Origin: Betaproteobacteria bacterium Ga0077526
GTDB taxonomy: Bacteria > Pseudomonadota > Gammaproteobacteria > Burkholderiales > Ga0077523
DNA length: 64,000 nt
Direction of reading: 5' to 3'
Assembly: GCA_001464765.1 (NCBI GenBank)
Contig: LNDV01000034.1
Location: 904,671-968,670 of the forward strand
Part shown: one piece after another, positions 1 through 64,000 of the stretch
How positions within the stretch are numbered: position 1 is the stretch's first letter
Layout of the letters: each line of letters starts with the position of its first letter
Translations under genes and position numbers: made by a program
The notes under the pieces: generated by a model
What the model was told of the DNA's origin: nothing
Seen by the model: only the letters and a program-made list of their open reading frames with translations
The model's database searches: none

Positions 1-1518
1 GAGGGGTTGCTGCTGCGCGTCGCCGTGCCCATCGTTCCCCGGGCCGGCGACGTGCAGGTCCTGCAGCTCGTCCAGAAAGTACCGCCCGACATCATGCGTG
101 ATGCCGACGCCGTGCAGACAGCGTATGGCGAGTTCCAGGAGCTGATGTATGCGCGGCCGGGCCTCAAGCAGATGTACGGGCTGTCGCTCACGCTGGCACT
201 GCTGCTCGCGCTGTTCGCGTCGCTGCTCATCGCCATCTATTTCAGCGAACGGCTCTCCGCGCCGCTGGGTGTGCTCGCCGAGGGGACGCGGGCTGTCGCG
301 CAGGGGGACTTTCGCGAGCGGACGCCCGTCAAGAGCTACGACGAGCTTCGGATCCTTACGCGGTCGTTCAACGAAATGACGCGCGAACTCGCGGAGGCCC
401 GCGAGGCCACGCAGCGCTACCAGTCGGCAGTGGAGGGCGCAAAGAACTCGCTGGAGAGCATTCTTGCGAACCTGTCGGCGGGGGTGATCACGCTGGACGA
501 GACCCGCACCCTGACCTCCGCGAACCCGAGCGCCAATCGCATTCTCGGTGTCGAACTCGAGCGGCTCACGGGGCTGCCGCTACTGCGCTGGGCCAATGTC
601 GATCCCCGCCTGAGCGCACTGGCGGAGCCGCTGTCCGCGCTGCTCGACGGCACCTCCGCCCGCCTCCGGGAAGGCGAGATCCGCTTCCCCGGCATCCATG
701 GCGAACAACTCACGCTCATGGTGAAGGTCTCCGAGATCGCCCAGCCGACCGGCAGCGAGTTCGTCGTGGTGTTCGACGACATCACCAACCTGCTGCAGGC
801 GCAGCGGCAGGCGGCATGGGGCGAAGTCGCCCGTCGCATGGCGCACGAGATCAAGAATCCGCTCACGCCGATCCAGCTCTCCGCCGAACGCCTGCAGCTG
901 CGCCTGCACGACAAGCTCGCGCCGACCGATGCGGAGATGCTCGACCGCCTGACCCGCACGATCGTGGATCAGGTCTCGTCGCTGAAGGGCATGGTCGACG
1001 AGTTCAGCCGTTATGCCCGTACGCCCGCGGCTTCCCTGCGACCGCTGGATCTCGGTCAGCTCACGCGCGAGGTGCTGGGGTTGTACGAGTCCTCCAACCC
1101 GTCGATTGCCGCGCGCATCGAGGCAAGCGCGGCGCTGGTGTCCGGGGACCCCGCGAAGCTCCGCCAGGTGATCCACAACCTCGTGGCCAATGCGGAGGAC
1201 GCGGTCGCGTCGGTGACCATGCCCCGGATCATCGTCTCGGTGGAGTCCGTCGGCGATGCCGTCGCACTCCGCGTGGCGGACAACGGCGCCGGCTTTCCCG
1301 GGGACATGCTCAAGCGGCCCATCGAGCCCTACATCACCACCAAGGCAAAAGGCACGGGGTTGGGTCTTGCCATCGTGAACAAGATCGTCGAGGAACACGG
1401 CGGCAGGATTCATCTGGAGAACCTCGTGGCCGGCGGCGCGCGCGTGAGCGTGCTGCTGCCGCTCGCGGTCCAGGACGAAGCACAGCGGTCGGTGCCGGCG
1501 AGTGTCGCGCATGGCTGA
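1..1518 (+). CDS. ntrY: NtrY-like sensor histidine kinase, 5' end cut by the window edge
   Basis: Frame is open from base 1. HAMP-like segment AQGDFRERTPVKSYDELRILTRSFNEM, H-box MAHEIKNPLTPIQLSAERL, ATPase G-box GTGLGLAIVNKIVEEHGG. An NtrX-like regulator follows 27 nt downstream. Confidence 0.8.
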   Translation, partial: EGLLLRVAVPIVPRAGDVQVLQLVQKVPPDIMRDADAVQTAYGEFQELMYARPGLKQMYGLSLTLALLLALFASLLIAIYFSERLSAPLGVLAEGTRAVAQGDFRERTPVKSYDELRILTRSFNEMTRELAEAREATQRYQSAVEGAKNSLESILANLSAGVITLDETRTLTSANPSANRILGVELERLTGLPLLRWANVDPRLSALAEPLSALLDGTSARLREGEIRFPGIHGEQLTLMVKVSEIAQPTGSEFVVVFDDITNLLQAQRQAAWGEVARRMAHEIKNPLTPIQLSAERLQLRLHDKLAPTDAEMLDRLTRTIVDQVSSLKGMVDEFSRYARTPAASLRPLDLGQLTREVLGLYESSNPSIAARIEASAALVSGDPAKLRQVIHNLVANAEDAVASVTMPRIIVSVESVGDAVALRVADNGAGFPGDMLKRPIEPYITTKAKGTGLGLAIVNKIVEEHGGRIHLENLVAGGARVSVLLPLAVQDEAQRSVPASVAHG

Positions 1519-1545
1519 CGGCAGATACACAGAGGCGGGTCGTGC

Positions 1546-2808
1546 ATGAGTCAGATACTGGTCGTCGACGACGAGGTGGGTATCCGGGAGTTGCTGTCCG
1601 AGATTCTGTCGGACGAGGGGTATCAGGTACGCCTGGCGCAGAACGCCGAGGAAGCGCGGCTGCAGCGCACCCGCGCTCGGCCCGACCTGGTGCTGCTGGA
1701 CATCTGGATGCCCGATACCGATGGCATCACGCTGCTCAAGGAGTGGGCCACGAAGGGACAGCTCACGATGCCCGTGGTGATGATGTCCGGGCACGGCACC
1801 ATCGAGACGGCCGTCGAGGCGACCCGCATCGGTGCCTATGCCTTTCTCGAGAAGCCCATTGCCCTGCAGAAGCTGCTGTCGACCGTGGACAAGGCTCTCG
1901 CCCAGGCAACGCGCCCGGTGGAGTCTCCGCCCCCTTACTCGCTCGCCGTCCTGGGTGGCGCACCGCCTGTTGCCGAGCTGAAGCAGCGTCTTGAACGAGT
2001 GCGCGATCTGCGGGTGCCGGTCCTGCTGCTCGCGGAACCCGGCAGCGGTGAGGAGTTGTGCGCGCGCTTTCTCCACCGCATGAACACGCCGTGGATCGCT
2101 GCCGAAGATCGCGTCGGGGTGCCCGAAGGCAGTGCGCTGCCGGTGATCGGGCCGGACGCCACGCTGTTCCTGCGGCAGGTCGACCAGTGGACGCCGGATC
2201 GCCAGCGCGCCTGGTTCGCCCGGCTCGGGCCGCTCGCGAAGTCCGGGACCCGCATCGTGGCGACCGCACAGCCCGATCTCGCCGAGCGCGTGGCGCAGGG
2301 CGGCTTCGACGCCCGTCTGTACTCGCTGCTTTCCAATGTCACACTGCGTGTCCCGCCGTTGCGGGAGCACGCGGACGATGTACCGGAAATCGCCACGACG
2401 CTGCTCGCGCGGATGGTCGAGGCGCGGGAGGTCCCGGTCCGGTCCTTCACGACGTCGGCGCTGAACGTTCTGCGCCTGCATTCCTGGCCCGGCAATCTTT
2501 CGCAGCTCGAGGCCGTCGTGAAGTCGGCAGCGCTCGTCGCCGGCGGCAACGACATCGGCCCGAGCGACGTGGCCTCGGTCCTGGGAGAGCAGGTCCAGGC
2601 AAACCCGCCGATGCTGGGCGGTCTTCCGATCGACGGCGAACTGCGCGAGGCGCGCGATGCCTTCGAGCGCGCGTATTTCGACTACCACATCGCGCGGGAA
2701 GGCGGAAACATGAGCCGGGTCGCGGAACGGGTGGGCCTCGAGCGCACGCACCTCTACCGGAAACTGAAGCAACTCGGGATCGTCCTGCCGCGCCGCCAGG
2801 ATTCCTGA
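1546..2808 (+). CDS. ntrX: NtrX-like response regulator (REC + degenerate AAA+ + Fis-type HTH)
   Basis: REC motifs [14 protein letters not shown] and [14 protein letters not shown]. Central NtrC-like region. C-terminal [27 protein letters not shown]. Paired with ntrY. Confidence 0.8.
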
Positions 2809-2854
2809 CGCATCTGCTGCCGATCGGGCATCGCCGATCCGCTAGAATCAGCAG

Positions 2855-2887
2855 TCCCGCGAGGGTTTCCTTGCGGGATTTCTTTTT
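2855..2887 (+). terminator. Intrinsic terminator after ntrX
   Basis: 10-bp stem tcccgcgagg/ccttgcggga (one G:U pair), loop gttt, then tttcttttt. Confidence 0.6.
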
Positions 2888-2903
2888 CAGGGACGCTACG
2901 CTC

Positions 2904-4913
2904 ATGGCAACGAGATCCGACCTGGCCAACGCACTTCGCGCACTGGCCATGGACGCCGTACAGAAGGCCAACTCCGGACACCCCGGCATGCCGATGGGCA
3001 TGGCCGAGATCGCCGAAGTCCTCTGGCGGCAGTTCCTGAAGCACAACCCCAAGGACCCCGCCTGGCCCGACCGGGACCGCTTCGTTCTCTCGAACGGTCA
3101 CGGGTCGATGCTCCTCTACGGGCTCCTGCATCTGACCGGATATGCGCTCCCGATGGCGGAGCTGGCGCGGTTCCGCCAGCTGCATTCCATGACGCCCGGC
3201 CATCCGGAACTCGGCATGACACCGGGCGTCGAGACGACCACCGGTCCGCTCGGGCAAGGCATCGCCAACGCCGTAGGGTTCGCGATCGCGGAGCGACTGC
3301 TCGCCGCCGAATTCAACCGCTCCGGTCACACGATAGTGGACCACCGCACCTGGGTGTTCCTTGGTGACGGCTGCCTGATGGAAGGGATCTCCCACGAGGC
3401 CTGCTCCCTCGCCGGGACCCTCGGCCTCGGCAAGCTCGTGGCCCTGTACGACGACAACCGGATCTCCATCGATTCCGAGAAGGGTTCCATCGAAAGCTGG
3501 TTCACGGACGACACGGCCAGGCGATTCGAATCCTATGGATGGCAGGTGGTCCGCGGCGTGGACGGGCACGACTCGGACGCCATCCGCGCTGCCATCGAGA
3601 CGGCCACCGCCCAGAGCGCCAGGCCCACGCTGATCGCCTGCCGGACCATCATCGGCAAGGGATCTCCCAAGAAGGCGAATACCGGCAGCGTGCACGGTGC
3701 GCCGCTGGGCCCGGACGAAGTAGCGGCGACACGCGCCGCGATCGGCTGGCCTTACGAGCCCTTCGTCATTCCGGACGATGTCCGTGCGGCGTGGGATGCG
3801 AGCGCCGCCGGTGCCGAGCTGCAGGCCCAATGGACCGCGAAGCTGGCGGCCTATCGCCAGGCCCATCCCGAACTCGCCGCCGAATTCGACCGGCGCATGA
3901 AGGGCGATCTTCCGGGGGGCTGGAATGCGCACGTGACTCAGGCCATCGAAAAGATCGCGACAAAGGGCGAGACCATCGCCACCCGCAAGGCTTCGCAGAA
4001 TGCCATCGAGGCCATGGCACCGGCGCTGCCCGAGCTGGTCGGCGGATCCGCCGATCTCGCCGGCTCCAACCTTACCCTCTGGTCCGGCTCCAAGCCGGTC
4101 GGGCGCGAGGGCGGCGGCAACTATTTCTTCTTCGGTGTGCGCGAGTTCGGCATGAGCGCCATCATGAACGGGCTTTGCCTGCACGGCGGGTACATTCCCT
4201 ACGGCGGCACCTTCCTCGTCTTCAGCGACTACGCCCGCAACGCGATCCGTCTGGCCGCGCTGATGAAGCGTCGCGTGATCTACGTGCTCACACACGATTC
4301 CATCGGTCTGGGCGAGGATGGTCCGACGCACCAGCCGATCGAGCACGCTGCAAGCCTGCGGATCATTCCCGGGCTCGACGTGTGGCGTCCGTGCGACTCA
4401 GTCGAGACCGCGATCGGCTGGCAGTCCGGCATCGAGCGCGCGGACGGCCCGACCGCGCATCTGCTGTCCCGCCAGAACCTGCCGCACCAGGCGCGAACGC
4501 CCGAGCAGATCGCCGCGATCCGCCGCGGCGGCTACGTTCTCGCCGACAGCCCGACCGGCAAGGTCGACCTGATTCTCATCGCGACCGGCTCCGAGGTGGC
4601 GCTGGCAGTGGGTGCTCAAGCCAAGCTCGCGGCGGAAGGTGTCGGCGCCCGCGTCGTGTCCATGCCGAGTACCAATGTGTTCGATCGCCAGGACGCCGCG
4701 TGGAAGGCATCCGTGCTCACGAAGGGCGTACCGCGGGTGGCGGTGGAAGCGGGCCACTCCGACTTCTGGCACAAGTACGTCGGACTCGAAGGGGCCGTGG
4801 TCGGCATCGATCGGTTCGGGGAGTCCGCGCCCGCCGGAGAGCTGTTCGTGCTCTTCGGTTTCACCGTCGACAACGTCGCTGCCACCGCGCGCAAGGTCCT
4901 GGCCGCCCGGTGA
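2904..4913 (+). CDS. tkt: Transketolase
   Basis: [41 protein letters not shown] and the TPP motif [13 protein letters not shown]; 669 aa. ATG 2904 preferred over track start 2058, because the upstream part is Arg/Ala-rich and overlaps ntrX. Confidence 0.95.
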
Positions 4914-5854
4914 GGCTGGTCGGAGACATCGGCGGAACCAACGCGCGTTTCGCGCTGGTCGAGGAGGGGGACGACCTTCCCCGGGAAGAGGAAACCCTCG
5001 CCTGCGCCGACTATCCGGATCTCGGCGTGGCCGCGGAGGCATACCTCGCCGCCCGCGGCACCCGCGTCCGGGATGCCGCGTTCGCCGTGGCAACGCCGGT
5101 CACCGGGGATGAGATCCAGCTGACGAACAGCGCATCCCGCCTCTCGGTCCGGGAGACCAGAGCACGACTCGGACTGGACCGGCTCCTTCTCCTCAATGAC
5201 TTCACGGCTCTGGCGCTCGCACTGCCATTGCTCCGGCCGAACGAACTGCGGCAGGTGGGTGGCGGCCAGGTGCTTGCCGGGCGGCCCAAGGCCCTCCTCG
5301 GGGCGGGAACCGGGCTGGGCGTTTCGGGACTCGTTCCCAGTGGCGCCGGCTGGATTCCCCTTGAAGGCGAGGGCGGGCACACGGCCTTCTCCCCTGCCAA
5401 CGACCGGGAGGCCGCGGTGCTCGGGGCGCTCTGGAAGCGCTTCGACCACGTGTCGACCGAGCGGGTCGCAAGCGGCCCGGGTCTTGCCTTGCTGCATGAG
5501 ATGCTGGGTCTGATCGACGGTCAGGCGGCGGAAGCGTTGTCTCCGGAGGAGATCACGCGCCGCGCGGAAGACGGCGACGTTCGCTGCCATGAAGCGCTCG
5601 AGATGTTCTGCGGGATTCTCGGGACCGCCGCCGCAAACCTCTGCGTGACGCTCGGTGCCATGGGCGGTGTCTACATCGGCGGCGGGGTCGTGCCCAGGCT
5701 CGGCGATCGCTTCGACCGCTCGTGCTTCCGGGCGCGATTCGAGGCCAAGGGGCGTTTCCGCACCTACGTTGCGGAGGTGCCGACTTTCGTCATCACTGCC
5801 GTCAATCCTGCCTTGCGAGGAGTGGCCAGGGCCTTCGACCGGCCGGTTTCGTGA
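4910..5854 (+). CDS. glk: Glucokinase
   Basis: [18 protein letters not shown]-terminus, then [11 protein letters not shown] and [11 protein letters not shown] motifs; 314 aa. GTG start overlaps the tkt stop (GTGA). Confidence 0.85.
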
Positions 5855-5989
5855 AGGCGGACCGCGTCTTGCGCGCTTCGCCGACTTTTCAGAAGGGCCC
5901 GTGGCGGAAGGACGTCCTTCACGCCGGCCCGCAGACGCCCCCCAACGCGGTGGGCTAAACTTTCATCTTTTGTCGCCAAGGAGAATCTC

Positions 5990-7000
5990 ATGCCCATTCG
6001 TGTCGCCATCAACGGGTTCGGTCGCATCGGTCGCAACATCCTCCGTGCTCTCTACGAGTCCGGACGCAACGGCGAGATCCAGATCGTCGCCATCAACGAT
6101 CTAGGCAGTCCCGAGACCAATGCGCACCTCACCCGCTACGACACGGCACACGGCAAATTCCATGGCAAGGTTGAGGTCGATGGCGACAGCATGGTCGTGA
6201 ACGGGGACCGCATCCGCGTGCTCGCCGAGCGTGACCCGTCCAAGCTGCCGTGGGGTGCCCTCGGCGTCGACGTTGTTGCGGAATGCACCGGCATCTTCAC
6301 CAGCAAGGACAAGGCGAATCTGCACCTTCAGGGCGGCGCGAAGAAGGTGATCATCTCGGCTCCGGGCAAGGACGTGGATGCGACCATCGTGTACGGCGTG
6401 AACCACAACACGCTGAAGGCGTCGCACACCGTCATCTCCAACGCGTCCTGCACCACCAACTGTCTCGCGCCTCTCGTGAAGCCCCTGCACGAGAAGATCG
6501 GCCTCGTGTCCGGCCTGATGACGACGATTCACGCGTACACCAACGATCAGGTCCTCACCGACGTCTACCACGAGGATCTGCGCCGCGCCCGTTCCGCGAC
6601 CATGTCGATGATCCCCACCAAGACCGGCGCTGCCGCGGCCGTGGGTCTGGTGCTGCCCGAACTGAACGGCAAGCTGGATGGCTATGCCATGCGCGTGCCG
6701 ACGATCAATGTTTCCGTCGTCGATCTGTCCTTCATCGCGAAGCGCCCCACGACGGTCGAGGAAGTGAATGCGATCGTGAAGGCCGCCTCCGAGGGCGAGC
6801 TGAAGGGCATTCTCGGGTACACCAAGGAGCCGCTCGTCTCCGTCGACTACAACCACGATCCGCGTTCCTCGATCTTCGACGCGACGCTCACCAAGGTGTC
6901 CGAGGGCACGCTCGTGAAGGTGGGGTCGTGGTACGACAACGAGTGGGGCTTCAGCAACCGCATGCTGGACACCGCTGTCGCGTTCATGAACGCGAAGTGA
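5990..7000 (+). CDS. gap: Type I glyceraldehyde-3-phosphate dehydrogenase
   Basis: [16 protein letters not shown], active site [12 protein letters not shown], and [13 protein letters not shown] aaggag lies upstream. Confidence 0.95.
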
Positions 7001-7013
7001 CCGGGGTCGGGCC

Positions 7014-8201
7014 ATGGCAATCCTTCGGATGACCGACCTGGACCTGCGAAACCGCCGGGTCCTGATCCGTTCGGACCTCAACGTGCCGCAGGACGACAGC
7101 GGCGCCATCACCGACGACACGCGCATCCGCGCCTCGCTCGGCGCCATTCGCGATGCGCTTGCGAAGGGCGCGCGGGTGATGGTGACGTCGCATCTGGGCC
7201 GGCCGAAGGAAGGCGTCCTCGAACCCGCAGACTCCCTCCAGCCCGTCGCGGATCGTCTCGGGCAGTTGCTCGGCCGCACGGTGCCAGTCGTGGCCAACTG
7301 GGTGGATGGGCGGGAAGTCGCGCCCGCCCCCGGTGAGGTCGTGCTCCTCGAGAACTGCCGGGTGAACATCGGCGAGAAGAAGAACGACGAAGGCCTGTCG
7401 AAGCGCATCGCCGCGCTCTGCGACGTCTACGTGAACGACGCCTTCGCCACCTCCCATCGGGCCGAAGCCACGACCCACGGCGTGGCGCGATTCGCGCCGG
7501 TGGCCTGCGCCGGTCCGCTGATGGCCGCCGAGATCGAGGCGCTCACGAAGGCGCTGGGCAATCCGGCCCGACCTCTGGTGGCGATCGTGGCAGGCTCGAA
7601 GGTCTCCACCAAGCTCACGATCCTGTCGTCCCTGGCGGAGAAAGTGGATCAGCTCGTGGTCGGCGGCGGCATCGCCAATACCTTCATGGCTGCGGCCGGC
7701 CTGCCGATCGGCAAGTCACTCGTGGAACGGGACCTCATCGACGAGGCCCGTCGGATCATGGACAAGGCTGCGGCGCGCGGTGCGTCGGTGCCGATTCCGA
7801 CCGACGTCGTCGTGGCCACCGAGTTCGCGGCAACGGCCAAGGCAACCACCAAGGCGGCGGCCGACGTCGCGGCGGATGACATGATCCTGGACATCGGCCC
7901 CAAGAGTGCAGCAGCTCTGGTCGATGCCCTGTCCAAGGCCGGCACTATCGTGTGGAACGGCCCGGTTGGCGTCTTCGAATTCGACCAGTTCGGCAACGGT
8001 ACCAAGGCCATCGCCGAGGCGATTGCGCAGTCCCAAGCTTTCACGCTCGCGGGTGGAGGCGATACCATCGCCGCGATCGCGAAGTACGGCATCACAGAAA
8101 AACTGTCCTACATCTCCACGGCGGGTGGCGCGTTCCTCGAATTCCTCGAGGGCAAGACGCTCCCCGCCATCGAAATCCTGGAGGCCCGGTCCGCCGGCTA
8201 A
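7014..8201 (+). CDS. pgk: Phosphoglycerate kinase
   Basis: [23 protein letters not shown] and [14 protein letters not shown] motifs; 395 aa. Confidence 0.95.
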
Positions 8202-8209
8202 GCCCACGC

Positions 8210-9643
8210 ATGCAACGTTCGACGAAGATCGTCGCCACACTAGGACCCGCCAGTTCCGAGAGAGATGTCCTGAAGCGGGTGCTGGGGGCGGGTGTGGATG
8301 TCGTGCGCATGAACTTCTCCCACGGCAGCGCAGCCGACCACCTGGCGCGAGCCGAGATGGTGCGCGAGCTCGCGCGGGAACTCGGCACCACGGTCGGCAT
8401 CATGTGCGACCTGCAGGGACCGAAGATCCGCATCGGCAAGTTCGAAGGCAGCCGCATCCAGCTTGCCAACGGAGACCGCTTCATTCTCGATGCCGAATGC
8501 ACCCTGGGCAACCAGGAGAGAGTCGGCCTCGACTACAAGGAACTGCCAAGCGATGTCCGCAGCGATGACGTCCTGCTGCTCGACGACGGCCGCATCGTGC
8601 TCGATGTCGTGCAGGTGCGCGGCGCGGAGATCGTGACGACCGTCCGCCACGGCGGTGAGCTGTCGAACAACAAGGGCATCAACCGTCAGGGCGGCGGCCT
8701 CACGGCACCGGCGCTGACGGGCAAGGACATGGAGGACATCCGCACTGCCGCCGTCATGAAGGCGGATTTTCTGGCGGTGTCCTTCCCGAAGAGCGGCGCC
8801 GACATGTACATGGCCCGAGAGCTGATGCGCGCGGCGGGTGGCAAGTCCCTGCTGATCGCCAAGGTGGAGCGTGCCGAGGCCATCCACGCACTCACGGACA
8901 TTCTCGATGCGTCCGACGGCATCATGGTGGCTCGCGGGGATCTCGCCGTCGAAGTCGGCGATGCGGCCGTTCCGGCGCTGCAGAAGAAGATGATCCGGCT
9001 CGCGCGCGAGAAGAACAAGCTGACGATCACGGCGACCCAGATGATGGAGTCGATGATCAACAGCCCCGTTCCGACCCGCGCGGAAGTCTCCGACGTCGCC
9101 AACGCGGTGCTCGACGGCACCGATGCCGTGATGCTCTCCGCCGAGACGGCCGCCGGAAAGTATCCCGTGCAGACCGTCGAGGCCATGGCCCGCGTCTGTC
9201 TGGAAGCCGAGAAGTCCACCGATCTCGCTCTCGACCGCGAGTTCCTGAACCGCGTGTTCACACGCGTCGATCAGTCCATCGCGATGGGCGCGCTGTTCAC
9301 GGCATTCCACCTCAAGGTGAAGTGCATCGCCGCGCTCACGCAGTCAGGGTCCACGGCGCTATGGATGTCGCGCGTCAATTGCGGCGTACCGATCTACGCC
9401 CTGACGCCAGAGATCAGCACGCGCTATCGCCTTTCCCTGTTCCGCGATGTCTACCCGCTCATGATTCAGCATTTCACTTCCGACCGCGACGCGCTCCTGC
9501 GCGAGGCAGAGGACAGCCTCAAGGCGCACGGCGTCGTGACGGACGGGGATCTCATCGTGCTGACCATCGGGGAACCCCTCGGCAAGTCGGGCGGGACCAA
9601 CACGATGAAGATCGTGCGGGTCGGCGAGCACAGGATGGCCTGA
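8210..9643 (+). CDS. pyk: Pyruvate kinase
   Basis: MQRSTKIVATLGPAS, VVRMNFSHG and MVARGDLAVE motifs; 477 aa from ATG 8210. The track ORF start at 7952 overlaps pgk. Confidence 0.9.
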   Translation: MQRSTKIVATLGPASSERDVLKRVLGAGVDVVRMNFSHGSAADHLARAEMVRELARELGTTVGIMCDLQGPKIRIGKFEGSRIQLANGDRFILDAECTLGNQERVGLDYKELPSDVRSDDVLLLDDGRIVLDVVQVRGAEIVTTVRHGGELSNNKGINRQGGGLTAPALTGKDMEDIRTAAVMKADFLAVSFPKSGADMYMARELMRAAGGKSLLIAKVERAEAIHALTDILDASDGIMVARGDLAVEVGDAAVPALQKKMIRLAREKNKLTITATQMMESMINSPVPTRAEVSDVANAVLDGTDAVMLSAETAAGKYPVQTVEAMARVCLEAEKSTDLALDREFLNRVFTRVDQSIAMGALFTAFHLKVKCIAALTQSGSTALWMSRVNCGVPIYALTPEISTRYRLSLFRDVYPLMIQHFTSDRDALLREAEDSLKAHGVVTDGDLIVLTIGEPLGKSGGTNTMKIVRVGEHRMA

Positions 9644-9649
9644 TTCGTC

Positions 9650-10153
9650 ATGACATCTGCCCCTCGCATCGGCATCGTGATGGGATCCCAGAGCGACTGG
9701 GAAACGATGCAGCACGCCTCCCGGATCCTCACGGAGTTCGGGGTACCCCATGAGTCCCGGGTCGTTTCCGCCCACCGCACCCCCGATGTCCTGTTCGAGT
9801 ACGCGGAGCAGGCGGCGGATCGACAGCTCGAGTGCATCATCGCGGGCGCCGGCGGCGCCGCGCATCTGCCCGGCATGCTCGCCGCGAAGACGCGCGTGCC
9901 GATCCTCGGTGTGCCGGTGCAGAGCCGGGCGCTGCAGGGCCTCGATTCGCTGCTGTCCATCGTCCAGATGCCGAAAGGCGTTCCGGTCGCGACCTTTGCT
10001 ATCGGTGAAGCGGGTGCCGCCAACGCGGCGCTGTTCGCCGTCGCCATGCTGGCGGTCAGGGACCCGGCGCTCGCCACCAAGCTCGACGACTATCGTGCCC
10101 GTCAGACGGACACGGTGAAGGCCATCCGACTGCCGGAGCCCGGTCCCGCATGA
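9650..10153 (+). CDS. purE: N5-carboxyaminoimidazole ribonucleotide mutase
   Basis: [17 protein letters not shown] and SAHRTPD motifs; 167 aa. Overlaps purK by 4 nt. Confidence 0.95.
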
Positions 10154-11298
10154 CGCCGGTGGCACCTGGGGCCTGGCTGGGCCTGCTGGGTGGCGGACAA
10201 CTCGGCCGCATGTTTTCGATGGCGGCGCAGAGCATGGGCTACCGAGTTGTCGTCGTGGACCCCGGTGGCGAGAGCCCGGCCGGGTCCGTGGCGGACGACC
10301 ATCTCCAGGCGGACTATCTGGACGAGGGCGCCCTCGGCGAACTCGCGCGGCGCTGCTCCGCCGTGACCACCGAGTTCGAGAACGTGCCGGCGGATGCCCT
10401 GCGCCGTCTCGCGGATCACTGCACGGTAAGCCCGGGCCATCAGGGCGTCGCGGTGGCGCAGGATCGCATCCGTGAAAAGCGCTTCCTGGTCGAGGCCGGC
10501 CTCGGGACGGCGCCGTTCGCCGTGATCGAGCACGAATCCGAACTCGCGCGCATCGACGAGTCGCTCCTCCCCGGCATCCTCAAGATCGCGCGACTGGGCT
10601 ATGACGGAAAGGGACAGGTCTCGGTCACCTCGCGCGAAGGGGTGCTCCAGGCCTTCCGGGACATGGGGTCCAAGCCCTGCGTCCTTGAAAAGCGGCTGAA
10701 GCTCGATCTCGAAGTGTCCGTGGTGGTTGCCCGTGGGTTCGATGGCGCGACGACCACTTTTCCTGTCGCGGAGAACCAGCACGCGAACGGCATTCTCGAC
10801 GTCAGCATCGTGCCCGCACGCATCCCGGCGGCCCTCGCACAGGAAGCCCGTGCAAAGGCCGTGCGGGTGGCCGAGGCCCTCGACTACCGGGGTGTGCTCT
10901 GCGTGGAATTCTTCGTCGTCGACGGCGGACGACTGCTTGCCAACGAGATCGCGCCGCGTCCGCACAACAGCGGCCACTACAGCATCGATGCCTGTTTCAG
11001 TTCCCAGTTCGAGCAGCAGGCGCGCATCATGTGCCGCCAGCCGCTGGGCGACACTGCGCTGAATTGTCCCGTAGTTATGGTGAATCTGCTCGGCGATCTC
11101 TGGCGTGACGGCGAACCCGACTGGAGCCAGGTGCTGCGCCATCCCAGGGCGAAGCTGCATCTCTACGGCAAGCGCGAGGCCCGGCCCGGTCGCAAGATGG
11201 GCCACTTCACGGTGCTGGCCGATTCTGTCGAGGAAGCTCTCGCGACCGCCACCGCCATCAAGTCCGCTCTTTCCCCGACGCCGCGTCCCGCGTCCTGA
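10150..11298 (+). CDS. purK: N5-carboxyaminoimidazole ribonucleotide synthase
   Basis: ATP-grasp protein ([32 protein letters not shown]), directly after purE. Confidence 0.9.
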
Positions 11299-11322
11299 CC
11301 GCTTTCCGGATTGCTCCCCAAG

Positions 11323-12216
11323 ATGACCGCCACCTCTCCCGCCGCCGTCCTCGAAACGAACCTGCGTTCCCTCAAGTTCCTGCATCGGGGCAAGGTGCGT
11401 GACATCTATGAGATCGACGCGGATCGCCTGCTGATCATTCAGACGGATCGCCTTTCGGCCTTCGACGTGATTCTCCCGACCCCCATACCGGGCAAAGGCG
11501 CCGTGCTGACCGAGATGTCGAACTTCTGGTTCGCGCGGCTGAAGCACGTGATTCCGAACCACCTGCTCGACGCCGATCCCGAGAGCTTCGTCTCGCCGGA
11601 TGAACGCGATCAGGTCCACGGACGGGCGTTCGTCGTGCGACGGCTGGCGCCGTTGCCGCTCGAGGCCATCGTGCGCGGTTATGTGGCCGGCTCGGGCTGG
11701 AAGGACTACCGCAGCACCGGCGCCATCTGTGGCATTGCTCTGCCGCCCGGTCTCCAGGAAGCGCAGCAGTTGCCCGAGCCGCTGTTCACACCCTCGACGA
11801 AGGCGCCCAAGGGCACACACGACGAGAACATCCCCTACTCCGAAGCCGAGCGGCTGCTCGGCGCGCCGATGGCCGCGAAGGTTCGGGACGCCGCGATCCG
11901 CCTCTATCGCGAAGCCGCGGAGTACGCCGGAGGGCGCGGCATCATCATCGCGGACACCAAGTTCGAGTTCGGCACCGATGCGGCGGGCTCGCTCTATCTG
12001 ATCGACGAAGCGCTCACGCCCGATTCCTCCCGCTTCTGGCCCCGGTCGGAGTATCGGATCGGCATCAGTCCGCCTTCCTTCGACAAGCAGTTCGTGCGGG
12101 ACTGGCTCGAATCCATGGCCTGGAACAAGCAACCGCCGGCTCCCTCCCTGCCGCCGGATGTCGCCGAGAAAACTGGCGCGAAGTATCGTGAGGCGTTGCG
12201 TCTTCTGACCGGCTGA
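11323..12216 (+). CDS. purC: SAICAR synthase
   Basis: [23 protein letters not shown] and [11 protein letters not shown] motifs. ATG 11323 preferred over the TTG at 11311 listed in the track. Confidence 0.9.
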
Positions 12217-12228
12217 ACGCCGCATCCG

Positions 12229-13179
12229 ATGGATCCGATCGCGGCCGCCGTGGCCCGACTGAATGCTGGGGGTCTCGTGGCTTTCCCCACAGAGACGGTT
12301 TATGGGCTCGGCGCAGACGCGACCAACCCGGAGGCCGTGCGCCGCATCTTCGAAGCCAAGGGACGACCGGCCGATCATCCGGTGATCGTCCACCTCGCGG
12401 ACGCCTCCCGGATCGGGGAATGGGCTCGGATCGTCCCCGACGCCGCCCTGAAACTCGCCGCGGCGTTCTGGCCAGGACCGATGACCCTTGTGCTCCCCCG
12501 ACAGTCCGGAGTAGCCGACATCGTGACCGGCGGTCAGGATACCGTCGGCATCCGCATCCCCTCCCACCCGGTCGCCCAGGCGTTGCTGCGCGCGTTCGGA
12601 CACGGCGTAGCCGGCCCGTCGGCCAACCGCTTCGGCCACATTTCGCCCACCACGGCGGAACACGTGCGTGCGGAGTTCGGCGAAAGCCTCGACCTGATCC
12701 TCGAAGGCGGCCCGAGTGAAGTCGGTATCGAATCGACGATCGTCGATCTGTCCGGCACCGAGCCGGTGCTACTACGTCCGGGGATGATCTCTGCCAGCGA
12801 GCTCGAAGCCGTGCTGGGGCGCAGGGTGGGCGTACCGGGCGCAGCGTCGCCCCGGGTCTCGGGGTCCCTCGCTTCTCACTACGCACCGCGAACACCCGCA
12901 GTCCTCATGAATGCCGACGACATCGATGCAGCATGGCGCGGCAAGGAGCCGCGGCTCGGGGTGCTGGCCCGTCGCCCCAGCCCGGGAAGCCACGAGCGCG
13001 GCACCTGGGTGCACGCGCCGGTCGATCCCGCGAGCTACGCCCATGATCTGTATGCCAACCTGAGGAAACTCGACGCGGCGGGCTGCTCGCGCCTTCTGGT
13101 GGAAACCGTTCCAGGCGGAGCCGAGTGGCTCGCCGTTCGCGATCGGCTCTCGCGCGCCACCACACCTGCGGAACCTTGA
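12229..13179 (+). CDS. tsaC: L-threonylcarbamoyladenylate synthase, long Sua5/TsaC2 form
   Basis: YrdC-domain motifs FPTETVYGLGADA, KGRPADHPVIVH and SANRFGHISPTTA, plus a C-terminal Sua5-like domain; 316 aa. Confidence 0.85.
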   Translation: MDPIAAAVARLNAGGLVAFPTETVYGLGADATNPEAVRRIFEAKGRPADHPVIVHLADASRIGEWARIVPDAALKLAAAFWPGPMTLVLPRQSGVADIVTGGQDTVGIRIPSHPVAQALLRAFGHGVAGPSANRFGHISPTTAEHVRAEFGESLDLILEGGPSEVGIESTIVDLSGTEPVLLRPGMISASELEAVLGRRVGVPGAASPRVSGSLASHYAPRTPAVLMNADDIDAAWRGKEPRLGVLARRPSPGSHERGTWVHAPVDPASYAHDLYANLRKLDAAGCSRLLVETVPGGAEWLAVRDRLSRATTPAEP

Positions 13180-13221
13180 GCCCCTGTCGATGGTCTGCGC
13201 CATCGTCCGCCCGCCACCCCG

Positions 13222-14172
13222 TTGCCGGAGTTCGTCTTGGATCCTGTCGTCCTCTTCTTCCTGCTGGGTGTGATCGCGCGTCTGGTCCGAAGCGACCTGC
13301 GCCTGCCCGAAGCCATGTACGAGGGGCTGTCCATCTATCTGCTCCTCGCCATCGGGCTCAAGGGCGGGGTGGAACTCGCCAAGCATCCGGTCGGCCCTCT
13401 TCTGCCCCAAGTGGGCGGTGTTCTGCTGCTCGGGATCACGCTGCCCCTGCTGGCGTACCCGGTTCTGCGATATGTCGGACGGTTCAACCGCCCGGATGCC
13501 TCGTCGGTGGCGGCGCACTACGGGTCGGTCAGCATGGTCACTTTTGCGGTGGCCATGGCCTATCTGCTGGAACGCGGCATCTCCCACGAGCAATACATGC
13601 CGCTGTTCGTCGTCCTTCTCGAAGTACCCGGCATCGTCGTGGGCATTCTGCTCGCCAAGCTCGGTGCGGAGCGGCGTGTGGAATGGGGGGCGCTCGCGCA
13701 CGAGGTGCTGTTCGGCCGGAGTATCGTGCTGCTCACGGGCGGTCTCGTGATCGGGTGGATCTCCGGTCCTCAGGCGCTGGAGCCACAGGCCAAACTCTTC
13801 TTCGAACTGTTCAAGGCGGTGCTCGCGCTGTTCATGCTGGAGATGGGGCTGGTCGCCGCCGGACGGATCCGGGATCTTCGGCGTACGGGCCTGTTTCTCC
13901 TGGCCTTCGGCACCATCGTTCCGTGCATCTTTGCCGCGATCGGCGGTCTGGTTGCCCAGGGCATCGGGTTGTCTCTGGGCGGTGCGATCCTGCTTGGCAC
14001 GCTCGCCGCTAGTGCGTCGTACATTGCCGCACCGGCGGCGATGCGAATTGCCGTGCCCGAGGCCAATCCCTCACTGTCACTGGCGGCATCCCTCGGGGTC
14101 ACTTTCCCGTTCAACGTGCTGGTCGGCATCCCCCTCTACCATCGGGTAGTCGGCTATCTCTACGGTGCCTGA
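13222..14172 (+). CDS. SbtA-like (DUF897) sodium-dependent bicarbonate transporter family permease
   Basis: Polytopic membrane protein whose N-terminus LDPVVLFFLLGVIARLVRSDLRLPE is typical of the Sbt family, followed by an SbtB-like PII gene. Start is uncertain: TTG 13222 or in-frame TTG 13237. Confidence 0.75.
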   Translation: MPEFVLDPVVLFFLLGVIARLVRSDLRLPEAMYEGLSIYLLLAIGLKGGVELAKHPVGPLLPQVGGVLLLGITLPLLAYPVLRYVGRFNRPDASSVAAHYGSVSMVTFAVAMAYLLERGISHEQYMPLFVVLLEVPGIVVGILLAKLGAERRVEWGALAHEVLFGRSIVLLTGGLVIGWISGPQALEPQAKLFFELFKAVLALFMLEMGLVAAGRIRDLRRTGLFLLAFGTIVPCIFAAIGGLVAQGIGLSLGGAILLGTLAASASYIAAPAAMRIAVPEANPSLSLAASLGVTFPFNVLVGIPLYHRVVGYLYGA

Positions 14173-14186
14173 AAACGACGAAACCC

Positions 14187-14489
14187 ATGCAAACCCACGC
14201 CCGAAAGCTCGTTGTCATCATCACCGAATCTGCGCTGGAGTCCATGCTGGTCAAGGACATTCTGACCCTCGGCGCCCACGGGTACACGATTTGCGACGTC
14301 CGGGGAGGAGGCCGTCATGGTGCTCGCGAGGCCGCCTGGGAAGCGGACCGGAACATCCGGGTCGAGGTCATCTGCGACGACCCGACCGCTTCCGCGATTG
14401 CCGAGCACGTGCGGTCCAAGTACGCCCTGAACTATGCGACGACGGTGTTCGTCGCAGACATCGGGGTCCTCAGACCGGAGAAGTTTTGA
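14187..14489 (+). CDS. SbtB-like PII-family signalling protein
   Basis: 100 aa. KLVVIITESALESMLVKDILTLGAHGYTICDVRGGGRHG and IRVEVICDD...YATTVFVADIGVL are collinear with cyanobacterial SbtB as I recall it. Lies 14 nt after the permease gene. Confidence 0.75.
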   Translation: MQTHARKLVVIITESALESMLVKDILTLGAHGYTICDVRGGGRHGAREAAWEADRNIRVEVICDDPTASAIAEHVRSKYALNYATTVFVADIGVLRPEKF

Positions 14490-14498
14490 GGTGGTGGC

Positions 14499-14702
14499 AT
14501 GAGCACGTTCGCGACGTTGTCGTCCTGGCAGGACAAGATCCGATTCGAGTATCCCAGCGTGAACTTCCAGCAGACGGATCACCCCGGCGGCGTCAACGCC
14601 GTGTGTGAGGGCGTGCTCGTCGGCCGCTACTTCGTGGAACGCCAACCTCCCTACGGCGTCATCTACGCCCAGGCGCGCAGCTGCAACGGCAAGCCCTGGT
14701 GA
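14499..14702 (+). CDS. Hypothetical 67-aa protein, no family recognised
   Basis: SD gaggtgg lies 6 nt upstream of the ATG. Balanced composition, unlike the Arg/Pro-rich artefact ORFs. Packed 9 nt after the sbtB-like gene and 7 nt before the Rieske gene. Confidence 0.45.
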   Translation: MSTFATLSSWQDKIRFEYPSVNFQQTDHPGGVNAVCEGVLVGRYFVERQPPYGVIYAQARSCNGKPW

Positions 14703-14709
14703 CGGCTCC

Positions 14710-15078
14710 GTGACACAGGGGTGGCGGGAGCATCCTGCCGCCCCGGCCTCCGGCACGAGGCTCTGCGCCCTCGAGGACATTCCCGAGGGCGAAGGCCGGG
14801 AGTTCCTCTTCGGGACCGACCCGGGCGCCCTGCGGATTCTCGTCGTCCGACGCCAGTCGCAAATATGGGGCTACGTGAACTGCTGCCCCCACAACTACAT
14901 ACCCCTGAACGACACGCCTGACCGGTTCGTGACCTTCGATCACGAATGGATCATTTGCTCCGCCCACGGTGCGGTCTTCCGCTATGAGGACGGCTTCTGT
15001 GAAGACGGCCCGTGTCGGGGCCGTGTCCTGGAACCCGTCCCCGTGAGCCTCGCTGACGCCGCCGTGTTCGTTCGCTGA
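14710..15078 (+). CDS. Small Rieske [2Fe-2S] protein
   Basis: Rieske ligands CPH...(x20)...CSAHG. GTG 14710 chosen because the longer ATG 14605 would overlap the preceding ORF by about 100 nt. Confidence 0.75.
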   Translation: MTQGWREHPAAPASGTRLCALEDIPEGEGREFLFGTDPGALRILVVRRQSQIWGYVNCCPHNYIPLNDTPDRFVTFDHEWIICSAHGAVFRYEDGFCEDGPCRGRVLEPVPVSLADAAVFVR

Positions 15079-15151
15079 CCGCCGCCCCTGCTTCCCGCAG
15101 GGTATCCGGCGATGGTATGGTCCCGCGTCCTTTCCCAGCGGGAGTCCGAAG

Positions 15152-16348
15152 ATGCGTTCCTTGCTCGCGGCGGTGTTTCTGTCGGCGATGGCGTTCTGCA
15201 CGCAAGCCGAAGAGAAGAAGCCGAACCCCGGCGTCACGGACACCGAGATCAAGATCGGGCAGACGATGCCCTACAGCGGCCCGGCGTCGGCCTATGCCAC
15301 GGTCGGGCGTGCCCACGCCGCGTTCTTCGAGATGATCAATGCGAAGGGCGGCATCAACGGCCGCAAGCTGAAGCTGATCAGCCTCGACGACTCCATGGTG
15401 CCGCCCCGTGCACTGGAACAGGTGCGACGCCTGGTGGAGCAGGAGCAGGTCGCCTTCACGTTCGGCATTCTCGGACTCAGCAACATGGCGGTGCAGCTGT
15501 ACCTCAACCAGAAGAAGGTGCCCCATCTGTTTCCGGCGGTGGCCGGACGCCGGTTCCACGAACCGAAGAAGGCCCCGTGGACCATGGGCTGGGTGCCGAG
15601 CTTCGAGTTCGAGGGGCGGGTGTACGCGGAATACCTGCTGCAGAACAAGCCCGACGCCAGAATTGCCGTGCTCTACATGAACGACGATCTCGGTAAGGAG
15701 TACCTGAAGGGCCTCAAGCTGGGACTGGGCGACAAGGCCGCGAAGATGATCGTCGCCGAGGCCACTCACGAGCTGTTCGACCCGTCGGTCGATTCCCAGG
15801 TGATCCAGCTGAAGGCCTCCGGCGCGGACACGCTGTTCATGTTCACGATCCCGAAGTTCGGCACGCAGACGATCCGCCGGGTGCACGAGCTCGGCTGGAA
15901 GCCGCTGCACTTCACGGGCTACCCCGCCGCATCGATCGGCGCGACGCTCGCGCCCGCGGGTCTCGACAAGTCCGTCGGCCTCATCACCGCCTACTTCGGC
16001 AAGGATCCGCTCGATCCCGAGTACGTGAACGATACGGACGTGAAGGAGTTCGTCGAGTGGATGAAGGCCTATAACAAGGGCGCCGACATGATCGACGGCG
16101 CCTATGGCTACGCCTACATGCAGGGCCATCTGCTGATGGAAGTGCTGAAGCGCTGCGGCGATGATCTGTCGCGGGAGAACGTCATGCGTCAGGCCGCGAA
16201 CCTGAAGGACGTGCGCCTGCCCCTCACTCTGCCGGGCATTGTCATCAACACCAGTCCGGAGGACTTCCGCCCGGTGACGCAACTGCGCCTGCTGCGTTTC
16301 GACGGCAAGCGCTGGAACTATTTCGGGCCGCTGGTCAACGAACGCTGA
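15152..16348 (+). CDS. Periplasmic substrate-binding protein, branched-chain amino acid (LivK) type
   Basis: Signal peptide MRSLLAAVFLSAMAFCTQA, then IKIGQTMPYSGPASAY...GGINGRKLKLISLDD, typical of the family. No cognate permease or ATPase genes are adjacent. Confidence 0.8.
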   Translation: MRSLLAAVFLSAMAFCTQAEEKKPNPGVTDTEIKIGQTMPYSGPASAYATVGRAHAAFFEMINAKGGINGRKLKLISLDDSMVPPRALEQVRRLVEQEQVAFTFGILGLSNMAVQLYLNQKKVPHLFPAVAGRRFHEPKKAPWTMGWVPSFEFEGRVYAEYLLQNKPDARIAVLYMNDDLGKEYLKGLKLGLGDKAAKMIVAEATHELFDPSVDSQVIQLKASGADTLFMFTIPKFGTQTIRRVHELGWKPLHFTGYPAASIGATLAPAGLDKSVGLITAYFGKDPLDPEYVNDTDVKEFVEWMKAYNKGADMIDGAYGYAYMQGHLLMEVLKRCGDDLSRENVMRQAANLKDVRLPLTLPGIVINTSPEDFRPVTQLRLLRFDGKRWNYFGPLVNER

Positions 16349-16372
16349 ACACACAGCACCGGTTTCTTCTCC

Positions 16373-17680
16373 ATGCGCGTTCTCGTTCTCGGCAGCGGTC
16401 TTCTGGGTACCACCTCGGCGTGGTATCTGTCTCAGCGGGGCCATGAAGTGGTGGTGGTGGATCGTCAGCCCGGCTCGGGGCTCGAGACCAGCTTCGCCAA
16501 TGGCGGCCAGATCTCCGTGAGCCATGCCGAGCCGTGGGCGAATCCGCATGCCCCCGCGCAGATCGTGCGCTGGCTCGGGCGCGAAGACGCGCCGCTCCTG
16601 TTCCGCCTGCGTGCAGACCCCGCGATGTGGGCCTGGGGCCTGCGCTTCCTGCTGGAATGCCTGCCTTCCCGCACACACCGGAACATCGCGCAGCTCGTGA
16701 ACCTTGGCATCTACAGCCGGGCGGCACTGCAATCCCTGCGCCGCGATACCGGCATCACTTACGACCATCTCGAACGCGGCATCCTCCATTTCTTCACCAC
16801 GCCCGCGAGTCTGGCCGCCGGTGTGGAAGCCGCCGCGGCGATGCGGGAGTACGGGTGCGACAGCCAGCCCGTCACCCGTGAGGAGTGCTTCGCTCTCGAG
16901 CCTGCGCTGAGGAACGCGACGGTCGACATCGTCGGCGGCACCTTCACGTCGACGGACGAGTCGGGCAACGCCCATGTCTTCACTAAAAAACTCGCGGCGC
17001 TGTGCGCATCGAGAGGCGTGCGCTTCGAGTACGACACGCGGGTGATTGCTCTGAAGCCCGAAGGCGGTGCCATCGGTTCCGTCGCCGTGCAGACCGGCAC
17101 GCAGCCCGCACGCGAGTTGCGCGCCGATGCGTATGTCGTCGCGCTCGGAAGCTACAGTCCCCTGCTGCTACGCCCGCTGGGGTTGTCGGTGCCTGTGTAT
17201 CCGGCCAAGGGCTACTCCGTCACCCTGCCGGTACGCACCGAAGACGAAGCTCCGGTTGTCAGCCTGACGGACGATGAACAGAAGTTGGTGTTCTCACGGC
17301 TGGGCAACGAACTGCGCGTGGCAGGCACGGCGGAATTGAACGGCTACAACACCGAGATCAATCCCGTGCGGTGCGAGGCCATCGTGGCGAGAGTGAAGTC
17401 ACTCTTTCCGCGTGCTGGTGACTTCTCGCAGGCGCGCTTCTGGACGGGGCTGCGGCCGGCCACGCCGGGCAACGTGCCGCTCATCGGCCAGTCGCGCATC
17501 CCCAACCTGTATCTCAACACCGGTCATGGCACGCTCGGCTGGACCCACTCGTGTGGATCAGGCAAGGCTCTCGCGGAACTCATCGACGGGCGGGTGCCCG
17601 ACGTCGATTTCGCATTTCTGGGCGTGCAAGGCCGGCGTGCCGGACCGGTCGCTACGGCGCGCGCGCGGGACGCCCACTGA
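16373..17680 (+). CDS. dadA: D-amino acid dehydrogenase-like FAD oxidoreductase
   Basis: FAD fold MRVLVLGSGLLGTTSAWYLSQRGHEVVVVDR; 435 aa; C-terminal NTGHGTLGWT motif. Confidence 0.8.
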   Translation: MRVLVLGSGLLGTTSAWYLSQRGHEVVVVDRQPGSGLETSFANGGQISVSHAEPWANPHAPAQIVRWLGREDAPLLFRLRADPAMWAWGLRFLLECLPSRTHRNIAQLVNLGIYSRAALQSLRRDTGITYDHLERGILHFFTTPASLAAGVEAAAAMREYGCDSQPVTREECFALEPALRNATVDIVGGTFTSTDESGNAHVFTKKLAALCASRGVRFEYDTRVIALKPEGGAIGSVAVQTGTQPARELRADAYVVALGSYSPLLLRPLGLSVPVYPAKGYSVTLPVRTEDEAPVVSLTDDEQKLVFSRLGNELRVAGTAELNGYNTEINPVRCEAIVARVKSLFPRAGDFSQARFWTGLRPATPGNVPLIGQSRIPNLYLNTGHGTLGWTHSCGSGKALAELIDGRVPDVDFAFLGVQGRRAGPVATARARDAH

Positions 17681-18916
17681 CTACGCAGTAGCGATTCGCG
17701 GGTGCATCGGTGTTTCGCGGATCGGCAGGTTGACCACCGCCGCCAGCGCGGCCAGCGCGATGTCCGCGTACCACATCCAGTCGTAGGAGCCCGTATTCAC
17801 CAGCGCGAGCCCGCCGAGCCACGCACCGAAGAAGCCGCCGATCTGGTGCGACAGCAGCGTCAGGCCGAATAGCGTGGCGAGGTGCCGGGTACCGAACAGC
17901 TTGCCCACGAGGCCGGCCGTCGGCGGCACCGTCGACAGCCAGGTGAACCCGAGCACGACCGCGAACACGAAGAACGTCGCCGCCGTCTTCGGCGCCATCA
18001 GATACAGCAGAATTGCCACGGCGCGCGTCGCGTACACCCAGAACAGCAGCCACTTCATCCGGTAGATGCCGCCCAGATACCCTGCCGAGAGGCTGCCGGC
18101 GATGTTGGCGAGGCCGATGAGGGCGAGGGAGGTGGCCGCGACACTGCCCGGCAATCCGCATAGCTGCACTTCACCCGGCAGGTGCGTGACCAGGAAGGCC
18201 ACGTGGAAGCCGCACGTGAAGAACCCGGCGTGCAGACACCAGTAGCTCGTGTTGCCCATGGCTTCGCGCAGCTGCGCGCGCAGCCCGGTCGGCCCCGGAT
18301 GACTCGCGTGTGCCGCTGTCGCCTGGGCGGTCGACGACGGTGAAGCCCGGAGTACCCGTGCGAGGGGCAGCGTCAGCAGCGTCGTGGCCGCGACCGTGAG
18401 CAGGGCGCTGACCCACCCGAAACTCGCGATGACGAACTGCGACAGCGGCGCGTAGAGGAACTGACCGAAGCTTCCGCCGGCGTTGATGAAGCCGGCAGCG
18501 AAGGCGCGCTTCTCGGGTGGCAACCGCCCGGCCGTCGCACCGATCAGGATCGAGAAGCTGCCCGCCCCGGCACCAGCGGCGACGAGGAAGCCCAGGGTGC
18601 CCATCAGGAACCACTGGTTGTCGACGAAGGGCGTGAGTCCGATTCCAGCGGCCATCATCAGGCCGCCGATCATCACCACGCGTTCCGACCCGTAGCGATC
18701 CGCGAGGGCACCGAACACGGGCTGCGCGGCACCCCATACGAACTGCCCCACGGCGAGCGCGAAGCTGATCGACACGATGCCCAGGCCCGTGGCCGTGTTG
18801 AGCGGCGACACATACAGACCCAGGCACTGGCGTGCGCCCATCGTGATCATCAGGATCGCGGCACACGTCAGCAGGAACGGCCAGTAACGCTGGCCCACGG
18901 CGGTGGAAGAAGCCAC
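17681..18916 (-). CDS. MFS transporter
   Basis: About 12 hydrophobic segments and an MFS-like loop GALADRYGSERV. GTG 18916 chosen because the rest of track ORF 17681..19489 overlaps the upstream TauE gene. Confidence 0.75.
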   Translation of the reverse strand: MASSTAVGQRYWPFLLTCAAILMITMGARQCLGLYVSPLNTATGLGIVSISFALAVGQFVWGAAQPVFGALADRYGSERVVMIGGLMMAAGIGLTPFVDNQWFLMGTLGFLVAAGAGAGSFSILIGATAGRLPPEKRAFAAGFINAGGSFGQFLYAPLSQFVIASFGWVSALLTVAATTLLTLPLARVLRASPSSTAQATAAHASHPGPTGLRAQLREAMGNTSYWCLHAGFFTCGFHVAFLVTHLPGEVQLCGLPGSVAATSLALIGLANIAGSLSAGYLGGIYRMKWLLFWVYATRAVAILLYLMAPKTAATFFVFAVVLGFTWLSTVPPTAGLVGKLFGTRHLATLFGLTLLSHQIGGFFGAWLGGLALVNTGSYDWMWYADIALAALAAVVNLPIRETPMHPRIATA

Positions 18917-18924
18917 ACGCGAGC

Positions 18925-19731
18925 CTAGAACAGGGATACCGTCATCTTGACGGCCATGATGGCAAGGATGATCGCGAATACTTTCTTGAGCTTGGGCACC
19001 GGGATCGTGTGCGCCATCTTCGCGCCGATCGGCACCGTCACGAAGGTGCCGATGACGATCCCCACGAGCGCGGGCAGGTACAGATATCCGAGGGAATACG
19101 CCGGCAGATGATCCTTGTCCCAGCCGCTGATCAGGAACCCGATCGTACCGGCAATCGCGATGGGCAGGCCCAGGGCGGACGACGTGGCGACGCACTGTCG
19201 CATCGGCACGTTGCAGAAGCTCATCAGCGGGATGCTGAGGAATCCGCCGCCCGCGCCCACCAGCGCGGAAGCGACGCCCACCAGACCAGCGCCGAATTGC
19301 AGACCCACCGGGCCGGGCAGCTGCCGCGTCGGCTTCGGCTTCAGGTCCAGCATCATGTTGACGGCGGAGTAGACGACGAACAACGTGAACAAGACGGCGA
19401 GCGCACGGGAACGCAACGTTTCCGCGACCGCGCTCCCCGCCAGCGTGCCGATCACCAGGCCGGCCACCGCGTTGCGCACGATGTCCCATCGCACCGCGCC
19501 GTGCTTGTGATGGGAATGGACGCTCTTGATGGACGTGAACACGATGGTGGCGAGCGAGGTGCCGAGCGCCAGATGCATCACGCGGTCATCGGGGAAACCC
19601 TGCGCGTTGAACGCGAACACCATGAGGCTCACGAGAATCATGCCGCCGCCGATGCCGAGCAGACCTGCGAAGAAGCCCGCGAACAGACCCATCAGGGGAT
19701 AGATGAGCCACCAGATCGACAGCGAAGCCAT
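18925..19731 (-). CDS. TauE/SafE (DUF81) family anion/sulfite exporter-type permease
   Basis: Duplicated GLLGIGGG / GAGGGFL motifs in a polytopic membrane protein. ATG 19731 (MASLSIWW) preferred over 19770, which overlaps the EVE gene. Confidence 0.8.
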   Translation of the reverse strand: MASLSIWWLIYPLMGLFAGFFAGLLGIGGGMILVSLMVFAFNAQGFPDDRVMHLALGTSLATIVFTSIKSVHSHHKHGAVRWDIVRNAVAGLVIGTLAGSAVAETLRSRALAVLFTLFVVYSAVNMMLDLKPKPTRQLPGPVGLQFGAGLVGVASALVGAGGGFLSIPLMSFCNVPMRQCVATSSALGLPIAIAGTIGFLISGWDKDHLPAYSLGYLYLPALVGIVIGTFVTVPIGAKMAHTIPVPKLKKVFAIILAIMAVKMTVSLF

Positions 19732-19742
19732 GGAGATGCCTG

Positions 19743-20198
<456 letters not shown>

Positions 20199-20448
20199 TT
20201 ACCTTCCTTCCTGTTCCAGGGGGTCAGCAAAAGACTGAAAGATATAGGATCGCGACATTCTCGCGCTGGCCTGGTTGCGGGGGGTTCACTGGAACCCCAC
20301 CCACATTCCCACCCAGCAGAGGACGCTGACGGCACGCGTGGCCGCGCAGCTCAGGACCATAGGTCGTTGATCACGAACGTCAGAGGAAGCACGAAAAATA
20401 CACCATCGGAACCTGCTTGCGTGACGACGCCTCCGTCCTCCGACGAAT

Positions 20449-20760
20449 TCAGTGGTAGTCGTCTTCGAGCTGATGGCGTACGGCGAGGATCGTCACGGTC
20501 GATGCGCTGTCTATCTCGAACAGCGCCACGTAGCCGCTCCGCCCGAAGGGGATGAGGAGTTCGCGCAGGAAGGCATCATCCCCGGCTTTCCGGTGGATGA
20601 ATGGTGACTGGCTCAAGCGCTCCACTGCGCCCGTGATTGCGCCGAGCGCCTGCTCCGCCAGATCGATATCCTCGACGGTCGTGGCGCGATCGAGCAGGAA
20701 GTCATACAGGCGTACCAGGTCATCTCGCGCCGCCGCGCTGTAGCGAACGGCGAAGCTCAC
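20449..20760 (-). CDS. ParE/RelE-family type II toxin
   Basis: 103 aa. AAARDDLVRLYDFL and YVALFEIDSASTVTILAVRHQLEDDY are ParE-like. Start overlaps the upstream small gene by 4 nt. Confidence 0.75.
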   Translation of the reverse strand: MSFAVRYSAAARDDLVRLYDFLLDRATTVEDIDLAEQALGAITGAVERLSQSPFIHRKAGDDAFLRELLIPFGRSGYVALFEIDSASTVTILAVRHQLEDDYH

Positions 20761-21041
20761 GAGCGAACTTTCTTCCGGAGCGTCTTTCGAGCAGTGACCA
20801 GTTTCTCTTTCAGTAAGGTGTGGACCGAGTCGGCGTCGTAGTAGATGCCGGTGCGCTTGGCATCGTCGCGGGAGGCCAGACCGCGGGCGATGAACTCTGT
20901 GCGGGTGCGGCGGCGAAGGATGGTCTCGCGCACGGACGTTTCGATGAAACCCGACAGGGTCTCACCTTCCTCCAGTACGCTTTCAGCGGCTTCGCGCAGT
21001 TCAGGATCGACACGGAGCGAGGGCAAGGTCGCGGATTTCAT
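20757..21041 (-). CDS. Ribbon-helix-helix antitoxin (ParD-like)
   Basis: RHH-like N-terminus LPSLRVDPELREAAESVL...LSGFIETSVRETILRR. 4-nt overlap with the toxin. Start uncertain (ATG 21041 or 21059). Confidence 0.65.
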   Translation of the reverse strand: MKSATLPSLRVDPELREAAESVLEEGETLSGFIETSVRETILRRRTRTEFIARGLASRDDAKRTGIYYDADSVHTLLKEKLVTARKTLRKKVRS

Positions 21042-21228
21042 GGTGATAGATCTGTGCATTGCAGATGCGATGCATTTTACCCTCGCCGTGGTTAAACGAC
21101 CAGGGAAGGTCCGCACTACCGCGCGACGGCGGAGGTTGTTCGACTTTCCCCAGATGTGGCCGGAGCTGGGTAGCAGTTGCGCGGGGAAACGAGCGCCCGA
21201 AGTCACGCGTACCGCCATCGGCAATCGC

Positions 21229-22032
21229 CTACGGCGCTGCGCCGAACCGATAAGTCACCCCGATCCGGAGGGTCTGCATGGTGACGTCGTTTTCGACCGA
21301 GCGACCCTGAACCGACGCGAAGCCGCTCCCGGAGACCACGCCGCCGCGAGCATCGGGAAAGCTGAAGCGAACCGAATCGAACTGCGTGTGGAGGTAGTCC
21401 ATACGCAGGGACCAGGCTCCGGAAACGCGCCAGGCGGCGCCGATTCCCAATGTCCAGCCTATTGGCGTGGCGTGATCGCTGTCGCTGAACCGGGCCATGG
21501 TCTGGTTCGGCCCGCTGACGCCCTCGTACTGGGTGCGGGTCTCGTTCAGTGAAGCCATGGCGAGGCCACCGGTGATGTTCACCATGAAGGGGCCGTTTGC
21601 GTAGCCAAGACGCAAGCGCGCGGTCGACAACCAGCGCGTCTCGCGTAGGATCGAGGCCTGAGTCATGCCGTTCCACGCATTGTTCGCGGTCACGATGGTG
21701 TCCTGGCGCCCTTCCTGGTGCAGCCACCCCCAGTCTGCCTCCAGCCCTACCACGATCCCGGTGGGGAACTGACGCTGGAAGCCCAGAAGCAAGCCGGCAC
21801 CCGCACCGCGGAAGGAGTCTTCGGCGGATTCGCTGGAGGCGTTGGTGCCGACGTTTCCGTCACCCCGCCGGCTCTCGCCGCTCACCCGACTGGAGGACTC
21901 GATACCGAAGAGGCTCACGTACGAGCCGCTCCAGCTCGCCGCCTCCGGGGAGGCCTGGGCAAGAACGGGCTCTGCGGTCAGCGCGAGCACGCCGACGAGC
22001 ATCCCGCCAGCAACCGAGGAGTAGGTCTTCAT
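21229..22032 (-). CDS. Outer-membrane beta-barrel protein (OmpA-like / OMP_b-brl family)
   Basis: Signal peptide ...ALTAEPVLAQA, alternating beta-strand pattern, C-terminal TLRIGVTYRF. Confidence 0.7.
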   Translation of the reverse strand: MKTYSSVAGGMLVGVLALTAEPVLAQASPEAASWSGSYVSLFGIESSSRVSGESRRGDGNVGTNASSESAEDSFRGAGAGLLLGFQRQFPTGIVVGLEADWGWLHQEGRQDTIVTANNAWNGMTQASILRETRWLSTARLRLGYANGPFMVNITGGLAMASLNETRTQYEGVSGPNQTMARFSDSDHATPIGWTLGIGAAWRVSGAWSLRMDYLHTQFDSVRFSFPDARGGVVSGSGFASVQGRSVENDVTMQTLRIGVTYRFGAAP

Positions 22033-22231
22033 TCCGAATGGCCCTGAGCGATGCAGTCAGGTCGACTGCAATACGGCTTATCGGCATGACAGGCATCGCC
22101 TTGACTCACCACGCCGCGATGGAAGCACTTCATTGGCGTGACGAGACTGGCTCCCGCAGGCGGGGGAGCCTGTGACTTGCGCGCCTTACGGGATGCCAGT
22201 TCCGGCGGACATCGCTGCCACCGGTATCGTC

Positions 22232-23026
22232 CTACTGTCGGGGCTCGCCCGCTACGGGCACACTGCTCTCGAAGCGCAACTCGCTGGAGTCCACTACCTC
22301 CGCGCTGAGCGTTCCTTCCCCGTCGGGGACGAAGTTGAAGCGGAACGCGGGGTTCTCGCTGATCGAGAAATCGACGCTCGCCGACATCACCAGCCGGTCA
22401 CGCCACAGGACCCGAACTGTGCGGACGAACTGCGGGGGCTCCACCACGTGAGAAGTCTGGTCCACCGCGAGGCCGGACGTGTTCGGATGCCGGATGAGCA
22501 GCGCGACGGCGTTCGGGATGTCCTGGCGGATGGTATCGGGAAGCTGCCAGCGCATGCGGCCGAGCGTCGTCGCGTCTGCCGCACGCTTGTTGCCGGGAGC
22601 CGAGCAGCCGCCGGCAGCTTCGATGAACTTCGTGGTCATGCTGAGCGAGCCATCGGCGAACTCGGCCACCACGCGCACCGGGCTGTTGGTCTCGACACGC
22701 ACACGGGTCTCGATCTCCACGTTGCCCGCGGCCTCGCCGAACTCGAAGATCGCTGCGACGGGCGAGGGATTCCGGTCGATGAACAGGTGCAGTTTGCGGG
22801 GTGATGCCATTCCCGGGCGAGGTCGCGTGAGGATCGTCACCGGGACGACCGAAGCGTCCTCCGCGCGGGCGGGGAGGAACAGTACGAGCTCGGGACCGGC
22901 GGTGGTGATGGGCCGCGTGCCGAAGAGGCTCGCCTGCACCATGGGCCAGACATCCGTGGAGTCCTCCGCGGTGGCGGTGCCGGTGATGCAAAGCGAGGCA
23001 AGGGCGATGAGCAGGGCGCGGCGCAT
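22232..23026 (-). CDS. Fused SoxY-SoxZ-like sulfur-carrier protein
   Basis: Signal peptide MRRALLIALASLCITGTATA. SoxY-like half ends in IEAAGGCSAPG (GGC carrier-cysteine motif). SoxZ-like half carries LLIRHPNTSGL and ISENPAFRFNF. ATG 23026 preferred over 23080. Confidence 0.7.
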   Translation of the reverse strand: MRRALLIALASLCITGTATAEDSTDVWPMVQASLFGTRPITTAGPELVLFLPARAEDASVVPVTILTRPRPGMASPRKLHLFIDRNPSPVAAIFEFGEAAGNVEIETRVRVETNSPVRVVAEFADGSLSMTTKFIEAAGGCSAPGNKRAADATTLGRMRWQLPDTIRQDIPNAVALLIRHPNTSGLAVDQTSHVVEPPQFVRTVRVLWRDRLVMSASVDFSISENPAFRFNFVPDGEGTLSAEVVDSSELRFESSVPVAGEPRQ

Positions 23027-23167
23027 GGGTGGAACGATACGCCATCGGCCCGCGCTGTCACAGGGGGTGAGAACAGGCATCCCCTCGGCTGCACGGGCGA
23101 GGCGGGCAGCGACATCCTTGGCCGATCGCGACGAGTCTCGTGGCGGCTCAGAGGCTTACCGCGAGGC

Positions 23168-24409
23168 TCAGTCCGAACCGTAGCCCCGGACGCGGTTCGC
23201 TTCTGCTGCACTGACGGGCGATGCCCGGTTCGACCAGGCCGAACGGATGTACGTCACCACGGACGCGACATCCCCATCGCCCAGTGTCTGGCCGAAGGGC
23301 GGCATGCCGTGCGGCCGGGAATCGAACTTCGTGGCGGGGGCGTAGCCGCCGACCAGCACGATGCGGACGACGTTTGCGGGCGGGTTCATCACCACGGCGC
23401 GATTGCCGTCGAGCGCGGGAAAGACGCCTGGCCGCCCCTGGCCTTGATCGCCGTGGCAGTCCTTGCAGTGCTCTCCGTAAAGCGACTTGCCGCGAAGCCA
23501 GGTCGGGTCCTTCTCGTTCGGACTTTCGACGCGCGGCCTGGGGCGGATACGCGTCGGCAATGTGACGAGAAACTCCGACAGGGCGTCCATATCCTTGTCG
23601 TTCCAGTGCTGCATGGAGCGTGCGACGATCTCGGCCATCGGGCCGGAGGTGGTGGCTCGTGTCGAGCGGCCGGTGCGCAGCAGATTCGCGACCTCGGTTC
23701 GGGGCCATCCTGCGAGGCCGGCCTGCGCGGGGTCGTGCAGAGACGGTGCATACCACTTCTGCTCCGGGATCGTGCCGCCGTCGAACTCCGGATCGTTCTT
23801 CGTCACCGCGCCCAGCCAGTTGCGCGGCGCGTGGCAGGCGTCGCAATGGCCGAGGCCTCTGGCGAGATAGGCGCCTCGGTTCCACTGTTCGGACCGCGAC
23901 GGATCGGGCGCGAACGGTTCGGCGCGGAAGAACATGGCGCGCCACAAACGGAGCAGCCAGGGCTGGTCGAACGGCAGGCGGAGGTCGTGGGGTCGGTTGG
24001 CTTGCTTGCGTGGCGTGATGGTTTTCAGGAAGGCGAAGATCGCATCGCTGTCCTGCCGTGTCACTCTGGTGTAGTTGGGATACGGAAATGCGGGATACAG
24101 AAGACGCCCGCCACGCGACACACCGTCGTGCATGGCACGCCAGAAGTCTTCGGAGGACCAGGCACCGAGCCCGGTGTCCCTGTCCGGTGTGAGATTGGAG
24201 GCGTAGAACGTGCCGAAGGGAGTGGCCATCGGCTTACCGCCCGCGAATGGCGCGCCACCCCGCGCCGTGTGGCAACCCTCGCAGTTGCCGACGTTGGCGA
24301 GGTAGGCACCCCGTTCGACGATGTCGTCGCCGGCAGCGAGCCCGCTCGATGCCAACGCGACTGCGCAGACGGCGGCGTGAACGAGGAACAGGACAAATCG
24401 GCGGATCAT
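23168..24409 (-). CDS. Trihaem cytochrome c, dehydrogenase cytochrome-subunit type
   Basis: Three CxxCH motifs (CEGCH, CDACH, CKDCH). Signal-like N-terminus MIRRFVLFLVHAAVCAVALA. ATG 24409 overlaps the upstream stop (ATGA). Confidence 0.8.
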   Translation of the reverse strand: MIRRFVLFLVHAAVCAVALASSGLAAGDDIVERGAYLANVGNCEGCHTARGGAPFAGGKPMATPFGTFYASNLTPDRDTGLGAWSSEDFWRAMHDGVSRGGRLLYPAFPYPNYTRVTRQDSDAIFAFLKTITPRKQANRPHDLRLPFDQPWLLRLWRAMFFRAEPFAPDPSRSEQWNRGAYLARGLGHCDACHAPRNWLGAVTKNDPEFDGGTIPEQKWYAPSLHDPAQAGLAGWPRTEVANLLRTGRSTRATTSGPMAEIVARSMQHWNDKDMDALSEFLVTLPTRIRPRPRVESPNEKDPTWLRGKSLYGEHCKDCHGDQGQGRPGVFPALDGNRAVVMNPPANVVRIVLVGGYAPATKFDSRPHGMPPFGQTLGDGDVASVVTYIRSAWSNRASPVSAAEANRVRGYGSD

Positions 24410-25179
24410 CTTCCTGTGGCCGGTTCCGTCACCGTGAAACTCCCGCATTCCATCGGCGGCTTCCGGACAAGCGATCGGACAGCCTTCGTATCGGGCGGCA
24501 GCGGCTGCGAAGACAGCCACGCCGCCACGGCGCCGATGTCCTGCGGCGATAGCCTGCCGGCGATCTGTGCCATGCAATCGGGTGCGAAAGCGCGTCGCTG
24601 GCCGCTGCGCCACGCGCCTAGCTGCGCGTTGAGGTAGTCGCGGGGCAGCCCCAGCAGGCCGGGTACCGCAGGGGCGAACCCCGTGAGCGCCTCGCCATGG
24701 CATTGATTGCATGCAGGGACATCGTGGGCCGGATCCCCGCGAGTGACCAGTTCGCGGCCGCGTTCGAGCAAAGCCGATGACGCGGAAGCGGGTCGCGGCG
24801 GCGGATAGGGAAGATCGAGCGCCGCGAAGTGGCGCGCCATCTCGAGCAGATAGATGTCGGGCAGTGTGTCCAGCAGATGCGTCATCGGTGCGTAGCGTCT
24901 GCGACCGTCGCGGAAACTCAGCAGCTGCTGGAAGAGATAGCCGGCCGGCTTGCCGGCGATGCGCGGGTAGTAGCCGTCAGGGGCTGCCCGACCCTCGGGG
25001 CCGTGGCAGACGGTGCAAGCGCGCACCCGCAGTTCGATCGAGTCGGGAGCGGTTTCGACAGCCAATGCGAGGGGTGCGCTGATTGTCCAGGCGACCCCCA
25101 TCTGGGCCAGGTTCCGGAGAAACCGCCGGCACGAAGCCGAAATGCGTCGACCGCCGAAGAAACGCGTCACCGTGATCAT
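24406..25179 (-). CDS. Dihaem cytochrome c (c4-like)
   Basis: Two CxxCH motifs (CTVCH, CNQCH). Start uncertain: ATG 25179 sits directly after a terminator T-run; ATG 25101 is the alternative. Confidence 0.7.
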   Translation of the reverse strand: MITVTRFFGGRRISASCRRFLRNLAQMGVAWTISAPLALAVETAPDSIELRVRACTVCHGPEGRAAPDGYYPRIAGKPAGYLFQQLLSFRDGRRRYAPMTHLLDTLPDIYLLEMARHFAALDLPYPPPRPASASSALLERGRELVTRGDPAHDVPACNQCHGEALTGFAPAVPGLLGLPRDYLNAQLGAWRSGQRRAFAPDCMAQIAGRLSPQDIGAVAAWLSSQPLPPDTKAVRSLVRKPPMECGSFTVTEPATGR

Positions 25180-25180
25180 G

Positions 25181-25216
25181 AAAAAACAGAGGCGACGCTC
25201 GCGCGCCGCCTCTGTG
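25181..25216 (-). terminator. Intrinsic terminator ending the zapA/6S transcription unit
   Basis: Minus strand reads cagaggcg-gcgcgcgagcgt-cgcctctg followed by tttttt. Confidence 0.65.
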
Positions 25217-25400
25217 GAATGGGTGCCCCCCGCAAATGCCGTCAGGCCGGGCATCTTGAACCTGGGGTCCAAGAGTGGTCGCGTTCCGAGCGCCGTAGGT
25301 ACATCCACATGGGACGCGCACAAAAGCGCTGCTCAGGTCCGCAACCGGGTGGTTGACATTGGTTCAGAGAATTAACGACCTGTCGAACACCACAGGGAGC
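25205..25400 (-). ncRNA. ssrS: Candidate 6S RNA
   Basis: Non-coding stretch directly downstream of zapA, the conserved position of ssrS. Minus strand contains CUUGGACCCCAGGUUCAAGAUGCCCGGCCUGACGGCAUUUGCGGGG, resembling the E. coli 6S 3' half (CUUGAACCAAGGGUUCAAGGGUUACAGCCUGCGGCGGCAUCUCGGAG) as I recall it. 5' CCCUGUGG can pair with 3' CCACAGAGG. Ends are approximate. Confidence 0.55.
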
Positions 25401-25436
25401 GAAGACGATGTCTTCGAAAGACTTAACGGAAGGAAC

Positions 25437-25748
25437 TCAGAACAATTGATCCTGAGTTTTCATCGCCGCGTCGATCGAGGCTTGCATCGTTCCGATTCTA
25501 CGCTTCACCTCACCGAGGTCAACGCCGCCTGTCACCTTCGTGCGAAGGAGTTCGTGCGAGATGTTGAGGGCCGCCATGATGGCGATGCGTTCGATCCCGA
25601 CGACCTTGCCGGCGTCGCGGATCTCGCGCATCTTCTGATCGAGGTACTCGACGGCGCGGACGAGGTCGGCTCGTTCCTCGTCGGTGCAGGCCACCTTGAA
25701 CTCGCGACCCATGATGTTCACGTCCAGCGGCTTTGGCTCCTGGGTCAT
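25437..25748 (-). CDS. zapA: Cell division protein ZapA
   Basis: 103 aa. VNIMGREFKVACTDEERADLVRAVEYLDQKMREIR...AIMAALNISHELL is a ZapA signature. Confidence 0.85.
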   Translation of the reverse strand: MTQEPKPLDVNIMGREFKVACTDEERADLVRAVEYLDQKMREIRDAGKVVGIERIAIMAALNISHELLRTKVTGGVDLGEVKRRIGTMQASIDAAMKTQDQLF

Positions 25749-25960
25749 GGCGAGGTCTCCTCTTCGTCGTCCGCCGGGATGCGGGCGAGCAGCGCTTCGA
25801 GACGGACACGGGCCGTGGCGACCTTGTCCGTCAGCACGGCATTCTCGGCCTGCGACGCGGCGAGACCCTGGCGCAGTTCCGAGATCTCGGAGCGCAGACC
25901 CTCGGTCAGGCCGATGAGGGCCTGAATGCGGGCGTCGAGGGCGTCCAAGTCTTGTTCCAT
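25745..25960 (-). CDS. Small coiled-coil protein (TIGR02449 / ZapB-like) upstream of zapA
   Basis: MEQDLDALDARIQALIGLTEGLRSEISELRQGLAAS... has heptad character. 4-nt overlap with zapA. ATG 25960 preferred over the TTG at 25996 (see the promoter feature). Confidence 0.6.
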   Translation of the reverse strand: MEQDLDALDARIQALIGLTEGLRSEISELRQGLAASQAENAVLTDKVATARVRLEALLARIPADDEEETSP

Positions 25961-25966
25961 GACCGG

Positions 25967-25996
25967 ACTATACTGAAAAAAAACTCGCTGAGTCAA
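25967..25996 (-). promoter_or_regulatory. Sigma70-type promoter TTGACT-N18-TATAGT for the coiled-coil/zapA/6S unit
   Basis: Minus strand reads TTGACTcagcgagttttttttcagTATAGTccggtcATG. AT-rich in a GC-rich genome. The -10 element ends 6 nt before the ATG. Confidence 0.5.
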
Positions 25997-26206
25997 CCAC
26001 TAACGACCGCTTCTGCATGCTCTGGCTCAGAAGATGACATGCGCATCCGCGCGGTCGGGGATCGCGACGGCGGGACACGATGCCAGCGACGGGTCGGCGG
26101 CCGTGAATGCGCAGGCCAAGACCTGCGGTCCGGCACGTTCGGCGTATCGCGCCGGCATGCCCGCGGGCGGTGGTGAGGCGGCGGGGAATTCTGTTATCGT
26201 CCCTGC

Positions 26207-27958
26207 ATGCCGACTCCGACGAGCGCGCAGCTCTATTTTCGCCTCCTGCGCTACGTCCGCCCCTACTGGCGGGTGTTCGCTGCCTCCATCTTCGGCACCA
26301 CCGTGGCGGCGATCACCGAGCCCGCCCTGCCGGCCCTGATGAAGCCGCTGCTCGACGGAACCTTCGTCGAGAAGGACCCCTGGCTCATGCAATGGATGCC
26401 GGTGGCGCTGGTCACCCTGTTTCTGATCCGCGGCGTGGCCAACTTCGTCGAGAGTTTCTGTTCCAACTGGGTTGCCACCCGCGTCGTGCTCGACCTGCGC
26501 GAGGCCATGTTCCGCAAGTTCATGGTCCTGCCGGTCGACTTCTACGACAGCCAGGTGAGCGGCAATCTGGTCTCCAAGGTCACGTTCGACGTCACGCAGG
26601 TCACCTCCGCGGCGACTTCGGCCGTCACGATCTCCATCAAGGACAGCATCACCATCCTGGGGCTGCTTGGCTGGCTCTTCTATCTCAATTGGAAGCTGAC
26701 GCTCATCACTCTGGTGGCGGTGCCGGGCATCACGCTGATCGTGCGGCTGTTCAGCCGCCGCCTGCGTCGTGTCGGCCGCGAAGTGCAGGCCGCGATGGGC
26801 GATACCACCCAGGTTCTCCAGGAAGGCATCGACTGCCAGAAGGTCGTTAAGATCTTCGGCGGTGCGCCCTACGAGATCGGCCGCTTTCGCGCGAGTGCCG
26901 ATCGGGTCCGGGTCTTCAGCATGAAGTACGCCGCGGCCGCGGCGGCCAACACCTCGATCGTGCAACTCATCGCAGCGGTTGCTCTGGCGCTGATCATCAC
27001 CATGGTCGCGCGCCAGTCCGCCGCCAACGAGACCACCGTGGGCGGGTTCGTGTCGTTCATCACGGCGATGCTGATGCTCCTGCAGCCGCTCAAGCGCCTG
27101 ACCGGCGTGAACGAGCAACTGCAGAAGGGTCTGGCGGCCGCCGAAAGCATCTTCACGCTGCTGGATCGGGAGCCCGAGGCTGATACCGGCAAGACGGTTC
27201 TTCCCCGCGCACGGGGCGAACTGGTGTTCGAGGATGTTCACATCCGCTATCCGGGCGCGGAGCGCGCTGCGCTGAGCGGTGTCTCGCTCGCGATCCGTGC
27301 TGGCGAGACCATCGCGCTGGTCGGGCCCTCCGGCGGGGGCAAGACCACCATGGCCAACCTGGTGCCGCGGTTCTATCAGCCCACGCAGGGGAGAATCCTG
27401 CTGGATGGTCACGACCTTCGCGCGCTCACGCTGGACAGCCTGCGCGCGAACATTGCACTCGTGTCGCAGGAAGTCGCCCTGTTCAACGACACGATCGCAG
27501 GGAACATCGCCTACGGCGGGCGGGCCGGCGCGACCGAGGCGGAAATCATCGCGGCGGCCGAAGCGGCCCATGCCATGGGATTCATCCGCGAGATGCCGCA
27601 GGGACTCGCGACCGTGGTGGGAGAAAACGGTGTCCGCCTTTCCGGCGGTCAGCGCCAGCGGCTCGCCATCGCGAGGACGCTCCTCAAGGACGCTCCGATC
27701 CTCATTCTGGACGAGGCGACCTCTGCGCTGGACTCCGAGTCCGAACGTCAGGTGCAGGCAGCGCTGGAAAGACTGATGAAGGGCAGAACGACGCTCGTGA
27801 TCGCACACCGGTTGTCCACCATCGAAAATGCGGACCGGATCGTGGTGCTCGACAAGGGCAGCGTCGTGGAAGTGGGGACGCACGCGGAACTGCTTGCAGC
27901 CGACGGCATTTACTCGCGGCTGCACCGGATTCAGTTCGCCGCCGCCGCGTCCTCGTAA
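26207..27958 (+). CDS. msbA: Lipid A export ABC transporter permease/ATPase
   Basis: Six-TM ABC exporter domain followed by Walker A GPSGGGKTT, signature LSGGQRQRLAIAR and Walker B ILILDEATSALD; 583 aa. Confidence 0.85.
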   Translation: MPTPTSAQLYFRLLRYVRPYWRVFAASIFGTTVAAITEPALPALMKPLLDGTFVEKDPWLMQWMPVALVTLFLIRGVANFVESFCSNWVATRVVLDLREAMFRKFMVLPVDFYDSQVSGNLVSKVTFDVTQVTSAATSAVTISIKDSITILGLLGWLFYLNWKLTLITLVAVPGITLIVRLFSRRLRRVGREVQAAMGDTTQVLQEGIDCQKVVKIFGGAPYEIGRFRASADRVRVFSMKYAAAAAANTSIVQLIAAVALALIITMVARQSAANETTVGGFVSFITAMLMLLQPLKRLTGVNEQLQKGLAAAESIFTLLDREPEADTGKTVLPRARGELVFEDVHIRYPGAERAALSGVSLAIRAGETIALVGPSGGGKTTMANLVPRFYQPTQGRILLDGHDLRALTLDSLRANIALVSQEVALFNDTIAGNIAYGGRAGATEAEIIAAAEAAHAMGFIREMPQGLATVVGENGVRLSGGQRQRLAIARTLLKDAPILILDEATSALDSESERQVQAALERLMKGRTTLVIAHRLSTIENADRIVVLDKGSVVEVGTHAELLAADGIYSRLHRIQFAAAASS

Positions 27959-27965
27959 CCCGAGG

Positions 27966-30674
27966 TCAGTGCGCTTCTTCCCAGTTGGCGCCGACACCGA
28001 CGTCGGCCTCCAGCGGGACGGCGAGTTCGGCGACCGCAGCCATCAGCTGCGGCACATGCTCCCGGACGAGATCGATCTCGGCTTCCGGGACTTCGAGAAC
28101 CAGCTCGTCGTGAACTTGCATCACGAGCTTCGTGCCGAGCCCGTCCGCCACCAGCCAGTTCTGCACCGAGACCATGGCCAGTTTGATGAGGTCGGCGGCC
28201 GTACCTTGCATCGGCGCGTTGATGGCTGCGCGCTCTGCACCCTGCCGACGACCCTGGTTCTGCGCCCGGATGTCGGGCAGATACAGACGCCGCCCGAATA
28301 CCGTCTCCACGAATCCGCTTTCCCGCGCGGCCTGCCGCGTGCGCTGCATGTAATCGGCCACGCCGGGGTAGCGCATGAAGTAGCGGTCCATGTACTGCTG
28401 CGCCGCGCTGCGCTCGATCCCGAGCTGGGACGCCAGCCCGAACGCGGACATGCCGTAGATCAGCCCGAAGTTGATCACCTTGGCGTAGCGACGCTGCTCG
28501 CTGCTCACCTGGTCCGTCGCGATGCTGAAGATCTCGGCGGCCGTTGCCCGGTGCACGTCCGCACCCTCCCGGAAGGCCTTCAGCAGCGCTTCGTCCGCGG
28601 AGAGGTGCGCCATGATGCGCAATTCGATCTGCGAGTAGTCGGCGGACAGAATGCGGTGCCCTTCGGGTGCGATGAACGCCTCGCGGATGCGTCGCCCTTC
28701 GGCCGTGCGGACGGGGATGTTCTGCAGATTGGGCTCAGTGCTGGACAGGCGCCCCGTGACGGCGATGGCCTGTCCGTAGTTGGTGTGCACACGGCCCGTC
28801 CGTGGATTCACCATCCGCGGCAGCTTGTCGGTGTAGGTGGACTTGAGCTTCGAGAGGCCGCGGTAGTCCAGGATGCGTTTGGGCAGCGGATGGTCCAGCG
28901 CCAGCTGCTCGAGCACCTCTTCGTCGGTCGAAGGCGTGCCGCTCGGCGTCTTCTTGATGACGGGCAGGCCGTGCTTCTCGAAGAGGATTTCCTGGAGCTG
29001 CTTGGGCGAGTTGACGTTGAACGGCTGGCCGGCGAGCTCGTGGGCTTCCTTCTCGAGCACGAGCATCTTCTGGCCGAGTTCCGCGCTCTGCGCCTCCAGG
29101 CGACGGGAATCGATGAGCACGCCATGGCGCTCCATCGCCAGCAGCACCGGCATGACGGGCATCTCGATGTCGCGGTACACGCGGGCGAGCTTTTCGTCGG
29201 CGCTCACCTGGGGCGACAGGGAAAGATGCAGCTGGAGCGTGATGTCCGCGTCTTCGGCGGAGTACTGGGTGGCGGTCTCCACCGACACCTGATCGAAGCC
29301 GATCTGTCCCGCGCCCTTGCCCGCGACCTCCTCGTACGTGATCGTCTTCACGCCGAGATGCCGCATCGCCATGCTGTCCATGTCGTGGGGCTTGTGGCTT
29401 TCGAGCACATAGGACTGCAGGAGCGTGTCGTGCAGCACGCCGGCCACGCGAATGCCGTGATTGGCGAGCACGTGCATGTCGTACTTGGCGTTCTGGGCGA
29501 CCTTCGCCCTGGAGGCATCCTCGAACCACGGCTTCAGTCGCGCGAGCGTGTCGGCGAGACTCAGCTGATCGGGAGTACCGGGGTAGCGGTGCATCAGCGG
29601 CACGTACGCGGCTTCATGAGGAGACACCGAGAACGACAGCCCGACGATCTGGGCCGCCATCGGATCGAGACTGGTGGTTTCCGTATCGAAGCACGTGAGC
29701 TCCGCAGCGTGGATCTTCCCGATCCATCGATCGAGCGACTCGCTGTCGATCACGCACTCGTAGTGCTTGGGGGGCGGCGGCACGGCGAGCGCCGGTGCGG
29801 ACTCCGCGGTAGCCGGATCGGCGAGCGCCGACGACTTGAGTTCCTGGAGCCAGGTCTTGAACCCCATCCGCTCGAACCACTGGCCCAGCGCCGCGGTGTC
29901 CTCCGACTGGGGCGCCAGGGTCTCGAGAGCGAAGGGCAGCTCCACGTCACATTTGACCGTGAGGAGCTTGCGACCCAGCGGCAGCCAGTCGAGTGTCTTG
30001 CGCAGGTTCTCTCCCACGACTCCGCCGATGTCGGCGGCGTTGCGCACGATGTCGTCGAGGGACCCGTACTGCTGGATCCATTTGGCTGCCGTCTTGGGGC
30101 CGACCTTCTCCACGCCGGGCACATTGTCGACGCTGTCGCCCACGAGGGCGAAGTAGTCCACGATGCGTGCGGGGGGCACGCCGAACTTCGCCAGGACGCC
30201 GGCTTCGTCGAGCACCTCGTTCGACATGGTGTTCACGAGCGAGACGTTGGGGTCGACGAGCTGGGCGAGGTCCTTGTCGCCGGTGGACACCACGGCGCGC
30301 ATTCCCTCGCTGCTGGCACGAGTCGTGAGTGTCCCGATGACGTCGTCCGCTTCCACGCCGTCGACCATGAGCAGCGGCCAGCCGAGTGCACGCACCAGAG
30401 CGTGGATAGGCTCGATCTGCGCGGCGAGGTCTTCGGGCATGGAGGGACGATTGGCCTTGTACTGCGGGTACCAGTCGTCGCGGAACGTCTTTCCTTTTGC
30501 GTCGAAAACGCAGGCGATATAATCGGCCGGCACTTCACGGCGAAGACGCTTCAGCATGTTGACCACGCCGTAGACCGCGCCCGTGGGTTCGCCGGCGCGG
30601 TTGCGCAGATCCGGCAGCGCGTGAAACGCGCGGTACAGGTAGGACGAACCGTCCACGAGCAGAAGCGTTTTCAT
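27966..30674 (-). CDS. polA: DNA polymerase I
   Basis: 5' nuclease N-terminus MKTLLLVDGSSYLYRAFHALP, 3'-5' exonuclease domain, and pol motifs DYSQIELRIMAH and QVHDELVLEV; 902 aa from ATG 30674. Confidence 0.95.
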   Translation of the reverse strand: MKTLLLVDGSSYLYRAFHALPDLRNRAGEPTGAVYGVVNMLKRLRREVPADYIACVFDAKGKTFRDDWYPQYKANRPSMPEDLAAQIEPIHALVRALGWPLLMVDGVEADDVIGTLTTRASSEGMRAVVSTGDKDLAQLVDPNVSLVNTMSNEVLDEAGVLAKFGVPPARIVDYFALVGDSVDNVPGVEKVGPKTAAKWIQQYGSLDDIVRNAADIGGVVGENLRKTLDWLPLGRKLLTVKCDVELPFALETLAPQSEDTAALGQWFERMGFKTWLQELKSSALADPATAESAPALAVPPPPKHYECVIDSESLDRWIGKIHAAELTCFDTETTSLDPMAAQIVGLSFSVSPHEAAYVPLMHRYPGTPDQLSLADTLARLKPWFEDASRAKVAQNAKYDMHVLANHGIRVAGVLHDTLLQSYVLESHKPHDMDSMAMRHLGVKTITYEEVAGKGAGQIGFDQVSVETATQYSAEDADITLQLHLSLSPQVSADEKLARVYRDIEMPVMPVLLAMERHGVLIDSRRLEAQSAELGQKMLVLEKEAHELAGQPFNVNSPKQLQEILFEKHGLPVIKKTPSGTPSTDEEVLEQLALDHPLPKRILDYRGLSKLKSTYTDKLPRMVNPRTGRVHTNYGQAIAVTGRLSSTEPNLQNIPVRTAEGRRIREAFIAPEGHRILSADYSQIELRIMAHLSADEALLKAFREGADVHRATAAEIFSIATDQVSSEQRRYAKVINFGLIYGMSAFGLASQLGIERSAAQQYMDRYFMRYPGVADYMQRTRQAARESGFVETVFGRRLYLPDIRAQNQGRRQGAERAAINAPMQGTAADLIKLAMVSVQNWLVADGLGTKLVMQVHDELVLEVPEAEIDLVREHVPQLMAAVAELAVPLEADVGVGANWEEAH

Positions 30675-30703
30675 TTTCCTACGGCAGCTTCGAAGCAAAC
30701 AAG

Positions 30704-31432
30704 ATGACGACCAGGAACAAGATTCCTGTTCCGCTCGCACCGGAACTGCTGGAGAAATCGTGGTCCGCGCGCGAGTCGTGGCGGGTCTTCGGGATTATGG
30801 CAGAGTTCGTCGAGGCGACCGAACGGCTGAATGCCGTGCGTCCCGCGGTGAGCATCTTCGGCAGCGCCCGCACGCCGCCCGACCATCCCTATTACCTGCT
30901 CACCGAGCGCATCGCCCGACAGTTGTCCGATGCCGGCTTCGCGGTCATCTCCGGTGGTGGTCCAGGTGTGATGGAAGCCGCGAACAAGGGCGCCTTCTTC
31001 GGCCGCTCGCTGTCCGTGGGCCTCAACATCCAGCTTCCGCACGAGCAGCAGACCAATCCCTACCAGGACGTCAGTCAGACCTTCCAGCATTTCTTCGCGC
31101 GGAAGGTCATGTTCGTGAAGTTCGCCTCCGCCTACGTCGTGATGCCCGGCGGTTTCGGCACGCTCGATGAGCTCATGGAAGCCCTCACGCTGGTGCAGAC
31201 GCGCAAGTCGCGCCGCATTCCGATCATCCTGGTGCACGGCCCGTTCTGGAACGGGCTGCTCGACTGGATCCGTACGACCCTCGTCGCCGAACGCATGATC
31301 GATCCGACCGATGTGGACCTCATCCAGGTGATCGACGAGCCCGAAAAGATCGTGGAGGCCATCTTCGCCCACTACGAGAAGCGCGGTTTCGACCTCTCGG
31401 CGGCCGAGCGCGAAGCGCTCCTCAACCTCTGA
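30704..31432 (+). CDS. LOG / TIGR00730 family nucleotide 5'-monophosphate nucleosidase-like protein
   Basis: VISGGGPGVMEAANKGA and PGGFGTLDELMEALTLVQT motifs. Confidence 0.8.
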   Translation: MTTRNKIPVPLAPELLEKSWSARESWRVFGIMAEFVEATERLNAVRPAVSIFGSARTPPDHPYYLLTERIARQLSDAGFAVISGGGPGVMEAANKGAFFGRSLSVGLNIQLPHEQQTNPYQDVSQTFQHFFARKVMFVKFASAYVVMPGGFGTLDELMEALTLVQTRKSRRIPIILVHGPFWNGLLDWIRTTLVAERMIDPTDVDLIQVIDEPEKIVEAIFAHYEKRGFDLSAAEREALLNL

Positions 31433-31460
31433 CCGGGCCCCCGAGGGACAACGCCGCAAC

Positions 31461-32420
31461 ATGTCGGTCTTCACGAAGGTCTCGCCCGAGGAACTGTCGC
31501 AGTGGCTGCATGGCTACAGCGTCGGGCACCTGACCGAGCTGAAAGGCATCCTCGCCGGTATCGAGAACACCAACTACTTTGTCACGACGACCCAGGGTCG
31601 TTTCGTGCTCACGCTGTTCGAAAAGCTGCGCCCGCAGGAGCTGCACTTCTACCTGAATCTCATGGCGCACCTGTCCAATCATGGTCTGCCCTGCCCCAAG
31701 CCGATCGCGGATCTCCGCAGCGAACTCCTGGGTGAGCTCAACGGCAAGCCGGCCACGCTCGTCACGCGCCTCGCGGGTGCCCCGGTGATGCAACCCGGGG
31801 TGGAACACTGCGCCTGCGTCGGGGAGGTTCTGGCGGACCTGCACTTGGCGGGCGGCAGCTACCGCGGGCATCTCGACAACCTGCGCGGTCCTGCGTGGTG
31901 GACCTCGACGATGCCGTCCCTGTTGCCCTTCCTCGACGACGCCAACTGCCGCATGCTCACCGATGAAGTGCGGTTCCAGGAGAGTCATCGGCACGACCAG
32001 CTTCCCCGCGGGGTTGTCCATGCGGACCTGTTCCGGGACAACGTGCTGTTCGACGGCGACAACATTGGCGGCGTCATCGACTTCTACTTCGCCTGCGTGG
32101 ACATCCTTCTGTACGACGTGGCGATCACCGTCAACGACTGGTGCCTCGCCGAGGACTTCACGCTCGACCCTGCGCGCACCCGGGCGCTGCTGGAGGCCTA
32201 TCGGAGCAAGCGGGCCTTCACCGAGGCTGAGCAGGCGGCGTGGCCGCTGATGCTGCGCGCGGGGGCCCTGCGTTTCTGGGTATCGCGTCTCTACGACTTC
32301 CACCTGCCGAGACCCGGGGAACTCACGCACGCCCACGATCCCGCACATTTCGAGCGCGTGCTCCGCACGCACCGTCGCGAAGGCGCCGCCGGAGCAGACC
32401 ACTTGGCGCTTCCCGCGTGA
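31461..32420 (+). CDS. thrB: Homoserine kinase, APH-fold (Pseudomonas-type ThrB)
   Basis: MSVFTKVSPEELSQWLHGYSVG...GIENTNYFVTT...VVHADLFRDNVLF. Confidence 0.85.
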   Translation: MSVFTKVSPEELSQWLHGYSVGHLTELKGILAGIENTNYFVTTTQGRFVLTLFEKLRPQELHFYLNLMAHLSNHGLPCPKPIADLRSELLGELNGKPATLVTRLAGAPVMQPGVEHCACVGEVLADLHLAGGSYRGHLDNLRGPAWWTSTMPSLLPFLDDANCRMLTDEVRFQESHRHDQLPRGVVHADLFRDNVLFDGDNIGGVIDFYFACVDILLYDVAITVNDWCLAEDFTLDPARTRALLEAYRSKRAFTEAEQAAWPLMLRAGALRFWVSRLYDFHLPRPGELTHAHDPAHFERVLRTHRREGAAGADHLALPA

Positions 32421-33205
32421 GCCCGAACGCCGCACCGCGGCGCGTGCCGATCGGCAATGGCTGGCAGTGGATCGTCCGCGGATGGCGGCTCGTTGCGAGG
32501 AAGCCGCTTACCTGGCTGATGTTCACGCTCGTGACCTGGGCGATTGTTTCCGCGGGAGCGATCCATCCCGTGGTGTTCGCTGCCATCGCTGTCTTCCTGC
32601 CGGTGATCCTGGCGGGCTGGACCAAGGCCTGCGTGGAGGCCGAGGCCGGCCGATCGATCCCGGTCACGATGCTGTTCAGCGGTTTCCGGGGTCCGGTGCG
32701 TAACCTCGCGTCGATCGGCGGCATCAACCTGATGGTGAACATGGCGCTCATGCTGGTGCTGTTCGCGCTGGGTGGAGACCTCTTCACCACGGCGATGTCG
32801 AAGCCCGAGACGCTCACGCCCGACCAGGCCATCGAACTGCGTGACCGCATGTCGGTTGCAATGATCATCATCGTCGCCATCGGGCTACCTATGGCTCTGG
32901 CGGTATGGTTCGCGCCGGTCGCCGTGGTGCTGGACGGTCAGCGCGGGCCGGCCGCGCTGCTCACGTCGCTTCGCGCCATCGTCCGTAACGCCCTGCCGTT
33001 CGCGCTGTACACAGCGGTGCTCATCGGGCTGGCGACCGTGGCCTTCGCCTTGTTCTCTGCCCTGGGTCTGCCTCGCATCACCGCGATGGAAGTCGCGTTC
33101 TGGGCTCTGATGCCGCTGATGGTGACCAGCGTGTACGTGAGCTACCGGGACATCCATCCGGCCGAGCCGACCGAGGAATCGGCGGCTCCCGAAGAACTCC
33201 CGTAG
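32417..33205 (+). CDS. BPSS1780-like integral membrane protein
   Basis: GNGWQWIVRGWRLVARKPLTWLMFTLV N-terminus and several TM segments. GTG start overlaps the thrB stop (GTGA). The track ORF start at 32240 lies inside thrB. Confidence 0.6.
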   Translation: MSPNAAPRRVPIGNGWQWIVRGWRLVARKPLTWLMFTLVTWAIVSAGAIHPVVFAAIAVFLPVILAGWTKACVEAEAGRSIPVTMLFSGFRGPVRNLASIGGINLMVNMALMLVLFALGGDLFTTAMSKPETLTPDQAIELRDRMSVAMIIIVAIGLPMALAVWFAPVAVVLDGQRGPAALLTSLRAIVRNALPFALYTAVLIGLATVAFALFSALGLPRITAMEVAFWALMPLMVTSVYVSYRDIHPAEPTEESAAPEELP

Positions 33206-33220
33206 CAGAAGGGAGCTTCC

Positions 33221-35419
33221 CTACGCCGCGGTCAGGCGCGCGTACTCCAGCGCAAGCCACTTGAGGCCTGCGTTTCGGAAATTCACCTGTACCCGCGCAT
33301 CCGCGCCGCGACCTTCCGCATTGACGATGACGCCCGCCCCGAACTTCGGATGGATGACGTTCTGCCCGACGCGCCAGCCGGAGGCCGACTGACTCATGCT
33401 CGGCGCAGCGGGTCGCGCAGTCTGGGATGCGCCGAACGGCATGCTGCCGAAGGCTCGCGGCGGCGGCGTGTTGACCCGCTCCAGCAGTTCAGGGGGAACC
33501 TCGTGCAGAAAACGTGACGCGATGTTGTAGCGGACCTGTCCGTGCAGCATCCGCGACTGCGCGAAGGTGAGGTAGAGCCGCCGCCGGGCGCGAGTCAGCG
33601 CCACGTACATGAGACGGCGTTCCTCTTCGAGGCCGTCGTCGGCGTTCAGACTGTTCTCGTGCGGGAACAGACCCTCCTCCAGACCGCTGATGAAGACCGA
33701 GTGGAACTCCAGACCCTTGGCCGAATGCACCGTCATGAGCTGCAGGGCATCCTCGCCGGCGCCGGCCTGGTAGTCCCCGGCTTCCAGCGCCGCGTGCGCC
33801 AGGAAGGCGTTGAGCGCCGCCATCGGGTCCGACAGATCCACTACGCCGCCGTCGGGCGCGGCCGGGTCGTACAACTGCTCCGCATTGAAGCCGGCCGCGG
33901 CGTTCACCAGTTCCCCGAGGTTCTCGTTACGTTCGGCGCCGTCGCGCTCGGTCTGGTAGTGATCCTTCAGGCCGCTGGCATCGACCACTGCTTCCACCGT
34001 TTCGGCCAGAGACATGCCCTGGACCGAATTGCGCAGGCCCTCGATGAGATGCACGAACGCCCCGATGGACGCGCCCGCCTTGCCGGACGGCGGGTCTGAG
34101 CAGGCGGACAGCCACAGACTGGTGCCGCGGATTCGCGCGGCCTCCTGGAGCTGTTCGAGGGATCGGGCGCCGATGCCTCGAGTCGGAAAGTTGATGACGC
34201 GCAGGAGCGCGCCATCGTCTTCCGGGTTCGCGACCAGCCGCAGATATGCCAGGGCGTGCTTGATCTCCTGACGTTCGAAGAAGCGCAGGCCACCGTACAC
34301 GCGATAGGCGAGCCCCGCATTGAACAACGCGTGTTCGAGCACGCGCGACTGCGCATTGGAGCGATAGAGCAGCGCGATCTCGTGAGACGCGATGCCGTCA
34401 GCACGCAGCGCGCGGATCTCGTCGACGATGTACGCGGCTTCGGCGATGTCGGACGGCGCCTCGAACACGCGCAGCCGCTCGCCTCTCCCCTCGGCCGTCC
34501 AGAGGTTCTTGCCCAGCCGGGCCTGGTTCCGGGCGATGAGAGCATTGGCGGCGTCGAGGATGTTCCCGTGGGACCGGTAGTTCTGCTCGAGCTTGATCAC
34601 GTGGCTCGCGCCGAAATCCCGCTCGAAGTCCCGCATGTTGCCGGGCTCCGCGCCACGGAAGCGATAGACGGACTGGTCGTCGTCACCCACGGCGAACGCG
34701 CAGTTCGCGCTGCCTGCAAGCAGGCGCAGCCACGCGTACTGCAGTTTGTTCGTATCTTGGAACTCGTCCACGAGAATGTGGCGGAACCGCATGCGGTAGT
34801 GCTCGCGCAGGATCTCGTTGCGGCTCAGCAGCTCGAAACAGCGCAGCAGGAGTTCCGCAAAATCGACGACGCCCTCGCGCTGGCACTGGGCGTCGTAGGC
34901 TTCGTACACCGCCAGCATGCGTCTCTCGAACTCGTCTGCCGGATCTACGGCTGAAGGGCGCAGCCCGCCGTCCTTCGCCGAATTGATGAACCACTGGGCC
35001 TGGCGCGGCGGGTACTTCTCGTCGTCGATGCCGAGCGACTTCATCACGCGCTTCACGACGGCGAGCTGGTCCTGCGTGTCGAGAATCTGGAAGCTCTGCG
35101 GGAGCGCCGCCTCGCGGTGATGGGCGCGCAGCAGACGATTGCACAGGCCGTGGAAGGTGCCGATCCACAGACCGCGTGTGTCGATGGGAAGCATCGCCGA
35201 GAGCCGGGTGAGCATCTCGCGGGCAGCCTTGTTCGTGAAGGTCACCGCGAGCAGGCCGCGCGGGCTGACGCGACCCGACTGGACGAGCCAGGCGATGCGG
35301 GTGGTGAGCACCCGGGTCTTGCCGCTGCCTGCACCGGCGAGAATGAGGGCCGAGACGTCGGGGAGCGTCACCGCCTCGCGCTGCTCCGGGTTGAGATCGT
35401 CGAGAAGGGAGGGATTCAT
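33221..35419 (-). CDS. uvrD: DNA helicase II (UvrD family)
   Basis: MNPSLLDDLNPEQREAVTLP...ILAGAGSGKTRVLT, HILVDEFQDTN and MTVHSAKGLEF motifs; 732 aa from ATG 35419. Confidence 0.9.
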   Translation of the reverse strand: MNPSLLDDLNPEQREAVTLPDVSALILAGAGSGKTRVLTTRIAWLVQSGRVSPRGLLAVTFTNKAAREMLTRLSAMLPIDTRGLWIGTFHGLCNRLLRAHHREAALPQSFQILDTQDQLAVVKRVMKSLGIDDEKYPPRQAQWFINSAKDGGLRPSAVDPADEFERRMLAVYEAYDAQCQREGVVDFAELLLRCFELLSRNEILREHYRMRFRHILVDEFQDTNKLQYAWLRLLAGSANCAFAVGDDDQSVYRFRGAEPGNMRDFERDFGASHVIKLEQNYRSHGNILDAANALIARNQARLGKNLWTAEGRGERLRVFEAPSDIAEAAYIVDEIRALRADGIASHEIALLYRSNAQSRVLEHALFNAGLAYRVYGGLRFFERQEIKHALAYLRLVANPEDDGALLRVINFPTRGIGARSLEQLQEAARIRGTSLWLSACSDPPSGKAGASIGAFVHLIEGLRNSVQGMSLAETVEAVVDASGLKDHYQTERDGAERNENLGELVNAAAGFNAEQLYDPAAPDGGVVDLSDPMAALNAFLAHAALEAGDYQAGAGEDALQLMTVHSAKGLEFHSVFISGLEEGLFPHENSLNADDGLEEERRLMYVALTRARRRLYLTFAQSRMLHGQVRYNIASRFLHEVPPELLERVNTPPPRAFGSMPFGASQTARPAAPSMSQSASGWRVGQNVIHPKFGAGVIVNAEGRGADARVQVNFRNAGLKWLALEYARLTAA

Positions 35420-35572
35420 GCCCGGATTATCGTGGAAACCGGATGCGCTTTGGTCGGTCGATGCGGCTGCTGACCTTGCCACCCCGGACGTTGTGATAGT
35501 GTCCCGCCCAGTCTCGCCCGGCTCTTCGGGCCCGGTCCTCACCAACCACGTTTCACTGCTCGAGGCAGTTCC

Positions 35573-35938
35573 ATGGCTCCAGTTGCGCTCCGACGTTCCA
35601 CCCTGTCCGGCATTGCGGCCGCCCTGGCGGCGTGGCTGTTTTCCGCCCAGGCCCATGCCATCACCGCCGAAGTCGTGTGGCTGGACGCCAAGTGCGACTA
35701 TGTACTGGTCAAGAACGAGGACGGACACGCCATTCTCTTTCGCGCCAGCCCCTTCGAGCTGAAGCTGGGCGACAAGGTCGAGGGGCCCATGGATCAGGTC
35801 GGCTACTTCCGCAAGATCGCCAAGGTGGGCACACCAGAGACGGCCATGATGCGCAGCGAGAAGTACGGCGTGCGCCGTCAGCTTGCCGTGAACCTAATGA
35901 TGGACTGGTCTCGCTACTGCGAGCCCCCCGCCAACTGA
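35573..35938 (+). CDS. Hypothetical secreted protein
   Basis: Signal peptide ...AAWLFSAQAHA, balanced composition, two Cys. No family recognised. Confidence 0.5.
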   Translation: MAPVALRRSTLSGIAAALAAWLFSAQAHAITAEVVWLDAKCDYVLVKNEDGHAILFRASPFELKLGDKVEGPMDQVGYFRKIAKVGTPETAMMRSEKYGVRRQLAVNLMMDWSRYCEPPAN

Positions 35939-36858
35939 GCCGCGGCCGCAGTGATGGCCGGGCCCAGGTGTCGCCGGGCCTCGTTCTGGAGGTAGTCGAA
36001 GAAGGCCTGGGCCACCACGGACAGCTGTTTGTTGCCCGGGTACACCACATACCACGACCGCTCGATCGGAAACCCCTCTACGGGAAGCACGGTCACTTCG
36101 CCGCCCATGGGCTCCATCAGCAGGGCGTGATGCGGCATAACGCTCACCCCCAGACCGCCGGCAACGGCCTGCTTGATGGCCTCATTGGAGCCGATCTCCA
36201 TTTTCGCCGTGATTTCGATGCCGTGGTCCCTGAAGAACTTCTCCGTGACCATGCGCGTGCCCGAACCCCGCTCCCGCAGGAGCATGCGTTCTCTGGCGAA
36301 GGCAGCCAGCGGGATGTGCTTCTCTCGGCAGAGCGGGTGGTGCGAGGGCGCTACGGCGACTAGGGCATTGTCCAGAAACGGATGCATGGCGATGTCGAAC
36401 TGTTGCGGCGGGTTTCCCAGGATGTACAGATCGTCGTCGTTGCGGGCCAGCCGGTCGATGATGACCTCGCGATTGCCGATCTCCAAGCGCACGTCGATGC
36501 CCGGGAATCGTTCGCAGAATGGGCCGAGCAGCCGAGGCAGGAAGTACTTGGCAGTGGTGGCGCACGCGATCCTCAGGCGCCCCTTCTTCATCCCCTTGAG
36601 GTCCGCGGCGGTCATCTCGAACCGCGCCCACGCTTCGAATACCTCGCGGCAGGTTCGCTGCAGTTCCTCGCCGATCTCGGTGAGGTAGATCTTCTTCCCG
36701 ACCTGCTCGAACAGCGGCTGCTCCACGGCCTCGGCAAGCTGCTTGACTTGCATGGACACCGTGGGCTGGGATAGAAACAGCTCCTCGGCGGCGCGGGTAA
36801 AGCTGCCTAGGCGGGCCACCGTCTCGAAAACTCGGAGCTGGCGCAGCGTCACATGCAT
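35914..36858 (-). CDS. LysR-family regulator, CbbR-like subfamily
   Basis: MHVTLRQLRVFETVARLGSFTRAAEELFLSQPTVSMQVKQLAEAVEQPLFEQVGKKIYLTEIG resembles CbbR/RbcR-type N-termini as I recall them. Alternative start at 36885. Confidence 0.8.
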   Translation of the reverse strand: MHVTLRQLRVFETVARLGSFTRAAEELFLSQPTVSMQVKQLAEAVEQPLFEQVGKKIYLTEIGEELQRTCREVFEAWARFEMTAADLKGMKKGRLRIACATTAKYFLPRLLGPFCERFPGIDVRLEIGNREVIIDRLARNDDDLYILGNPPQQFDIAMHPFLDNALVAVAPSHHPLCREKHIPLAAFARERMLLRERGSGTRMVTEKFFRDHGIEITAKMEIGSNEAIKQAVAGGLGVSVMPHHALLMEPMGGEVTVLPVEGFPIERSWYVVYPGNKQLSVVAQAFFDYLQNEARRHLGPAITAAAAQLAGGSQ

Positions 36859-36897
36859 ACCGGGGCGTGGGAAAGGCCGACTCATCCATAGACTCTA

Positions 36898-36935
36898 ATC
36901 AATGAATATCATCCAAATATATCATTTTCATTGAT
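36898..36935. promoter_or_regulatory. AT-rich island with a 9-bp inverted repeat ATCAATGAA-N20-TTCATTGAT; probable LysR operator and divergent promoter region
   Basis: Roughly 30% GC over 36886-36960 against a ~65% background. Perfect inverted repeat at 36898-36906 and 36927-36935. Repeated TATCAT motifs. Confidence 0.4.
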
Positions 36936-37026
36936 GGATCAGATCACCTACAGTTCGACCGTCGCCTGTTCGGCCTGCCGCCGGATGGGGGACGTGTAGC
37001 GTTTCTCCCTGGCAAACGCGATTTTT

Positions 37027-37060
37027 AGGGCGACCTTTCCGGTCGCCCTCTCTTTTTCTG
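37027..37060 (+). terminator. Intrinsic terminator-like hairpin in the 5' region of the DUF4197 gene
   Basis: agggcgacc-tttcc-ggtcgccct followed by ctctttttctg. On the minus strand no U-tract follows the hairpin. Confidence 0.55.
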
Positions 37061-37179
37061 GCGTTCCCTACGCCGATTTTCGCCTCTATCCGGTTGCCTG
37101 CCCCTCTGACGTGGCGTAGGTTTGGCCCCCATAGGGCGGTGCTCCCGCCGGACTTCTGCCTTCCCCTTCAGGACATTCA

Positions 37180-37890
37180 ATGCACTACTCTGCCCGTCGT
37201 CGCTGGCTCGGCCTCGTCCTTTGCACCAGTCTCATCGCCGGCAGTCCGGGGGCTCTCGCCCTCAGCCTGGAAGAGCTTCGCGACAACGAGGTCGCGACGG
37301 CCCTGCGGCAGGCGCTCGAGATCGGCGCCGGCAACGCAATCGCCCGCCTCGGGCAGGAGAACGGCTTTCTGGGGAACGAACGGGTACGAATTCCCCTCCC
37401 GGACGGGCTCGCCAAGGTCGCGCGGGGCATGAAGGCCGTTGGCATGGGCAAGCAGTCCGACGAACTCATGACCACGATGAACCGCGCGGCCGAGCAGGCC
37501 GTGCCGGATGCGAAGAATCTCCTGCTGAACACGGTGAGACTGCTCACCATCCAGGACGCCAAGACCATCCTCACCGGCCCCGAAGACGCGGCGACGCAGT
37601 TCTTCCGCGCCAAGACCGAGGAGGAACTCACTCGCCGCTTCCTGCCGATCGTCGCGAGAACGACGAAGCGCCTGAAGCTCGCCGATCTGTACAACCGGTT
37701 TGCGAGCCGGGGCGTCGCCTTCGGACTGGTCCGCGAGGAAGACGCCAATCTCGACGGGTATGTCGCCCGCAAGGCGCTCGACGGGCTCTATCTGTCGATC
37801 GCCGATGAAGAGAAGGCCATCCGCGCGAATCCTCTCGAATCGAGCAAACGCCTCGTGAAGAAGGTGTTCGGCGTGCTGGAGCCGCAGTAA
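37180..37890 (+). CDS. DUF4197 domain protein (periplasmic)
   Basis: Signal peptide ...LIAGSPGALA, then EVATALRQALEIGAGNAIARLGQENGFLGNERVRIPLP and DGYVARKALDGLY, typical of DUF4197. Confidence 0.75.
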   Translation: MHYSARRRWLGLVLCTSLIAGSPGALALSLEELRDNEVATALRQALEIGAGNAIARLGQENGFLGNERVRIPLPDGLAKVARGMKAVGMGKQSDELMTTMNRAAEQAVPDAKNLLLNTVRLLTIQDAKTILTGPEDAATQFFRAKTEEELTRRFLPIVARTTKRLKLADLYNRFASRGVAFGLVREEDANLDGYVARKALDGLYLSIADEEKAIRANPLESSKRLVKKVFGVLEPQ

Positions 37891-37908
37891 CGCCGAGCCG
37901 GTATTCCC

Positions 37909-38301
37909 ATGGAGCTCTCCTCGGGACTGCTGGGATTGTTCGTTTCGGCCTTCAGTTCGGCGACCATCCTGCCGGGGAACTCCGAGATTGTGTTCGCCGC
38001 CGTGGCCGCCGAGTGGCCCGCGTCGATTCCCGCTGCGCTGACCGTGGCTACCGTCGGAAACACGCTGGGCGGCCTCACCACCTATCTGCTCGGCCGGTTC
38101 CTTCCCCGGAAGGACTTTTCCCCTCGTCTGCGCTGGGTCGAGCGATGGGGGGCCGCGACCTTGCTGTTGAGCTGGGTACCCGTCATCGGCGACGGCCTGT
38201 GTGCTGCCGCGGGCTGGCTCAGAGTCAACGTGCTGGCCGCGCTCGTCTGCATGGCGATCGGCAAGGGTGCGCGATACGCCGCGATCGCCGCGCTGTTCTG
38301 A
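37909..38301 (+). CDS. YqaA/DedA-related small membrane protein
   Basis: FVSAFSSATILPGNSEIVFAAV...VGNTLGGLTTYLLGR...WVPVIGDGLCAAAGW. Confidence 0.7.
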   Translation: MELSSGLLGLFVSAFSSATILPGNSEIVFAAVAAEWPASIPAALTVATVGNTLGGLTTYLLGRFLPRKDFSPRLRWVERWGAATLLLSWVPVIGDGLCAAAGWLRVNVLAALVCMAIGKGARYAAIAALF

Positions 38302-38413
38302 CCGGTACGACAACGTCTACGAATACGCAGCCTGGACAACAGCCTGGTGTGCCCGCGACGCCGCCCTGGACTTTGCCTAGAATGGCGGTCCTTCCCGGAG
38401 CACCTGCAACCCA

Positions 38414-41400
38414 GTGAATCTGCTTGATCTCGTCCCCGAGACCGCGTCGCGTCTCCGGGAGATTCCGTACAACTACACGTCGTTCTCCGATCGCGAGATC
38501 GTCATCCGTCTGTTGGGCTCGCGAGCCTGGACGCTTCTCGGCGCGCTGCGCGACGAGCGCCGCACCGGCCGCTCGGCACGCATGCTGTACGAGGTGCTCG
38601 GCGATATCTGGGTGATCCGACGCAATCCTTACCTCGAGGACGATCTGCTCGCCAATGCCGACCGTCGCAGTGCGCTAGTCGGCGCGTTGCACCACCGTCT
38701 GAGCGAGATCGAAAAGCGCCGCAACAGCGATGACGCCCGGGTGAGCGAACTCCTGACGCTGGCCCACGACGCCGTGGCGGAGTTCGAGCGCGGGTTCGAA
38801 GTCGTTGCCAGCCTGCGTCGCAAGGTATCCCGCCGGATGGCGCGGATCACCCGGAAGGACAACGTGGCCTTCGACGGGCTTGCGCGTGTGTCCCACGTCA
38901 CCGATGCGACGGACTGGCGCGTCGAGTATCCGTTCGTCGTGCTCTACCCGGACACGGAAGACGAATGCGCGGAGATGGTCCGCGCCCTGATCGAGCTCGA
39001 ACTCACGATCATCCCGCGAGGAGGCGGCACTGGCTACACCGGCGGCGCCGTTCCGCTCACGTGGCGATCGGCAGTGATCAACACCGAGAAGCTCGACGCG
39101 CTCTCTCCCGTCGAGACGGCTGGTATTCCTGGCGTCGACGTCCCGGTAGCTACCGTGAAGTGCGGTGCAGGCGTCGTCACCCGCCGGGTGATGGAAGCCG
39201 CGGAGGCCCAGGGCCTCGTCTTCGCGGTGGACCCGACCTCCGCGGACGCTTCCTGCATCGGCGGGAACGTCGCGATGAACGCCGGCGGCAAGAAGGCTGT
39301 GCTGTGGGGCACTGCGCTCGACAATCTGTTGTCCTGGCGCATGGTCGACCCGGAGGGCCGCTTCCTCGATATCACCAGACTGGACCACAACCTCGGCAAG
39401 ATTCACGACGCGCCGATCGCCCGGTTCGCGATCCAGCGCTACCGCCCGGACGGCTGCACCCCCGACGGTCCGGCAGCAACGCTCGAGGTTCCCGGTTCGC
39501 GTTTCCGCAAGGCCGGTCTCGGCAAGGACGTGACGGACAAGTTCCTCGCCGGTCTGCCGGGCATCCAGAAGGAAGGCTGCGACGGCATCATCACATCGGC
39601 CACATTCGTGCTGCACCGGATGCCGAAGCACGTACGCACCGTATGCCTCGAGTTCTTCGGGCAGGTCCGCGACGCCGTGCCGTCGATCGTCGAGATCAAG
39701 CGCCACATGGACGCCCGCCCGGGCGGCGCGATTCTCGCCGGCCTGGAACACCTGGACGAGCGGTACGTGAAGGCCGTGGGCTATGCGACCAAGGCCAAGC
39801 GAGGTGTGAGGCCGAAGATGGTGCTCCTCGCCGATATCGCGGCAGACGACGAAGATGCCGCCGGTGCCGCCGCCTCGCAGGTGGTCCGCATCGCCAACGC
39901 GCGCGGCGCCGAAGGCTTTATCGCCGTGTCGGCGGACACCCGCAAGAAGTTCTGGCTCGACCGGGCGCGGACGGCAGCCATCGCGAAGCACACCAACGCG
40001 TTCAAGATCAACGAAGACGTCGTGATTCCGCTCGAGCGTCTGGGGGAGTACTCCGATGGCATCGAGCGTATCAACATCGAACTGTCGATCCGCAACAAGC
40101 TCCAGCTGCTGGATGCGCTCGAAACCGCGTTCCTCGGTCCGCTCCAGCTGAATCAAGGCGAGGAGTCACTGTCCGCTGCCGAAGTGCTCGACACCCGCAT
40201 CGACAACGCGCTGGCGCTTTGCCGCGAGTGTCGTGACCGCTGGACCTGGCTGCTGGAGCATCTCGACGATTCGGTGTCCGCCCTCGACACGAGCCCGCTG
40301 CCGCCCGTTTCCGGGCTCGAGCGCGATGGCACCGTGTTCCGCTGCCTTCAGGACTATTCGTTACGGGTGTCCTGGAAGCAGGAGGTCCGCGCGCCGCTCA
40401 TGCAGATCTTCGATGGGCGCACGTTCGACGCTGTGCGAGCCGAGATCGATGCCGTCCACAAGCGCGTACTCAAGAGTCGGGTGTTCGTGGCCCTGCACAT
40501 GCACGCAGGCGACGGCAACGTCCACACGAACATCCCCGTCAACTCCGACGACTACGCGATGCTGCAGCAGGCGAACGGTGCGGTGGCCCGCATCATGGCG
40601 CTGGCCAAGTCCCTCGGCGGCGTGATCTCCGGCGAGCATGGCATCGGCATCACGAAGCTCGACTTTCTCGAGCCGGGCGAGGTCTCGGCGTTCCAGGCCT
40701 ACAAGGCCGAGGTCGACCCCAAGGGGCGCTTCAACGCGGGCAAGCTGCTGCCAGGCGCCAATCTAGACAACGCCTACACGCCGTCCTTCGGACTGCTGGA
40801 ACAGGAGAGCCTGATCCTCGAGCAGAGTGCCATCGGCGAGATTTCGGACTCCATCAAGGACTGCCTCCGCTGCGGAAAGTGCAAGCCGGTATGCGCGACC
40901 CACGTGCCGCGTGCGAATCTGCTGTATTCGCCGCGCAACAAGATCCTCGCGACCTCTCTGCTCATCGAGGCTTTCCTCTATGAAGAGCAGACCCGCCGCG
41001 GGGTGTCGCTCGCGCACTTCGACGAATTCAGCGATGTCGCCGATCACTGCACCGTCTGCCACAAGTGCGTCAATCCCTGCCCGGTGGACATCGATTTCGG
41101 TAACGTGTCGATGGCCATGCGCGGCTTCCTCCGATCGCAGGGCAAGAAGAAGTTCAATCCCGGCACGGCCGCGTCGATGCTGTTCCTCAACGCGACTGAT
41201 CCCGCGACCATCAAGCTGGCCCGCAAGGTGATGATCGACTGGGGCTACAAGGCCCAGCGCTTTGCCTATGGCTGGGCCAGGCGGCTGGGTCTGGCCCAAC
41301 GGCAGACCCGGCAGCCGCCAGCCACGCTCGGCAAGGCGCCGATCAAGGCGCAGGTGATTCACTTCATCAACAAGCCGATGCCGAAGTCGGTTCCGCGCCG

Positions 41401-42268
41401 GACTGCTCGCGCGATGCTCGACATCGAGGACAAGTCCATGGTGCCGGTGATCCGCGATCCACAGCGCGCGGGGGACGACGCCGAGGCCGTTTTCTATTTC
41501 CCCGGCTGCGGGTCCGAGCGGCTATTCAGTCAGGTGGGTCTCGCGACCCAGGCCATGCTGTACCACGTGGGCGCCGTCACCGTGCTGCCACCCGGCTACC
41601 TGTGCTGCGGCTATCCGCAGCGTGCAGCCGGTGAACTCGACAAGGGCCAGGCTATTTCCACGGAGAACCGGGTGCTGTTCCACCGCATCGCGAACACACT
41701 CAACTATCTCGACATCAAGACGGTGATCGTGTCCTGCGGCACGTGCATGGATCAGCTCGCGGGCTATGAATTCGATCGTATCTTTCCGGGCTGCCGGCTG
41801 CTCGATATCCACGAGTACCTGATGGAGAAGGGCGTGAAGCTGGAGGGCGTCGACGGCGTGCGCTACATGTACCACGATCCCTGTCACACGCCGATGAAGA
41901 CTCATCAGCCTCTCAAGGTCGTGAACCAGCTCATGGGCACGGAGGTCAAGGCGAACGAGCGCTGCTGCGGCGAGTCCGGGACGCTCGCGATGACCCGTCC
42001 GGACATCTCCACGCAGGTCCGATTCCGCAAGGAGGAAGAAATGCGGAAGGGGGCCGACGCCCTGCGCGCCGATGGCTTTTCGGGGCAGGTGAAGATCCTC
42101 ACTTCCTGCCCGTCTTGTCTGCAGGGGCTGTCGCGCTACAACGACGACTCCGGCACCGATGCCGACTACATCGTGATCGAGATCGCGAAGCACGTCCTCG
42201 GCGAGAACTGGCTGCAGCAGTACGTGGACAGCGCCAATCGGGGCGGCATCGAGAGGGTGCTCCTGTGA
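38414..42268 (+). CDS. DUF3683 + FAD-binding (GlcD-like) + 4Fe-4S/CCG (GlcF-like) fusion oxidoreductase
   Basis: N-terminal [22 protein letters not shown]-binding motif [16 protein letters not shown]. Ferredoxin motifs [14 protein letters not shown] and [15 protein letters not shown]. Two CCG motifs ([15 protein letters not shown]). 1284 aa, GTG start. Confidence 0.85.
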
Positions 42269-42684
42269 GCGACGCATCCTGTCCGCTTTGCAGCGGCGAC
42301 GGCGGGGAGGTGCTCTGGCGCGACGACCGGCTGCGGATCATCGCAGTGGACGACGCCGACTACCCCGGGTTTCTGCGGGTGATCTGGAACGCGCACGTGC
42401 CGGAGATGACAGATCTGTCGACCGCGGACCGCGCTCACTGCATGGAGGCCGTGTTCGCCGCCGAAGCCGCACTGCGTTCGGTGATCTCTCCCGACAAGAT
42501 CAATCTCGCGCAGTTCGGCAACGTTGTGCCCCATCTGCACTGGCATGTCATTCCGCGGTTTCGAGACGACGTGCACTTCCCGAATCCGGTCTGGGGAGCG
42601 CGCATGCGGGAGTGCCGCCGTGAAAGCCCCGGCTGGCGGATGAGTGTGGGGAAGGTCCTGGAGATCGCTCTCCGACGGGCCTGA
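42265..42684 (+). CDS. HIT-family hydrolase
   Basis: Histidine triad [14 protein letters not shown] start overlaps the preceding stop (GTGA). The track ORF start at 42115 lies inside the upstream gene. Confidence 0.8.
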
Positions 42685-42706
42685 TGACGGCCTTACTGAC
42701 GCCGGT

Positions 42707-44044
42707 TCAGCTGCCGGTGCGTTCGAGTTCCGCGGATTCTGCCGATACCACGCGGCGAGCGGCCGGGAACACCGCGCGAAAGACGCTGCCTTTTCCGAGC
42801 GTGCTCTCGATGTCGAGATGGCCCTGATGGCGAGAGAGCACGTGCTTCACGATGGCGAGCCCGAGACCGGTGCCCCCAGTCTCGCGCGAGCGGCTGCGAT
42901 CCACCCGGTAGAACCTTTCGGTCAGGCGGTCGATGTGGTGGGACTCGATGCCGATGCCCGTGTCGCGCACCGAGAACACGGGCAGTCCCTTCTCGAGACC
43001 CCATGCCACTGTAATCCTGCCGCCCTCCGGGGTGTAGCGGATGGCGTTGTTCACGAGATTGCCAAACGCACTGCGGATCTCGTCGGGGTTGCCGTGCAGA
43101 TCGTCCGTCGCTTCGAGGCTCACTTCGAGCTCATGACGCCCGTTCGACAGTGCGGCGGCCTCCTGCAGCACCTGATGCACCACTTCGGCGACGGAGAAAT
43201 CCGTTTCCCTTGCCGGGGTGTCCGTGCTCTCCAGACGCGACAGCGTCAGCAGATCTTCCACCAGTCGGCTCATGCGGGAGGCCTGCTGGGACATGAGCCG
43301 CAGTGATCGCTGGACCATCTCGGGTTCCGGGTCGCTCACGTCGGTGAGCGTTTCCAGGAAGCCCGACAGCACGGTGAGCGGTGTCCGCAACTCGTGCGAC
43401 ACGTTCGCCACGAAGTCGCGGCGCATGGTCTCCACGCGTTCCCACAGGGTGATGTCCCGACCCAGCAGAAGCTTCTCGCGGTCCCCGTACGGGACCACCT
43501 GGACGGACAGCGACGTGTCTCCGTGTGCCGCGGTGGTGACTTTCAGCGCGAGCGGCTCGGAGTAGTCCCCGGACACGAGGTACTGCACGAACTGCGGCTG
43601 ACGCATGAGGTTGGTGACCTGGTGGCCGCGATCGCGCTCCAGGTCCAGGCCGAAGTAGGTGAGCGCCTTCGGGTTGCACCACTCGAGGACATTGTCTTCG
43701 TCGAGGATCGCGACCGCCTCGGGGAAGGCGGCGCCCGCCTGCAGGAAACGACTCAGTGCTTCCTGGAGGCTGTTTTCCGTTTGTGCCTGGCGCTTGTGCA
43801 TGCGGAGCAGCCGGGAGAACAGCTGTTCCCAGTCGCCGCTTCCCTCCGGAATCGTGTCGATCTTCGGATCCTGGAGCCAGGCGCGGAACAGGGACAGATT
43901 GTGGATCTGGTGCGCGAGCAGGAAGGCGAGCAGAACGAATGCGAGCGCCAGGGCTATTGCCGGGCTGGTCGCCAACGCGACGATCGCGGTCGCCACAGCG
44001 ATCGACCCGATCAGGATGAGCGGTTTGCGCCAGTGGGACATCAT
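42707..44044 (-). CDS. phoR: Phosphate regulon sensor histidine kinase
   Basis: N-terminal TM pair, PAS, H-box FVANVSHELRTPLTVLSGFLE, and G-box GGTGLGLAIVKHV. Adjacent to phoB. Confidence 0.85.
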   Translation of the reverse strand: MMSHWRKPLILIGSIAVATAIVALATSPAIALALAFVLLAFLLAHQIHNLSLFRAWLQDPKIDTIPEGSGDWEQLFSRLLRMHKRQAQTENSLQEALSRFLQAGAAFPEAVAILDEDNVLEWCNPKALTYFGLDLERDRGHQVTNLMRQPQFVQYLVSGDYSEPLALKVTTAAHGDTSLSVQVVPYGDREKLLLGRDITLWERVETMRRDFVANVSHELRTPLTVLSGFLETLTDVSDPEPEMVQRSLRLMSQQASRMSRLVEDLLTLSRLESTDTPARETDFSVAEVVHQVLQEAAALSNGRHELEVSLEATDDLHGNPDEIRSAFGNLVNNAIRYTPEGGRITVAWGLEKGLPVFSVRDTGIGIESHHIDRLTERFYRVDRSRSRETGGTGLGLAIVKHVLSRHQGHLDIESTLGKGSVFRAVFPAARRVVSAESAELERTGS

Positions 44045-44121
44045 TCGACGGACAGGGACATTTCCGAGGCAGGTCAGGGAAGCCCCGGTATGTTACCGGG
44101 CCGAGACCCGGAGTCGAGGGG

Positions 44122-44814
44122 TCACTCGGGTTGTTGAGACATCCGATACCCAGTACCACGCACCGTCTGGACCAGCCCGTCCAGTGCGGTGGGTTCCAGG
44201 GCCTTGCGCAGACGGCGAATGTGAACGTCAACCGTCCGCTCCTCCACGAAGACGTGGTCTCCCCATACATGATCCAGCAACTGAGCGCGGGAGTGCACCC
44301 GCTCGGGGTGGGTCATCAGGAAGTGCAGGAGGCGGAACTCCGTGGGCCCGAGTTCCACCGTCTTGCCGTGGCCAGTCACCCGATGACTCGCGGGGTCCAG
44401 TTCGAGTTCGCCGATGCGGACCAGGTCGTCCGTCACCTGCGGAGCCCTCCGTCGCAGCACAGCCTTCACGCGCGCATTCAGTTCGCGGGGAGAGAAGGGT
44501 TTGGTGACGTAGTCGTCGGCTCCGGTCTCGAGCCCGGTGAGCTTGTCCTGCTCGTCGGAGCGGGCCGTGAGCATGATGATGGGGATCTGCCGTGTCCGGC
44601 GGTCCGCCCGCAGACGGCGCGCAAACTCGACGCCCGAGATCCCCGGGAGCATCCAGTCGAGCAGCACGAGGTCGGGCAGGGAGGTCTGGACCAGCCTGAG
44701 CGCCTGTTCCGCGCTGTCGGCCTTCAGCAATTGATGGCCTGCCTGCGCAAGGTTGTAGGAAATCAGTTCCTGGATCGCAGGTTCGTCTTCGACGACGAGA
44801 ATGGTGGCCGGCAT
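44122..44814 (-). CDS. phoB: Phosphate regulon response regulator
   Basis: ILVVEDEPAIQELISYNL...DLVLLDWMLPGISG, plus an OmpR-type winged helix (VHIRRLRKAL...VQTVRGTGYR); 230 aa. Confidence 0.9.
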   Translation of the reverse strand: MPATILVVEDEPAIQELISYNLAQAGHQLLKADSAEQALRLVQTSLPDLVLLDWMLPGISGVEFARRLRADRRTRQIPIIMLTARSDEQDKLTGLETGADDYVTKPFSPRELNARVKAVLRRRAPQVTDDLVRIGELELDPASHRVTGHGKTVELGPTEFRLLHFLMTHPERVHSRAQLLDHVWGDHVFVEERTVDVHIRRLRKALEPTALDGLVQTVRGTGYRMSQQPE

Positions 44815-44846
44815 TTGATGCTTCTCCGCACTTCGGTACGGTCTGG

Positions 44847-44880
44847 ATACTATGACCGAATTGTTACCGACGCGTGACGG
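44847..44880 (-). promoter_or_regulatory. Candidate Pho boxes and -10 element upstream of phoB
   Basis: Minus strand reads CCGTCAC-gcgt-CGGTAAC-aatt-CGGTCAT with 11-bp phasing (consensus CTGTCAT). TAGTAT lies 10 nt after the first 18-bp box. SD ggagaag precedes the ATG. Confidence 0.5.
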
Positions 44881-44896
44881 TATTCGATGACGATCG

Positions 44897-46921
44897 TCAT
44901 CGAACCGGCGATTCGCTGGTCACCGGGACGGATTGCGGGATCGAAGGCCAGACCCCGCGTGCGGCGGCGCGCCGGCCTTCGAAAAGCAGCCAGCTCTGGG
45001 CGCCGTAGTGCGGCAGGGGTCGCGCGAGCGCGGCGAGGTTCTCGGCGTCGGCAGCGATAAGCACCACCACGCCAGTCGGCGTGCGGGTCGTCCACACCCG
45101 CGATCCGGTCTTGCCCCGAATGGCTTCGGGCGACGGCGATAACCCGAACCTGGCGGCATAAGCATCCACGCGATCCGGCAGCCCCATCACGAGGAGCGGG
45201 CCGGAGGGCGGGGTTTCCGGATCGGCGTCCGCAGGCGGTTCATCGAGCATCCGGTTGGCCAGGTCCCGGGCCGAGGCCGCGTAGGCGTCGTCGGGACCCA
45301 GCGCGATCAGACGCGTGTTCCGGTCGACCATCACATCCCGCAGGATCGGCGGCGCCTCGTCGGGCGCGAGACGCCGAAGCGTGATCATCTCGGGGTCGAG
45401 CAGGACGTGCCTGGGCTCGCTTCGCACCATGAGAGACAGCGTCGTGCGTGCGCCGGAAGGACGCACATCGAACGTCTGCACGCCGTCCGCCGTATCGACC
45501 TGAAGGGGAATCGTCGCCACGTCGTCGGGCAGATCTCGCGTCATCACGACCTGCAGGGACCACGCGTCGCCCAGCCTCATCGCGGTCGCCCTCTCCAGAC
45601 GGATCGACGGGATGCCAGGCTGTTCGACCCACCGCCGAAAAAACGCCGTCAGATCCTGACCGGAGGCCGACTCGAGTGCCTGGCGCAGATCTGTCCACGA
45701 AGACACCCGGAAGCGCCGCTCAGTCCAGAACATTCGCATGCCGGCAGCGAAGGCGTCAGGACCGATTCGATGGCGCAGCATGAGCAGCACCATCGCCGTC
45801 TTCTGGTAGCCGAGGATGTGCGACGCACCGTGCGTGCGCGACGTGAACGACGTGAGCGGCCGGTCGTCCTCCGCGCGCAGAGCGGTGATGTCGCGCAACC
45901 ACGCGAGCCGCATGGCCCGCGCGGCGTCGGGGCCCTGGCGCTCGCGCGTGTCGTAGTCGGCGAGCAGCGTCGTGAGTCCCTCGGACCAGTTGCCCTGCCG
46001 GTAGTCGGGAAAGACGCCGTTGCCCCACCAGTTGTGCAGGATCTCGTGACCGAGCGAAACCTCCCGCATGAACGGCAGCTTGAGGACATCGGCCCCGATG
46101 TAGGTCAGCGTGGGCATGCCGAATCCGGTGGGCGTCGGACTCGAGACCACACTGAACATCTCGTACGGATAGGGACCGATCGACCGCTCGAAGCGGCCCA
46201 GCAGTTCGGCACTGGAATCGAGGTAGGCGGGAGCCATCGCCTCCAGACCCGCCACGAAATAGGTACGCAGACGGATATCGCGTCCGTCCACACTCTTCGC
46301 TGCGCGCTCTGTCACGGTGTACGGCCCCGCCATCAGATCGATCCCGTCGGCCGGCTGATCGAACGAGAAGCGCGCTTCGTACCCCGTTGCCGTATCGGAT
46401 TCCGCATCGAGTCTGCCGGCCACCAGGCCCCGCTGTCCTGCCGGCAGGCGCAGCGTGATGCCGTACGTCAGCGGGCCGCCGTCCACGCTCGGGTGCCATC
46501 CGCTTGCCGCGGGGAGGAAGGTACCTGCCGGACCGGAGACCGGTGCGGCGTTCCGGAGCGTGTCGCGATGGTCCAGGCTTGCATCGAGCGGATCGAGGCG
46601 GCCCTGCCAGCGCAGCGCAATCGTGCGGCGTTCCGCATCCGGCGCGAATCGCCAGACGACCTCGTCGCCCGCGCGTTCCGGCGCACCGGCGCCTCGCACT
46701 CGGGCGAGCGCCTCGCGAAGGGCAGCATCGACGAACCGCTTCGCCATGCGCACGGTATGCGCAGGTCCGGCCGGGAGTGTCAGGAAGCCCTCTGCGCGCA
46801 ACTCCTGCTTCGCCGGGGCGACGCTCACCGTGGCCTCGAGCCGCGGGAGCGCGGAGTCCGCGGAGACGGCGGTCGCGGGGACGCCCAGCGCGAGCAGCAG
46901 GACGAAGGCCCCGCGCTTCAT
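44897..46921 (-). CDS. Secreted M1-family zinc metallopeptidase
   Basis: Signal peptide MKRGAFVLLLALGVPATAVSA and zinc motif GHEILHNWWGNG; 674 aa. Confidence 0.8.
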   Translation of the reverse strand: MKRGAFVLLLALGVPATAVSADSALPRLEATVSVAPAKQELRAEGFLTLPAGPAHTVRMAKRFVDAALREALARVRGAGAPERAGDEVVWRFAPDAERRTIALRWQGRLDPLDASLDHRDTLRNAAPVSGPAGTFLPAASGWHPSVDGGPLTYGITLRLPAGQRGLVAGRLDAESDTATGYEARFSFDQPADGIDLMAGPYTVTERAAKSVDGRDIRLRTYFVAGLEAMAPAYLDSSAELLGRFERSIGPYPYEMFSVVSSPTPTGFGMPTLTYIGADVLKLPFMREVSLGHEILHNWWGNGVFPDYRQGNWSEGLTTLLADYDTRERQGPDAARAMRLAWLRDITALRAEDDRPLTSFTSRTHGASHILGYQKTAMVLLMLRHRIGPDAFAAGMRMFWTERRFRVSSWTDLRQALESASGQDLTAFFRRWVEQPGIPSIRLERATAMRLGDAWSLQVVMTRDLPDDVATIPLQVDTADGVQTFDVRPSGARTTLSLMVRSEPRHVLLDPEMITLRRLAPDEAPPILRDVMVDRNTRLIALGPDDAYAASARDLANRMLDEPPADADPETPPSGPLLVMGLPDRVDAYAARFGLSPSPEAIRGKTGSRVWTTRTPTGVVVLIAADAENLAALARPLPHYGAQSWLLFEGRRAAARGVWPSIPQSVPVTSESPVR

Positions 46922-48108
46922 CGCTGCGCAGGGAACTTCGCGATGAGGTCCATCACGTCGGTGCCGCGGCTAACCTTCAGCGGCAGCCAGCTGCCGGGGG
47001 GCTGCAGAACGATCCGGTCCACGACGTCCTCCACGGTGCGGCAGGAGCGCCCGGCCACTTCCACAAGCACGTCACCGGCCTGCACGCCGGCCTGGCTTGC
47101 GATGCTGCCGTCCTCCACCTTTCTGACCGAAACCCGGTCGTTGGCCATCTCGAGCCAGACACCCAGGCGGGGACGGGACTGTTCGCCCTCCACCGTGTCC
47201 CCGACGCCGAACAGTGCGGTGGCCTGCCCCGGTTCGACGTCGGCGCACGCCATGCCCGCGTCGGAAGGCAGGAAGCTCGCGACATCGGTGACGCCCATGT
47301 CACGCAGCTGCCATTCGACGCCCCAGCCGTTCATCGCGTGGCCGCTGCCGAGCAGCGCTACCACGCGGGCGCCCGGCCGCATCGTGAGCGCATCGCGGAT
47401 CGCGTGTGCCATGGCGCGGTCCCACGTGAGCTGGCTCTCCAGAAAGCGCCGGAACTGGGGATTGTCTGCCGGGGAGCTGTCCTTGCCGTCGCCCGCGGAG
47501 CTGTGCTGGGAGAAGCTTGCCCAGAGGAAATCGCGGTAGGTCTCCATGGGTTCCGCGGGGCGGCTGATGCCGAGCTCCCGCAGTTCCGCGACGCCGTCGA
47601 ATCCCACCTGACTCACCTTGCGGGTGAGAGTGTTGTCGATGTTGAGTGCCACCATGGGAATGCGGTGGATGCGCGCGAAGTGGAACAGCGGCAGATAGAG
47701 CTGGGCGTCGAAGCGCCACACCTTCGACCACTGGCTCTGTTCGAGGAACGCCTTCTCGGTCAGCTCGCCTGCAACCCAGCGATCGAGCACGGGCTGCGCG
47801 GCGCGGGGGAACATCTCCAGCGCGAGCACGATCGATTCGTTGCGCGACAGCATCGCGGACGCGACATGCAACTGCCAGCGATGATGCTCCATGCTGTCGT
47901 GATGCTCGCCGAGCAGGACGACCCGGCGATCCGCCACGTGGTCCAGCACGGTACGCAAAGCGACCGGCGCCGCGCCGCTCGCTGCGGGGAGGGTCCAGGC
48001 GCCGGGGGGGGGACAAAGGCCCTCCGCGGCAGACGTGGAAGCGGCCAGCACGGCCAGCAGAAAACCCGCCAGGGAGGCGGGGACGCGAAGCGGGAGAGCG
48101 AAAGTCAT
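46918..48108 (-). CDS. ChaN/DUF399-family protein with C-terminal PDZ domain
   Basis: VVLLGEHHDSMEHHRWQ and ALLGSGHA are ChaN/Tiki-type motifs. PDZ-like VRKVEDGSIASQAGVQAGDVLVEV. Stop overlaps the peptidase start by 4 nt. ATG 48108 preferred. Confidence 0.7.
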   Translation of the reverse strand: MTFALPLRVPASLAGFLLAVLAASTSAAEGLCPPPGAWTLPAASGAAPVALRTVLDHVADRRVVLLGEHHDSMEHHRWQLHVASAMLSRNESIVLALEMFPRAAQPVLDRWVAGELTEKAFLEQSQWSKVWRFDAQLYLPLFHFARIHRIPMVALNIDNTLTRKVSQVGFDGVAELRELGISRPAEPMETYRDFLWASFSQHSSAGDGKDSSPADNPQFRRFLESQLTWDRAMAHAIRDALTMRPGARVVALLGSGHAMNGWGVEWQLRDMGVTDVASFLPSDAGMACADVEPGQATALFGVGDTVEGEQSRPRLGVWLEMANDRVSVRKVEDGSIASQAGVQAGDVLVEVAGRSCRTVEDVVDRIVLQPPGSWLPLKVSRGTDVMDLIAKFPAQR

Positions 48109-48258
48109 GAAGGGCTCGCTGGTGGAACATCCCTGCAACGGACTGCGGTGCGGCCGACAAGTTCGCCCGGGCGGGAATCCGGGTGCGGCCGGTCTGGAAT
48201 TCGCCCCGACAGGGTATCATCGGCCTCCATCGCAAAGGCTCTCGGCCACCCCGCATTC

Positions 48259-48708
48259 ATGGCTTTCGCCACGGTCCGTCCCACCGACATCGTCCTGCAT
48301 CAGGCGTCCCGCGTCCTCGAGATCGCGTTCGACGATGGCAGCCGGTATCGCCTCCCGTGCGAGTTCCTGCGCGTGTTCAGTCCCTCGGCCGAGGTACGGG
48401 GCCACGGTCCCGGACAAGAGGTGCTTCAGATCGGCAAGCAGAACGTGAATATCACCGCCATCGACCCGGTGGGCGCCTACGCGGTGAAGCTCGTGTTCAG
48501 CGACGGGCATGACACCGGCCTGTACTCCTGGGACTACCTTCATGAGCTCGGACGGGATCAGGACCGCCTCTGGGCGGGATACCTCGCCCGGATGGCGGAA
48601 GCCGGCGCGTCGCGCGACGACAAGGTCTCCATCGAAGTGCACAAGTTCAAGCGGGCGGCCGCTCCGGCTGCCGCGCCACGGTTCACGAGTCCGCCCACCG
48701 ATGAGTAA
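48259..48708 (+). CDS. DUF971 (gamma-butyrobetaine hydroxylase-like N-terminal) domain protein
   Basis: [31 protein letters not shown]...[19 protein letters not shown]. Only the last 450 nt of track ORF 46504..48708 look coding. Confidence 0.75.
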
Positions 48709-49432
48709 GACACACTTCGGCTACCGCCAGGTCGACGAGTCCGAGAAGGTCCAGCGCGTCGGCGAGGTCTTCAAGGCCGTGGCGCCGCGTTACGACCTGA
48801 TGAACGACCTCATGTCCGCCGGGTTGCATCGGTTGTGGAAACGCTTTGCCGTGGATGCCTGTCTGCTGCGGCCTGGCCAGCGCGTCCTCGACGTGGCGGG
48901 CGGCACCGGCGACATGACACGCCTCTTCTCCAAGGCCGTCGGACCGACTGGCTCCGTGTGGCTCACGGACATCAACGGTGCCATGCTCTCCACGGGTCGC
49001 GATCGCCTGCTCGACGAGGGTCTGATGGTGCCCGTGGCGCAATGCGATGCCGAGCGCCTGCCGTTCCCGGACCGGACCTTCGATTGCGTGTGTGTCGCGT
49101 TCGGCCTGCGCAACATGACTCACAAGGATCGTGCGCTCGCCGAGTTCCGGCGCGTACTTCGCCCGGCAGGGCGCGCCGTGGTGCTGGAGTTCTCCAAGGT
49201 CTGGAAGCCTCTCGCGCCCCTTTACGACGCCTATTCGTTTTCCGTGCTGCCGGCGATGGGCAACCTCGTCGCGGGCAACCCCGAGGCCTACCGGTATCTG
49301 GCGGAATCCATCCGCATGCACCCGGGCCAGGCCGAACTCGAAACGATGATGCGCGATGCCGGCTTCGACGACGTGACGCATTTCAATCTCACCGGGGGCG
49401 TCGTCGCGGTGCATCGCGGCTGGGCGACCTGA
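48701..49432 (+). CDS. ubiE: Ubiquinone/menaquinone C-methyltransferase
   Basis: [47 protein letters not shown] and the SAM motif [10 protein letters not shown]. Confidence 0.9.
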
Positions 49433-49436
49433 CGCG

Positions 49437-50024
49437 ATGCTGGCGCGTGCGGCGACCGGTGCCATCAATCATCTGCTTGCGCAGGCCCAGTGGGCGCGCG
49501 ACACCCTGCGCCCGTTTGCCGGGCGATGCGTGCGCTTCCAGGTGGCTCCCGCTGCGTTCACCCTGACGCTCACGGGCGATGGCTTCGTCGCGGAAGCCGA
49601 CGAGGCGGCGCCCGGGGACCTCAGCATTTCCCTGAGCCCGATCACGGCGCTCCGGCTCGGCGCCGGCGACGAGTCCGCGCGGGCCGACGTACTCGTCCAG
49701 GGCGACGATGACCTGACCCGTGCCATCTGGCATGTGGTCAACCATCTCCGATGGGACGCCGAGGAGGATCTTTCCCGCGTGTTCGGCGACATCGCCGCCC
49801 ATCGCATCGCGGGCACCGCGAAGCAGGCCGTTGCCGCCGGCCGCGATTCGGTGGAGCGCGCCGGCCTTGCCGTGGCGGAGTACCTCTCCGAGGAAAGCGG
49901 CCTCACGCCGCCCCGCCTGCAGCTCGAAGCGTTCGCGCAGGATGTGGACCGCGCCCGCGAACTGGCCGACCGGCTCGAGGCCCGCATCCGCCAGCTGGAA
50001 CAGCGCCAGGGCAGGGGTGACTGA
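49437..50024 (+). CDS. ubiJ: Ubiquinone biosynthesis accessory factor UbiJ (SCP2-like)
   Basis: Sits between ubiE and ubiB. N-terminal INHLLAQAQWARDTLRPFAGRCVRFQV pattern and a C-terminal amphipathic helix. Confidence 0.7.
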   Translation: MLARAATGAINHLLAQAQWARDTLRPFAGRCVRFQVAPAAFTLTLTGDGFVAEADEAAPGDLSISLSPITALRLGAGDESARADVLVQGDDDLTRAIWHVVNHLRWDAEEDLSRVFGDIAAHRIAGTAKQAVAAGRDSVERAGLAVAEYLSEESGLTPPRLQLEAFAQDVDRARELADRLEARIRQLEQRQGRGD

Positions 50025-50051
50025 CATGCCCACCGCCGGTCGAGGCGCGGC

Positions 50052-51578
50052 ATGACCCGCTGGCTGCGTCTCGCGAAGATTCTGTGGGTCGCGATCCGTT
50101 TCGGGCTGGACGAATTCGTGTTCGCCCATTCGTCGCTGCGCTGGCTGCGGCCCTTCATCCGTATCGCGACCTTCTGGCGGCACTTCGACCTGTCACGCGG
50201 CGCACGGCTGCGGCGTGCCCTGGAAGACCTCGGCCCCATCTTCGTGAAGTTCGGTCAGGTGCTTTCCACTCGGCGCGATCTGCTCCCGCGGGACATCGCC
50301 GATGAACTCGCGAAGCTGCAGGACCGCGTGCCGCCCTTTCCGAGCGAGCAGGTGCTCGCGAGACTCGAGAAGGTCTACGGCAAGCCGGTGGATCAGGTGT
50401 TCGCGCACTTCGAGCGGGAGGCCGTCGCGAGCGCCTCGGTGGCGCAGGTGCATTTCGCCATCCTTCCGGACGGGCGCGAGGCGGCCGTCAAGGTGCTCCG
50501 CCCCGGGATCGAGCGCATCATCTCCCGCGATCTCGCGCTGCTCGACACTGCCGCGAGCCTCGCCGAGAGCATCTGGGCGGACGGCAAGCGGCTGCGACCG
50601 CGCGAGGTGATCGCGGAGTTCCAGAAGCACCTCTACGACGAACTCGATCTGCTGCGGGAAGCCTCGAACGCGAGCCAGCTCCGCCGCAACTTCCGCGACT
50701 CCGACCTGATGCTGGTGCCCGAGGTGTTCTGGGACTGGTGCGCGACCGAAGTGATGGTGATGGAGAGGATGCACGGCACCCCGATCTCGCAGGTGCCGGC
50801 CCTGCGGGAACAGGGGATCGACATCTCCAAGCTCTCGCGCATGGGCGTGGAGATCTTCTTCACGCAGGTCTTCCGCGACGGGTTCTTCCACGGCGACATG
50901 CACCCGGGGAACATTCTCGTGGCGGCCGATGGTCGTTACATCGCGCTCGACTTCGGGATCATGGGCACCCTGAACGACGTCGACAAGAACTACCTCGCCC
51001 AGAACTTCCTCGCGTTCTTCCGCCGGGACTACCGGCGCGTGGCGCAGGCGCACGTGGACGCCGGTTGGGTGCCGCCCGGGACCCGCGTGGACGAATTCGA
51101 GTCTGCCATCCGTGCGGTGTGCGAGCCCATCTTCGACAAGCCCCTGAAGGAGATCTCCTTCGGCAAGGTGCTCTTGCGCCTGTTCCAGACGGCGCGCCGG
51201 TTCAATCTCGAAGTCCAGCCTCAGCTCGTGCTGCTGCAGAAGACCCTGCTCAATATCGAAGGGCTGGGCCGGGAACTCGACCCCGATCTTGATCTGTGGA
51301 AGACCGCCAAGCCTTATCTCGAACGCTGGATGTCCGAGCAGGTGGGCTGGCGCGGTCTGCTGCGCAACCTCCGGGACGAGGCGCCCTACTGGGCGAATGC
51401 TTTGCCTCAGCTTCCTCGTCTTGTGCATCGCGCGCTCTCGGAGCCCGCACCCCATGCCCTCGAGACCGCCATCCGCCGCCTGACCCAGGAACAGGAAAAG
51501 CAGACTCGCTGGCTCATGGTCATCGCCGGCCTGCTGATCAGTTCGGGCGCCATGCTGCTCGTCATGCTGCTCCGCTGA
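50052..51578 (+). CDS. ubiB: Ubiquinone biosynthesis regulatory kinase-like protein UbiB (ABC1 family)
   Basis: [26 protein letters not shown] and [10 protein letters not shown] motifs, with C-terminal TM segments; 508 aa. Confidence 0.9.
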
Positions 51579-51764
51579 TCCGGCGCGGTCACCCATGGCG
51601 GTGACACGAGAGCGCGGCACGAGCCAGCAGCCGGTGCCGACGCCACGCACCGGAAATCCCGAAAGACTGTGCCGAAACTTCCAAGGGCAGCGTCACCTAA
51701 GCACAGGTGCAGCGCAGGCACCCGGTGCCTCGCGACCGAGTCATCGTCTTGAGGAGTGCGCACC

Positions 51765-51977
51765 ATGAACCCCTGGAAGAATCGCTTCGCGGCGAAGGCC
51801 GCCACCGCTGCCGGGCTGCTGGCCGCTCTGTTCGCGCTGGGCGGTTGCGCGCCCACCTCGGCCCCGCCGCCGGGTCTGTCGGACACTGTTTCCCCCGGCA
51901 GCACCGATTTCTGGGGCAAGGCGAATCCGACCGCAGAGGAACGTCGCAAGGGGGGAGGTGTCCCCGGCTCCGACTGA
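51765..51977 (+). CDS. Small putative lipoprotein
   Basis: Lipobox LFALGGC after a basic/hydrophobic N-terminus (MNPWKNRFAAKAATAAGLLAA). SD gaggag lies 8 nt upstream. Confidence 0.45.
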   Translation: MNPWKNRFAAKAATAAGLLAALFALGGCAPTSAPPPGLSDTVSPGSTDFWGKANPTAEERRKGGGVPGSD

Positions 51978-52056
51978 CCCCTCTGCCGCGCCCCATCGCT
52001 GTCCGATCCCACCCGATGGACCGAATGGTCCATTCGGGCAGTGTCGCGTATTGGCA

Positions 52057-52090
52057 TTGTCACGAAACAGTCATGTGCGAAAGCCAGAAT
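52057..52090 (+). promoter_or_regulatory. Candidate Pho box and -10 element upstream of the OprP-type porin
   Basis: TTGTCAC-gaaa-CAGTCAT (7-4-7 architecture), then 10 nt, then CAGAAT. About 126 nt upstream of ATG 52200. Confidence 0.5.
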
Positions 52091-52199
52091 CCCGGCAGAG
52101 CTGTTGCCTGGCCAGTCCCTGGTCAGGGAAGGCAGCCGCGCCAGCCCGATCCGATGCGGACGGGAGGCATCAACGACTCCATTGCCGGGAGAATGCCGC

Positions 52200-53744
52200 A
52201 TGTCACGTCACCAGACCCTCCGTCCGCGCGTCCTGGTTCTCGCGCTCGCCTTCGCCTTTGCCGCCGGCGGGGCTACCGCTTACGCCAATGACGGAGAAGA
52301 GCAGGAATCGTCGGCCCCCAAGCGCGACAAGATGCTGGAACTGCTGGAAAAGCTCAAAGCCAAGGGAGTGATCTCCGACGAGGAGTACTCCGAGATTGCC
52401 GGCGACTCGCAGGAGGACCGTGCCCGCGCTCGCGCCGAGCGCCGGAAGAAGGCTCTGGAAGCTGCCAATCAGGCCTCCAAGGACGAAGCGGCCCGGGAGC
52501 GTTTCAACGGGCGCTTCAACAACGGGATCTCGTTCGAGACCTCCGACCGTCGCAACAGCTTCACGCTCGGGGGGCGTATTCACGCCGACTACCGCTACTA
52601 TCCGGACAAGGATGCGGCGTCTACCTTCGATGTCCGCCGCGCGTATCTGACGCTTCAGGGCAAGTGGAACGAGTACCTGACCTGGGACCTGACCGGGGAC
52701 TTCGCGAACCTGGTCAACAACTCGCAGCTGGACGTCGCCTGGATGAACATTGCCTACAGCGACCAGACGCAGTTCCGGCTGGGCCAGTTCAAGATGCCTT
52801 TCTCGCTCGAAGAACTCGGAAGCTCCCGCTTCCTCGATTTCCAGGAGCGATCGCTCGTGAACGGTCTGGTCCCGCAGAAAGAGCGCGGGCTGATGGTCCA
52901 CGGCGTCCCGGGCGTCGGCATGACCTACGGTCTGGCCATCTCGACCGGTCAGGGCAAGAACAACAACGACATCGTGGCGCCGCGATCGAGCAATGACTAC
53001 ATCGGACGCTTCACTGTCAACGTCGCGGAACTGCTCGGCAGCCAGGCAAAGTCCACCTATCACCTCGGGCTGGCGGGTTCTCTCGGCCATCTTCCCAGCG
53101 GGTTCGGACTGAGCCAGCGTACCGAGGCCCGGGGCATCACCTTCTTCAATACTTCCAGCTTCTCCGGGTCCGATGTGCGCCGCGCGCGCCTGGGAGTGGA
53201 AGCGGCTGTTGCCTACGGTCCGGTCAAGCTCCAGGGGGAGTGGGTGCAGTCCTCCTTCGAGGGGCGGTCCGTGGCCGGCGTGGAGTTCGATCGCCAGATC
53301 GGGGCGTATTACGCCGAAGTCCTGTGGATGCTGACCGGCGAGCGCTATGCCGAGACCTACCGGAATGGCGTATTCGGGCGGACGGTGCCGATCCAGAACT
53401 ACGTCCCCGGGGGAGAAAACTGGGGCGCATGGGAACTGGGCCTGCGCTACTCGAGTTTCGACGCTTCGGACTTCGTCGCGGGCAATGCGGCCGGCACGGG
53501 CGTCGTGGCGGCACCGGGAAGCCCGGCGGCCAACGTCGCGTTTGCCTCCACGCCGTCAAACAAGGCTTCCGCGATCACCGCCGGCCTCAAGTGGATCTGG
53601 AACCCGAACTTCAAGATCTATCTGAATTACACGGAAACTCGCTTCGACAGCCGCATCACGGTCAACCCGAACTACGGCGGCCTGCCCTCCTTCACGCTCG
53701 ACAAGGAGAAGGCCCTGACCATGCGCGCGGCCTACGATTTCTAG
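52200..53744 (+). CDS. Phosphate-selective porin O/P family protein
   Basis: Signal peptide ...FAFAAGGATAYA. Barrel region starts FTLGGRIHADYRYY and ends C-terminally in MRAAYDF. ATG 52200 chosen within track ORF 52041..53744. Confidence 0.8.
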   Translation: MSRHQTLRPRVLVLALAFAFAAGGATAYANDGEEQESSAPKRDKMLELLEKLKAKGVISDEEYSEIAGDSQEDRARARAERRKKALEAANQASKDEAARERFNGRFNNGISFETSDRRNSFTLGGRIHADYRYYPDKDAASTFDVRRAYLTLQGKWNEYLTWDLTGDFANLVNNSQLDVAWMNIAYSDQTQFRLGQFKMPFSLEELGSSRFLDFQERSLVNGLVPQKERGLMVHGVPGVGMTYGLAISTGQGKNNNDIVAPRSSNDYIGRFTVNVAELLGSQAKSTYHLGLAGSLGHLPSGFGLSQRTEARGITFFNTSSFSGSDVRRARLGVEAAVAYGPVKLQGEWVQSSFEGRSVAGVEFDRQIGAYYAEVLWMLTGERYAETYRNGVFGRTVPIQNYVPGGENWGAWELGLRYSSFDASDFVAGNAAGTGVVAAPGSPAANVAFASTPSNKASAITAGLKWIWNPNFKIYLNYTETRFDSRITVNPNYGGLPSFTLDKEKALTMRAAYDF

Positions 53745-53909
53745 ACCGAGGCACAAAAGACAGCCCGTGTTCGAGGACGCGGGCTGTCTGTCCATCGGGG
53801 TTCTGCGGCCGAGCTTGTCACCGAACCCCGCGATTTTTCGAGGCTTTCTGCCGCAAGAGCAGGCCCGTTTGTTACAATCCGCCGCGTTTTTTGCGGTGCA
53901 CCGTAACCC

Positions 53910-54998
53910 ATGGCCTTGCTCGAAATTCGGAACGTGACCCGCCGATTCGGCGACTTCGTCGCTGTCGATGGCGTCAGCCTGTCCATCGGGGCGGGAGAGT
54001 TCTTCACGCTCCTCGGCCCCTCGGGCTGCGGCAAGACCACGCTCCTGCGCATGATCGCCGGGTTCGACGCCCCGGACGGCGGCGCAATCCTGCTCGACGG
54101 GCAGGACATGACCGGCGTGCCGCCCGAGGCGCGCGACATCCACACCGTGTTCCAGAGCTACGCTCTGTTTCCGCACATGACCGTGGCGGACAACATCGCG
54201 TTCCCCCTGCGCATGGCCAAGTGCCCGCCCGGCGAGATCCCCGCCCGCGTGGAGGAAGCCCTGGACGATGTCTCGCTGCCCGGCATGGGCAAGCGCTTCC
54301 CCAACGAGCTGTCCGGCGGACAGCGCCAGCGGGTTGCCGTGGCGCGCGCGCTCATCAACCGGCCCAAGCTGCTGCTGCTCGATGAGCCCCTGGCCGCGCT
54401 GGACGCCAAGCTACGCGAGCGCATGCAGCTGGAGCTCATCACGCTCCAGAAGGAAATCGGGATCACCTTCGTCTACGTGACGCACGACCAGGAAGAGGCG
54501 CTGGCGCTCTCCCATCGCATCGCCGTCATGAACAAGGGCAAGGTGGAGCAGCTCGACGAGCCCGCGAAGATCTACGGCTTTCCCAAGAACCGCTTCGTCG
54601 CGGACTTCATCGGGGAATGCAACCTGTTCGATTGCACGGTCGCGGCCCATGACGCGGGCGGGCTCGATCTCGCCATCGAGGGGCTCGGAAAGGTCCGCAG
54701 TGCCGGCGCCGAGAACGTGGTCCAGGGGGCGAAGGGGACGCTGGCGCTGCGCCCCGAGAAGGTGGCCATCGGCCGTGAGCTCAATGCCGCCGACTGCGTG
54801 AACCGGTTCCACGGCAAGGTGTTCGACTACCTGTACACCGGCGATGTCACGCTCTACATCGTCGAGGTCGAGGGCGGTCAGCGGGTGGAGGTGATGCTGC
54901 CCAACAATGCCGTGGGCCGCTCCTCGAAGTTCTTCGAGCCGGGCGACGCCGTGCAGATCGGCTGGCGTGACGACGCCGGCCACTACCTCCATGACTGA
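53910..54998 (+). CDS. potA: Polyamine ABC transporter ATPase
   Basis: Walker A GPSGCGKTT, signature LSGGQRQRVAVAR, Walker B LLLLDEPL, and a C-terminal TOBE-like domain. Confidence 0.9.
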   Translation: MALLEIRNVTRRFGDFVAVDGVSLSIGAGEFFTLLGPSGCGKTTLLRMIAGFDAPDGGAILLDGQDMTGVPPEARDIHTVFQSYALFPHMTVADNIAFPLRMAKCPPGEIPARVEEALDDVSLPGMGKRFPNELSGGQRQRVAVARALINRPKLLLLDEPLAALDAKLRERMQLELITLQKEIGITFVYVTHDQEEALALSHRIAVMNKGKVEQLDEPAKIYGFPKNRFVADFIGECNLFDCTVAAHDAGGLDLAIEGLGKVRSAGAENVVQGAKGTLALRPEKVAIGRELNAADCVNRFHGKVFDYLYTGDVTLYIVEVEGGQRVEVMLPNNAVGRSSKFFEPGDAVQIGWRDDAGHYLHD

Positions 54999-55034
54999 CC
55001 ACGACGGACCCGCCGCCGCCGGAGACAGGCCCGG

Positions 55035-55916
55035 ATGAACGCACGCGCCCAGAAGTGGCTGGTGAGCGGTCCCCCGCTCGTCTACCTGCTGTTCTTCTTC
55101 GCGATTCCGACGCTCATCATGGTGGTGGCGTCGTTCCGCTTCCCGGGCGACTACGATCCTCTCGCGCCGATCTTCGGCACCGGCAACCCTGACGAGGTCG
55201 CGGGCCTCACGCTGGAGAGCTACCAGCGCTTCTTCGCCGACCCGATCTACCTCGAGCTGTTCCTCAAGTCCTTCCTGTACGCGACGGCCACCACCTTACT
55301 GTGCCTGCTGCTCGCGTATCCGCTGGCCCTGATGATCGCGCGCAGTCCCAAGCGCTACCGCGACATCCTCGTGCTGCTCGTGATCCTGCCGTTCTGGAGC
55401 AACTTCCTCATCCGCGTGTACGCCTGGATGATCATCCTTGGCGAGCAGTCGGTGTTCGCGAAAGGCTTCAACGGGTTCCTGGGCCTGTTCGGGCTCGACC
55501 CCATGCCGCTGCTGTTCACCCCGCTCGCGGTGCTGATCGGTCTGGTGTACGTGCACCTGCCGTTCATGGTGCTGCCGCTCTACGCCAACCTCGAAAAGCA
55601 CGACCCCGCCCTGCTCGACGCCGCGCAGGACCTCGGCGCGCCGGCGTGGCAGCGGTTCTGGCGGATCACCTTCCCGCTGTCGCTGCCGGGCGTTTACGCG
55701 GGCGCGGCGCTGGTGTTCATTCCTGCGCTCGGCATCTTCGCCATTCCGGATCTGCTCGGCGGTACCGACGGCATTCTCATCGGCAACCTCATCAAGCAGC
55801 AGTTCCTGGAAGCGCGCGACTGGCCGTTCGGCGGCGTGCTCTCGATGGTCCTGACGGCTGCCGCGATCGGTTTCGCCGGCATCGCCGCCTGGTTCGCGCG
55901 GCGCCAGAGGGTCTGA
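55035..55916 (+). CDS. potB: Polyamine ABC transporter permease
   Basis: Six-TM permease with an EAA-type loop (DAAQDLGAPAWQRFWRITFPLSLPG). Confidence 0.85.
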   Translation: MNARAQKWLVSGPPLVYLLFFFAIPTLIMVVASFRFPGDYDPLAPIFGTGNPDEVAGLTLESYQRFFADPIYLELFLKSFLYATATTLLCLLLAYPLALMIARSPKRYRDILVLLVILPFWSNFLIRVYAWMIILGEQSVFAKGFNGFLGLFGLDPMPLLFTPLAVLIGLVYVHLPFMVLPLYANLEKHDPALLDAAQDLGAPAWQRFWRITFPLSLPGVYAGAALVFIPALGIFAIPDLLGGTDGILIGNLIKQQFLEARDWPFGGVLSMVLTAAAIGFAGIAAWFARRQRV

Positions 55917-55917
55917 G

Positions 55918-56691
55918 ATGGCGCGCCGCTCCTGGATTCTGTGGGCAATGGCTGCCTTGGGCTACGCCTTCCTGTACGTGCCCCTCATCATCGTCATCGT
56001 CTATTCCTTCAACGATTCCCGCCTGAATGCCGAGTGGGTCGGGTTCACGTGGCACTGGTACGAGGTGCTCCTGAAAGACGAGCAGATGCTCACGGCAGCC
56101 TGGAACTCCCTCATCATCGGCGTCAGCGCCAGTGCCGTGGCCACCGTTCTGGGCACCATGGCCGGCTACGCGATGTACCGGTTCAAGCTGAGGCTCCTGC
56201 CCGTGCTGGTGCTGATGCCGATCGCGATTCCGGAAATCCTGATGGGCGTGAGTCTGCTTATCTTCTTCGTGATGCTGAACGTCACGCTGGGCATGCTGTC
56301 CATCACGCTGGCGCACATCGCGTTCTGCATCGGCTTCGTGGCCATCGTCGTGCGGTCGAGGCTGACCGGCATGGACGAGAGCCTCACCGAGGCGGCCCGG
56401 GACCTCGGTGCGACCCACTGGCAGGCCTTCCGCCTGATCACCCTGCCGCTAATCATGCCGGGGATCATCGCCGGCGCGCTGATGGCCTTCACCCTGTCGA
56501 TCGACGATTTCGTCATCACCTTCTTCACCGCAGGCGTGGATGCGACCACCCTGCCGCTCCAGATCTACTCGATGATCAAGATTGCCGTCACGCCGGAGGT
56601 CAACGCGGTGTCCACGTTGCTGATGCTGGTCACGTTGATACTGATCGTCATCGCCAGTCGCCTATCGCCCGGGGCGCTGCGCGGAGAATAA
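55918..56691 (+). CDS. potC: Polyamine ABC transporter permease
   Basis: EAA loop EAARDLGATHWQAFRLITLPLIMPG. Starts 2 nt after the potB stop. Confidence 0.85.
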   Translation: MARRSWILWAMAALGYAFLYVPLIIVIVYSFNDSRLNAEWVGFTWHWYEVLLKDEQMLTAAWNSLIIGVSASAVATVLGTMAGYAMYRFKLRLLPVLVLMPIAIPEILMGVSLLIFFVMLNVTLGMLSITLAHIAFCIGFVAIVVRSRLTGMDESLTEAARDLGATHWQAFRLITLPLIMPGIIAGALMAFTLSIDDFVITFFTAGVDATTLPLQIYSMIKIAVTPEVNAVSTLLMLVTLILIVIASRLSPGALRGE

Positions 56692-56739
56692 GGGCGAACG
56701 CACCATGCGCCATTCCCATCCTGCTCAGGGGACACCTCG

Positions 56740-57804
56740 ATGAAAAAGCTTCTCGCTCTGCTCGCACTGCTCGTGGCGGTGCCGGCGTTCGCCCAGAAGG
56801 GCGACGTCCTGCATCTGTACAACTGGAACAACTACATGTCCGAGGAGACCATCAAACGGTTCGAGGGCGTGTGCAAGTGCAAGGTCAAGCAGACCTACTA
56901 CTCCGACAACGACGAGCTCATCGCCAAGCTCCAGGCGGGCGGAAAGGGCTACGACGTCATGGTGCCCACCATGAACGCGGTCGAGGCGCTCATCAAGATG
57001 AACGCTCTCCTGCCGCTCGACACCTCCAAGCTGCCCAACCTGAAGAACGTGATGCCGCTGTATGCGAATACCGCCTTCGACCCGGGCAACAAGTACTCGG
57101 TCCCCTACGCCATGACCATCACCCTGATCGGCTACAACGACGCCAAGATCAAGGAACTGGGCGTGCCCGTGGACTCCTGGGCCACGATCTTCGACCCGGC
57201 GATCCTCGCCAAGATCAAGGGCAAGGTCACCGTGCTGGACAGCCAGCGCGAAGTGATGGGCGCCGCCCTCAAGTACCTCGGCTACTCCGTGAACGACACG
57301 GACGACAAGCACCTGCAGGAAGCCAAGGAGGTCATCCTTAAGGCCAAGCCCTTCTGGGCCGCGTTCAACGGTTCCAGCTACATCAAGGAACTCACCCTCG
57401 GCAATATCTGGGTTGTGCACGGCTACTCGAACGACATCTTCCAGGCTGATCTCGATGCCCAGGCTGCCAAGCGCAAGTTCCGCGTGCTGCACGCGCTCCC
57501 GAAGGAAGGCGCCGTCCTCGCCCTGGATTCCATGGTGATCCACAAGAGCGCGCCTCGGCCCGACCTCGCCCACATGTTCATCAACTTCATGCTCGACGGA
57601 AAGAACTCCGCCGACCTGACGAACATGATCGGCTCGGGCAACCCCAACACCGATGCGCAGCAGTACATCAAGCCCGAGATCAAGCAGGTCAAGGCGGTGT
57701 TCCCCGACGCCGCGGCTGCGAAGACGCTGGAGATGCTGAAGGACTTCAACAGCAAGCAGCGCCGCTCGGTCAACAAGATCTGGACCGAGATCAAGGTGAA
57801 ATAG
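56740..57804 (+). CDS. potD: Polyamine (spermidine/putrescine) periplasmic binding protein
   Basis: Signal peptide MKKLLALLALLVAVPAFA, then LHLYNWNNYMSEETIKRFE, typical of PotD/PotF. Confidence 0.85.
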   Translation: MKKLLALLALLVAVPAFAQKGDVLHLYNWNNYMSEETIKRFEGVCKCKVKQTYYSDNDELIAKLQAGGKGYDVMVPTMNAVEALIKMNALLPLDTSKLPNLKNVMPLYANTAFDPGNKYSVPYAMTITLIGYNDAKIKELGVPVDSWATIFDPAILAKIKGKVTVLDSQREVMGAALKYLGYSVNDTDDKHLQEAKEVILKAKPFWAAFNGSSYIKELTLGNIWVVHGYSNDIFQADLDAQAAKRKFRVLHALPKEGAVLALDSMVIHKSAPRPDLAHMFINFMLDGKNSADLTNMIGSGNPNTDAQQYIKPEIKQVKAVFPDAAAAKTLEMLKDFNSKQRRSVNKIWTEIKVK

Positions 57805-57820
57805 GCCCACGGGCTACCCC

Positions 57821-57861
57821 GACACGGCCCCGGCGGACGCCACGTCTGCCGGGGCCGTGTC
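57821..57861. terminator. Strong GC hairpin between the convergent potD and unknown gene
   Basis: Perfect 14-bp stem gacacggccccggc / gccggggccgtgtc with a 13-nt loop. The U-tract is weak (gtttc). Confidence 0.55.
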
Positions 57862-57872
57862 GTTTCAGGGGG

Positions 57873-58400
57873 CTACTGCTCCAGTATTCCGTTCCACTCC
57901 TCGGAGAAGGTCCCGTCCGCATTGGACGTCCCCGTCCACACGCCTCCCCCGGCGATGCCTGCGAACGGCCCCGTGCCCGTGCCCGGCACGACGAACCACC
58001 CGCCGCTGCAGTAGCTCAGAGGCTTCCCGTCGGCCTGCCCGACCGGATAGCAGACCCCGGTCCATTCGACGAGTACCGCGCCGCCGCCTTTCTCCGTACG
58101 CGCGAAACCCTGCCCCGTGCCGTACCCGTTTGCCATGTCCCAACGCGACGTAGCGGTCCGGGTGGAGTCATTCCACAGTCCCTTGCCTCGCACTTCCTTG
58201 TCGACCGCGCGGCTCTGGCCGAAGAACACGAGGCGTCCGGTCTTCTCGTCCTTGCCGATCACTTCGAACTTCTCGTTCTTGTGGATGGCTTTCACCGCAA
58301 TCTGGTAGGGCTGACCCGCATGAGCCGGCAGTGCGACGAACGCCAGACCAGCTGCAGTGCTCACCAGAACTGAGGACAGAAACGGATGGTGCGTGCGCAT
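57873..58400 (-). CDS. Hypothetical secreted protein
   Basis: Signal peptide ...AAGLAFVALPAHA and SD ggagaa before ATG 58400. Gly-rich C-terminal half, two Cys. No family recognised. Confidence 0.55.
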   Translation of the reverse strand: MRTHHPFLSSVLVSTAAGLAFVALPAHAGQPYQIAVKAIHKNEKFEVIGKDEKTGRLVFFGQSRAVDKEVRGKGLWNDSTRTATSRWDMANGYGTGQGFARTEKGGGAVLVEWTGVCYPVGQADGKPLSYCSGGWFVVPGTGTGPFAGIAGGGVWTGTSNADGTFSEEWNGILEQ

Positions 58401-58588
58401 GGGATTCTCCATTGGAATTATCGGATGACGGATGTCTTGTGTGCACCGACGCCCGGAAGCCGGTGAGTGCCTCCGGGCCCTGATGCCCGTCGATGGGAGA
58501 ACGCGGGACCCGGACGCGAGCGGCGTCGGTGCTCCGCAAAGATAGGCTCGGAGCGCCTACCGATTGGGTACTGATTCGATCCGCGGCG

Positions 58589-61500
58589 TCAGGCGTCGCG
58601 CCTCGATGTCTGACGAACACGCATGAGGCTGCGATGGAGGTCGTCGCGCGTGTCGTCGATCTGGAGCGCGCGCTCGTACCAGAGTCGGGCTTCCTCCGGA
58701 TGGCCGTCGCGCTCCCGACACCGCGCGTGCAGTTCGAAGACGGTAGTGACGGTCTGAGCGATTCGTCGCCTCGCCGACAGTACCCATGTGTCGCTCTGGT
58801 CGTCGGGGAAGAGCGCTCCGTGATAGAGAGCGGCGACGCGATCGGCCTGATCGTTCGACGGGGAGGCGCGCAGGTGGTGGTTCAGCGCACCGACGTCTGT
58901 CCACACGAGTTCCGGATTGAGCCGCACGCGCCCGCCGAGAAGTTCGACCGCGTCATGACTCCCCAGCAGGGCTCGCAGCCGGTGCAAGGCCGAAGCCAGG
59001 GATTTGTGGGCGGCGTCCGCCTCCTCGTCGGGCCAGAGATGGTCGGCCAGATCGTGCTCTGCGACATAGGCGGTTCCGCGCGCGATCAGGGCGCGGAGCA
59101 GTTCCAGAGGCCGACGAGGCATCTTGCGGCCGAAGCTGGGCGGTTCGTCGTTCACGATCACGCGGAACGTGCCGAGCCCGTACACGCGCACGCGCCAGGG
59201 CCACGCGTCGGAGAAACCGTCCATGGGTTTCCAGCCGAACTCGCGGATCAGCATCCGGATATAGGGGGCCTCGACGCCGGCGCTCAGCCCCCATTCGCAG
59301 AAACGTGGCATCCATGGCTTGAGCCAGGACAGGAACCGACCATGATCCTGCCGTGCCGCGACCCGCCACAACGTCTGCACGATGTGCCGGGCACCGGCTT
59401 CGTCGCCGACGAGTTCCCGCATTCTTGCCTCCGCCGCGAGGAAGAGCGGTTCGAAGCAGTCGATCGCGGTACCCGATACCGCAGCCCGCTGTTCCGCAAT
59501 GACCGCGTCGGCCTCGCCGAACTCCCGACTCTCCACGAGCCCGAACACCAGCGGAATGCCGTAGTGGATTCGATACGACGGTGCGGCCAGGGATCGCGCG
59601 GTGCCCATGGCCAACTGCCCGTGCAGCTTCGCCCCGGCTGGATCGTTTCGATACAAGGACAGCCAAGCGGAACAGGCTGCCAGCAGCGCGCGTTGCAATT
59701 GGCGGGAGGGATCGGCCAGCGCTGCTGCCTCCCTCTCCCATTGCCCGGCCGTCTTCAGATCGCCATGGGAGGATTCGAGCCCGCTGCAGAAATAGGCCGC
59801 GAGGAACCGGATCTGCCCGAAGCCTTCGCGCGTGGCGATCTCCCACGCTTCACTCACCGCGACGGCGCCTGCTTCGTAGCGGCCGAGCAGGCGCATCAGG
59901 TACGTTTTCCAGAGCAGCCAGTTCGCCCGCGCGTGCGGGGTGACGGCAGGATGGTCGGCAAGCCGGTCTCCGTGCGCAGCGAGCAGCGGCGCCAGTTCGA
60001 AATGCCCCGTGAAGGTCGCGTAGATGGTGAGGAACACTGTGGACAGGAGCCGGCGATTTGCCGACGCTTCCCCCACGAGGAGCGCGAGCGTGGCCTGCGC
60101 CGTATGCGCCAGTTCCGGGTCGCGCGGCGAGGCGAACAGCCGGGCGACCAGCATGGCCGCATGCATACGCAGCCGAAGCTCGGGGTCCAGCGCGGCAGGC
60201 GGGTCACGCTCGAAGTCTTCGAGTACCGCGATCCAGGGCATCATGGCCCGGTGATCCGTCGTGGAATGGAAGATGACCTCGATCAGCGCAGATGCCGCGC
60301 GGATGCTTCCGAGCGGTTCCGCGCGGGTGCGATGTGCTTCGTACGCCGCGGTGAGTTGGCGGATCGCCAGGGTCGGGTCATCACCTGCCGCCATCGTGCC
60401 CAGCGCGTACTGCACATCCGGAGCCGAATCGGCGAGCGCTTCCGGCAGCGCCGCAATCCAGCGGCGCAGCAGCGCGTAGCGTCCCTGCTCCAGCCGGGCC
60501 ACCAGAACCGAGGAGAACACGGCCAGGGCTTCCTCCCACGCCTGGATGCTCAAGAAGAGATCCACCGCTTCGTCGAACATGGCGTACGCAGCACAGACGG
60601 CGGCCGCGCGCCGCTGCATCCCGCCCCACTCTTCGGGTGACCAGAGATCGCGGGCCCGCACGGTCAGGAATTCGCGGAACAGCGCGTGCAGGTGGAAGCT
60701 GCCGTCGCGTCCGACGGACCGATGGAGAAAGAACTGGCGCCGAAAGAACTGCTGCAAGAGTTCGGGGGCCTGCGGGTCGCCCGTGAGTGCCTCGGCCATG
60801 GGGCCGTCCACGTGGCTGAGGCAGGCGATCTGGGTGAGAAACCGTTGTTCCTGCCGCGACATGCCGTCGAACACCTGGTCCGCGAGGAAAGCGAACACCT
60901 GTTCCGAGCCCGGGACATCTGCGCCACGGCGAGGCGTTTCACCGTCGGCAACCGCCTGCAGCATCAGTGTGAGGCCGGCCGCCCACCCGGCCGAGCGTTC
61001 GAAGAGGTCCCGAACCGACCGCTCGTCGACCTGCCGCCTCGTTGCCGCAATTGCCGTCGCTTCTTCCAGTGTCAGGCGCAGTGAGTCGGCCCCGAGTGTG
61101 TGAAGCTGATCCCGCGAGCGGGCATGCGCGAACGCGTCTGGGAGTTCGTGCCGGGAAATGATTACGACGCTAACCCCGGGCGGCACCTCGTCCAGCGCCA
61201 GGGCGACGATGCTCGAGATCGTTGTCCCGTCGCCCGCGTCCTGGAAGTTGTCCAGCACGACCGCGGCGTCCGCAGGCAGGATCGCGAACAGACTGCGGAA
61301 GAATCGGCGAGCGAATCGCGGGACATCCGCCCGGTACTCCGGTGTCAGGACGGGCGGCAAACGATCGTCCGAGTCGGCGAAGGAGCGGCAGGCTTCCCGC
61401 AGATAGTGGAAGAAGGTGGCCGGCTCGGCGTCGTCCCGGTCGACACGAAACCAGATGCCCGCGAGCTCTCGAGCATCGAGCCAGGACGCTACGAGCGTGG

Positions 61501-61639
61501 TCTTGCCGGCGCCAGCCGGCGCGATAAGGGCGATTGCACCATGTGCCGCACGTGCCTCATCCAGCTTCGTGAAGAGGCGAGCCCTCGGAACTGGAAGCAT
61601 GAGTCGGGGACGGGTGACTTTGGCGAGGGGCCGTTGCAT
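58589..61639 (-). CDS. MalT-type STAND ATPase fused to a C-terminal SARP module (OmpR-type wHTH + BTAD)
   Basis: N-terminus is collinear with MalT as I recall it: VTRPRLMLPVPRARLFTKL, Walker A APAGAGKTTLVASW, Walker B AVVLDNFQD, and SAGWAAGLTLMLQ. Long helical middle. C-terminus RVRVYGLGTFRVIVNDEPP...PLELLRALI...RVRLNPELVWTDV, then BTAD-like ...WYERALQIDDTRDDLHRSLM. ATG 61639 chosen within track ORF 58589..62083. Confidence 0.8.
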   Translation of the reverse strand: MQRPLAKVTRPRLMLPVPRARLFTKLDEARAAHGAIALIAPAGAGKTTLVASWLDARELAGIWFRVDRDDAEPATFFHYLREACRSFADSDDRLPPVLTPEYRADVPRFARRFFRSLFAILPADAAVVLDNFQDAGDGTTISSIVALALDEVPPGVSVVIISRHELPDAFAHARSRDQLHTLGADSLRLTLEEATAIAATRRQVDERSVRDLFERSAGWAAGLTLMLQAVADGETPRRGADVPGSEQVFAFLADQVFDGMSRQEQRFLTQIACLSHVDGPMAEALTGDPQAPELLQQFFRRQFFLHRSVGRDGSFHLHALFREFLTVRARDLWSPEEWGGMQRRAAAVCAAYAMFDEAVDLFLSIQAWEEALAVFSSVLVARLEQGRYALLRRWIAALPEALADSAPDVQYALGTMAAGDDPTLAIRQLTAAYEAHRTRAEPLGSIRAASALIEVIFHSTTDHRAMMPWIAVLEDFERDPPAALDPELRLRMHAAMLVARLFASPRDPELAHTAQATLALLVGEASANRRLLSTVFLTIYATFTGHFELAPLLAAHGDRLADHPAVTPHARANWLLWKTYLMRLLGRYEAGAVAVSEAWEIATREGFGQIRFLAAYFCSGLESSHGDLKTAGQWEREAAALADPSRQLQRALLAACSAWLSLYRNDPAGAKLHGQLAMGTARSLAAPSYRIHYGIPLVFGLVESREFGEADAVIAEQRAAVSGTAIDCFEPLFLAAEARMRELVGDEAGARHIVQTLWRVAARQDHGRFLSWLKPWMPRFCEWGLSAGVEAPYIRMLIREFGWKPMDGFSDAWPWRVRVYGLGTFRVIVNDEPPSFGRKMPRRPLELLRALIARGTAYVAEHDLADHLWPDEEADAAHKSLASALHRLRALLGSHDAVELLGGRVRLNPELVWTDVGALNHHLRASPSNDQADRVAALYHGALFPDDQSDTWVLSARRRIAQTVTTVFELHARCRERDGHPEEARLWYERALQIDDTRDDLHRSLMRVRQTSRRDA

Positions 61640-61747
61640 GCGTTTGGACCGAGTCGGACTGGGCGCGGACACCAATGCTACTCGCTGCGACGGAACGCCA
61701 AGGCGCACCGGAGGTACCCGGTCGCGGCGCCCGACGTTGCCATGGCC

Positions 61748-61764
61748 TGCGACAATCTGTCGCA
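61748..61764. promoter_or_regulatory. Palindrome TGCGACA-atc-TGTCGCA in the regulator/receptor divergent spacer
   Basis: Perfect 7-bp arms, about 60 nt upstream of the receptor ATG 61823. Confidence 0.3.
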
Positions 61765-61822
61765 CCCCCCTCCCTGGCACACCGCTTAGCATTCGCGCCT
61801 CCCGTCCCCCCAGGCATGCGCC

Positions 61823-63871
61823 ATGACAACAACACCGGACCGAGCCTGCCTGCTGCTCGCCGCGCTGCTGGTTGCTTCCCCGACCATCACCGAATCTGCC
61901 GACACATCGGCAGCCGGAACGACAGCGACCGGACCCGCGCTTGTCGTCGGCCAGCCCGTGGTCGTTCGTGGCAATGCCACCGGTGTGCTCTCGGCCAGGG
62001 ATGTGCTGACTTCCGTCGACGTGCTGAGCGGCTCGGTCGTGGCGCGCGAGAACGTCGCCAACAGCTGGGAGCTGTTCGGGCATCTACCGGGCACCATGCT
62101 CACCGAGTTCCGCCAGGGCACCACGTCGGGCAAGTTCTCGTTCCGCGGCTTCAACGGCGAAGGCGAGATCAATGCCGTGAAGCTGCTGATCGACGGCATT
62201 CCCAGCAACAGCAACGACGGCAACATGCCGTACATCGATGCGATCTTCCCGCTCGACATCGCATCGATCGAGGCGGTCCGCGGCACGAACGATGCGCGGT
62301 ACGGCCTGCACAACATCGCCGGCAACGCGAACATCGCGACGCGCATCGGCGGTGACTATCTGACGACCCGGGCGAGCTACGGCAGCTTCGCGTCGCGCGA
62401 TGCGCAGTTCGCCGCTGGGATGGAGAACGGCGGCTGGTCGCAGAACTACTTCGTCGGCTATCGGAAGTCCCAGGGCTACCGCGACCATGCCGAGGCCGAG
62501 AAGGCATCGTTTGCGGGCAAGTGGTTCTACGGGCCGGAGGAAGGGCGATATCGCGTCGGTCTGATTGCCCGGCATTACTACATCGATGCCGAAGAGCCCG
62601 GCTATCTGACGGCCCGCGATTCCCGCACCGATCCCACGCGGTCCTACGCTTTCTCTGCCACGGATGGCGGCGAGAGGGAGGTGAACCAGCTCAGCGCGCA
62701 CCTCGATGCAGACCTGGGCAACCGGCTGTCGCTCACCACCAAGGCATACCTGAACCGGTTCGACGATCAGCGCTGGGTGAAATTCTCGGCGGGCGTGTCC
62801 CAGCAGGAGCGCGACACCAACGAATCGCACCAGGGCATCCTCTCCACGCTGACCTACCGGGCGGCCTCGACCTCGACCGGCAGTTTCTCCCTGCAGGCCG
62901 GGTTCAACTACGAGCGCCAGCAGAACACCAGCCTCCGCTTCAACACGAACCAGCGGATCCGCCAGACCCAGACGCGGGCCCAGGACTTCGACTTCGACAA
63001 TGTCGGGGTGTATGTCCAGGGCGTCTTCGAGCCCACCCGGCAGATCAAAGTGATTCCCGCGTATCGCGTGGACAAGGTCTTCGGCGATTTCACCAACGGG
63101 CTAACCGGGCGGACCTTCGCGGTCAACGACTACGGACTCATTCAGCAGCCGAAGCTGAGCGTGGTGTACGCGCCGCTCGACACCATGAGCTTCTACGGCA
63201 ACTGGGGAAAGTCCTTCCAGGTGGGTGTGGGCGCAGCCGCCTACAAGATCACGCGGGTCGACGACCTGAAGCCCTCCATCAATACCGGCTGGGAGTTCGG
63301 CGTGAAGTTCACGCCGGTGCCATGGCTGGATGGACGCGTGGCGCTCTGGCGGCAAGTGGCAACCGACGAGGCGCGCCGCAAGCTGAACGACCCGTCGAAC
63401 GATTCCGAGAACATCGGTCGTACCCGCCGGCAGGGCATCGATCTTCAATTCAGCGCGCGGCCCACAGACCAGGCGACCCTCTGGGCGGCCTACTCGCGCC
63501 AGTATTCGCGGATCGTCCAGGCGGAGACCTCCCTGCCAGCCAGCCAGGGCAAGGAGATTGATCACGTGCCCCACTACCTCTTCGCGAGCGGGGCGGACTT
63601 CGAGGTCACGCCTGTCCTGCGCGTGTCGGCGTGGGTGAACGCTCAAGGCGATTACTACCTCGAGCGGACCAACTCCACGGGTCGGTTCGGGCGGCACTTC
63701 CTCGTCAACCTCGGCGCGGCGTACAAGGCGGCGAAGGACCTGACGCTGGAGTTCCAGGTGCGCAATGTCACCGACCAGTACTACGAGTATGTGTGGCACG
63801 ATGGCACCCAGTCGCTCCACTCGCCGGGCGACAAGCGTGCGTTCTTCGGAGCCGCCACGCTGAACTTCTGA
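61823..63871 (+). CDS. TonB-dependent outer-membrane receptor
   Basis: Signal peptide. Plug motifs FSFRGFNGEGEINAVKLLIDGIP and IEAVRGTNDARYG. C-terminal ...FFGAATLNF. 682 aa. Confidence 0.85.
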   Translation: MTTTPDRACLLLAALLVASPTITESADTSAAGTTATGPALVVGQPVVVRGNATGVLSARDVLTSVDVLSGSVVARENVANSWELFGHLPGTMLTEFRQGTTSGKFSFRGFNGEGEINAVKLLIDGIPSNSNDGNMPYIDAIFPLDIASIEAVRGTNDARYGLHNIAGNANIATRIGGDYLTTRASYGSFASRDAQFAAGMENGGWSQNYFVGYRKSQGYRDHAEAEKASFAGKWFYGPEEGRYRVGLIARHYYIDAEEPGYLTARDSRTDPTRSYAFSATDGGEREVNQLSAHLDADLGNRLSLTTKAYLNRFDDQRWVKFSAGVSQQERDTNESHQGILSTLTYRAASTSTGSFSLQAGFNYERQQNTSLRFNTNQRIRQTQTRAQDFDFDNVGVYVQGVFEPTRQIKVIPAYRVDKVFGDFTNGLTGRTFAVNDYGLIQQPKLSVVYAPLDTMSFYGNWGKSFQVGVGAAAYKITRVDDLKPSINTGWEFGVKFTPVPWLDGRVALWRQVATDEARRKLNDPSNDSENIGRTRRQGIDLQFSARPTDQATLWAAYSRQYSRIVQAETSLPASQGKEIDHVPHYLFASGADFEVTPVLRVSAWVNAQGDYYLERTNSTGRFGRHFLVNLGAAYKAAKDLTLEFQVRNVTDQYYEYVWHDGTQSLHSPGDKRAFFGAATLNF

Positions 63872-64000
63872 CACGACAGAACGCGCGATCGCCACTTCCA
63901 CCAATCCTTCGCCAAGGCGCCGAACGCTCCGCAAGCTCTGGCTTCAGGTGCATCTGTGGCTGGGGCTTTCCGTCGGCTGCGTGTTTGCGCTGCTTGGCCT
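63872..64000 (+). CDS. PepSY-associated TM-helix (PiuB-like) protein, 5' part only; start codon unresolved
   Basis: Frame reads ...RRRTLRKLWLQVHLWLGLSVGCVFALLG, the typical N-terminal motif of this family. Runs off the window. The only canonical start in frame is GTG 63947. Confidence 0.4.

Follow-up and report, generated by a model that had tools for sequence, protein, structure and literature searches.

An SbtA-SbtB pair and an orf67-Rieske ferredoxin pair as probably separable neighbours in one betaproteobacterial clade

Why do an SbtA-SbtB-like transporter pair, an orphan small protein and a Rieske protein lie packed together in a non-photosynthetic betaproteobacterium, and do the four genes serve one function? 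In the window, that is, the whole stretch of 64,000 nucleotides from Betaproteobacteria bacterium Ga0077526 analysed here, four genes on the same (+) strand lie within 13222-15078: a Sbt_1 permease, a PII-like protein, a 67-aa protein (orf67) and a Rieske protein. They are separated by gaps of 14 nt (sbtA-sbtB), 9 nt (sbtB-orf67) and 7 nt (orf67-Rieske), just as the initial annotation had described. That annotation further proposed that the Rieske protein and the small protein provide a redox input in trans to the transporter pair. The four genes and their neighbours are as follows.

9650-10153, + strand: purE (Pfam assignment, identical contigs)
10150-11298, + strand: purK (Pfam assignment, identical contigs)
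11311-12216, + strand: purC (Pfam assignment, identical contigs)
12229-13179, + strand: sua5/tsaC (Pfam assignment, identical contigs and the window itself)
13237..14172, + strand: sbtA-like gene, Sbt_1 (PF05982) family permease, 311 aa
14187..14489, + strand: sbtB-like gene, PII-like protein, 100 aa
14499..14702, + strand: orf67, small soluble protein by prediction, 67 aa, lineage-restricted, partner of the Rieske gene
14710..15078, + strand: Rieske-type [2Fe-2S] ferredoxin gene, 122 aa, GTG start
15152-16348, + strand: Peripla_BP_6 binding protein (PBP; Pfam)
16373-17680, + strand: DAO-family FAD dehydrogenase (Pfam)

On the whole, the four genes are part of a run of about 13 same-strand genes in the order gap, pgk, pyk, purE, purK, purC, sua5, sbtA, sbtB, orf67, Rieske, PBP and DAO. 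All gaps throughout this run are at most 75 nt, showing that close packing is not peculiar to the four genes. A scan of the window interval, by a method that is weak in DNA of 66% GC, detects no promoter-like or terminator-like site between them. Together with the gaps of 7-14 nt, this suggests that the four genes are likely co-expressed; sbtAB and orf67-Rieske are probably co-transcribed in this genome, and their co-expression could reflect a common physiological role.

We then consider the permease. Its longest ORF occupies 13222-14172 with a TTG start (316 aa), and gene callers on the identical contigs start the gene at the TTG at 13237, giving 311 aa. The product matches Pfam Sbt_1 over profile positions 1-307 of 308 (E=1.2e-116, 389.7 bits against a cut-off of 27), and its identity as an SbtA-family permease, already recognised in the initial annotation, is secure at the level of sequence. 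Synechocystis SbtA (7cye) aligns with it in two blocks (E=1e-27); the window permease has about 60 residues fewer than that protein, and the cytoplasmic loop of about 40 residues is missing. The substrate-site residues were taken from PMC8352866, in which the Na+ site consists of the F110-G111-A112 backbone with A320/S322, and the docked HCO3- of Synechocystis SbtA is liganded by S114, Y140, S324 and S327. In the alignment, the Na+-site segment reads YGS and A..S in the window, which is compatible with Synechocystis, and two of the four docked ligands are conserved (S114 and S324), while Y140 is replaced by Val and S327 by Ala.

These replacements weigh against a bicarbonate importer, and they bear on an alternative for sbtAB, independent of those discussed below for the Rieske gene, in which the substrate of the SbtA homologue is not bicarbonate but another anion or solute, with gating by the PII-like protein according to energy status. 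The missing regulatory loop, the low identity to the characterised transporter and the lack of a carbonic anhydrase or RuBisCO gene adjoining sbtAB in this window are also consistent with such a substrate. However, we regard it as rather unlikely, with the conserved Na+-site backbone region and S114/S324 on the other side, together with the genomic context. In Balneolaceae, the sbtAB pair of this subfamily is flanked by a beta-carbonic anhydrase gene and by carA-carB, the product of which uses bicarbonate; in the clade of the window, sbtA follows purK and sua5, and both PurK and Sua5/TsaC use bicarbonate. In addition, LysR regulator genes lie near sbtA in 11 loci, and are divergently adjacent in several. 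Previous reports likewise argue for bicarbonate: autotrophic Pseudomonadota use SbtA-family transporters to take up bicarbonate, and proteobacterial SbtA genes respond to limitation of DIC, with a 280-fold induction of Thiomicrospira pelophila sbtA at low DIC (PMC12628692).

The second gene encodes a protein matching Pfam P-II (E=2.2e-21), with TTHA0516 of Thermus thermophilus as the best solved relative (2cz4, E=4e-17). The two proteins share their length class and the type of C-terminus (VVRGEKY in TTHA0516, VLRPEKF in the window); TTHA0516 has no published function, and a full-text literature search found no paper naming it. Cyanobacterial SbtB chains (6wue, 5o3p, 6mm2) align with residues 5-95 at E=6e-7 to 5e-6, which bears out the earlier description of an SbtB-like product that ends without the CGPxGC loop (R-loop). 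Compared with cyanobacterial SbtB, the T-loop is also shorter by 4 residues. In Synechocystis SbtB, K40, R43 and R46 are the basic T-loop residues for binding the phosphates of adenine nucleotides (PMC9974498). The window T-loop reads RGGGRHGAR, and in the alignment Arg stands opposite R46, Gly opposite K40 and His opposite R43, with a further Arg one residue from the latter, so that K40 and R43 are not conserved in register. All 43 SbtB-like proteins that we examined from outside cyanobacteria lack the R-loop; such proteins therefore normally do without it, and nothing has to compensate for the missing loop. Even in cyanobacteria the R-loop is optional (PMC9974498, PMC8352866), and its reductant there is thioredoxin rather than a ferredoxin (PMC9974498). 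An sbtB homologue lies immediately 3' of sbtA in 43 of 60 species loci, and this adjacency spans Beta- and Gammaproteobacteria, Balneolaceae, Bacteroidota and others. Judged from its sequence, the PII-like protein is thus of SbtB type, R-loop-less and TTHA0516-like, as is standard outside cyanobacteria. Apart from the differences above, the pair resembles cyanobacterial SbtA-SbtB (Synechocystis Slr1512/Slr1513; 7cye, 7egk, 5o3p) in the Pfam families Sbt_1 and P-II, in gene order and close adjacency, in the collinear alignment of both proteins, and in the Na+-site segment and two docked bicarbonate ligands; the window host is a non-photosynthetic betaproteobacterium.

The 67-aa protein could not be placed in any family in the initial annotation, and this holds for Pfam, NCBIfam, PHROGs and PADLOC, none of which gives a match. 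Nevertheless, conserved homologues exist. A search of 5.8 billion proteins finds nine clusters with 55-88% identity and 21 invariant columns, and searching 1.84 billion representative proteins with a profile adds only three further true relatives; three other profile matches were discarded as repetitive proteins matched in 8-10 short stretches. The gene has a ribosome-binding site, GAGGTGG, about 7 nt 5' of its ATG, and a GC3 of 0.88. Among 11 orthologues the median pN is 0.26 and the median pS 0.55, with the variable columns concentrated at codon position 3, showing that orf67 is a real gene under purifying selection. The AF2 model (pLDDT 83.7) predicts one amphipathic helix and a four-stranded sheet with no hydrophobic span. 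A profile search of the PDB gives chance-level matches only (E>1) and a Foldseek comparison of the model with the PDB gives a best E of about 1, hence no match to a known fold. The two cysteines are not conserved in more distant homologues. In most relatives the orf67 stop codon either abuts the start of the Rieske gene or overlaps it by 1 or 4 nt.

A comparison is offered by SbtC, the small subunit of 80 aa in the SbtABC complex of cyanobacteria (bioRxiv 10.1101/2025.11.25.690420). Like orf67, SbtC is small, previously unannotated, encoded beside sbtAB and present in only part of its lineage. However, its gene is upstream of sbtA, it has a predicted transmembrane helix and it is reported as restricted to cyanobacteria (bioRxiv 10.1101/2025.11.25.690420), whereas orf67 lies downstream of sbtB, is predicted to be soluble, is paired with a Rieske gene and survives without sbtAB. 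We rejected the identification of orf67 with SbtC on the description of the latter, since the orf67 model has no transmembrane helix and the gene is downstream and not cyanobacterial.

The fourth product matches Pfam Rieske (PF00355) with E=1.3e-8, as the initial annotation expected of a 122-aa Rieske [2Fe-2S] protein, and its GTG start is supported by the N-termini of homologues. Among 19 homologues the ligand motif C59-P-H61 is invariant and C83-x-x-H86 nearly so, the sole exception being a truncated sequence; DGxCxxGPC is an additional conserved motif specific to the family. As read from the sequence, the disulfide cysteines typical of high-potential Rieske proteins are absent. The AF2 model (pLDDT 87.5) finds its best fold matches by Foldseek in the oxygenase ferredoxins CarAc (1vck/2de5), T4moC (1vm9) and BphF (1fqt), with E of about 1e-6 to 1e-5 and TM of 0.65-0.75. 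The protein shares with them a size of about 105-120 aa, the fold, the CxH...CxxH ligands and the lack of a loop disulfide, but the sequence similarity is marginal (E ~0.05), and it differs in the 21-residue spacer between the ligand pairs, the conserved DGxCxxGPC, the orf67 partner and the absence of an oxygenase or reductase gene beside it. Neither an oxygenase alpha-subunit gene nor a ferredoxin reductase gene flanks the four genes in the window or their counterparts in the loci of the clade. We further inspected 61 more distant Rieske relatives and found neither sbtA nor sbtB in the neighbourhood of any; the gene preceding Rieske encodes an EVE-domain protein in 26 of them and a PnpD-like dioxygenase in about 16.

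Below we report how the four genes are distributed among relatives. The sample comprises 60 species with this SbtA subfamily, whose loci were chosen by the peptides AHYGSVSM and LALFMLEM, cyanobacterial and very divergent SbtA being unsampled; neighbours were mapped by tblastn with called proteins and by GC3-based ORF selection. Overall, a Rieske gene or orf67 after sbtB is confined to one Burkholderiales/Rhodocyclaceae clade. The Rieske gene lies 3' of sbtB or orf67 in 15 of the 23 clade species and in none of the 37 outside, so that within this sample the association of sbtAB with Rieske envisaged earlier exists in a single clade with shared flanks and not elsewhere. In this clade the order purE-purK-purC-sua5 upstream of sbtA is kept in all loci long enough to show it, and shared descent can thus account for the adjacency. 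The genes combine in a patchy manner, with all four in 9 species, sbtAB and Rieske in 6, sbtAB and orf67 in 2, and sbtAB alone in 6. On the Sua5 tree, sbtAB was lost at least 2 times and orf67 at least 3 times, and Rieske is absent from the basal subclade. Two loci (L012 and L082) miss sbtAB with orf67-Rieske intact. In L012, sua5 is followed by a 267-nt spacer and then orf67-Rieske, and the spacer contains a 57-nt relic of sbtB with 77% identity; in the similarly arranged L082 no sbtB relic is detectable. In addition, orf67 and Rieske recur as a pair in three loci (L151-L153), where the orf67 homologue has 65 aa, the gap is 2 nt and the Rieske gene shares 68% identity with that of the window; sbtAB is missing there, and the flank is unrelated, with a gene for a ribosome hibernation factor preceding the pair.

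The patchy combinations, the independent losses, the pairs without sbtAB and the unrelated flank together lead us to read the region, with a probability of about 0.7, as two separable and mutually independent two-gene units, sbtAB and orf67-Rieske, which are neighbours through shared ancestry in one betaproteobacterial clade. Three observations sit uneasily with this reading, namely the tight spacing of the four genes with no promoter-like or terminator-like site between them, the position of Rieske almost always directly behind sbtB or orf67 in the Rieske-bearing subclade, and the restriction of orf67 to bacteria of or near the clade, mostly right after sbtB. A clade-specific accessory role of orf67 with SbtAB may exist.

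The same data bear on the redox link suggested at the outset, in which Rieske and orf67 would replace in trans the missing C-terminal redox loop of SbtB and tune SbtA/SbtB. The close packing with probable co-transcription, the 15 of 23 clade species with Rieske after sbtB or orf67, and the near-exclusive occurrence of orf67 at this position all favour it, and the joining of SbtC to cyanobacterial SbtAB provides a precedent for accessory subunits (bioRxiv 10.1101/2025.11.25.690420). However, the association is found in a single flank-sharing clade, its components were lost independently with orf67-Rieske outliving the deletion of sbtAB, and the pair also occurs in an unrelated flank. The loop to be replaced is missing from every non-cyanobacterial relative, is dispensable in cyanobacteria and forms a disulfide reduced by thioredoxin, not a target of ferredoxin (PMC9974498). 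Moreover, no cysteine pattern or pair of SbtB was found to track the presence of Rieske or orf67, and the cysteines of orf67 are lost in its distant homologues. We therefore consider this part of the earlier interpretation improbable, while its gene identifications stand. It is likewise very unlikely that orf67 and Rieske were recruited in this clade as accessory subunits of SbtA/SbtB, coupling the import or retention of bicarbonate to the redox or respiratory state; if true, SbtC and the thioredoxin/R-loop control of cyanobacteria would have a counterpart outside that phylum, one based on a ferredoxin. In the literature, SbtA, SbtB and Rieske meet only in incidental co-mentions in cyanobacterial papers, and nothing was found for 'EVE domain' with Rieske.

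A further alternative is that Rieske, with orf67, is the electron carrier of a downstream oxidoreductase, either the DAO-family FAD dehydrogenase or, in relatives, a 976-aa FAD-binding/FAD-oxidase/Fe-S protein. A DAO gene lies 3' of Rieske in the window species, with the binding-protein gene between them, and in L085, L012, L019, L020 and L081; the FAD oxidase gene lies 45-353 nt downstream in L009, L022, L027, L029, L033 and L078-L080; and DAO-Rieske domain fusions exist in other bacteria. Nevertheless, the flank downstream of Rieske varies among relatives, often broken by a divergent aminotransferase gene or a MarR/efflux insert, and neither enzyme is a constant neighbour. Rieske and DAO are 219-266 nt apart where adjacent, Rieske-less clade members (L037, L039, L040) carry the FAD oxidase gene just as well, and the distant Rieske relatives have other neighbours. 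Such a partnership thus appears highly doubtful.

Returning to the two separable units, the first would be a Sbt_1-family importer of bicarbonate (or a related small anion), probably Na+-coupled, together with the PII-like protein. If the pair works as in the solved cyanobacterial complex, the latter protein would form a trimer whose T-loop enters the permease cleft on the cytoplasmic side, plugging the transporter in a manner dependent on adenine nucleotides. AmtB-GlnK, in which a PII-family trimer plugs a trimeric transporter via its T-loops, serves as the model for SbtAB (PMC8352866; bioRxiv 10.1101/2023.08.10.552651), although its transporter belongs to another family and its effectors follow another logic. 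The genomic context suggests that this unit most likely supplies bicarbonate for carboxylations, for example those of PurK and TsaC/Sua5. The second unit would consist of a soluble Rieske ferredoxin of low-potential type and its lineage-restricted 67-aa partner, with genes that appear translationally coupled, most likely serving some enzyme encoded at another site as a one-electron carrier with its adaptor or stabiliser.

Overall, sbtAB here is an ordinary non-cyanobacterial pair of the common R-loop-less type, a routine result, and what makes the Rieske neighbour look suggestive is no more than an arrangement inherited in common by related genomes. The orf67-Rieske pair, one product of which is an orphan small protein, forms a two-gene unit that is both conserved and mobile. 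Neither this nor the following point opens a long-standing question: the SbtAB subfamily is repeatedly located beside consumers of bicarbonate, purK and sua5 here and carAB with carbonic anhydrase in Balneolaceae, which fits a housekeeping supply of bicarbonate in non-photosynthetic bacteria, a little-studied role.

The block and its surroundings in the window comprise the following features.

9650-13179, plus strand: purE-purK-purC-sua5, directly upstream of sbtA
13222/13237-14172, plus strand: sbtA, an Sbt_1-family permease gene (Pfam Sbt_1, E=1.2e-116)
14187-14489, plus strand: sbtB, a PII-like gene (Pfam P-II, E=2.2e-21)
14499-14702, plus strand: orf67, 67 codons, with no Pfam match
14710-15078, plus strand: Rieske gene (Pfam Rieske, E=1.3e-8)
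22232-24712, minus strand: fused SoxY-SoxZ gene (282 aa) adjoining the gene of a 514-aa c-type cytochrome
25223-25401, minus strand: 6S RNA, full length (Rfam RF00013, 60.7 bits)

The anatomy described in the initial annotation, four packed same-strand genes with gaps of 14, 9 and 7 nt encoding an SbtA-type permease, a PII-like protein, a 67-aa protein and a Rieske protein, is thus reproduced in coordinates, gaps and Pfam families. The four genes are embedded in a run of about 13 genes on the same strand (gap, pgk, pyk, purE, purK, purC, sua5, sbtA, sbtB, orf67, Rieske, a Peripla_BP_6 gene and a DAO-family gene), and as all gaps of this run are at most 75 nt, close packing is not peculiar to them. 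Metagenomes of water-treatment and activated-carbon samples have the exact SbtB sequence on 21 contigs, and the nearest species genome is an uncultured Rhodocyclaceae MAG (L018) with an SbtA identity of 99%. In addition, the window has cytochrome c genes; the SoxY-SoxZ fusion with the adjoining cytochrome gene suggests that this organism may oxidise sulfur. tRNA genes are not found across the 64-kb window.

The distribution of the linkage was mapped by a genome scan with an SbtA alignment, in which one genome per GTDB species was covered for SbtA homologues that share two peptide patterns; it gave 60 loci, for which gene maps were made by tblastn. Among them, 23 species belong to a single Burkholderiales/Rhodocyclaceae clade with the common backbone purC-sua5-sbtA-sbtB-(orf67)-(Rieske)-...-aminotransferase (opposite strand)-976-aa FAD oxidase-cupin, and purE-purK-purC-sua5 precedes sbtA in every clade relative with a long enough locus. 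All four genes are present in nine of the 23 species, sbtAB and Rieske without orf67 in six, sbtAB and orf67 without Rieske in two (one of these, L034, has an inserted metal P-type ATPase gene separating sbtAB from orf67), and sbtAB only in the other six. The remaining 37 species, from Gammaproteobacteria, Balneolaceae, Bacteroidota, Nitrospira and others, have SbtA identities not above 60%; orf67 is absent from all of them by tblastn, and neither tblastn nor a search of all ORFs for CxH...CxxH gave a Rieske gene near sbtAB. The neighbourhood of SbtA, PII-like and Rieske genes is present in 15 of the 23 clade species and in none of these 37.

Within the clade, the Sua5 tree places the Rieske-less genomes mostly in one basal subclade; on this tree, orf67 has independently disappeared at least three times and sbtAB at least twice. 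Two relatives, L012 and L082, are without sbtAB while orf67-Rieske is intact directly 3' of sua5. The 267-nt sua5/orf67 spacer (5546-5803) of L012, a Betaproteobacteria MAG (GCA_016125475.1), keeps a 57-nt relic 77% identical to the T-loop coding region of the window species' sbtB, which indicates that sbtAB was lost there by deletion and orf67-Rieske kept under selection. In L013, a gap of 391 nt between sbtB and orf67 is filled by an 81-nt GC-rich tandem repeat (5413-5724; 3.9 copies, 95% matches). On the whole, the adjacency belongs to one clade, which inherited it together with the flanks; each half also exists alone, and the proposed functional association of SbtAB and Rieske is not supported. 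An accessory role of orf67/Rieske with SbtAB confined to the clade is quite improbable.

The unit stable across contexts is orf67-Rieske, neither sbtB-orf67 nor sbtB-Rieske, because the pair is found without sbtAB and also in an unrelated flank. In L151 (4480-5045), L152 and L153, a GH57 gene and a ribosome hibernation factor gene are followed by a 65-aa orf67 homologue, a 2-nt gap and a Rieske gene with 68% identity to that of the window, with sua5 and sbtAB absent from the flank. In most relatives the orf67 stop overlaps the Rieske start. The 67-aa protein, initially not placed in any family, has indeed no match in Pfam, NCBIfam, PHROGs or PADLOC. Still, orf67 is a real gene, as shown by nine homologue clusters with 55-88% identity and 21 invariant positions, a GC3 of 0.88, a median pN of 0.26 against a pS of 0.55 (11 orthologues), and its calling by gene callers on all related contigs. 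Conserved homologues thus exist, yet very few: among 1.84 billion representative proteins searched by profile, just three further true relatives were found, the 65-aa homologue being one of them and a 68-aa protein another. The most distant homologue (L149, 4561-5207; 68 aa, without Cys36) has no adjoining Rieske gene; it is overlapped by 4 nt by an upstream gene for a 147-aa protein of no Pfam family and followed by two DUF3592 genes. The AF2 model of the orf67 product (pLDDT 83.7) has one helix and four strands, with no fold match in the PDB. Identity with SbtC, the small subunit of cyanobacterial SbtABC, was rejected: that 80-aa protein is anchored in the membrane, is restricted to cyanobacteria and has its gene upstream of sbtA, whereas the orf67 product is predicted to be soluble and has its gene downstream of sbtB.

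The Rieske subfamily (45 clusters) is broader than orf67. The metagenome scan with the Rieske alignment, covering proteins sharing one peptide pattern, gave 71 loci, 10 of clade type and 61 at 35-51% identity to the window protein, none of the latter with sbtA or sbtB in its flanks. An EVE-domain (PF01878) gene is directly upstream of Rieske in 26 of the 61 (L091, L099, L101, L105-L107, L109-L112, L114, L115, L120-L122, L125, L126, L129, L130, L132, L133, L135, L137, L138, L141 and L144; L017 is grouped with these), usually with a methyltransferase gene ahead of EVE and Rieske and, on the opposite strand, a saccharopine dehydrogenase gene behind them. This adjacency may be one taxon's shared synteny or a genuine partnership; a literature search gave no paper that names both 'EVE domain' and Rieske. 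In the window, the EVE gene (19743-20198, minus strand) is 4.7 kb from Rieske on the opposite strand. In about 16 of the 61 (such as L089, L092-L097, L100, L102, L117-L119, L124 and L134), Rieske follows genes for the PnpC-like small and PnpD-like large subunits of a hydroquinone 1,2-dioxygenase, and precedes CobS-like AAA, CobT-like VWA and Dabb genes.

In the window Rieske protein, the cluster ligands are C59-P-H61 and C83-x-x-H86, the cysteines that form the loop disulfide in high-potential Rieske proteins are missing, and the AF2 model (pLDDT 87.5) best matches the folds of CarAc, T4moC and BphF. Sequence and predicted fold thus mark a soluble ferredoxin-type Rieske protein, which would be a one-electron carrier and no dithiol-disulfide reagent. 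An extra DGxCxxGPC motif after the ligands (residues 94-102, Cys97 and Cys102; 14875-15078), almost invariant in the subfamily, may serve for a disulfide or for a second contact to metal. Unlike classical Rieske oxygenase systems, where oxygenase and reductase genes adjoin, the window gene is without such neighbours. The downstream DAO-family or FAD-oxidase enzymes are possible partners, although their genes are inconsistent as downstream neighbours among relatives. The pair would consist of a Rieske ferredoxin and a small, predicted soluble partner, probably serving an enzyme encoded elsewhere.

The initial annotation correctly noted that the PII-like protein ends in VLRPEKF without CGPxGC, the redox loop of cyanobacterial SbtB, and proposed that Rieske and the 67-aa protein might supply redox input in trans. 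Four findings stand against this redox input. A C-terminal Cys pair occurs in none of 43 non-cyanobacterial SbtB-like proteins adjoining SbtA homologues, which end in VLRPEKF or VVRGDKY as in Thermus TTHA0516, the best solved relative (E=4e-17). The cyanobacterial loop itself is found only in a subset of SbtB, lies outside the SbtA contact and has thioredoxin as its reductant (PMC9974498; PMC8352866). The SbtB cysteines do not follow Rieske presence, Cys36 being confined to a few species, the window's among them, and Cys63 widespread with or without a Rieske gene. Finally, orf67 Cys36 and Cys62, invariant inside the clade, are replaced in distant homologues by Thr or Ile and by Ser, respectively.

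The sbtA-sbtB unit is of the SbtA/SbtB kind, in the loop-less type, apparently the standard one outside cyanobacteria. The permease can be aligned with Synechocystis SbtA (E=1e-27), though without the cytoplasmic loop of the latter; the Na+-site segments are kept, as are two of four bicarbonate ligands placed by docking, Y140 and S327 are replaced, and bicarbonate is thus the probable substrate. Analogy with the solved complex suggests a PII-like trimer that would plug SbtA via its T-loops, set by adenine-nucleotide status. In autotrophic Pseudomonadota, SbtA-family genes respond to DIC limitation (PMC12628692). Eleven loci have LysR regulator genes close to sbtA, in several of them adjacent and divergent. 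In Balneolaceae/Rhodohalobacter (L057, L058, L059 and L068), sbtA-sbtB lies directly 3' of carA-carB and is followed in three of the four by a beta-carbonic anhydrase gene, independent contextual evidence that inorganic carbon is what this SbtA subfamily handles in bacteria without photosynthesis. PurK, Sua5/TsaC and CarAB consume bicarbonate, and as sbtA follows purK and sua5, SbtAB may supply housekeeping carboxylations.

Follow-up and report, generated by a model that had tools for sequence, protein, structure and literature searches.

The gene at 58589..61639 on the reverse strand (-) of the window, i.e., of the whole 64,000-nucleotide stretch analysed here, encodes a 1016-residue regulator that joins a MalT-type nucleotide-binding/oligomerisation domain (NOD) and a helical-repeat sensor to a C-terminal SARP module. 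We consider it likely, with a probability of about 0.68, that this switch acts through a tandem repeat at 58558-58576 on the neighbouring gene of a secreted barrel protein, a reading drawn from sequence patterns conserved at this and related loci. The domain order NOD, helical sensor, winged helix-turn-helix (wHTH) and BTAD, already proposed in the initial annotation, proved correct by evidence from Pfam, NCBIfam, PDB and AlphaFold2 (AF2), and the reading frame was likewise recovered as described, its coordinates including the TGA stop codon at 58589-58591. The maximal open reading frame reaches upstream to 62083, where it would overlap the divergent gene of a TonB-dependent receptor. The start codon at 61639, also proposed there, fits the family consensus better than an alternative 13 codons downstream, which gives the length of 1003 aa found for a homologue with 97% identity. 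Comparison with this relative yields a pN/pS of 0.15 over the whole gene, i.e., purifying selection.

The MalT-like NOD with its winged-helix subdomain comprises residues 9-403 (60431..61615 (-)) and aligns motif by motif with MalT/LAL regulators over about 400 residues. It matches the NCBIfam model for MalT, PRK04841, with an E-value of 2.3e-42; however, with 145 bits against a cut-off of 537 bits and a match confined to the N-terminal 40%, the protein does not qualify as a MalT equivalog. The MalT structure 8bob was matched by residues 6-359 (E 8e-21; E 7e-49 with the family profile), and WHD_MalT (PF25873) is precomputed on homologues of the regulator. Within the Walker A motif or P-loop APAGAGKT (residues 41-48, 61496..61519 (-)), G43, G45, K46 and T47 are invariant among 46 homologues. 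The Walker B motif VVLDNF (residues 126-131, 61247..61264 (-)), which aligns to “LVIDDYH” of MalT, contains the pair D130-N131, invariant in the regulator family where MalT has D-D, and this difference may have consequences for the ATP cycle. A helical-repeat sensor resembling TPRs and MalT domain III follows at residues ~404-801 (59237..60430 (-)), as delimited by AF2, Foldseek and the family profile. In the full-length AF2 model (pLDDT 88.8), all-helical repeats extend from ~335 to 801 with helices at pLDDT >90; Foldseek aligned the sensor region with MalT domain III (1hz4, TM 0.70) and also with the STAND sensor PH0952 (6mfv), which the family profile matched with E 2e-10. The regulator has the features of a STAND NTPase, as a single chain unites the P-loop NOD with Walker A and B motifs, its winged-helix subdomain and, C-terminal to these, the repeat sensor. 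NB-ARC had no match in the regulator, WHD_MalT and AAA_16 being found instead, and a Pfam domain search at E<=1 gave no match to a GerE/LuxR HTH. This bears out the initial view that the LuxR HTH of MalT has been lost, the C-terminus consisting of Trans_reg_C and BTAD.

The OmpR-type wHTH was assigned to residues ~813-914 (58898..59203 (-)) from Pfam Trans_reg_C, the profile match to AfsR and EmbR and the secondary structure, and its recognition helix (874-892) carries an invariant R887-L888-R889. Residues 915-1016 (58592..58897 (-)) form a truncated BTAD of five helices, as judged by Pfam BTAD, the alignment end and mapping onto AfsR. For the window protein alone, the Pfam scores are sub-threshold, with 20.9 bits for Trans_reg_C at 842-895 (cut-off 26.2) and 22.0 bits for BTAD at 930-1013, just under the cut-off of 22.1 and spanning profile positions 27-110 of 146. 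Homologues pass the cut-offs, the full-length ones reaching 68-79 bits for BTAD and up to 28.9 bits for Trans_reg_C, and the wHTH of the window protein aligns without a break to those passing the latter; both domains are thus found at the C-terminus, where their absence would have spoken against the proposed architecture. Furthermore, the family profile matched the SARP domain of AfsR (residues 28-264, E 5.5e-16) and EmbR (E 4e-11), and the C-terminus of the AF2 model shows a beta-sheet, three helices, a wing and then further helices, as expected for a SARP module. A Foldseek search with the full-length model listed no SARP structures, its matches being dominated by the NOD and the repeats.

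The presence of a C-terminal wHTH and BTAD, as initially suggested, is hence supported by the homologue scores and the AfsR profile, whereas the BTAD is not complete. Only five of seven helices exist in the window protein, which ends at a position equivalent to about residue 231 of AfsR and lacks the last ~45 residues seen in homologues of 1050-1070 aa; the complete seven-helix domain occurs in the wider family. A frameshift hiding the missing end was rejected, as the three frames past the stop codon hold no remnant and a relative with 87% identity has the same end. In AfsR, the sigma R4 pocket and the contacts to alpha-CTD are located in residues ~232-270 (PMC10936776). Since their equivalents are missing here, activation is possibly weak, mediated by other contacts, or absent.

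The SARP module is N-terminal in every SARP class of a 2024 review; in the window protein, it occupies residues ~813-1016 of 1016, so that the reversed order claimed in the initial annotation stands. It is not rare: a search with the sensor and SARP half returned 1,297 cluster representatives at E<=1e-30 (clusters at 50% identity), of which >1,000 share the NOD-sensor-SARP architecture. The best 150 of these 1,297 all align at ~405-1015 of proteins of ~1050-1070 aa or fragments thereof, and the best 120 homologue matches are full-length proteins with the same domains. Almost without exception, the representatives stem from uncultured Proteobacteria, Nitrospira and Spirochaetia, Burkholderiales being among the proteobacterial hosts, and a plasmid collection contained a single distant match to the regulator. 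Homologues are named “BTAD domain-containing putative transcriptional regulator” at NCBI. The literature describes SARPs as “exclusively” actinomycete; an actinomycete host and a secondary-metabolite cluster are both absent for the window regulator. Literature searches yielded no characterised member of this widespread family, as only papers on actinomycete SARPs surfaced, and the architecture is not rare but uncharacterised.

The family shares a predicted operator that adjoins the regulator gene on its 3' side and has the form ATCnGTA-N4-ATCnGTA, with a TAnnnT -10 hexamer 13 nt further on. In the window, a motif scan and comparison with relatives located it at 58558..58576 (-) as a tandem pair of direct repeats, AATCAGTA-ccc-AATCGGTA, that has a period of 11 bp and begins 13 nt past the regulator stop codon. 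This copy is perfect (12/12) and is the sole match in the 64 kb at <=2 mismatches, with 0.03 expected. The same element is found at the same position in relatives, usually starting no more than a few tens of bases past the stop codon of the regulator, and was also present in loci found independently via the small protein and in the sole plasmid match (L041). Of 29 loci, 13 show repeats with 11-bp spacing in the 150 nt that follow the regulator stop, while other spacings occur in 0-5 loci (background rate 5.9%). Across 418 kb of regulator-anchored genome loci, we counted 18 sites with at least 11 of 12 matches vs 0.75 in shuffles, and 13 of these 18 have an xAxxxT hexamer at +13 (0.04 in shuffles). 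As a sequence prediction, these data back the initial proposal that the protein reads direct repeats. In the window, the hexamer TATCTT at 58539..58544 (-), 13 nt after the second repeat core, is the predicted -10 element by this conserved distance alone, and the position of the -35 element (CCAATC) is taken up by repeat 2.

The predicted target is the 175-aa secreted protein encoded at 57873..58400 (-), as indicated by its linkage to the regulator clade, AF2 and Foldseek. It carries a signal peptide (ending in ALPAHA before GQ) and two invariant Cys; translation from an ATG further upstream, at 58412, would yield 179 aa, yet a GGAGA ribosome-binding site speaks for the start at 58400. The order regulator, (mini), barrel recurs in all seven other distinct loci (L001, L002, L003, L005, L042, L043 and L046) and in near-duplicate contigs, the barrel being more conserved than the regulator (59% vs 38% identity) and under purifying selection (pN/pS 0.10). 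With the operator upstream and this constant linkage, the co-oriented secreted protein listed initially as one candidate target becomes the predicted one. Its AF2 model (pLDDT 85.9) is a DUF3224/dirigent-like 8-stranded antiparallel beta-barrel, for which Foldseek found 2q03 (E 2e-6, TM 0.77), 2ooj and, with probabilities of 0.99-1.0, the cyclases AbyU, AbmU, Tsn15 and PloI4, dirigent proteins and PodA. The barrel also shares a C-terminal GxGxFxG-type motif with DUF3224/AOC-barrel/dirigent-like proteins; unlike these, it is a secreted member of a tiny orphan family (7 clusters among 5.8 billion). Pfam and NCBIfam gave no significant match for the barrel (DUF3224, PF11528: 13.7 bits vs a cut-off of 25), the mini protein or other small neighbours. 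Profile-profile comparison of the barrel family, the one group with a modelled fold, against three groups of small motif-bearing neighbours yielded a probability of 61% (33 columns) for one group, 34% (61 columns) for another and no match for the third; such marginal or negative values do not establish that all these “barrels” share an origin.

In most relatives, a “mini” protein of ~60 aa is encoded by the first gene after the operator, its reading frame beginning 21-37 nt past the -10 hexamer. The window has no mini gene but a leader at 58401..58538 (-) that separates the barrel gene from its predicted promoter, delimited by DNA alignment and the position of the mini reading frames elsewhere. 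At this point, ~130 nt are deleted in the alignment and the similarity is weak; the leader may be the decayed remnant of a mini gene; Rfam found no RNA element in it. A consensus scan gave a sigma-70-like match, TGCACA-17-GATAAT, inside the leader (58417..58445 (-)), which is a possible basal promoter of uncertain significance. The window protein is, taken together, a reduced member of its family, without BTAD helices 6-7 and with a locus lacking the ~60-aa mini gene. A coupling of the two losses was rejected, as the first L003 regulator has a complete BTAD and no mini gene.

In the mechanism we propose, the regulator would be a cytoplasmic STAND transcription factor, whose P-loop NOD and ~400-residue sensor would govern the C-terminal SARP module for DNA binding and activation. 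By analogy to MalT, in which maltotriose and ATP give the active multimer, and to AfsR, binding of a ligand at the sensor together with ATP would open or multimerise the regulator and thereby free or pair its winged helices; signal gating and oligomerisation are inferred in this way. Two wHTH modules could then sit on the two repeats on one face of the DNA, the repeat pair 13 nt upstream of the -10 hexamer would stand in for the -35 element, and RNA polymerase could be recruited in a class-II/PhoB/AfsR-like manner. The barrel gene is probably the sole local target.

An alternative option is that the window protein is crippled or repurposed, i.e., that it binds the repeats without recruiting RNA polymerase and either represses by occluding the -35 position or is idle, with the barrel gene expressed from the leader promoter. 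The truncation does remove the equivalents of the residues by which AfsR contacts sigma R4 and alpha-CTD, the mini gene is lost too, and the match at 58445-58417 could drive the barrel gene independently. We nevertheless regard this as unlikely: the relatives at 97% and 87% identity retain the truncated form and stop at the same point, selection acts on the whole regulator gene, the operator is perfect and its -10 hexamer intact. The leader promoter is, moreover, a consensus match whose -10 GATAAT reads GATAAC in the closest relative (97%), and PhoB-type wHTH activators function without any BTAD. Control of the divergent TonB-dependent receptor (61823-63871) from the 183-bp spacer (61640-61822), e.g., as an uptake system for the ligand, could be suspected from the layout itself and from the receptor adjoining the regulator in the 97% relative as well. 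However, this adjacency is not conserved beyond that relative, with no TonB receptor beside the regulator in L002, L003, L005, L042 and L046 or in the 35 genome loci examined, and the window contains no second site with at least 10 of 12 core matches, though shuffles average 1.4. The receptor, also named as a candidate target in the initial annotation, is thus not borne out as such and appears quite improbable in this role.

11-bp tandem repeats are bound by many kinds of wHTH proteins, and the half-site (A)TCTGTA of some loci resembles the PhoB half-site CTGTCAT. The element could, on these grounds, be Pho-box-like and serve a different factor of the OmpR/PhoB family, its place beside the regulator being incidental. 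Yet the loci were gathered solely by homology to the regulator or the small protein and come from several phyla; the site is enriched >20-fold in them, keeps a constant distance from the end of the regulator gene and is present just once in the 64-kb window, which makes such a coincidence very improbable. An antiviral or conflict STAND protein of the Avs type, with an effector in place of a transcription module at its C-terminus, is hardly credible: Avs3 is among the Foldseek matches to the NOD and repeats, but PADLOC matched none of its defence families, no nuclease, protease or other effector domain was found in the regulator, and the C-terminal wHTH has a conserved recognition helix along with a conserved cognate operator.

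The reading of a MalT-type switch with a SARP output finds partial parallels in several known systems. MalT and the LAL regulators share the NOD and, in the case of MalT, the domain-III-like sensor; the output differs, being wHTH and BTAD rather than a LuxR/GerE HTH, and in place of MalT boxes, the predicted operator consists of direct repeats in tandem that stand in for the -35 element. AfsR and the large SARPs are likewise STAND proteins coupling a NOD and a TPR-like sensor to a SARP module, and for AfsR, too, the target promoter lies just 3' of its gene, with a pair of 11-bp direct repeats that overlap the -35 element. The ~60-aa protein as first target in most relatives parallels afsR and afsS, the mini protein being, as we take it from the AfsS repeats, unrelated to AfsS. 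Unlike in AfsR, the SARP module is C-terminal, the NOD is of the MalT and not the NB-ARC type, BTA helices 6-7 are missing in the window protein, and the family resides in Gram-negative, mostly uncultured hosts with no biosynthetic cluster nearby; the neighbours of the window regulator are a polyamine ABC transporter and the TonB receptor.

Two direct repeats bound by a pair of wHTH domains, spaced by 11 bp, replacing the -35 element and lying ~10 bp upstream of the -10 element are also typical of PhoB/OmpR activators, and the PhoB promoter geometry is nearer to that of the window than the AfsR geometry. The window regulator differs from these in having no receiver domain or phosphorylation, control being assigned to a STAND ATPase, and in the BTAD that follows its wHTH. 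Direct repeats at 11-bp (or 22-bp) spacing near the -10 element, as in SARP promoters, are predicted from sequence in our family as well, but the geometry differs from that of AfsR, the distance between the end of the repeat core and the -10 hexamer being 12-13 nt here and 8 bp in classical SARP promoters (PMC10936776). For SARPs, binding to 11-bp repeats overlapping the -35 element and inhibition by NOD and TPR that is relieved by ATP have been described (PMC10936776). The closest described domain composition is that of the SARP-LAL regulators PimR, FilR and SanG, in which a SARP module is joined to a LAL/guanylate-cyclase-type ATPase half without a LuxR HTH; the likeness concerns this described composition, as their SARP module is N-terminal and they are cluster-situated actinomycete regulators of polyene or nikkomycin biosynthesis.

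It is tempting, if speculative, to see in this family a widespread and as yet undescribed module of Gram-negative environmental bacteria that comprises the switch, its operator, the mini protein, one or more secreted barrels and other periplasmic proteins. The mini protein might then act as sensor partner, ligand or feedback element and so fulfil the role of AfsS, and some small molecule outside the cytoplasm might be produced, bound or broken down by the secreted proteins. The window locus, lacking the mini gene and having a shortened BTAD, would in this view represent a pared-down version of the module.

Published work treats SARPs as peculiar to actinomycetes and their module as always N-terminal, whereas here >1,000 Gram-negative clusters carry it at the C-terminus. 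In these proteins, it serves as the output of a MalT-type switch whose operator can be predicted and whose local target is defined. A large set of “hypothetical” regulators is thereby made approachable by way of a site, a target gene and cultured carriers such as Noviherbaspirillum aerium 122213-3 and Caldimonas sp. KR1-144, and a handle is provided also on two linked orphan families, the mini protein and the secreted barrels. The family is moreover a natural system in which to examine how a STAND ATPase can gate a SARP domain located at the opposite end of the polypeptide from that in AfsR.

The 1016-aa regulator is encoded on the minus strand at 58589..61639. Its domain architecture, which the initial annotation had described as a MalT-like ATPase followed by helical repeats and a C-terminal winged helix (wHTH) with BTAD, was confirmed by Pfam and NCBIfam searches, a family profile and an AlphaFold2 model. 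The N-terminal region (residues 9-403) is hit by the NCBIfam MalT model (E 2.3e-42) and by the solved MalT NOD 8bob (E 8e-21 with the single sequence, 7e-49 with a profile of 46 family sequences). The family shows no variation at G43, G45, K46 and T47 of Walker A, nor at the D130-N131 pair of Walker B (window 61247-61264), which reads D-D in MalT; the D-N form suggests that ATP is bound, its hydrolysis being altered or slow. In the AlphaFold2 model, built from the family alignment (pLDDT 88.8, pTM 0.71), helical repeats extend from about residue 335 to 801 and superimpose on MalT domain III (1hz4, TM 0.70) and on the archaeal STAND sensor PH0952, which also matches the family profile (E 2e-10). 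At the C-terminus, the model has a small beta-sheet and three helices, then a wing, and after it five more helices. Pfam scores for the window protein alone were slightly below cut-off, both for Trans_reg_C (842-895, 20.9 bits) and for BTAD (930-1013, 22.0 bits). The expected C-terminal domains were recognized in full-length homologues (up to 28.9 bits for Trans_reg_C, 68-79 bits for BTAD) and by the family profile, which matches the SARP domain of AfsR (residues 28-264, E 5.5e-16) and EmbR (E 4e-11). At the end of the recognition helix, R887-L888-R889 is invariant in the family, consistent with a conserved operator half-site.

The coordinates proposed initially also hold. The maximal open reading frame reaches 62083, an extension that would overlap the divergent TonB-receptor gene, and the family consensus start, '..LAKLTRPRL..', agrees with the start chosen in the initial annotation (MQRPLAKVTRPRL). 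In the protein collection, the closest homologues (97% and 87% identity) are 1003 aa long, i.e., they start 13 codons downstream. This start (window 61600-61639) removes the conserved N-terminal motif LAKVTRPRL, which MalT also has, and because the family consensus matches the longer form, we consider the latter the better choice.

A word-indexed protein search with the regulator retrieved 826 proteins with E<=1e-5. Its 120 top-scoring hits are without exception full-length (94-100% coverage, mostly 1050-1070 aa) and carry BTAD and WHD_MalT, in part also Trans_reg_C and AAA_16; where named at all, they are called 'BTAD domain-containing putative transcriptional regulator', 'SARP family activator' or 'LuxR family MalT'. 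The survey of the architecture's frequency suggested at the outset was run as an exhaustive phmmer search with residues 404-1016 (sensor and SARP module, leaving out the MalT-like NOD) and found it to be common, with 1,297 hits at E<=1e-30, each representing a cluster at 50% identity. The 150 best of them all align end to end at about residues 405-1015 of proteins of about 1050-1070 aa or their fragments. Hosts of the sampled loci include Burkholderiales, Acidiferrobacterales, Competibacter, Aquisalimonas, delta-proteobacterial lineages, Nitrospira and Spirochaetia; almost all are MAGs, and two carriers are cultured, Noviherbaspirillum aerium 122213-3 (L035) and Caldimonas sp. KR1-144 (L036). 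We found no characterised member of the family in the literature searched, and a 2024 SARP review describes SARP modules as N-terminal only, in line with the claimed permutation relative to classical SARPs. With more than 1,000 clusters, the NOD-sensor-SARP architecture is thus widespread, yet undescribed.

A single predicted operator, AATCAGTAcccAATCGGTA (58576..58558, minus strand), lies 13 nt past the regulator stop codon and is a perfect 12/12 match to the tandem repeat ATCnGTA-N4-ATCnGTA; a scan of the 64 kb at >=10/12 core matches found no further site (shuffle average 1.4). A -10-like hexamer, TATCTT (58544..58539, minus strand), follows 13 nt beyond. At the corresponding place in related loci (L002, L003, L005, L042, L043 and L046), two ATCnGTA cores 11 bp apart are likewise followed 13 nt later by xAxxxT, and the arrangement recurs across the wider family. 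An 8-mer repeated at 11 bp (at most one mismatch) occurred in the 150 nt that follow the stop codon in 13 of 29 loci, vs. 0-5 loci for each other spacing (7-10, 12-15) and 5.9% of random 150-nt windows. In a 418-kb locus set gathered by regulator homology alone, 18 sites with >=11/12 core matches were counted vs. 0.75 in shuffles (maximum 4), 13 of them with xAxxxT at +13 (shuffles 0.04). The sites are followed by mini genes (encoding proteins of about 60 aa), by signal-peptide genes, by barrel-regulator operons (L008, L021) or, in L003 and L035, by the regulator's own gene. These sequence comparisons show a predicted family-wide operator in fixed relation to a -10 hexamer. A relative with 26% identity on a Neorhizobium petrolearium plasmid (L041; NZ_CP123001.1, 517516-520419), the sole match in the plasmid collection, is annotated in several 'hypothetical protein' pieces and has an operator-like site (10-11/12) at its 3' end, ahead of a 149-aa hypothetical gene.

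The predicted promoter is of the SARP/PhoB type, in which the operator repeats would cover roughly -45 to -24. Since the -35 position relative to TATCTT (CCAATC) falls inside repeat 2, the promoter of the downstream gene looks activator-dependent. The distance from repeat core to -10 is 12-13 nt in this family, whereas 8 bp is quoted for SARP promoters. A sigma-70-like match, TGCACA-17-GATAAT (58417-58445, minus strand), located just upstream of the downstream gene's start and with GATAAC as -10 in the 97% relative, could provide basal expression.

This downstream gene (57873..58400/58412, minus strand) is co-oriented with the regulator and specifies a 175-179-aa protein with a signal peptide, for which no Pfam or NCBIfam family was found. 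An AlphaFold2 model from an 8-sequence alignment is an 8-stranded barrel (pLDDT 85.9), whose best Foldseek matches are the DUF3224 structures 2q03 (E 2e-6, TM 0.77) and 2ooj, followed by the cyclases AbyU/AbmU/Tsn15/PloI4, dirigent proteins and pyocyanin demethylase (probability ~0.99). The barrel family comprises only 7 clusters among 5.8 billion sequences, and in every locus recovered for it (L001, L002, L003, L005, L042, L043-45 and L046-47) the barrel gene lies behind the regulator in the same orientation; an ORF of 60-61 aa often separates the two. The barrel is more conserved than the adjoining regulator (59% vs. 38% identity), and its pN/pS is 0.10. As judged from these comparisons, linkage of the two genes is strict and both are under purifying selection. 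The proposal that the co-oriented secreted neighbour is a target gains comparative support from this linkage and from the operator in between.

Most relatives have, as first ORF 21-37 nt past the -10, a gene for a mini protein of about 60-80 aa with the pattern SYIVRIYRR..(n)..G.VE.V..G....F....ELW..L (L002 11279-11464; L006 ~11131-11326; L008 ~455-652; L014 9360-9542; L015 5954-6157; L031 5127-5345 and 7249-7443; L043 610-795; L046 2758-2940). No Pfam or NCBIfam family was found for this protein, and a profile search gave 2,097 clusters annotated as 'hypothetical' throughout; all three sampled members have a WHD_MalT...BTAD regulator as neighbour and unannotated proteins of 160-190 aa close by. 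The order regulator, operator, ~60-aa gene recalls afsR-afsS. The window itself has no mini gene. Its 138-nt leader (58401-58538) aligns weakly, with a gap of ~130 nt, to the 5' half of the relatives' mini genes and may therefore be a decayed copy.

Downstream genes of the wider family further include small signal-peptide proteins whose shared C-terminal motif, G[TS]G.[FY].G, occurs in 17 of 2,369 ORFs (all on the regulator's strand); the groups bearing it show only marginal homology to each other (hhalign). Lipoproteins with a lactonase-type propeller, cupin-like proteins and DUF5666 proteins are also encoded there. Two distant loci carry a ~700-aa lipoprotein after operator and mini gene: that of L015 (6379-8439) has lactonase-type 7-bladed propeller repeats (Pfam), and that of L026 (9633-11825) resembles it in N-terminal sequence only. 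In L023, each of three perfect operator sites within 15 kb (5818 (-), 9149 (+), 14213 (+)) precedes a signal-peptide protein gene, one encoding a DUF5666 protein, which implies a small predicted local regulon whose targets lie both divergently and downstream. One betaproteobacterial MAG contig (L003, 1-13600) holds an array with fragments of several family regulators, a SARP of 347 aa that stands alone, small secreted proteins of two kinds that bear the motif, and three operator sites, adjoined by a 1046-aa guanylate-cyclase-AAA_16-TPR protein. L002 and L007 represent two family members in the same Burkholderiales MAG; 2.5 kb from a family member, L002 also encodes a 984-aa protein (2497-5451, minus strand) with Trans_reg_C and AAA_16, listed without implied order.

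The window regulator and its 97% and 87% relatives stop ~45 residues before all other homologues, and no remnant of the absent BTAD end was found in any of the three reading frames beyond the stop codon. The end maps near AfsR residue 231, and BTA helices 6-7 are therefore absent. In AfsR-RNA polymerase structures, these helices provide the sigma region 4 pocket (L243, E246, L247, V249, R252) and the alpha-CTD contacts (R240, D245, E246, D250, L263) (PMC10936776). Despite this shortening, purifying selection acts on the regulator gene, as estimated from its comparison with the 97% relative (pN/pS 0.15; 81 synonymous and 35 non-synonymous differences). A tie between BTAD truncation and mini-gene loss was rejected, as the first L003 regulator lacks a mini gene, yet its BTAD is complete.

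The divergent TonB-dependent receptor (61823-63871, plus strand; siderophore-receptor type, below subfamily cut-off) had also been proposed as a target. This was not supported: the >=10/12 scan of the window found no operator at its promoter region, and it adjoins the regulator only in the near-identical 97% relative. The PotA/PotF-type polyamine ABC transporter operon (53910-57804, plus strand), convergent with the barrel gene, is unrelated to the regulator; apart from the receptor in that near-identical relative, neither system is linked to it in other genomes. No Rfam element and no match to a defence-system model were found.

By analogy to MalT and AfsR, a ligand sensed by the helical-repeat region, together with ATP, would bring the NOD into an open or multimeric state, in which two C-terminal wHTH modules could occupy both repeats on one DNA face and recruit RNA polymerase to a promoter lacking a -35. 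The family-wide 11-bp-spaced operator lends comparative support to the earlier idea that a STAND switch reads direct repeats; binding itself is a prediction. The window regulator is a slightly pared-down representative of a family that is very large and uncharacterised and constitutes a variant within the MalT/AfsR kind of regulator.
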